Virus record (IMG/VR): IMGVR_UViG_2690316278_000007
Direction: 5' to 3' (one strand)
From: a virus
Taxonomy: Duplodnaviria > Heunggongvirae > Uroviricota > Caudoviricetes
Length of the DNA stretch: 10,909 nt
Part shown: one piece after another, positions 1-10,909 of the stretch
Numbering within the stretch: position 1 is the first letter of the stretch
Layout of the letters: each line of letters starts with the position of its first letter
The notes under the pieces: generated by a model
Seen by the model: only the letters and a program-made list of their open reading frames with translations
The model's database searches: none
What the model was told of the DNA's origin: nothing
Position numbers and translations under genes: made by a program

Positions 1-24
1 CCAGTCAGTTGCTTAACTGACTGG
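1..24. other. 10-bp perfect inverted repeat at the left edge, downstream of ogr
   Basis: CCAGTCAGTT (1-10), gctt, AACTGACTGG (15-24). Sequence beyond the window is unknown, so a terminator tail cannot be assessed. Confidence 0.3.
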
Positions 25-54
25 CATTACTCAACTGAGGGGCTATTTTTTTGA

Positions 55-273
55 TCACATCCACATAATTTGCTGCCCTGACGGCAACGGGTGCGGCCTT
101 ACGGCGTGGACTTCTCCCGGCTTCACGATGTATCGCTGTACCGACTCATAAGTGATGAACGTGGCGCTGCAATTCACGTTCTGGCACTGGTGATAACGCT
201 CTTTTGTCGTGTCAGTGATATAGCGACTTGTACGCGCATGTGCGGCATGCTGGCATAAAGGACAATGAAACAT
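55..273 (-). CDS. ogr: Ogr, zinc-finger activator of P2 late transcription (72 aa)
   Basis: Minus-strand ORF whose product from the ATG at 273-271 reads MFHCPLCQHAAHARTSRYITDTTKERYHQCQNVNCSATFITYESVQRYIVKPGEV..., with Cys pairs CPLC and CQNVNC typical of the Ogr/Delta zinc finger. AGAGG Shine-Dalgarno lies about 8 nt upstream of this ATG. The ORF track extends to a TTG at 336, which I regard as a caller artefact. Position directly after gene D matches P2 order. Confidence 0.9.
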   Translation of the reverse strand: MFHCPLCQHAAHARTSRYITDTTKERYHQCQNVNCSATFITYESVQRYIVKPGEVHAVRPHPLPSGQQIMWM

Positions 274-354
274 CGCGAGCACCTCTTCCGGTTTTGTTGA
301 TGGTGCCATTTTAGTTAATTTATCCTTATAAAACAAACAGATAAATAAACCACG

Positions 355-1615
355 TCACTCATCATCTTCTGTTTCGTACTCCACATCAGAAAGCCTTACC
401 TCAAGCTCCAAGGACGTCGTGAAGCCGCTATTATTGAGACAATGTGTCACCTTAGTGATGGTCCAGTCCTGCTCGTCTATGACGCGCTTAAAGCCTGACA
501 CTTTAACCGGTGTTTCCGTGTAAATATCTGCACGACCGGTAGCCAGGCTGATGGAGAACTCCGCTACACCCCGTTGCAGTTTATCCCACTTCGCCTGAGC
601 GGCGCGCATGGCCTGCGCTTTTGTGGCATATACCGTGGTCAGGGCAAAAACGTTGTCAGCTTCACCGGCCATGTATTCACCTTCGCGCGCTTCCGGTACT
701 TTTGGCGCTTTCTTCTGCGTGACCGGTTTCGCTTTCGGGTGCTCCAGTGCGCGCAGGTGTTTTTCTTTCTTTTTGCGTTTCAGTTTTACCTTCTGCTTTT
801 GCGGCTTCGGGTCTTTGGTGTGTAACCACTTTGCCGTTACGCCGGTGTAAGCTCCACGGTCAGCAATCGCAAAATGATGACGGTCGCCGTCGCTGCGGGT
901 GATGGTAATCTGCGGGATTTTTTTACCGCTGGCCGTCNNNNNNNNNNNNNNNNNNNNNNNNNNNNNNNNNNNNNNNNNNNNNNNNNNNNNNNNNNNNNNN
1001 NNNNNNNNNNNNNNNNNNNNNNNNNNNNNNNNNNNCCCCCTGCCCCGCTTTGAGAAACAGCAGTTTTCCCATTTTTACCGACACCTCGCCGCCGTTGCGT
1101 TCAGCAAGACGGGTCAGGAATTTCGCATCAGACTCCTGCGACTGGTCGATGTGTGGAATTTTTATTCCGGCCAGTGACGGAGCGACACTGGCTTCCAGCC
1201 TGTTACGGGAGGCTATCGCCTCAACAATCGCACCGAGCGTAATGTCATGCCATGAGCCTTCACGGCGGGAATTGAGCGTCCCGCGAAAATCTGCACTCCG
1301 GGCGCGGATGGTGACCACATCCGGCGCGCCCCGGTGTTCAACCTCATCAACGGTAAATTTCCCTTTGCATACCAGGGCAAAACCTTTCCAGCCGATATAC
1401 ACCGTCAGGACAGCGCCACGAACCGGCAGCCCGACCTGCCCGTCGGCATCGTTCAGTTCAATATCAAGCTGGTCAGCCTCAAAGCCCCGGTTATCCGTCA
1501 GGGTCATGCTCATCAGACGGTCGCTGATATTGCCGGTAATATCCCTGCTGTCGAGCATCAGCATGTAATCCGGCGTCAGCGTACTGCCTGCATCAAATGT
1601 CAGCGCATCCAGCAT
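355..1615 (-). CDS. D: Tail protein D (gpD), interrupted by the N-run 938-1035
   Basis: N-terminal part is ORF 923..1615 (MLDALTFDAGSTLTPDYMLMLDSRDITGN...KMGKLLFLKAGQG). Downstream of the N-run, one continuous minus-strand frame runs from 936 to the TGA at 355-357 (TASGKKIPQITITRSDGDRHHFAIADRGAYTG..., a Lys-rich linker, then MAGEADNVFALTT...EVRLSDVEYETEDDE). The two halves are in different frames only because the 98-nt N-run is not a multiple of 3. The ATG of D at 1615-1613 overlaps the TAA of U (TAATG). Confidence 0.85.
938..1035. other. Run of 98 N (masked or unsequenced) inside gene D
   Basis: Read directly from the sequence. The X-runs in the ORF track here are artefacts of this block. 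Confidence 1.
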
Positions 1616-2076
1616 TATCCCGCCCCCGTCATACCCGTGAATTTAGTCGCCATACTGCCAGCCTTACCGATGAGCGATTCCGCCTGTTTACCGATATCGC
1701 CATAAAGCGCGGCCAGTGACTCATCAACGCGGGTGAGCGACAGCGTAAAATCAATTTTCCGTGGTGTGCCGTCTGCAAAGAAAATACTCCCTGTTTCACT
1801 CACCTTGCTGATGACATACATGCCGTAAATCATGCCGGTGCCATCCAGCAACGGCCACGCCCGGCCTTCCTCTGCCATCAGTCTGAGCGTGGTCATCGTC
1901 AGCTTTCCGCCAGTCAGTTCGGGATAAAGCACACCGGCAAGTGTGATGTTCTCCTCACCTACACCGAGAAACTGATAGGCATCCCGTTTACCGATACGGG
2001 AATTTGACGGCCAGCGATAATCTGATTCACGCTGCATGGTCTGGTGTGGCAGCGTCTGGCGCATAAAAACAAACAT
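1615..2076 (-). CDS. U: Tail protein U (gpU); true 5' end may lie in the N-run starting at 2083
   Basis: 153-aa minus-strand ORF (MFVFMRQTLPHQ...LIGKAGSMATKFTGMTGAG) located between T and D as in P2. Its stop overlaps the D start. The frame remains open upstream of the ATG at 2076 into the N block, so the start is uncertain. Confidence 0.8.
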   Translation of the reverse strand: MFVFMRQTLPHQTMQRESDYRWPSNSRIGKRDAYQFLGVGEENITLAGVLYPELTGGKLTMTTLRLMAEEGRAWPLLDGTGMIYGMYVISKVSETGSIFFADGTPRKIDFTLSLTRVDESLAALYGDIGKQAESLIGKAGSMATKFTGMTGAG

Positions 2077-2082
2077 ACCTAA

Positions 2083-2581
2083 NNNNNNNNNNNNNNNNNN
2101 NNNNNNNNNNNNNNNNNNNNNNNNNNNNNNNNNNNNNNNNNNNNNNNNNNNNNNNNNNNNNNNNNNNNNNNNNNNNNNNNNNNNNNNNNNNNNNNNNNNN
2201 NNNNNNNNNNNNNNNNNNNNNNNNNNNNNNNNNNNNNNNNNNNNNNNNNNNNNNNNNNNNNNNNNNNNNNNNNNNNNNNNNNNNNNNNNNNNNNNNNNNN
2301 NNNNNNNNNNNNNNNNNNNNNNNNNNNNNNNNNNNNNNNNNNNNNNNNNNNNNNNNNNNNNNNNNNNNNNNNNNNNNNNNNNNNNNNNNNNNNNNNNNNN
2401 NNNNNNNNNNNNNNNNNNNNNNNNNNNNNNNNNNNNNNNNNNNNNNNNNNNNNNNNNNNNNNNNNNNNNNNNNNNNNNNNNNNNNNNNNNNNNNNNNNNN
2501 NNNNNNNNNNNNNNNNNNNNNNNNNNNNNNNNNNNNNNNNNNNNNNNNNNNNNNNNNNNNNNNNNNNNNNNNNNNNNNNNN
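2083..2581. other. Run of 499 N covering the T 3' end / U 5' region
   Basis: Read directly from the sequence. Only a 37-nt readable island (2582-2618) separates it from the next N-run. Confidence 1.
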
Positions 2582-4783
2582 TCACGGCAACGGTTCAGGG
2601 TGTCCTGGGTGGCTTTGANNNNNNNNNNNNNNNNNNNNNNNNNNNNNNNNNNNNNNNNNNNNNNNNNNNNNNNNNNNNNNNNNNNNNNNNNNNNNNNNNN
2701 NNNNNNNNNNNNNNNNNNNNNNNNNNNNNNNNNNNNNNNNNNNNNNNNNNNNNNNNNNNNNNNNNNNNNNNNNNNNNNNNNNNNNNNNNNNNNNNNNNNN
2801 NNNNNNNNNNNNNNNNNNNNNNNNNNNNNNNNNNNNNNNNNNNNNNNNNNNNNNNNNNNNNNNNNNNNNNNNNNNNNNNNNNNNNNNNNNNNNNNNNNNN
2901 NNNNNNNNNNNNNNNNNNNNNNNNNNNNNNNNNNNNNNNNNNNNNNNNNNNNNNNNNNNNNNNNNNNNNNNNNNNNNNNNNNNNNNNNNNNNNNNNNNNN
3001 NNNNNNNNNNNNNNNNNNNNNNNNNNNNNNNNNNNNNNNNNNNNNNNNNNNNNNNNNNNNNNNNNNNNNNNNNNNNNNNNNNNNNNNNNNNNNNNNNNNN
3101 NNNNNNNNNNNNNNNNNNNNNNNNNNNNNNNNNNNNNNNNNNNNNNNNNNNNNNNNNNNNNNNNNNNNNNNNNNNNNNNNNNNNNNNNNNNNNNNNNNNN
3201 NNNNNNNNNNNNNNNNNNNNNNNNNNNNNNNNNNNNNNNNNNNNNNNNNNNNNNNNNNNNNNNNNNNNNNNNNNNNNNNNNNNNNNNNNNNNNNNNNNNN
3301 NNNNNNNNNNNNNNNNNNNNNNNNNNNNNNNNNNNNNNNNNNNNNNNNNNNNNNNNNNNNNNNNNNNNNNNNNNNNNNNNNNNNNNNNNNNNNNNNNNNN
3401 NNNNNNNNNNNNNNNNNNNNNNNNNNNNNNNNNNNNNNNNNNNNNNNNNNNNNNNNNNNNNNCCCCGAAAATGGTTTTCATGTATTCGGCCTGCTGGGCA
3501 GTACCGAGCCGGTTTTTCTCAAAGCTGGCCTGCATTTCTTTCAGAATGGTAAATACTGGTCGGGTGTTTCCCTTACTGTCTGAGGTTTTCACGCCAAGCT
3601 CTTTGAGTGCATCCCATGCTTTTCCAGTCGGTGCCTGCAGGCGACTTAACACGGCACGGCTTCCCGTCCCCGCCATTGAGCCTGTGATTTTTGCATCATG
3701 CAGCGCCCCGACCATTGCGGCGGTTTCTTCAATGCTGACACCGGCATTTTTTGCCACTGGTGCGGCATAGGTCAGCGCATCGCTCATGCCGTCAAAATCA
3801 GCGGCGGTTTTGTTCATCGTCATGGAGAGAACATCCCCGATATGAGCGACCTTATCGTTTGAAAGCTGAAAGGCGGATTTCATCCCCATCAGCAGGGCGG
3901 CGTTTTCTTCCATTGTGCGGCGGTTCGCCAGCGCCATATTCAGCGTGACCGGCGTTGCCGCCTGAATGGCATCAACATCCCCACCCGCTTTCGCAATGAT
4001 AATCTGTGCACCGGCCGCATCATCCGCTGAGGCGGCGGTGTTGTCACCGAGCTGGCGCGCCTGCTTGCGGAGTGCAGCCATTTCGGCGGAGTCTTTTGCC
4101 ACACCGAGCACAGCCTGCAATTCTGAGTTTTTCTGCGCAAACTCATAACCTGGCATCAGCAGCTTAACTCCGGCTATCGTTCCCGCAGCAGCAATCCCCA
4201 CACCGGCAGCGCCCACTGAGGCCATATTTCCGGCCAGTTCCTTTCCGGCCTGATAACGCTGTTTGACTGCGTTAAGTTTTGCCTGTTGCGCACTGACACG
4301 CGCCAGCGCGTCACGCTGCCGGTTAAGCTGGGCGGTGGTTTCACTGATACGGTTTTTCAGTCCCTGCTCATCATGTGCAAGATTGCGGGTATTAATTCCC
4401 ACAGCGGCCAGTTCCCGCTGCTGGCGTTTAACGGAATCTGTCAGGCGGTTATATTTCGCCTGTAAGTCCTCCGCCGCACGCTTTGCGGATTCCAGCACTT
4501 TCGCCTGAGCACGGGTCGGGCGTTCGGTGTTTTTAAACTGTGTGGCAAGGGCTTCGGCCTCCTGCCGTGCCTTTTCAAGTGCATGACCAGTCACGGCGAG
4601 CTGTGCACTGGTCTTGCGGAATCCCTCAATACGGGATGCGTGACCGTTCAGCTCGCGCAGTGATTTTTGTGTTTCCCGGATATCCCCCGACAGCAACTTA
4701 CTCGCTCTGCGGATGGATTTAAACGGGCGGGACGCCTGGTCAACAGCCCTGAGCAATACCTGTAATTTTACATTGTTACTCAT
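2582..4783 (-). CDS. T: Tail tape measure protein (gpT); only 3463-4783 (N-terminal ~440 aa) is readable, and the 3' end is hidden in the N-runs
   Basis: Minus-strand ORF starting ATG 4783-4781 (MSNNVKLQVLLRAVDQASRPFKSIRRASKLL...). It is long, Ala/Gln/Arg-rich and predicted helical, and follows E/E' as in P2. The start overlaps the E' stop (ATGAGTAA). The left coordinate is taken from the ORF track and is not a real gene end. Confidence 0.8.
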   Translation of the reverse strand: MSNNVKLQVLLRAVDQASRPFKSIRRASKLLSGDIRETQKSLRELNGHASRIEGFRKTSAQLAVTGHALEKARQEAEALATQFKNTERPTRAQAKVLESAKRAAEDLQAKYNRLTDSVKRQQRELAAVGINTRNLAHDEQGLKNRISETTAQLNRQRDALARVSAQQAKLNAVKQRYQAGKELAGNMASVGAAGVGIAAAGTIAGVKLLMPGYEFAQKNSELQAVLGVAKDSAEMAALRKQARQLGDNTAASADDAAGAQIIIAKAGGDVDAIQAATPVTLNMALANRRTMEENAALLMGMKSAFQLSNDKVAHIGDVLSMTMNKTAADFDGMSDALTYAAPVAKNAGVSIEETAAMVGALHDAKITGSMAGTGSRAVLSRLQAPTGKAWDALKELGVKTSDSKGNTRPVFTILKEMQASFEKNRLGTAQQAEYMKTIFGXXXXXXXXXXXXXXXXXXXXXXXXXXXXXXXXXXXXXXXXXXXXXXXXXXXXXXXXXXXXXXXXXXXXXXXXXXXXXXXXXXXXXXXXXXXXXXXXXXXXXXXXXXXXXXXXXXXXXXXXXXXXXXXXXXXXXXXXXXXXXXXXXXXXXXXXXXXXXXXXXXXXXXXXXXXXXXXXXXXXXXXXXXXXXXXXXXXXXXXXXXXXXXXXXXXXXXXXXXXXXXXXXXXXXXXXXXXXXXXXXXXXXXXXXXXXXXXXXXXXXXXXXXXXXXXXXXXXXXXXXXQSHPGHPEPLP
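2619..3462. other. Run of 844 N inside the tape measure gene
   Basis: Read directly from the sequence. Confidence 1.
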
Positions 4784-5203
4784 TCGTGTTTCCGCTTCGC
4801 CTGAGCGCCTTTTCGCGCCATGTGATGAGTTCGGTCAGGCTCATGGGATACAGTTCTGATGGCGGCCAGTGAAATATCACTGCCACATCCGCCATCAGGT
4901 CATCGACCGACAGATTTTTCGGAAGCGTCACTGCACCGAGTTCGGCGACAAAAAACCGACCACCTTACCGGCCAGCGCCACAAGGTCAGGCAGTTCCAGC
5001 GCGGCGACTTCCTGCTCGGTCAGCATCGGTGCCGTCATGCGCGGCAGCACCTTAATCAGTGCATCGACTTCTGAGTTTGCGACCGCAGCCAGACTGACAC
5101 CGCGCAGCGTCCCCGCACTGGGTTTCATCAGCGTGACCTGTTCGATAACCTGCTCACCACGCTTGACCGGATTGTCCAGGGTAATCACATTTTCTTTGTT
5201 CAT
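4776..5203 (-). CDS. E+E': gpE+E', tail assembly chaperone made by programmed -1 ribosomal frameshift (about 142 aa)
   Basis: Slippery heptamer T_TTT_TTG on the minus strand (coords 4955-4949) sits 6 codons before the E stop. I translated the -1 frame from 4949 by hand and it stays open for 57 codons (VAELGAVTLPKNLSVDDLMADVAVIFHWPPSELYPMSLTELITWREKALRRSGNTNE) to a TAA at 4778-4776, overlapping the T start codon. 85 + 57 = 142 aa. Confidence 0.75.
4928..5203 (-). CDS. E: Tail assembly chaperone gpE (91 aa, zero-frame product)
   Basis: Minus-strand ORF MNKENVITLDNPVKRGEQVIEQVTLMKP...KVVGFLSPNSVQ, ending TGA at 4930-4928. Position between FII and T matches P2. Confidence 0.9.
   Translation of the reverse strand: MNKENVITLDNPVKRGEQVIEQVTLMKPSAGTLRGVSLAAVANSEVDALIKVLPRMTAPMLTEQEVAALELPDLVALAGKVVGFLSPNSVQ
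4949..4955 (-). other. Slippery heptamer TTTTTTG for the E/E' -1 frameshift
   Basis: Plus strand reads CAAAAAA at 4949-4955, which is T TTT TTG on the coding strand in the E zero frame (codons GGT TTT TTG). Confidence 0.7.
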
Positions 5204-5231
5204 GGTTTTCTCACTTCTGAATCGGGGTTAA

Positions 5232-5252
5232 CCGGTCAGCCAGGCTGACCGG
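5232..5252 (-). other. Intergenic stem-loop between FII and E (9-bp perfect inverted repeat, 3-nt spacer)
   Basis: CCGGTCAGC (5232-5240), cag, GCTGACCGG (5244-5252), lying in the 56-nt FII-E spacer. No U-tract follows on the transcribed strand, so it is not a classical terminator. Confidence 0.4.
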
Positions 5253-5259
5253 ATGAAAA

Positions 5260-5778
5260 TTACAGGCCGATATTGCGGCGGTGTTGCTCCAGCCGGTCGA
5301 CGCCGTTCACCTTCTCAATCATGTTGATGGTGTCGATTTCGACCAGCTCCTTACCGTCCATCGTCAGCCGGAAATAGGTGCAGACCACGGAGATTTTCGA
5401 CTCGGTGTCTTCTCCCTGTTTACCCTCGCCGGTGTCGATTTCTTTCTGACGGCCACGCATGACCACCTCTACGGCCACCGTTTCGCCGGTATCGTCACGC
5501 TGGTAAGAGCCTGCAAAACGAATCGGCACGGCATCCACACCGGTTGCGGCGTAAAGCTCCCAGATAACCGAATCCGGGAAGCCCCCGAGCGACCACTCCA
5601 TTGACAGCGCATCGTCATCAAGGCCGAGGTCTACCGGTGCGCTTCCGTTCATCCCCGCACCGCGATAGTTTTCGAGTTTACGGGTCAGTTTTGGCAGCGT
5701 GACGGACTTTGCAACGCCCTGATAGCTGTAGCCGTTCAGAAAGACGTTCATTAACTTGAGTTTGCGCGGCATTGCCAT
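5260..5778 (-). CDS. FII: Tail tube protein gpFII (172 aa)
   Basis: Minus-strand ORF MAMPRKLKLMNVFLNGYSYQGVAKSVTLPKLTRKLENYRGAG... GGAG Shine-Dalgarno in the 12-nt spacer after the FI stop. Size and position as in P2. Confidence 0.92.
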   Translation of the reverse strand: MAMPRKLKLMNVFLNGYSYQGVAKSVTLPKLTRKLENYRGAGMNGSAPVDLGLDDDALSMEWSLGGFPDSVIWELYAATGVDAVPIRFAGSYQRDDTGETVAVEVVMRGRQKEIDTGEGKQGEDTESKISVVCTYFRLTMDGKELVEIDTINMIEKVNGVDRLEQHRRNIGL

Positions 5779-5790
5779 CGGTCAGGCTCC

Positions 5791-6981
5791 TTAATTGCTG
5801 TTAACCGAGGTGACCAGATTTGCCAGGTATTTATCGGTAATACGCTGGCGCAGGGTCAGGTTTTCAAGAGGAGGCACCGGGGTATAGTCGTAGTCGATAT
5901 ACAGTTTTCCGGCCTTGAGGGTTTCCGCATCGTTGGATTCTTCGCTGAACCAGCAGGTCGCATCCACGATATAGCCGTTTGTTTTCAGCTCACGGAATTT
6001 GGCATTGATGCCGTCAACGATGTCGCGAATCAGCGTTGCGGTGATGGGCTTGTCCACCGCCCACATGTGCGCCTCAGCCATCGTGTCGGCCAGCACCTGC
6101 GCGGTGCGGGTGTAGTTTTCAAAGAGGAACAGCGGGTCATCAGAGCAGGTACGGTTACCCCAGAAGCGGAAACCGTCACGGCGAATCAGCGTTGTGACGC
6201 CTGACTCGTTAAGCAGGTCAGCATCGGTGCCGGACTCCTGCAAATCCCAGAATACGGACGCGCTGATGCCGGTAACACCGTTCACCCCGACGTTGGACAG
6301 CGTTTTATGCCAGCCCTGCTCCTGGTCGATTTTAGCGCGCAGACCCAGCGCACGGGCGGTGGCATACGCGGTGGCGGTGGTACTGGCGACCGTATCCCAT
6401 GCGAGGAAATCCGGCCAGATGACCATCAGCTCACGCTGGCTGAAATTCTGACGGTAGGCTTTCACCTCGGAAACGGTCTTACAGCCCCATGCGCTGATAT
6501 ACCCGAAAGCGCGCAGCTTCTGACAGACTGATGCCAGTGCAACAGCCACCTCTTTGGTGTCCAGTCCCGGCACGCCGAGAATACGCGGTTTAACACCGGT
6601 TACCGACTCCGCCGCCAGCAGGGCTTTCAGTCCGGTGTACTGACCGTTTTCGTCGGTGGTGCCGATGATATTGGAAACGGTCTGCGCGAGTTTCGTTTCC
6701 TCGTCGTCGCCGGTGCCGTCTTCCACACGCACGACAACGGTGACCGGTTTTGACTGGTCGGCGATGGCCTGCAACGATGCCGCCAGCGTGCCTTTTTTAC
6801 CGGCCTTTGCAATTGCGCTCTGCACATTGGTAATCAGCACCGGTTTATTGAGGGGGAAGGTTTCCGCATCCGCATCGCTGGCCGTGCAGACCATGCCGAC
6901 AATGGCAGTGGATACGGTGGAAATGACGCGGGTGCCGTCGTTAATCTCCAGCACCTGCACGCCGTGATGATAGTCACTCAT
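5791..6981 (-). CDS. FI: Tail sheath protein gpFI (396 aa)
   Basis: Minus-strand ORF MSDYHHGVQVLEINDGTRVISTVSTAIVGMV..., first gene of the FI-FII-E-T-U-D operon. GGAG lies about 10 nt upstream of the ATG at 6981. Confidence 0.92.
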   Translation of the reverse strand: MSDYHHGVQVLEINDGTRVISTVSTAIVGMVCTASDADAETFPLNKPVLITNVQSAIAKAGKKGTLAASLQAIADQSKPVTVVVRVEDGTGDDEETKLAQTVSNIIGTTDENGQYTGLKALLAAESVTGVKPRILGVPGLDTKEVAVALASVCQKLRAFGYISAWGCKTVSEVKAYRQNFSQRELMVIWPDFLAWDTVASTTATAYATARALGLRAKIDQEQGWHKTLSNVGVNGVTGISASVFWDLQESGTDADLLNESGVTTLIRRDGFRFWGNRTCSDDPLFLFENYTRTAQVLADTMAEAHMWAVDKPITATLIRDIVDGINAKFRELKTNGYIVDATCWFSEESNDAETLKAGKLYIDYDYTPVPPLENLTLRQRITDKYLANLVTSVNSN

Positions 6982-7073
6982 CCGTTTAACTCCGTGGTTA
7001 ATGGGTGCAACTATTTTCTGTTGGGCAGTGCATGAGACGCTATTTGACCTGGCTGGTCAGTGGATGAAACAAC

Positions 7074-7105
7074 AGATAAAGAAAATGCGGGCAATTCGCC
7101 CGCAT
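7074..7105 (-). terminator. Candidate intrinsic terminator acting on leftward (minus-strand) transcription just upstream of the FI promoter
   Basis: Perfect 8-bp GC-rich stem ATGCGGGC (7085-7092) / GCCCGCAT (7098-7105) with a 5-nt loop. On the minus-strand transcript it is followed directly by UUUUCUUUAU (7084-7074). No comparable U-tract follows on the plus strand. Confidence 0.45.
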
Positions 7106-7122
7106 GTCCTGATTTGTACACA
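7105..7122 (-). promoter_or_regulatory. Candidate Ogr-dependent late promoter element (TGT-N12-ACA dyad) for the FI operon
   Basis: TGT (7105-7107), 12 nt, ACA (7120-7122), about 130 nt upstream of the FI start. P2/P4 late promoters are known to carry a TGT-N12-ACA dyad centred near -55. A chance occurrence is not excluded. Confidence 0.4.
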
Positions 7123-7320
7123 CTCATTTTCCGACTGACAGTTTACATAGCCCAAACGCTATCAAATCTGACAGCCTGCTATGAGCGAAAAGCGTTAAAT
7201 CTCACGATATCTGCTACCGGGAAAAATTTCGATTATCTTCGATGGGAACTTTGATAATGTAGTAAATGCCATTTTCAGCGATCACTTTTCAAGCGTGTGT
7301 AAATGATTAATGTTAAAAAA

Positions 7321-7350
7321 TTGACTTCACTGAAATAAGGTTGCTAGTAT
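7321..7350 (+). promoter_or_regulatory. Candidate sigma70 promoter for the cargo ORF (extended -10 type)
   Basis: TTGACT (7321-7326), 18-nt spacer, then TGcTAGTAT with TG at 7342-7343 and the hexamer at 7345-7350. An A/T-rich tract lies upstream (7300-7320). AAGGA Shine-Dalgarno (7381-7385) sits 6 nt before the ATG at 7392. Confidence 0.5.
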
Positions 7351-7391
7351 TTTTGGAGCAACCATTAATGTTTTTTATTTAAGGAATGTAA

Positions 7392-8810
7392 ATGACATAC
7401 GCACTGATTGATAATTCAACTCTAACTGCAGTCCAAAGAATCGAGGGGAAAGTAAAAACAAGATCGAAGGACTCAGTAGATACAGACATAATAGCATTTG
7501 AGAACTATATACAGTCTATTTTGTTCTATGATCACGTTATCGCGGTTGATGATTATATTCCAGAGTACCGTGGGAGTAGGATTTCAAGTTTCAGAGAGAT
7601 ATTATTTCTTGATAAAGCACAATATGGGTTGGATGAAATTGAAAGTGAAGCAAAAAAAATATCTGATGCATTGAAACCTAAAATTCGTGGTGGAACATTT
7701 GTTAATGACGATTTTAAAAAACTAATTGAACTTCTTCAGACACATATCATATGTACATGGGACATTAGTTCAAGTGTTTATCATCTAACACTGAAGAACT
7801 TATCTGATGGAGGTAAGGAGTTTGAAAAATATGGTAACATTGCTGCTGCCATTTTTTCAGAACTGCGTGATGCTGCTGAGTCTGGTAATAGAACAAATGG
7901 CGATGTTGAACTTCTCGATCGATTTGGCAACCCTATTCGCAAGGGGTACAAAGTTCCCGGAGCAAAATGGGGGGATGGCACATCTGCTGGTGAAGCATCA
8001 GATGCAATCAAAGCATTCGTGGCTTCGCTTGTATGGCTGGCTAATCGGGCAGTATTTTATTCTCTCACAGCTAAGTACCTTCAAGCAGATACTTTTTTAT
8101 ATCCATTACGTCAGGCGTATCAACAGACATATTTAAGCCAAAACTGTCAGTATGGTTTTGACTATGCTAAACATATTGTAGAAAACTTTTCCACTTCGTT
8201 AAGTCATGATCTCATTGATATTCATTCTGGTGGTAAAGCTGTAGCAACAGCAACTTCGCTTCCTTTATTTTCGGCATGGCTCGCAAAAGAAACTGGTGAT
8301 CCAAGTTGTATTGTTGAAGCTGCTTATAACATAAGGGACAACAACGAATTTGTAAGGGCCCGTGAGAAAATGCGAGAAATAAAGCGCTTGTTTGATGAAA
8401 ATGAATTGCCTCAAGCTAATAAGTCAGTAAGAGCATTGCTTACTGAAGTATCGAAAGAATCAGATTATATTCGAACTAAGTATGGGCTCAAGACTAGACA
8501 AGGTGTACCTGTAACTAAGCTTGTACATGTATACAATACTGTTGCGGCTATTAATTCCCTTCCGAAACTACCGACCTTTAATTTTAAAGTTAAAGTTCCT
8601 GATTTCTTATATGATCTTAAAAAACCCAAGGGGTTTCGTGCTCTCTATCGAAATTTGACTAATGATCTTTCTACTGTGTGGTCGTTAGGAGAAGCTCGAG
8701 ATATTCTTGGAAGTAAAGTTGTGATAGATAATCATGCAAGAATTTACAGTCCGAAGCATGAAGAACCGCGTTTCAAAAACTCTCATTCCCCATATAAGAG
8801 CCCGATGTAG
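7392..8810 (+). CDS. Hypothetical 472-aa protein of unknown function; AT-rich cargo gene in the G-FI (P2 Z/fun-type) slot
   Basis: Uninterrupted 1419-nt ORF, ATG 7392 to TAG 8808-8810, on the strand opposite to all flanking phage genes, with its own promoter and SD. G+C is about 35-38% in the two 60-nt lines I counted, against about 60% in a sampled FI line. No Walker A, no obvious HEPN Rx4-6H, no clear PD-(D/E)xK motif and no evident transmembrane segment. Confidence 0.85.
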   Translation: MTYALIDNSTLTAVQRIEGKVKTRSKDSVDTDIIAFENYIQSILFYDHVIAVDDYIPEYRGSRISSFREILFLDKAQYGLDEIESEAKKISDALKPKIRGGTFVNDDFKKLIELLQTHIICTWDISSSVYHLTLKNLSDGGKEFEKYGNIAAAIFSELRDAAESGNRTNGDVELLDRFGNPIRKGYKVPGAKWGDGTSAGEASDAIKAFVASLVWLANRAVFYSLTAKYLQADTFLYPLRQAYQQTYLSQNCQYGFDYAKHIVENFSTSLSHDLIDIHSGGKAVATATSLPLFSAWLAKETGDPSCIVEAAYNIRDNNEFVRAREKMREIKRLFDENELPQANKSVRALLTEVSKESDYIRTKYGLKTRQGVPVTKLVHVYNTVAAINSLPKLPTFNFKVKVPDFLYDLKKPKGFRALYRNLTNDLSTVWSLGEARDILGSKVVIDNHARIYSPKHEEPRFKNSHSPYKSPM

Positions 8811-8812
8811 CT

Positions 8813-8843
8813 TAAGAAAAAGACACGCCCACCTTGTGCGTCT
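8813..8843 (-). terminator. Candidate terminator for the H-G late transcript (weak hairpin plus T-tract on the minus strand)
   Basis: On the minus strand, ACGC/GCGU pairing (8825-8841) is followed by UCUUUUUCUU (8823-8813), ending right at the cargo stop codon. The stem is imperfect. Confidence 0.35.
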
Positions 8844-8848
8844 ACTTC

Positions 8849-8890
8849 TGGCACAGAGCGGACTCTCAGATTAGGCTTTACTCTGTGCCA
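8849..8890. other. 10-bp perfect inverted repeat between the convergent cargo and G genes
   Basis: tGGCACAGAG (8849-8858) and CTCTGTGCCa (8881-8890) with a 22-nt spacer. Possibly a bidirectional terminator or structured element; no clean U-tract on the plus strand. Confidence 0.4.
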
Positions 8891-8924
8891 TAGATATGTA
8901 AGCTCACACCAGAGCTCATACAAC

Positions 8925-9452
8925 TTATTGCGGCATTTCCGGCCATTCAGGATTTGCAGGATCCACACGACTGACCAGAACACTGTAGCGTTCCCATGCC
9001 TCCAGTCGACTGCGCTCCTCATCTGTTGCCATATTCAGCCTGACAGCGCGCTCCAGCGGCAAAATCACGGATTCAGCATCTGCAAGAAGTCTGGCTTTCC
9101 GATTTTCTGCCTGCTGCTGCAATTCCTCTGCCGTATAAATTCGTTTAATCACTGTACAGTCCTTAAACATCCAGTTCCCTGAAATGTCCGCCCGTCGGTT
9201 AGCAGTAATATCCGGCACTTCAACAACACTTAATCCATCCGGTCTGATAGCTGTCACATCCTTTTCCACATAGCGGATAATATTATCTTTGTCGTACGCT
9301 ATTTTTATCGTGTCATCAGCAAAATACTTTTGTTCTTCGTACCAGTTCTTACCATCTTCTGAAAAAAACCAGACAACATCAAAGTCCTTTGTCAATTGAT
9401 ATTGTTCAACCGTTTTTGGATTACCTGCCGTTATATTTATCAAATGCTGCAT
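8925..9452 (-). CDS. G: Tail fibre assembly protein gpG (175 aa)
   Basis: Minus-strand [47 protein letters not shown]... lying directly downstream of H (H stop TAA, 3-nt spacer, G ATG), the arrangement typical of P2. Confidence 0.88.
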
Positions 9453-9455
9453 AAA

Positions 9456-10909
9456 TTATACCTGTGCCACGTTATACCAAGTCCCGTTAATGTATTTCTG
9501 CACCGGTCTGTAATATACGCCACCAATGTTATCGGCAGAGTTTGAGCCGGTATCCTGAACAATAATGCCGGAATATACACACCCGGACGGTGCCTGATGT
9601 GTCCATGTCATACCATTGTTCGCAGGTTTGTATGTGGCAGCACCACCAAGCCGGATATCCCGGACATAGCGTGAATCAAAGTTGCCATAGTTAGATGGTG
9701 ATACCTGCCCGTTAACAGCAAAAGTGATGCTGTTATCTGTATTTCTCTGACTGTAAAAATGCCAGCCTGCATCATCACCTAATTCAGCCACCACAGGACG
9801 ACTTGAGTTTCCCCACAAATTGAATGCGGCTTCCTTCGTGGATGTATTGCTGCTGCTGACCGTGAACTTTTTCCCGCTACCGGCACGTACTTTGGTACTT
9901 GAGACAATATCACCTGTAACACTCAGGCCATGCCCCATTGACACTCCGCCATTGGCGTTATTGATAGTCAGCGGTCTTAAGCCGTTCCATGTCCCAAATT
10001 TATCGCCAGAGGCCGTCAGCATTAAATATGTGCTGCCGCCATCATTCCTGATAAAGAATCCATAATTGCCATAAGCAATGCGCAGACCATTAGCACTGAG
10101 TGATGTAATTTCACCTCTTGAACGGAGACCATAAGCGGAGCTGAGTGATAATTCTTCCTGAGCGTCATTGTTTCCTGTCGCCCAGCGAATTACCCCGCCC
10201 TGAACTGTTTCATGCCAGATAGTATCTCCTTCTCCACCACGAAACTTTCTGAGATATTTTTTGCCGCCTCTGGTGCCTGAACATAAGGCCGTAGACATAT
10301 AGGCATTCTGGCTTCCGCCATCCTGATTAATCGTTCCGGTCATTGAGTCGCCCTGACGATTCCAGTCACGACGCCAGCCGGGGGAGTAGCCGTCCCCATG
10401 ATTTATGTAAGTGAATTGCGCGCTGGTTGTACCGCCACCGCTTGATGTTGTTGGCGTGGTCACTCGGATAGTGATTGCAGATTTAGTTCCCATGACCTCG
10501 ACGACACAACCAGCCAGGTGGATATCACCACATCCGGTATCCGTAATGATTTTGTTATTTGCATATGACCAGGAGCCTTTGCACATCCAGTACGGATGAT
10601 TAAATGCACCACGGGAATCCAGCCATTCAATAAACTGAGCGGTTGTCCAGTTTCCGGCTTCAGTGCTCAAAGCGCCGCTATAAGCACGACAGGCACCGAT
10701 ATTTTTCGTGAAGGTATCCTTTCCCGGAATATCCGCACCGTTCTGATCTTTCTGAAGACGTTTTTCAGCATTGTCATAGGCAGACTTCACTGCTTTTGGC
10801 GTTGCGGCCAGCGTTTCAGAATCGCTGTTGATGGCACTACTTAGCTGGACAAGACCTTTTCGCGCTGTGGTGGCATCCTGTGCAGTGTATTTCCCGTTAG
10901 CAAGGTCAT
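9456..10909 (-). CDS. H: Tail fibre protein gpH, 5'-truncated by the window edge (C-terminal ~484 codons present)
   Basis: The frame stays open from the window edge (codon at 10907-10905) to the TAA at 9458-9456. The edge-proximal translation DLANGKYTAQDATTARKGLVQLSSAINSDSETLAATPKAVK... looks like P2-type H. The M at 10790 in the ORF track is an internal GTG, not the start. Confidence 0.85.
   Translation of the reverse strand, partial: DLANGKYTAQDATTARKGLVQLSSAINSDSETLAATPKAVKSAYDNAEKRLQKDQNGADIPGKDTFTKNIGACRAYSGALSTEAGNWTTAQFIEWLDSRGAFNHPYWMCKGSWSYANNKIITDTGCGDIHLAGCVVEVMGTKSAITIRVTTPTTSSGGGTTSAQFTYINHGDGYSPGWRRDWNRQGDSMTGTINQDGGSQNAYMSTALCSGTRGGKKYLRKFRGGEGDTIWHETVQGGVIRWATGNNDAQEELSLSSAYGLRSRGEITSLSANGLRIAYGNYGFFIRNDGGSTYLMLTASGDKFGTWNGLRPLTINNANGGVSMGHGLSVTGDIVSSTKVRAGSGKKFTVSSSNTSTKEAAFNLWGNSSRPVVAELGDDAGWHFYSQRNTDNSITFAVNGQVSPSNYGNFDSRYVRDIRLGGAATYKPANNGMTWTHQAPSGCVYSGIIVQDTGSNSADNIGGVYYRPVQKYINGTWYNVAQV

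Follow-up and report, generated by a model that had tools for sequence, protein, structure and literature searches.

The slippery heptamer of bacteriophage lambda is G_GGA_AAG, unlike the T_TTT_TTG of the locus analyzed here, and that of dnaX in Escherichia coli is A_AAA_AAG, which is preceded by an SD-like stimulator and followed by a stem-loop. The lambda gpG/gpGT pair and the chaperone frameshift of long-tailed phages have been treated by Levin (1993) and by Xu, Hendrix and Duda (2004, 2013, 2014), which are taken here as cited in PMC5009743. The corresponding frameshift of P2 was reported by Christie et al. (2002, J Bacteriol 184:6522), as cited in PMC5009743, PMC3091744, and PMC3931495. 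It takes place at TTTTTTG and gives rise to a 91-aa E and a 142-aa E+E' (PMC3091744), with a reported efficiency 2- to 3-fold above the approximately 1:30 of lambda (PMC5009743). The E' part has no ribosome-binding site and overlaps both neighboring genes, E (by 37 nt) and T (PMC3931495). In the P2 record NC_001895 (P2p25/P2p26), E is entered together with E+E', a joined CDS with the remark "-1 frameshift; essential tail protein"; the heptamer occupies 19678..19684 and the annotated frameshift site is 19685, one base past the heptamer. Because the P2 frameshift has been published and is annotated in this record, the E/E' frameshift at the present site is already known and ordinary. It is the textbook P2 recoding site in another E. 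coli prophage, and the sequence-only reading that had called it well supported but not novel judged rightly, as the site is essentially the published one.

Anatomy and genomic setting of the E/E' locus

The window, i.e. the whole stretch of 10,909 nucleotides that was analyzed, holds the tail operon of an E. coli P2-like (Peduovirus) prophage. Between positions 4700 and 5300 the DNA is 98% identical to P2 and many Peduovirus phages, and one E. coli prophage matches the region at 100%. The gene order FI-FII-E-E'-T-U-D is collinear with P2, and the E/E+E' pair is situated between FII (tube) and T (tape measure), with the end of E' overlapping the start of T. All features are on the minus strand.

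5260..5778, minus strand: FII (tail tube), directly upstream of E; Pfam PF04985 Phage_tube, E = 2e-60; collinear with P2 FII
4928..5203, minus strand: E (tail assembly chaperone), frame 0, 91 aa; ATG at 5203, TGA at 4930..4928; from the ORF and its translation
4949..4955, minus strand: slippery heptamer T_TTT_TTG in phase X_XXY_YYZ (frame-0 codons GGT TTT TTG); read directly
4776..4949, minus strand: E' segment in the -1 frame, 57 sense codons (4949..4779) followed by TAA (4778..4776); from translation
4776..4783, minus strand: ATGAGTAA, the 8-nt overlap between the E+E' stop TAA (4778..4776) and the T ATG (4783..4781); read directly
3463..4783, minus strand: 5' part of T (tape measure), readable until the N run starting at 3462; Pfam PF10145 PhageMin_Tail, E = 6e-46; collinear with P2 T

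The coordinates given in the sequence-only reading were all correct; the strand had been left unstated, and they fit the minus strand. Direct reading confirmed that the heptamer (4955..4949) precedes the E stop by six sense codons, TCG CCG AAC TCG GTG CAG, as had been claimed. The claim that the -1 frame is open for 57 codons to a TAA within ATGAGTAA, where the ATG is the T start, was also borne out; the first of these codons is GTC (4949..4947) and the last GAG (4781..4779). Likewise, the length of 142 aa assigned to the fusion held: E+E' is join(5203..4949, 4949..4776), in which base 4949 is read twice, and consists of 85 + 57 residues with the canonical Leu85 junction as in UniProt O64312, the classical product of simultaneous slippage. 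The predicted tryptic peptide across the junction is VVGFLVAELGAVTLPK if residue 85 is Leu (simultaneous slippage) and VVGFFVAELGAVTLPK if it is Phe (slip before A-site decoding). Counted between its flanking stops, the -1 frame comprises 62 codons (4964..4779) and therefore overlaps the 3' end of E by 37 nt, a feature that has also been reported for P2. The zone in which both frames are open (4964..4931) contains the heptamer.

The window is interrupted by three N runs (938-1035, 2083-2581, and 2619-3462). A gene arrangement in which T would be 733 aa long, with a new 168-aa gene after it and D in two parts, was rejected, because these downstream ORF calls are artefacts of the N runs. None of the antisense ORFs over the site (4869..5231, 4859..5074, and 4713..4859, plus strand) had a Pfam match. 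The Z/fun slot of the prophage holds a cargo gene other than that of P2; a single-sequence AlphaFold model of the cargo ORF (472 aa) reached a mean pLDDT of 38.5 and was unusable.

Homology, conservation, and coding selection on both sides of the slip site

The E protein has zero amino acid differences from P2 gpE, and its exact sequence is found in the cluster named TAP_BPP2. It matches Pfam PF10109 (Phage_TAC_7) over residues 7-85 (E = 1.3e-12, above the curated cut-off) and PHROG 103 (tail, E = 1e-42). The -1 extension is homologous to E', as had been proposed: its translation matches Pfam PF06528 (Phage_P2_GpE) over residues 104-139 (E = 1.2e-21), and PHROG 1756 bridges the junction, covering residues 82-142 of the fusion (E = 5.5e-29). 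The suggested alignment of the 142-aa product with P2 E+E' (NP_046780.1/UniProt O64312) yielded a single substitution, L94 here and F94 in P2. A tblastn search with the fusion retrieved 424 phage records, 401 of them with at least 80% coverage and almost always in two pieces corresponding to the two frames, and in the alignment the junction is at a column of homologous residues ("GFF/GFL"). Searches of NCBIfam and of PDB sequences with the fusion gave no match.

The likeness to P2 extends from the genes, which are the same (FETUD tail operon), to the details of the recoding site. The heptamer is at the identical offset (249-255 of E) with six codons to the E stop, the 37-nt back-overlap and the ATGAGTAA overlap with T are identical, and the T ATG is offset by 420 from the E ATG both here and in the P2 annotation. 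With E identical and E+E' identical at 141 of 142 residues, the loci differ in 9 of 428 nucleotides and in the one conservative substitution at residue 94. The sequence-only reading had also likened the site to the chaperone frameshifts P2 E/E' and lambda G/GT, and this is supported, the P2 record annotating the same site. As in lambda, two overlapping ORFs lie between the major tail (tube) and tape measure genes; short and long products share an N terminus, their ratio would come from the slip frequency, and neither product is expected in the virion. In contrast to P2, sequence similarity to lambda gpG/gpT is undetectable, as a Pfam scan (E <= 0.01) gave PF10109 and PF06528 only and a PDB search yielded no relative; what links the site to lambda is mechanism and gene position, not shown family membership.

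In-phase X_XXY_YYZ heptamers number nine in the approximately 2,540 codons of the window, and only one of the nine is followed by a long -1 ORF, of 58 codons including the slipped A-site codon versus 2-21 codons for the other eight. When the segment was shuffled by mononucleotides, 7% of the shuffles stayed open as long. Judged from the sequence, the decisive evidence beyond chance is the homology of the -1 product (PF06528, E = 1e-21) together with conservation. A set of 18 diverse Peduoviridae loci showed no exception: E' is read in the -1 frame in each of them, and the zone shared by the two frames contains an X_XXY_YYZ heptamer in phase, with the non-homopolymeric G_GGA_AAG, C_CCT_TTC, and A_AAT_TTT among these heptamers. 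The same arrangement was found in 310 of 312 viral contigs (from a set of 313), and the two exceptional contigs carry a 1-nt indel in a G-run. Across 118 distinct contexts from four clades, the X_XXY_YYZ phase is kept in all and T_TTT_TTG itself in 115. Among 73 distinct sequences of the P2 clade, the heptamer is invariant and the fusion frame uninterrupted in every one, and neither the window nor any of these relatives has a stop in the -1 frame, whereas the E stop codon varies between TGA, TAA, and TAG. The stop/start overlap is maintained as ATGAGTAA in 71 and as ATGAGTGA in 2 of the 73 sequences, and in almost every lineage the E+E' stop either overlaps the T start or lies directly next to it.

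The positions of variable sites reveal coding selection in each frame. Within E, 66 of 78 variable sites are at third positions of frame 0; past the E stop, 31 of 48 are at third positions of the -1 frame; and past the T start, 23 of 29 are at third positions of the T frame. The phase of the substitution periodicity changes at the slip site.

Proposed ribosomal slippage and its alternatives

On this evidence from sequence comparison, the locus is almost certainly the E/E+E' tail assembly chaperone pair of a P2-like (Peduovirus) E. coli prophage, made via a programmed -1 ribosomal frameshift. No feature of the sequence speaks against this reading. Ribosomes would initiate at the E ATG (5203), and most of them would stay in frame 0 to the TGA at 4930..4928, giving the 91-aa E. 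A minority would slip one base back with tRNA-Phe (UUU, P site) and tRNA-Leu (UUG, A site) on U_UUU_UUG (4955..4949), where both tRNAs should be able to re-pair on UUU after the slip. The slipped ribosomes would then translate 57 more codons in the -1 frame to give the 142-aa E+E', ending at the TAA in ATGAGTAA, over the T start. By analogy with lambda gpG/gpGT, the common N-terminal E domain would bind the tape measure protein, and the E' domain, present only after the slip, would recruit the tube protein. Because P2 is a contractile-tail phage, its E' domain would presumably have as its partner FII, the tube protein enclosed by the sheath. The ratio of E to E+E' would be fixed by the slip frequency and not by separate promoters or ribosome-binding sites. 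Slippage itself, its efficiency, and the chaperone roles are expected here by extension from the P2 and lambda literature, and published P2 work similarly leads us to expect that the 142-aa fusion is produced and that both E and E+E' are needed in tail assembly.

A highly improbable alternative is transcriptional slippage, in which RNA polymerase would add an extra U on T6 and a subset of the mRNAs would encode E+E' in one frame, from which the fusion would arise by ordinary translation. The slip site is a homopolymer, T6 here and T7 in some relatives, and at P2-type loci the sequence alone is unable to separate transcriptional from ribosomal slippage. However, productive transcriptional slippage in bacteria has been described for runs of approximately 9 A or T (PMC5009743), against a run of 6 here. 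Polymerase slippage would moreover require neither the X_XXY_YYZ phase that is kept in 118 of 118 contexts nor the G at position 7 that is present in 115 of them. At the equivalent place in distant relatives, the three non-homopolymeric heptamers given above are unable to support polymerase slippage, and only ribosomal slippage accounts for them.

Even less likely is that E' is an independent small gene with its own start, i.e. 51 aa from GTG 4931 or 39 aa from ATG 4892: although RefSeq/PGAP has a separate 156-nt "GpE family phage tail protein" overlapping the E stop, the 51-aa sequence goes by this name in about 1,000 contigs, and the ORF listing gives a GTG-started ORF at 4776..4931, the GTG is not kept even in close relatives (TTA, ATA, or GTA in Kp4887-2, PSP3, and YenM_56.17), and Met104 becomes V, I, A, E, or Y in other lineages. 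No SD was seen in the sequence at a workable distance from an E' start, as the literature also describes E' without a ribosome-binding site (PMC3931495); homology and -1-frame coding selection extend 5' of both candidate starts, back to the heptamer, and the joined product is marked as essential in the P2 reference record.

Candidate stimulators and consequences for annotation

Two elements flanking the heptamer were considered with regard to the programmed ribosomal frameshift.

4958..4967, minus strand: SD-like stretch UAAGGUGGUC, a hypothetical frameshift stimulator that ends 2 nt 5' of the heptamer
4856..4898, minus strand: stable hairpin in the E' coding region, located 50 nt beyond the heptamer in the 3' direction; arms CUGAUGGCGG/CCGCCAUCAG, with a further 6-bp stem inside

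The duplex of UAAGGUGGUC with the 3' tail of 16S rRNA was calculated at -14.0 kcal/mol, which is in the top 2.5% of windows at the locus. Its aligned spacing is 7 nt, compared with 9 nt for dnaX and 3 nt for prfB by the same metric, and with a published range of 9-14 nt for -1 frameshifting it is borderline. GUAAGGUGGU is invariant in the 73 distinct sequences, three synonymous positions included, and the SD-like stretch recurs in several clades; when the element was compared with synonymous recodings in the P2 clade, p was only approximately 0.1. The features shared with dnaX are a -1 slip on X_XXY_YYZ in E. coli and a strong anti-SD-complementary stretch just upstream. Besides the spacing, dnaX differs in having a stem-loop at the canonical distance, which is absent here, and in that its frameshift product is a truncation, whereas the product here is an extension. 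UAAGGUGGUC may act as a slippage stimulator, but the sequence evidence is only suggestive.

Given the 8-nt stop/start overlap, T may be translationally coupled to E+E'. A combined scheme, in which base pairing of UAAGGUGGUC with the 16S rRNA tail would increase -1 slippage in the manner of dnaX while the overlap would couple T synthesis to the frameshifted minority of ribosomes, is put forward tentatively and is rather doubtful. The SD-like stimulator, if true, would be a modest mechanistic refinement. Neither SD-like stimulation nor T coupling was found for P2 in the literature examined; the primary paper of 2002 may discuss them.

As for a canonical downstream stimulator, the 59 nt that follow the heptamer show no folding stability beyond that of shuffled sequences (z = -0.4), and at 5-9 nt past the shift site, where a stimulatory stem-loop would be expected, there is none. 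This agrees with a published remark that P2 is without a downstream hairpin (PMC3091744). An Rfam search of the entire window gave zero matches. The more distant hairpin is stable, its 60-nt segment (4901..4842) having an MFE of -25.2 kcal/mol (z = -3.7 versus shuffles), a stability above that of 99.5% of synonymous recodings. It was nevertheless rejected as a stimulator because of its distance of 50 nt, its absence from about half of the distant relatives, and arm changes in close relatives that are all uncompensated; it is probably incidental. An intrinsic terminator at 4976..4955 using the T-run was also rejected, since 4 of its 8 pairs are G·U, the count falls in the range expected from shuffles, and Kp4887-2 has a disrupted stem.

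The importance of the site as a discovery is small, and its practical value concerns annotation. A collection of 15 billion proteins does not contain the 142-aa fusion encoded by this prophage, and the E and E' halves have been deposited as separate genes, about a thousand times each. RefSeq/PGAP annotates E' as a stand-alone 51-aa protein. P2-like tail operons are present in 2,129 of 5,426 complete E. coli genomes, and the misannotation of E' is therefore very widespread.

The E/E+E′ site and its counterpart in P2

The minus strand is the coding strand for the genes of the window, and the E region comprises the following elements.

5203 to 4928, minus strand: E reading frame, from ATG at 5203 to TGA at 4930..4928, 91 aa
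4955..4949, minus strand: heptamer T_TTT_TTG, frame-0 codons GGT TTT TTG, close to the end of E
4949..4779, minus strand: −1 frame past the heptamer, 57 codons, followed by TAA at 4778..4776
4783..4776, minus strand: ATGAGTAA, containing the TAA of the −1 frame and the ATG of the next long ORF

The sequence-only reading had correctly placed the heptamer six sense codons ahead of the E stop, and its phase X_XXY_YYZ is the one required for tandem −1 slippage. The further description, a −1 frame of 57 codons that ends at the TAA within ATGAGTAA, where the ATG is the start of the tape-measure gene T, was also accurate. The −1 frame is open from 4964 with a stop-to-stop length of 62 codons, and therefore extends 37 nt back into E. 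A −1 shift at the heptamer leads to a product of 142 aa, the length that had been predicted. The reference P2 protein (NP_046780.1, UniProt O64312) has Leu85 at the junction (…GFL·VAELG…), which is the product expected when the A-site tRNA is selected on UUG and both tRNAs then slip. With this junction, 85 residues are read in frame 0 and 57 in frame −1, in agreement with the length of the −1 frame.

The readable coding sequence of the window (~2,540 codons) contains nine in-phase slippery heptamers. A long −1 ORF, of 58 codons including the slipped A-site codon, follows the heptamer in E alone; the other eight have 2–21 codons. About 7% of composition-matched shuffles stay open equally long. 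The geometry by itself is suggestive of a frameshift but not decisive; homology and conservation decide the case.

The 601 bases around the site match 74 Peduovirus phage records (E. coli and Yersinia phages, P2 among them) at 95–99% identity and an E. coli HCM-28C-2 prophage at 100%. From the F promoter through FI, FII, E, E′, T, U and D to ogr the window is collinear with P2, and family searches assigned its products as follows.

6981..5791: sheath domains (Pfam)
5778..5260: Phage_tube (Pfam)
ORF from 4783: PhageMin_Tail, tape measure (Pfam)
2076..1615: Phage_P2_GpU (Pfam)
Downstream of Phage_P2_GpU: Phage_GPD (Pfam)
Fusion residues 7–85: Phage_TAC_7, "tail assembly chaperone proteins, E, or 41 or 14" (Pfam E = 1.3e-12)
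Fusion residues 104–139: Phage_P2_GpE, giving the −1 extension its E′ homology (Pfam E = 1.2e-21)
Fusion residues 82–142: PHROG 1756, spanning the frameshift junction

E shows zero amino-acid differences from P2 gpE, and alignment of the fusion with P2 E+E′ revealed a single different residue (L94 in the window, F94 in P2), with 9 of 428 nucleotides differing. In the P2 reference record E is annotated, E+E′ is given as a joined CDS, and a "site of −1 translational frameshift" is marked one base past the same heptamer. A −1 frameshift at TTTTTTG of P2, yielding 91-aa E and 142-aa E+E′ from one start, is set out by Lynch et al. 2010 (PMC3091744), and Lee et al. 2014 (PMC3931495) describe the E/E′ arrangement as conserved among P2-like phages and analogous to lambda. 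Because the literature already describes it, the site in the window is the published P2 site itself and not a mere relative. The observation is confirmed, and its interpretation as the already-known P2 E/E+E′ programmed −1 frameshift, a mechanism that the sequence-only reading had likened to P2 E/E′ and lambda G/GT, is supported by the P2 record, homology, frame conservation and the published site.

Conservation of the −1 frame and the slip site

The 142-aa fusion was applied as a tblastn query against 50,697 phage records. Matches were obtained in 424 records, 401 of them with at least 80% query coverage, and nearly all of these 401 matched in two pieces corresponding to two reading frames. 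A diverse set of 18 loci consisted of P2, the window and 16 tblastn-matched loci from Klebsiella, Salmonella, Yersinia, Burkholderia, Ralstonia, Pseudomonas, Zymomonas, Aliivibrio, Vibrio and Mannheimia hosts. All 18 have an E′ homologue in the −1 frame relative to E, and all 18 have an in-phase heptamer within the zone where both frames are open. This heptamer is T_TTT_TTG in 13 loci; the remaining five have T_TTT_TTT (two loci), T_TTT_TTC, G_GGA_AAG, C_CCT_TTC or A_AAT_TTT. In the aligned fusions the junction falls in a single homologous column ("GFF/GFL"), and five of the six invariant residues lie within the E′ domain.

Variable sites were assigned to codon positions in the window, P2, Kp4887-2, PSP3 and YenM_56.17. 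Frame-0 third positions account for 66 of the 78 variable sites in E. Past the E stop, 31 of 48 are −1-frame third positions and 12 are second positions, and past the T start T-frame third positions make up 23 of 29. The pattern switches phase at the slip site, so the very stretch that the model has translated in the −1 frame is under purifying selection in that frame.

None of 73 distinct IMG/VR sequences of the P2 clade departs from the heptamer or interrupts the fusion frame. The stop/start overlap is kept as ATGAGTAA in 71 and as ATGAGTGA in two, and the E stop codon varies between TGA, TAA and TAG. When 313 contigs of four clades were surveyed uniformly, 310 of the 312 scorable loci had E′ in the −1 frame together with an in-phase heptamer. 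The two exceptions, L197 and L198 (IMG/VR 641736129_000011 and 641736127_000006), represent one phiE202-type sequence that is one G short in a G-run ~30 nt 5′ of the heptamer (GGGGG versus GGGGGG in relatives), which formally places E′ in the +1 frame and truncates E. The missing G is probably due either to a sequencing error in the homopolymer or to an indel that inactivates.

Judged from sequence, the T6 run at the slip site would also be compatible with transcriptional slippage. This explanation is disfavoured, since the run is short, the ribosomal phase is strictly kept with a G at position 7 in 115 of 118 contexts, and the heptamers of distant relatives are non-homopolymeric, which fits ribosomal slippage and is hard to reconcile with slippage of the polymerase. 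Independent translation of E′, which RefSeq/PGAP annotates as a stand-alone gene, is contradicted by two candidate starts that are unconserved, by the lack of a usable SD, and by homology and −1-frame selection that extend back to the heptamer. Plus-strand ORFs over the region were rejected, with zero family matches.

Candidate stimulators and proposed mechanism

Two elements flanking the slip site were considered as stimulators of the −1 frameshift.

4967..4958, minus strand: SD-like UAAGGUGGUC, directly 5′ of the heptamer
4898..4856, minus strand: hairpin of 10 bp plus 6 bp in the most conserved part of E′, codons for LMADVAVIFHWPPSE

Predicted pairing of UAAGGUGGUC with the 16S rRNA 3′ tail amounts to −14.0 kcal/mol, within the top 2.5% of windows at the locus. 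Of the 13 T_TTT_TTG loci in the diverse set, 11 have a similar element ahead of the heptamer, and the five loci with other heptamers have none. These elements differ in sequence and encoded residues (AGGUGAUC, GGGGGGU, GGGGGUGG, GAGGUGAC, CAGGUGAUC, GAGGUGGUGA). When spacing was scored identically throughout, the P2 group had 7 nt, Dobby, phiE202 and KS14 had 10–13 nt, dnaX had 9 and prfB had 3; the literature gives 9–14 nt for −1 frameshifts and 3 nt for +1 frameshifts.

Across the large survey, the upstream window ranked in the top 5% of its own E gene in 98% of the distinct contexts of the phiE202 set, 94% of those of the Fels-2 clade, 56% of those of the P2 clade and 38% of those of the Dobby set. 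When synonymous codons were resampled with the amino-acid sequence held fixed, the phiE202 set was clearly biased to pairing (58% at p ≤ 0.05, 0 above 0.5), the P2 and Fels-2 clades reached p of only ~0.1–0.17, and many Dobby loci had no SD-like element. The elements of the phiE202 (Burkholderia) set rest on the Gly codons GGG, GGA and GGU, which seldom reappear when synonymous codons are resampled at the codon usage of the set itself. All 73 distinct P2-clade sequences share GUAAGGUGGU unchanged, three synonymous positions included, and from there through the heptamer runs the most conserved third-position stretch of E, with a whole-gene permutation P of only 0.13. An upstream SD-like stimulator is plausible, and widespread without being universal; for the window it is a candidate only, and a modest, testable hypothesis arising from its site. 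Stretches complementary to the anti-SD recur 5′ of T_TTT_TTG in several Peduoviridae clades (window, L003-L012, L100-L259).

On the 3′ side, the 59 nt that follow the heptamer fold no better than shuffles (z = −0.4), and Rfam gave zero matches in the whole window. A downstream hairpin was not found in P2 or its Burkholderia relatives according to Lynch et al. 2010 (PMC3091744). The hairpin at 4898..4856 has an MFE of −25.2 kcal/mol, exceeds 99.5% of synonymous recodings in stability and lies 72 nt 5′ of the T start. It was rejected as a stimulator, being 50 nt 3′ of the slip site, with all arm changes in relatives uncompensated and no counterpart found in about half of the distant relatives. 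A terminator at 4976..4955 using the T-run as its tail was likewise rejected, having a weak, unconserved stem with four G·U pairs.

In lambda, copies of the G domain coat the tape-measure protein at a G:GT ratio of ~30:1, and recruitment of the major tail subunit falls to the T domain of GT, the rare fusion (Atkins et al. 2016, PMC5009743); the same paper puts P2-type efficiency 2- to 3-fold above that of lambda. Work on P2 and lambda provides the steps of a mechanism, to which this analysis contributes the established anatomy, homology, frame conservation and coding selection. Ribosomes would mostly yield E, and perhaps ~1 in 10 would slip at U_UUU_UUG to give E+E′. The E domains would bind the tape-measure protein T, and the E′ domain would connect the E–T complex to the tube protein FII, leading to tube polymerisation around T; both chaperones would be absent from the finished virion. 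After terminating, frameshifted ribosomes may reinitiate on T by way of the 8-nt stop/start overlap, which the P2 and Fels-2 clades retain and which gives way in other clades to an 11-nt or 4-nt overlap or near-abutment.

Annotation of E′ and other features of the window

4776-4931, minus strand (5314-5469 in the closest genome, L019): RefSeq/PGAP "GpE family phage tail protein", 51 aa, no ribosomal slippage annotated
938-1035, 2083-2581 and 2619-3462: N runs in genes D and T
7392-8810, plus strand: 472-aa ORF between the tail-fibre assembly gene G and the sheath gene FI

The annotated 51-aa E′ starts with a GTG overlapping the E stop. Its sequence occurs in ~1,000 contigs, the E and E′ halves have each been deposited ~1,000 times as separate proteins, and the 142-aa fusion of the window was not found in a collection of 15 billion proteins. 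Because P2-like tail operons are present in 2,129 of 5,426 complete E. coli genomes, the mis-annotation is systematic, and pointing out the missing fusion is a useful by-product. In Ralstonia phage RSY1 (AB981169; L009) the deposited annotation at 349-819 is a single 471-nt ORF30 in the E′ (−1) frame; the real E frame lacks annotation because the −1 frame happens to be open across the whole E region of this high-G+C genome.

The N runs of 98, 499 and 844 nt correspond to 3, 432 and 684 nt of real sequence in the closest genome; their excess length marks them as gaps or masks whose extent is unreliable. The "T of 733 aa", the "168-aa ORF 2079..2585" and the "split D" (923..1615, 355..672) are artefacts of these runs.

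The 472-aa ORF has a G+C content of 33-42%, compared to 53-60% in the tail genes, and occupies the slot that holds the T5-exclusion gene fun(Z) in P2. Searches of Pfam, NCBIfam, PADLOC and PDB sequences gave no match, the sole match being PHROG 13435, a family of unknown function. Single-sequence AlphaFold gave no usable model (pLDDT 38.5), and only 7 of 5,426 complete E. coli genomes carry the ORF in the same context. The ORF is a candidate cargo gene for lysogenic conversion or anti-phage activity. Between this ORF and FI, a terminator-like hairpin (7085-7105, minus strand; 9-bp stem with six G-C pairs, then a T-rich tail) adjoins the F-operon promoter region on its upstream side. At the end of the window, 10767-10909 in the tail-fibre gene H aligns to three places in L019 (11305-11711) that follow one another and overlap in part. 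The matches are 132 nt apart, one inside the main alignment and two at 87-89% identity, which indicates that the fibre gene holds tandem repeat units ~132 nt long.

Follow-up and report, generated by a model that had tools for sequence, protein, structure and literature searches.

The closest described arrangements to the locus studied here are those of phages 186 and P2. In 186 (GenBank U32222 annotation), the homolog of the tail-fibre assembly gene G ends at position 14054 and is followed by the terminator t45 (14058-14081), a B-protein site at 14091-14110 (GTTGTGCCAGACATCATCCA), the promoter pJ (start at 14159) and the sheath gene (14183). In P2 (GenBank AF063097 annotation), the activator site is placed at 17555-17583, the start of the F operon at 17626-17628 and the FI start codon at 17652, and a “putative rho-independent terminator for V operon” is annotated at 15639-15666. 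The published consensus for the activator site is TGT-N12-ACA, as quoted in PMC3931495. The interval between G and FI is known as a hotspot for cargo genes, called Z/fun or the Z-region (PMC13586616; PMC3091744). In the Z-region of P2-EC67 (AJ512685), the block on the FI side is annotated as “right inverted repeat” and the matching block after G as “left inverted repeat”.

The window, by which we mean the whole stretch of 10,909 nucleotides that was analysed, covers the tail region of an E. coli prophage of the P2-like type (Peduovirus). Its genes are located on the minus strand in the order H, G, FI, FII, E, T, U, D and ogr; between G and FI lies a divergent cargo gene for a protein of 472 amino acids (Table 1). 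Positions 6940-7194 are 94-97% identical to many P2-like phages, and the homology ends at about 7190-7194, where the variable cargo starts. Runs of N, representing masked sequence, are present at 938-1035, 2083-2581 and 2619-3462, and none of them touches the region of the hairpin and the FI promoter, pF. The apparently “split” D gene (923-1615 and 355-672) is a masking artefact and not biology, as is the match of the T protein to P2 T over residues 1-440 only, and the open reading frame of 168 amino acids at 2079-2585 is an artefact of the N runs.

To compare the region upstream of FI, we used 80 FI loci from IMG/VR and 80 from GTDB genomes (one genome per species), together with P2, Wphi and the window. 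The set, which ranges from Escherichia to Serratia, Dickeya and Rahnella, was reduced to 149 distinct FI-upstream sequences of 160 nt, and all counts over these 149 sequences are phylogenetically non-independent.

Table 1. Positions of genes and of observed or predicted regulatory features in the window.
Feature	Position	Strand	Basis or remark
ogr, late activator, Ogr/Delta zinc finger	55-336 (maximal ORF coordinates)	-	
FI, tail-sheath gene, first of the F operon	5791-6981	-	99% identity to P2-like FI
FI ribosome-binding site GGAG	6993-6990	-	
F-operon start CAC, placed by alignment	7005-7007	-	P2 17626-17628, 186 14159
Putative pF -10 region GAAAATA	7012-7018	-	Alignment and conservation
Conserved pF -35-region element AAATAGC	7039-7045	-	T 96%, G 99%, C 97% conserved
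Putative pF activator (Ogr) box GTTGTTTCATCCACTGACCA, GTTGT-N12-CCA	7054-7073, centre 7062.5	-	Alignment to P2 and 186 sites
Predicted terminator, U-run TTTCTTTATC	7075-7084	-	Ends 2 nt before the Ogr box
Predicted terminator, stem-loop	7085-7105; arms 7105-7098 and 7092-7085, loop 7097-7093	-	Counterpart of 186 t45
TGT-N12-ACA, apparent chance match in cargo-bordering block, outside pF	7105-7122	.	
Conserved non-coding block, equivalent of the “right inverted repeat”	7106-7196	.	AJ512685 annotation
Cargo gene, 472 aa, in the Z/fun hotspot, divergent from FI	7392-8810	+	PHROG 13435
Possible weak terminator after G, imperfect hairpin and TTTTTCTT	8825-8856	-	Abuts the 3' end of the cargo
G, tail-fibre assembly gene, last of the V operon	8925-9452	-	
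H	9456-10790	-	

The minus strand at 7105-7085 reads ATGCGGGC-GAATT-GCCCGCAT and continues into TTTCTTTATC. The stem consists of 8 bp, six of which are G-C, or of nine pairs when the G-T closing pair is counted. It folds with -17.4 kcal/mol, as compared to -7.5 ± 2.1 kcal/mol in dinucleotide shuffles (z -4.6), and one of 200 shuffles was as good. The sequence thus contains a G+C-rich stem-loop with a U-run directly 3' of it on the transcribed strand. A hairpin with a T-run that ends 95-130 nt before the FI start codon is present in 104 of the 149 distinct sequences, while 20 dinucleotide shuffles gave counts of 2-9 and three control positions gave 0, 0 and 16. The hairpin is conserved across Enterobacterales at this pF-proximal place, where the 149 sequences contain 65 distinct versions of it; in distant genera the stems there are unrelated, and examples of unrelated stems are AACGGGC.., GAGCCCTCC.., GCCCCGAAAGGGGC and AGCCCGGC.. 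In the 46 distinct hairpins that could be aligned, 93.8% of the cells are paired and four of the eight pairs have changed on both sides (19 cells), a level of covariation that was reached by none of 500 shuffles. When the alignment is slid by 1-3 columns, only 36-57% of the cells pair. The hairpin in the window has one compensatory change of its own, a T-A pair where most relatives have G-C, and the pairing at 7105-7085 has been maintained in evolution. The GC-rich hairpin of 8 bp with a U-rich tract on the minus strand, which had been described in the earlier note, is accordingly present, stable and covarying. We interpret it as a conserved, predicted intrinsic (Rho-independent) terminator just upstream of pF and infer that it terminates transcription in this prophage.

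The occurrence of the hairpin differs with the gene located upstream of pF. Where a G-like (tail-fibre assembly) gene ends nearby, the hairpin is present in 38 of 39 sequences and starts 2-6 nt past the stop codon; that is, in relatives without cargo it is placed directly 3' of G. It is found in 6/7 sequences in which another gene on the same strand ends nearby, and in 40/57 in which cargo on the same strand ends further upstream. With divergent cargo, which is the layout of the window, the hairpin is present in 18 cases and missing in nine (18/27), and it is absent from all 17 relatives with a gene for a serine recombinase (DNA invertase) whose open reading frame extends through the pF box. 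The hairpin is thus dispensable in some contexts, as the missing copies in the divergent-cargo and invertase relatives and the degenerate copy in P2 indicate. In the window, no minus-strand gene ends near the hairpin, and the closest gene in its direction, G, ends 1.8 kb upstream, beyond the divergent cargo. Taken together, the counts show the pattern of a terminator that closes the V operon, with cargo apparently inserted ahead of it and past the G stop codon.

In the 17 invertase loci, the serine-recombinase gene (Resolvase and HTH_7 domains) is co-directional with FI and is located 40-700 nt upstream of it. The open reading frames run through the Ogr box of pF and stop at the conserved AAATAG of the -35 region, so that coding sequence overlaps the late-promoter elements.

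The sequence GTTGTTTCATCCACTGACCA aligns to both of the annotated activator sites, in P2 and in 186, and the hairpin of the window aligns to t45. The box is placed on the FI side of the hairpin, 2 nt past the U-run, and its centre lies at about -56 from the start given by the alignment, as in P2 and 186. With its form TGT-N12-CCA, the box matches five of the six defined positions of TGT-N12-ACA; pF of P2 and pJ of 186 deviate from the consensus in the identical manner. The pattern TGT-N12-[AC]CA, starting 87-92 nt before the FI start codon, is present in 128 of the 149 distinct sequences, in 124 as CCA and in four as ACA. The box positions outside the search pattern (G-2, T-1, C15 and C19) are 86-97% conserved, while the spacer positions are 41-83% conserved. 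Conserved flanks around a variable spacer are the signature of a protein-binding dyad, here GTTG-N14-CAAC. On the basis of this homology, we infer that Ogr binds at 7073-7054 in this prophage and that transcription starts at 7005-7007. The alignment to the P2 and 186 annotations thereby supports the earlier suggestion of a compact node before FI, with a minus-strand terminator immediately preceding an Ogr-dependent promoter for the FI operon. The box pattern has two matches in the window, against 0.34 expected. The second GTTGT-N12-CCA is located at 652-671 on the plus strand, inside the coding region of D and on the opposite strand from it, has no promoter context and is probably due to chance.

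In the mechanism that we propose, the hairpin at 7105-7085 and its U-run would act as a Rho-independent terminator on the minus (FI-sense) strand, and would be the one that follows G at the end of the V-W-J-I-H-G late operon in the P2/186-type phages. In this prophage, the cargo module would have entered after the G stop codon and before the terminator, and this insertion would have left the terminator 1.8 kb away from G, on the FI-proximal border of the hotspot. There, it would stop minus-strand transcription from the V operon or the cargo region just before pF, and the F operon (FI, FII, E, T, U and D) would then be transcribed from pF only, in dependence on Ogr bound at 7073-7054. The promoter would comprise this box, AAATAGC at 7045-7039, GAAAATA at 7018-7012 and a start near 7006, followed by the FI start codon at 6981. 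Judging from the sequence comparisons, we consider it highly probable that this explanation is correct as a whole, including the V-operon terminator before pF, the Ogr box at 7073-7054 and the lack of a role for the dyad at 7105-7122 that is discussed below.

The earlier note had also proposed that the terminator insulates the cargo from antisense read-through. This part of the model does not hold, since leftward transcription would meet the hairpin only after it has passed the whole cargo; the hairpin cannot shield the cargo and would protect the F operon instead. A hairpin at the G-proximal edge could spare the cargo from antisense transcription, and the window has only a weak candidate at that edge, at 8856-8825. 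This imperfect hairpin has a z of only -1.3 and was not called by a scan for the terminator consensus, and its position is that of the annotated V-operon terminator beside fun(Z) in P2. It may be that this weaker terminator already stops most of the V-operon transcripts, leaving the hairpin at 7105-7085 with little to do here. A perfect inverted repeat of 10 bp is also located directly past the G stop codon, at 8849-8858 and 8881-8890 (TGGCACAGAG / CTCTGTGCCA, with a loop of 22 nt). It is conserved in P2 and does not represent a canonical terminator because it lacks a U-run.

The cargo gene had no match in Pfam, PADLOC or NCBIfam, and the search against PHROGs gave only family 13435, of unknown function. 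The gene is rare, being present in seven of 5426 complete E. coli genomes, and is a candidate for an uncharacterised lysogenic-conversion or defence gene. A sigma-70-like site with a TG, TTGACT-18-TAGTAT, is located near it at 7321-7350. The conserved non-coding blocks on the two sides of the cargo, at about 7106-7196 and about 8830-8924, form an imperfect inverted repeat. In the longest such repeat around the cargo, 7165-7192 pairs with 8845-8872 at 75% complementarity, and within the window the similarity between the flanks is weak (21/28 nt, with 12 of 1000 shuffles as good). The block at 7106-7196 has no open reading frame and is more than 90% conserved among relatives that carry unrelated cargo in either orientation. 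A stretch of the flanking sequence, TATGTAAAC, may resemble a half-site of the crossover sites of Gin/Hin-type invertases.

The earlier note had placed the Ogr site at TGTCCTGATTTGTACACA (7105-7122), centred near -55. For this to be correct, the hairpin would have to be located between the activator site and the core promoter, and transcription would have to start near 7058. In favour of this placing, the dyad agrees fully with the published TGT-N12-ACA (as given in PMC3931495) and is located upstream of FI, and ogr is present within the window. The dyad also shares T7105 with the hairpin, as had been pointed out, but the letters occur no more often than by chance: the window contains two matches where 2.4 ± 1.6 are expected, two or more were found in 135 of 200 shuffles, and the other copy is located inside the cargo open reading frame. 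Since the number of matches is that of chance, the abutment of the dyad with the hairpin has no statistical weight. Moreover, the annotated sites and starts of P2 and 186 align elsewhere and put the box at 7073-7054, so that the centre of the dyad, 7113.5, lies at about -107 and not near -55, as judged by homology and not by direct mapping. The form TGT..ACA is present at this position in only 7 of the 149 distinct relatives, all from the E. coli clade, with cargo of differing sizes and none with the cargo gene of the window. The commonest form is TGA..ACA, as in Wphi, and P2, where pF was characterised, has TGA..GCA. In the relatives without cargo, the position is occupied by coding sequence of G. 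Furthermore, neither AAATAGC nor GAAAAT is present at the required distance from the dyad on either strand; the positions where these core elements would be needed are occupied by the hairpin (7096-7090) and by TTTCATC (7069-7063). In a minority of the E. coli P2-like prophages, a single change from A to T makes the perfect TGT-N12-ACA; they account for 8 of 40 distinct sequences with the block, the window included. We therefore consider it very unlikely that Ogr acts on pF from the dyad at -55, and regard the dyad as a chance match on the wrong side of the hairpin, with no predicted role in pF. According to a deletion analysis of pF from 1990, the sequences upstream of about -69 are reportedly dispensable, a result that would rule out both the hairpin and the dyad at 7105-7122 from the promoter. 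There is likewise very little probability that the perfect TGT-N12-ACA represents a second functional target of Ogr/Delta, which either aids pF from about -107 or drives plus-strand transcription toward the cargo, the latter being conceivable because the motif is symmetric. If so, expression of the activator by a P2-type phage or a P4 satellite would turn on the cargo.

The hairpin might instead be an inherited relic with no present job, which is kept because recombination preserves the conserved flank. With a divergent cargo and a weaker terminator after G, essentially no minus-strand transcription would be expected at 7105, and 7105-8783 contains no minus-strand open reading frame of at least 50 amino acids except for antisense ones inside the cargo. 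P2, with the same divergent layout, has the degenerate copy, and the nine divergent-cargo relatives without the hairpin point in the same direction. However, the other 18 of these 27 have kept it, the copy in the window is perfect, and its compensatory T-A for G-C argues for continued selection on pairing. Read-through past the hairpin after G is also plausible, given that its z is only -1.3. We consider a relic improbable for these reasons. Still more improbable, to the point of being negligible, is that the block at 7106-7196 and the hairpin together encode a minus-strand small RNA of about 110 nt, with the dyad in its body and the terminator as its end. The strong conservation of a block that has no open reading frame, is combined with unrelated cargo and ends at a strong terminator would be in line with such an RNA. 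However, a scan of the whole window against Rfam with E-values up to 1 gave only a spurious match to a eukaryotic IRES and none near 7074-7196, and no sigma-70-like promoter site was found on the minus strand at 7100-7400. Outside the terminator, the hairpins that RNAalifold predicted from 40 distinct block sequences were all tiny, and the covariation term of -0.38 gave them no support. The block is better explained as a conserved arm, or inverted repeat, flanking the hotspot. The reading in which the hairpin is the V-operon terminator and the Ogr box is located at 7073-7054 is the one that we retain.

The node upstream of FI is thus real and ordinary; it is nothing new in kind and implies no new mechanism. 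The annotation of 186 already shows a terminator, an activator box, a promoter and the sheath gene in this layout, and that of P2 shows the box and the start. The analysis provides a correction for annotation, in that the Ogr box of P2-like tail-sheath genes is the TGT-N12-CCA immediately downstream of the terminator and not the nearest perfect TGT-N12-ACA. Because the cargo is inserted past the G stop codon but before the terminator, the hairpin together with GTTGT-N12-CCA marks the FI-proximal edge of the Z/fun hotspot across Enterobacterales, and this landmark may be of use in delimiting accessory or defence cargo.

In the t45/B site/pJ region of 186 and in the window alike, a tail-fibre assembly gene is followed by a terminator hairpin and, about 10 nt later, by GTTGT-N12-CCA, in the same order and with matching spacing. 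The start is located about 57 nt from the box centre, the sheath gene follows after another 24 nt, and the sequences align directly. The two differ in that t45 is located 3 nt past the G homolog, while the window has a cargo module of 1.8 kb in between, and in that the hairpin of the window is much stronger than t45 (-17.4 versus -6.8 kcal/mol).

The promoter pF of P2 precedes the same gene and shares the TGT-N12-CCA box, AAATAGC and GAAAAT with the window, and the 5' UTR and the ribosome-binding site are identical. However, the box spacer and the -35/-10 interval of the window are of the Wphi-type variant and not of the P2 type. The pF-proximal hairpin of P2 also differs from that of the window, with a mismatch and a wobble pair, -10.8 kcal/mol and a z of -0.35. 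In the P2 locus (coordinates of L003), this degenerate hairpin (3020-3050) is accompanied by a separate, strong, annotated terminator (1140-1167) beside the 3' end of fun(Z), which suggests that the G-proximal edge of the cargo has taken over the role of terminator in P2. This V-operon terminator of P2, facing the 3' end of the convergent fun(Z), has the same proposed job of ending the V-operon transcripts. It is not homologous to the hairpin at 7105-7085, however, and is placed at the G-proximal edge of the cargo, where its counterpart in the window is possibly the hairpin at 8856-8825.

As in the known Z/fun hotspot, the cargo of the window is located between G and FI and has the same conserved flanks, with the dyad at 7105-7122 in the right block. 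What sets the window apart is the cargo gene itself, uncharacterised and rare among the E. coli genomes.

Follow-up and report, generated by a model that had tools for sequence, protein, structure and literature searches.

The window analysed here, a stretch of 10,909 nucleotides, belongs to a P2-like prophage of E. coli in which a single plus-strand gene is inserted among minus-strand phage genes. Pfam searches identified the tail sheath protein gpFI on the left of this gene (5791-6981; Phage_sheath_1, Phage_sheath_1C and Gp18_domIII_N) and the tail fibre assembly protein gpG on its right (8925-9452; Caudo_TAP, E 2.8e-33), together with H (9456-10790), the FII tube gene (5260-5778), E (4928-5203), U (1615-2076) and D, all on the minus strand. 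A run of N accounts for the apparent split of gpD into two ORFs, and its reading as a pseudogene was rejected. The plus-strand gene, hereafter the cargo ORF, occupies 7392-8810 and encodes 472 aa from an ATG start, exactly as described in an earlier sequence-only reading of this DNA. Its product is identical to WP_000220361.1, annotated as a hypothetical protein.

The cargo ORF has a G+C content of 0.379 (GC3 0.27), compared to 0.55-0.61 for FI, FII, E and T and 0.44-0.50 for G and H. The contrast with tail genes of about 60% G+C that had been described is thus good against the F operon and weaker against G and H, and the foreign composition of the ORF relative to the tail genes supports its proposed horizontal acquisition. 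Comparison with homologues gives dN/dS values of 0.06-0.13, indicative of purifying selection, and at least 282 homologues are full-length, which shows that this is no chance ORF.

A Shine-Dalgarno sequence, AAGGA, can be read at 7381-7385 (+), 6 nt before the ATG, in agreement with the earlier description, and AAGGA or GAGG is retained in homologous cassettes. The promoter proposed at the same time corresponds to a sigma70-like candidate recovered by consensus scan at 7321-7350 (+), TTGACT-18 nt-TAGTAT with a TG before the -10 (extended -10), whose -35 is partly kept in Pantoea and Serratia cassettes. However, the region contains four sigma70-like sites against 5.5 expected from shuffles, so that the candidate fits a promoter but is by itself no evidence for one.

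Hairpins had also been noted on both sides of the ORF. The left one (7085-7105, minus strand; dG -17.9 kcal/mol, z -4.3) is terminator-like, with a U-run after it on the minus strand, and lies a short distance upstream of where the P2 annotation places the pF activator site. On the right, where the 3' ends of G and the cargo ORF converge, there are two adjacent hairpins (8812-8889; minus-strand fold dG -29.8, z -2.5): one at 8822-8842, with a U-tract behind it on the minus strand, and one at 8850-8889 with a 9-10 bp stem. A simple terminator scan gave no detection in 8812-8889; these hairpins probably form the end of the H-G transcript and possibly act in both directions. The flanking hairpins are therefore present as proposed, but because 7085-7105 and 8850-8889 are conserved in P2-like phages that carry other cargo, they are features of the P2 backbone rather than of the cargo.

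A swapped module in the G-FI slot

BLASTN against NC_070905 and the reference P2 genome (NC_001895) shows that backbone homology stops at 7188/7194 and restarts at 8839/8845. The intervening swapped module (about 7189/7195-8838/8844, 1.65 kb) has the cargo ORF as its sole gene. Query coverage is 41% in all 133 phage records, in keeping with slot contents that differ between related P2-like phages. In P2, the annotated counterpart is a module at 15354-17434 that contains fun(Z), and the breakpoints of the two modules agree within a few nucleotides. The Pfam-identified flanks, the backbone on both sides and the opposite-strand layout shared with fun(Z) confirm that the cargo sits in the G-FI (Z/fun) slot of P2, as had been suggested.

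The P2 gene fun(Z) (NP_046777.1), a T5-exclusion gene that blocks T5 growth, thus resembles the cargo in its slot, its orientation and its organization as a single large ORF (528 versus 472 aa). The proteins themselves are unrelated, with a BLASTP E-value of 0.12 and an hhalign probability of 1%, and the direct comparison called for by the sequence-only reading argues against homology. Fun(Z) itself also has no match in Pfam or PADLOC.

The slot was predicted to be variable, and it is: reference P2 and each of the seven other Peduovirus records inspected have a different occupant, and of the 343 E. coli genomes containing the left backbone stub, just 7 have the present cargo. Other contents of the slot include PADLOC candidates PDC-S51 and an SMEK_N protein, as well as HAD plus NUDIX hydrolases. 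Neither the hotspot nor the variable defence cargo of P2 is new; both are already established. The G-FI locus has been named as a P2 defence hotspot and held three validated PD systems (Vassallo 2022, PMC9519451; PMC13586616).

This distribution also bears on whether the gene could be a conserved part of the P2-like tail, with a structural or morphogenetic role, a reading favored only by its position between tail genes. A tblastn search with the cargo protein found no match in any of the 50,697 deposited phage records of INPHARED, and the low frequency among E. coli genomes with adjacent backbone points the same way, as do the opposite strand, the foreign composition and the occurrence of the gene outside phages in many phyla. 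The distribution refutes a role as tail component, which we consider ruled out.

Distribution and genomic neighbours of the family

The family comprises 325 representatives among 1.84 billion proteins and has a fixed architecture of about 460-475 aa in which fusions never occur. A scan of genome contigs recovered it in 47 of 185,579 species spread over many phyla, and in all nine hosts examined the gene is AT-rich relative to its flanks. Its carriers include the P2 prophage, other prophages, a Serratia ICE, a Pantoea IME and IS-flanked islets. The gene always travels alone: no conserved neighbour emerged from 57 loci, and among 134 neighbouring ORFs no Pfam family is shared by more than 4. The Pantoea IME copy keeps stubs of the P2 backbone, and the hairpin region corresponding to 8812-8889 travels along with it.

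Carriage by phages, ICE and IME, together with the fact that anti-defence genes also ride in variable regions, would be compatible with a counter-defence (anti-immune) role, in which the gene would assist its phage or mobile element against host defences. Most known anti-defence proteins are, however, smaller than 472 aa, the sigma70-type candidate promoter, oriented against the late operons, suggests lysogenic expression and not expression upon entry, and some copies of the gene lie in IS-flanked or chromosomal islets, where there is no element to protect. Such a function appears very unlikely.

Several homologues have neighbours linked to defence or to toxin-antitoxin systems, namely Hachiman HamB (two loci), RM methylases, an OLD-like nuclease, HEPN-Toprim, a Lamassu-like SMC, MksBEF, ParDE and other toxin-antitoxin pairs. 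At one locus only, on a viral contig (L025), a BstA homologue directly adjoins an 89%-identical copy of the cargo gene. BstA is an abortive infection protein and, like the candidate described here, a prophage-borne single protein, although the two proteins are unrelated. These associations are raw co-occurrences, and several homologue loci have ordinary neighbours, some of them housekeeping genes.

The latter loci, the lack of a PADLOC match and the presence in the same slot of genes devoid of an obvious defence role, such as the HAD and NUDIX hydrolases, would fit a non-defence moron, that is, a lysogenic-conversion or host-fitness gene (for instance regulatory, or involved in stress or nucleic-acid metabolism) residing in a permissive slot. 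Partition systems and toxins have likewise been reported in the old/tin hotspot (PMC9122126). Nevertheless, the extreme patchiness across phyla, the strong conservation, the constant mobility as a single gene on many kinds of mobile element and the defence-gene neighbours at several loci are a better fit for conflict systems, and we regard a moron as unlikely, though it is the alternative to which we give most weight.

Predicted structure of the cargo protein

The cargo protein has no match in Pfam or NCBIfam, matches none of the 5,027 models of PADLOC-DB v2.0.0 even at E <= 1, and retrieves only noise from the PDB in sequence searches with either the single sequence or a profile. Its sole database family is a PHROG of unknown function (phrog_13435), and a literature search on WP_000220361 and phrog_13435 found no paper. 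It is thus the uncharacterised protein that had been anticipated, with no known homologues beyond its own family.

Using a deeper alignment, AF2 generated a model with a pLDDT of 81 and a pTM of 0.85, which replaced a model based on close homologues (pLDDT 65). In this model, residues 1-137 (7392-7802, +) form an alpha/beta domain with the three-layer alpha/beta/alpha arrangement of the PIN fold, hereafter the PIN-like domain. The remaining ~335 residues (7803-8807, +) are predicted to form long helices and small sheets; no sequence or structural relatives of this part were found. Conserved positions in the C-terminal part are W215, R219, Y223, P238, R240, P291, R324, G433 and the end of the protein, ...K-S-P-M. 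The N-terminal domain holds most of the near-invariant polar residues of the family (D7, N8, T10, R16, G19, D32, E37, D47, D53, D54, Y55, R63, W123 and S128), and the near-invariant acidic residues are clustered within the first 55 residues.

Canonical PIN domains carry a metal site made of an Asp at beta-1, a Glu in a helix, an Asp after beta-4 and an Asp or Glu in the next helix. In the cargo family, D7 (99% conserved) lies at the C-terminal end of beta-1 within an 'IDNxT' motif resembling the PIN 'DTN' motif, and D32 (100%) and E37 (96%) lie in a helix, a predicted placement that would fit the canonical acids at beta-1 and in the helix. The third and fourth canonical acids are not evident in the family alignment: there are no conserved acids after beta-4, where residues 100-101 are GG, and the conserved D47, D53 and D54 come after beta-2 instead.

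Compared to established PIN nucleases (VapC toxins, PAE0151 and Nob1; Pfam clan PIN), the cargo protein gives no sequence-level signal, and its PIN-like domain is fused to a C-terminal region unique to this family. Among 70 family members, no Pfam PIN match was obtained at E <= 10 and no other Pfam family was recurrent. Foldseek of the model against the PDB yielded no match at E <= 0.001, and when the N-terminal domain was compared by hhalign with an alignment of 118 VapC sequences, the probability was 0.3%, a negative result that is weak because that alignment is narrow (>=73% identity). The earlier statement that no enzymatic motif could be recognised by eye needs qualifying in view of the predicted PIN-like domain with its near-invariant D7, D32, E37, D47, D53 and D54.

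PIN-like folds are typical of toxins, toxin-antitoxin modules adjoin the gene in several loci and ICE and IME carry it, all of which could point to a selfish factor, either toxin-like or used in competition between elements, that would serve addiction or keep out plasmids, satellites or related prophages, and would not act against lytic phages. Unlike type II VapBC systems, whose antitoxin gene is adjacent and co-transcribed, the cassette has no VapB-type antitoxin, with no ORF of at least 20 aa found upstream on the same strand and no conserved neighbour in the 57 loci. Moreover, the protein is three to four times the size of VapC and would have to regulate itself. We find this explanation distinctly unlikely, if less so than counter-defence.

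Possible role as a single-protein anti-phage factor

Among the closest parallels to the cargo gene are the single-gene systems of P2 hotspots, which include PD-T4, PD-T7 and PD-lambda (Vassallo 2022), Rst_DUF4238 (Rousset 2022) and the PADLOC PDC candidates. Like them, it is a stand-alone AT-rich gene in a P2 hotspot with its own promoter (a candidate in this case), and it has homologues in defence islands and other mobile elements. It differs from them in matching no PADLOC model and in being known from sequence alone. We favor, by a slight balance of probability, a self-contained and horizontally acquired accessory gene of the Z/fun hotspot whose single protein, equipped with a PIN-like nuclease effector, serves in anti-phage defence or exclusion. 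This defence reading rests on context, namely the mobile elements and the defence and toxin-antitoxin neighbours, and on the PIN-like fold, which together make the gene a credible new anti-phage candidate in an already known hotspot.

As an anti-phage factor, the cargo ORF would be transcribed from its own candidate promoter, towards G and away from the FI operon, as for fun(Z), and would be expressed in the lysogen; a point against this is that H-NS can silence AT-rich cargo of P2-like prophages (bioRxiv 10.64898/2026.09.05.749240). The N-terminal PIN-like domain may be a metal-dependent nuclease effector using D7, D32/E37 and D53/D54, whose substrate would most likely be RNA, by analogy with the RNase activity of VapC-type PIN proteins. 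The C-terminal part may hold the protein inactive until an infecting phage is sensed, after which cleavage of nucleic acid would abort the infection.

A wider proposal, for which we see slightly less than an even chance, is that the cargo protein is the founding member of an unrecognised, phylum-crossing family of single-protein immune systems, in which a divergent PIN-like nuclease with non-canonical acids (D7, D32, E37, D53 and D54) is joined to a C-terminal sensor that has a new fold. In that case, elements such as the Pantoea IME would receive the cassette, along with backbone stubs, from P2-like hotspots acting as donors.

Since the hotspot and the variable P2 defence cargo are established, the gain is incremental. 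The candidate is easily testable, being only 1.4 kb long, with its own candidate promoter and an E. coli host. The P2 stubs of the Pantoea copy are a tangible sign that a cassette left a phage hotspot for a different kind of mobile element. If confirmed, the cargo gene would represent a single-gene defence family that is new both to PADLOC and, according to our searches, to the literature, and its product would extend the PIN-like effectors by a divergent branch with a fused sensor module.

Composition and boundaries of the G-FI cassette

Analysis of the window with Pfam identified a P2-like tail region whose recognised tail genes all lie on the minus strand: tail fibre H (9456-10790), tail-fibre assembly G (8925-9452), sheath FI (5791-6981), tube FII (5260-5778), E (4928-5203), U (1615-2076) and D. 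The only long plus-strand ORF between G and FI, at 7392-8810, encodes the 472-aa cargo protein. Its GC content is 0.379 (GC3 0.27), whereas values in the F operon are 0.55-0.61 and those of G and H 0.44-0.50; the contrast drawn by the sequence-only reading (about 35-38% against about 60%) thus holds for the F operon but is smaller for G and H. The proposed expression signals are present, with AAGGA 6 nt 5' of the ATG and a sigma70-like site (TTGACT, 18 nt, TAGTAT, with TG) at 7321-7350 on the plus strand, but sigma70-like matches in this region are not commoner than in shuffled sequences. Hairpins at 7085-7105 and 8850-8889 both fold well, as proposed, but both belong to the conserved P2 backbone. 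The first has a terminator-like U-run on the minus strand, directly upstream of the position annotated in P2 as the binding site of the pF activator (Ogr), and may insulate the F operon against read-through across the variable slot. The second lies in the gap where the 3' ends of G and the cargo gene face each other. Taken together, the ORF, composition, signals and hairpins confirm the coordinates and the earlier description of a plus-strand gene with minus-strand flanks.

Backbone homology stops at 7188 and restarts at 8839 in a BLASTN comparison with NC_070905, a P2-like phage with other cargo, and the limits are 7194 and 8845 relative to reference P2. They delimit a swapped module of ~1.65 kb with the cargo gene as its sole gene; no further ORF of at least 20 aa was found on the cargo strand upstream within the cassette. 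The slot of reference P2 (15354-17434) contains fun(Z), which codes for 528 aa, runs opposite to G and FI and carries an annotation for blocking T5. The suggested placement in the Z/fun slot is therefore correct, whereas direct comparison of the cargo protein with Fun(Z) shows that the two are unrelated.

Elsewhere in the window, runs of N (938-1035, 2084-2581 and 2620-3462) hide most of the tape-measure gene, and their lengths differ from the true sequence: 2083-3462 spans 1381 nt, versus 1153 nt in an otherwise 100% identical contig. ORFs 2036-3583 (+), 2079-2585 (-) and 2582-4783 (-) were rejected as artefacts of these runs, which also account for the apparent splitting of gpD (923-1615 and 355-672) without pseudogenisation.

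Slot variability and movement of the cassette

All 133 Peduovirus records matching a 6700-9500 query align over the flanks only (41% of the query), and tblastn of the cargo protein against 50,697 phage records gave no match. Eight other Peduovirus records display eight different slot contents: Fun(Z) in reference P2 and, in the remaining seven, a pair of 85 and 233 aa, a 197-aa protein, a 251-aa protein, a 368-aa DUF3800 protein (PADLOC candidate PDC-S51), a 360-aa SMEK_N protein, HAD and NUDIX hydrolases, and pseudogene remnants. Among complete E. coli genomes, the left backbone stub is found in 343 and the cargo in only 7, at 99.7-100% identity, so that the variability predicted for this interval is borne out. 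A structural role for the protein is refuted by the distribution of its gene and retains essentially no probability.

In E. coli 89-3156, the cargo is annotated as 'hypothetical protein' WP_000220361.1, within an apparently intact P2-like prophage beside yegQ/ogrK. An 'ATP-dependent nuclease', OLD-like by annotation (36698-38170 of this prophage sequence), occupies the other P2 hotspot, which is flanked by the replication gene and the portal; the prophage thus appears to bear cargo at both.

The Z/fun locus is already known as a defence hotspot where P2-like phages carry swappable defence cargo. Vassallo et al. 2022 located three validated systems in it and mentioned fun (PMC9519451), and a 2026 NAR study lists the locus along with a hotspot within the tail genes (PMC13586616); Rousset et al. 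2022 concerns the other hotspot, old/tin (PMC9122126).

A Pantoea sp. contig (Logan SRR10136596) contains a non-P2 integrative mobilisable element, with integrase and relaxase, in which positions 7769-9515 match window 7161-8906 at 86.5%. Besides the cassette, this copy retains short stretches of P2 backbone from the two sides of the slot, about 30 nt and about 65 nt long, including the 8850-8889 hairpin. Judged from these sequence stubs, the comparison indicates capture from a P2-like hotspot by another type of mobile element. A Serratia ICE copy matches window 7181-8827.

Protein family and genomic neighbours

Searches of Pfam, NCBIfam, PADLOC and PDB sequences gave no match to the cargo protein, and the sole database family matched is phrog_13435, with no assigned function, in agreement with the initial impression that it may be uncharacterised. 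As far as databases and full-text searches show, the family is uncharacterised and absent from defence catalogues. A word-indexed search returned at least 282 homologues. Among the 120 matches listed, nearly all have 471-474 aa (most exactly 472), with 51-100% identity, and all are 'hypothetical'; their hosts include Pantoea, Serratia, Pectobacterium, Acinetobacter, Halomonas, Vibrio, Psychrobacter, Desulfotalea and Citrifermentans. An exhaustive profile search covering 1.84 billion representatives yielded only 325 proteins at E <= 1e-3; apart from fragments they measure about 460-475 aa, and none is fused to another domain. The family occurs in 47 of 185,579 species representatives: many Gammaproteobacteria (12 Pseudomonas), Betaproteobacteria, Nitrospira, Cyanobium, Desulfobacterota, Verrucomicrobiota, Chloroflexi, Clostridia, Negativicutes, Bacteroidota, Leptospirales and Armatimonadota. 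The Pseudomonas members (about 466 aa, about 33-37% identity) form a distinct clade, several copies adjoining large ORFs of similar size (about 710-1320 aa). The gene is AT-richer than its flanks in 9/9 hosts examined, which together with the contrast to the F operon supports the proposed horizontal acquisition. Relative to the window gene, dN/dS is 0.13 in Pantoea, 0.13 in Serratia and 0.06 in Pectobacterium; AT-richness and dN/dS together argue for a functional, often transferred gene.

In every context seen, the gene travels alone. It adjoins MksBEF in Desulfotalea, a TrwC fragment in Citrifermentans, ParDE in Halomonas, and a HEPN-Toprim protein and toxin-antitoxin pairs in Pectobacterium, one strain also having a CTD1/MComp1/SMC (Lamassu-like) set. 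The Pantoea element has an OLD-like ATPase-Toprim nuclease close by; the Serratia copy lies between ICE conjugation genes, that of Tenderia is IS-flanked and that of Acinetobacter sits amid housekeeping genes. Three of ten IMG/VR contigs, near-identical and from E. coli, carry the gene in the G/FI slot, and the other seven do not. In UViG_3300048919_000398 (1062-1973), a prophage different from that of the window, an 89%-identical copy follows a BstA abortive-infection homologue (phrog_6287, E 2e-101) about 360 nt downstream and also adjoins a UmuC-like polymerase. For two 90%-identical copies the flanking genes are a DNA methyltransferase and DinI, and a 45% relative adjoins a methyltransferase and the large terminase. 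Across 134 nearest-neighbour ORFs from 48 further loci, no neighbour family recurs in more than 4; they include Hachiman HamB (2 loci, E 1e-250), type I and type II methylases, SMC, ResIII and PIN proteins. Plasmids rarely carry the gene (a Clostridium kluyveri 58.6-kb plasmid and P. aeruginosa megaplasmids). The 'viral' UViG_2718218017_000001 (58,581 nt), with a 39% relative, is probably the same replicon as C. kluyveri plasmid NZ_CP018336.1, with a 38.5% relative, and possibly a phage-plasmid.

The defence and toxin-antitoxin neighbours give a suggestive signal, not a statistical one. By a modest preference, we lean towards some role in defence or exclusion. That the cargo is a non-defence moron seems unlikely; that it is a selfish toxin or a factor in inter-element competition is more doubtful still, and a counter-defence gene would be quite improbable.

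Predicted structure and proposed role

AlphaFold2, supplied with an alignment of 70 sequences with identities as low as 21%, generated a model with pLDDT 81.2 and pTM 0.85. Residues 1-137 form a beta-alpha-beta domain (pLDDT about 90), and conservation in the divergent alignment clusters in its polar residues: G19 and D32 (100%), D7, R16 and R63 (99%), E37, D54 and Y55 (96%), D47 and D53 (91%), N8 and T10 (90%). Also conserved are W123, S128, W215, R219, Y223, P238, R240, P291, R324, G433, P471 and M472. The protein ends in K-S-P-M (residues 469-472, window 8796-8807), with P471 at 89% and M472 at 84% in the same alignment, and this end is invariant among members with at least 50% identity. 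Such conservation, unusual for a terminus, suggests a functional tail, for example in autoinhibition or recognition.

Two features recall PIN domains: the sequence 'IDNST', which places D7 at the end of beta-1, is similar to the PIN 'DTN' motif, and the long helix that follows has an invariant acid comparable to the glutamate of VapC. Deposited PDB mutants served as a cross-check on D7 and D98 as the catalytic residues of Shigella VapC. However, PIN domains have their third and fourth acids after beta-4, where this family has no conserved acid, and no sequence-profile link to PIN was found. The predicted fold is therefore called PIN-like, with a probable, though non-canonical, acidic site, and the protein is not filed in the PIN family. 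The sequence-only reading had recognised no enzymatic motif, a view that the predicted fold and its near-invariant acids now qualify.

The cargo could act as a single-polypeptide exclusion or abortive-infection factor, expressed in the lysogen from its own promoter and possibly damped by H-NS, which has been shown to silence other AT-rich cargo carried by a P2-like prophage (bioRxiv 10.64898/2026.09.05.749240). The C-terminal region would restrain the PIN-like nuclease at the N-terminus; a phage cue would release the nuclease to cut RNA (less likely DNA) and stop phage development. We regard this nuclease mechanism as tentative, with the odds somewhat against it. The hotspot and the idea of swappable cargo being established, what is new here is the specific protein family: conceptually no surprise, the cargo is a good and cheap experimental candidate.
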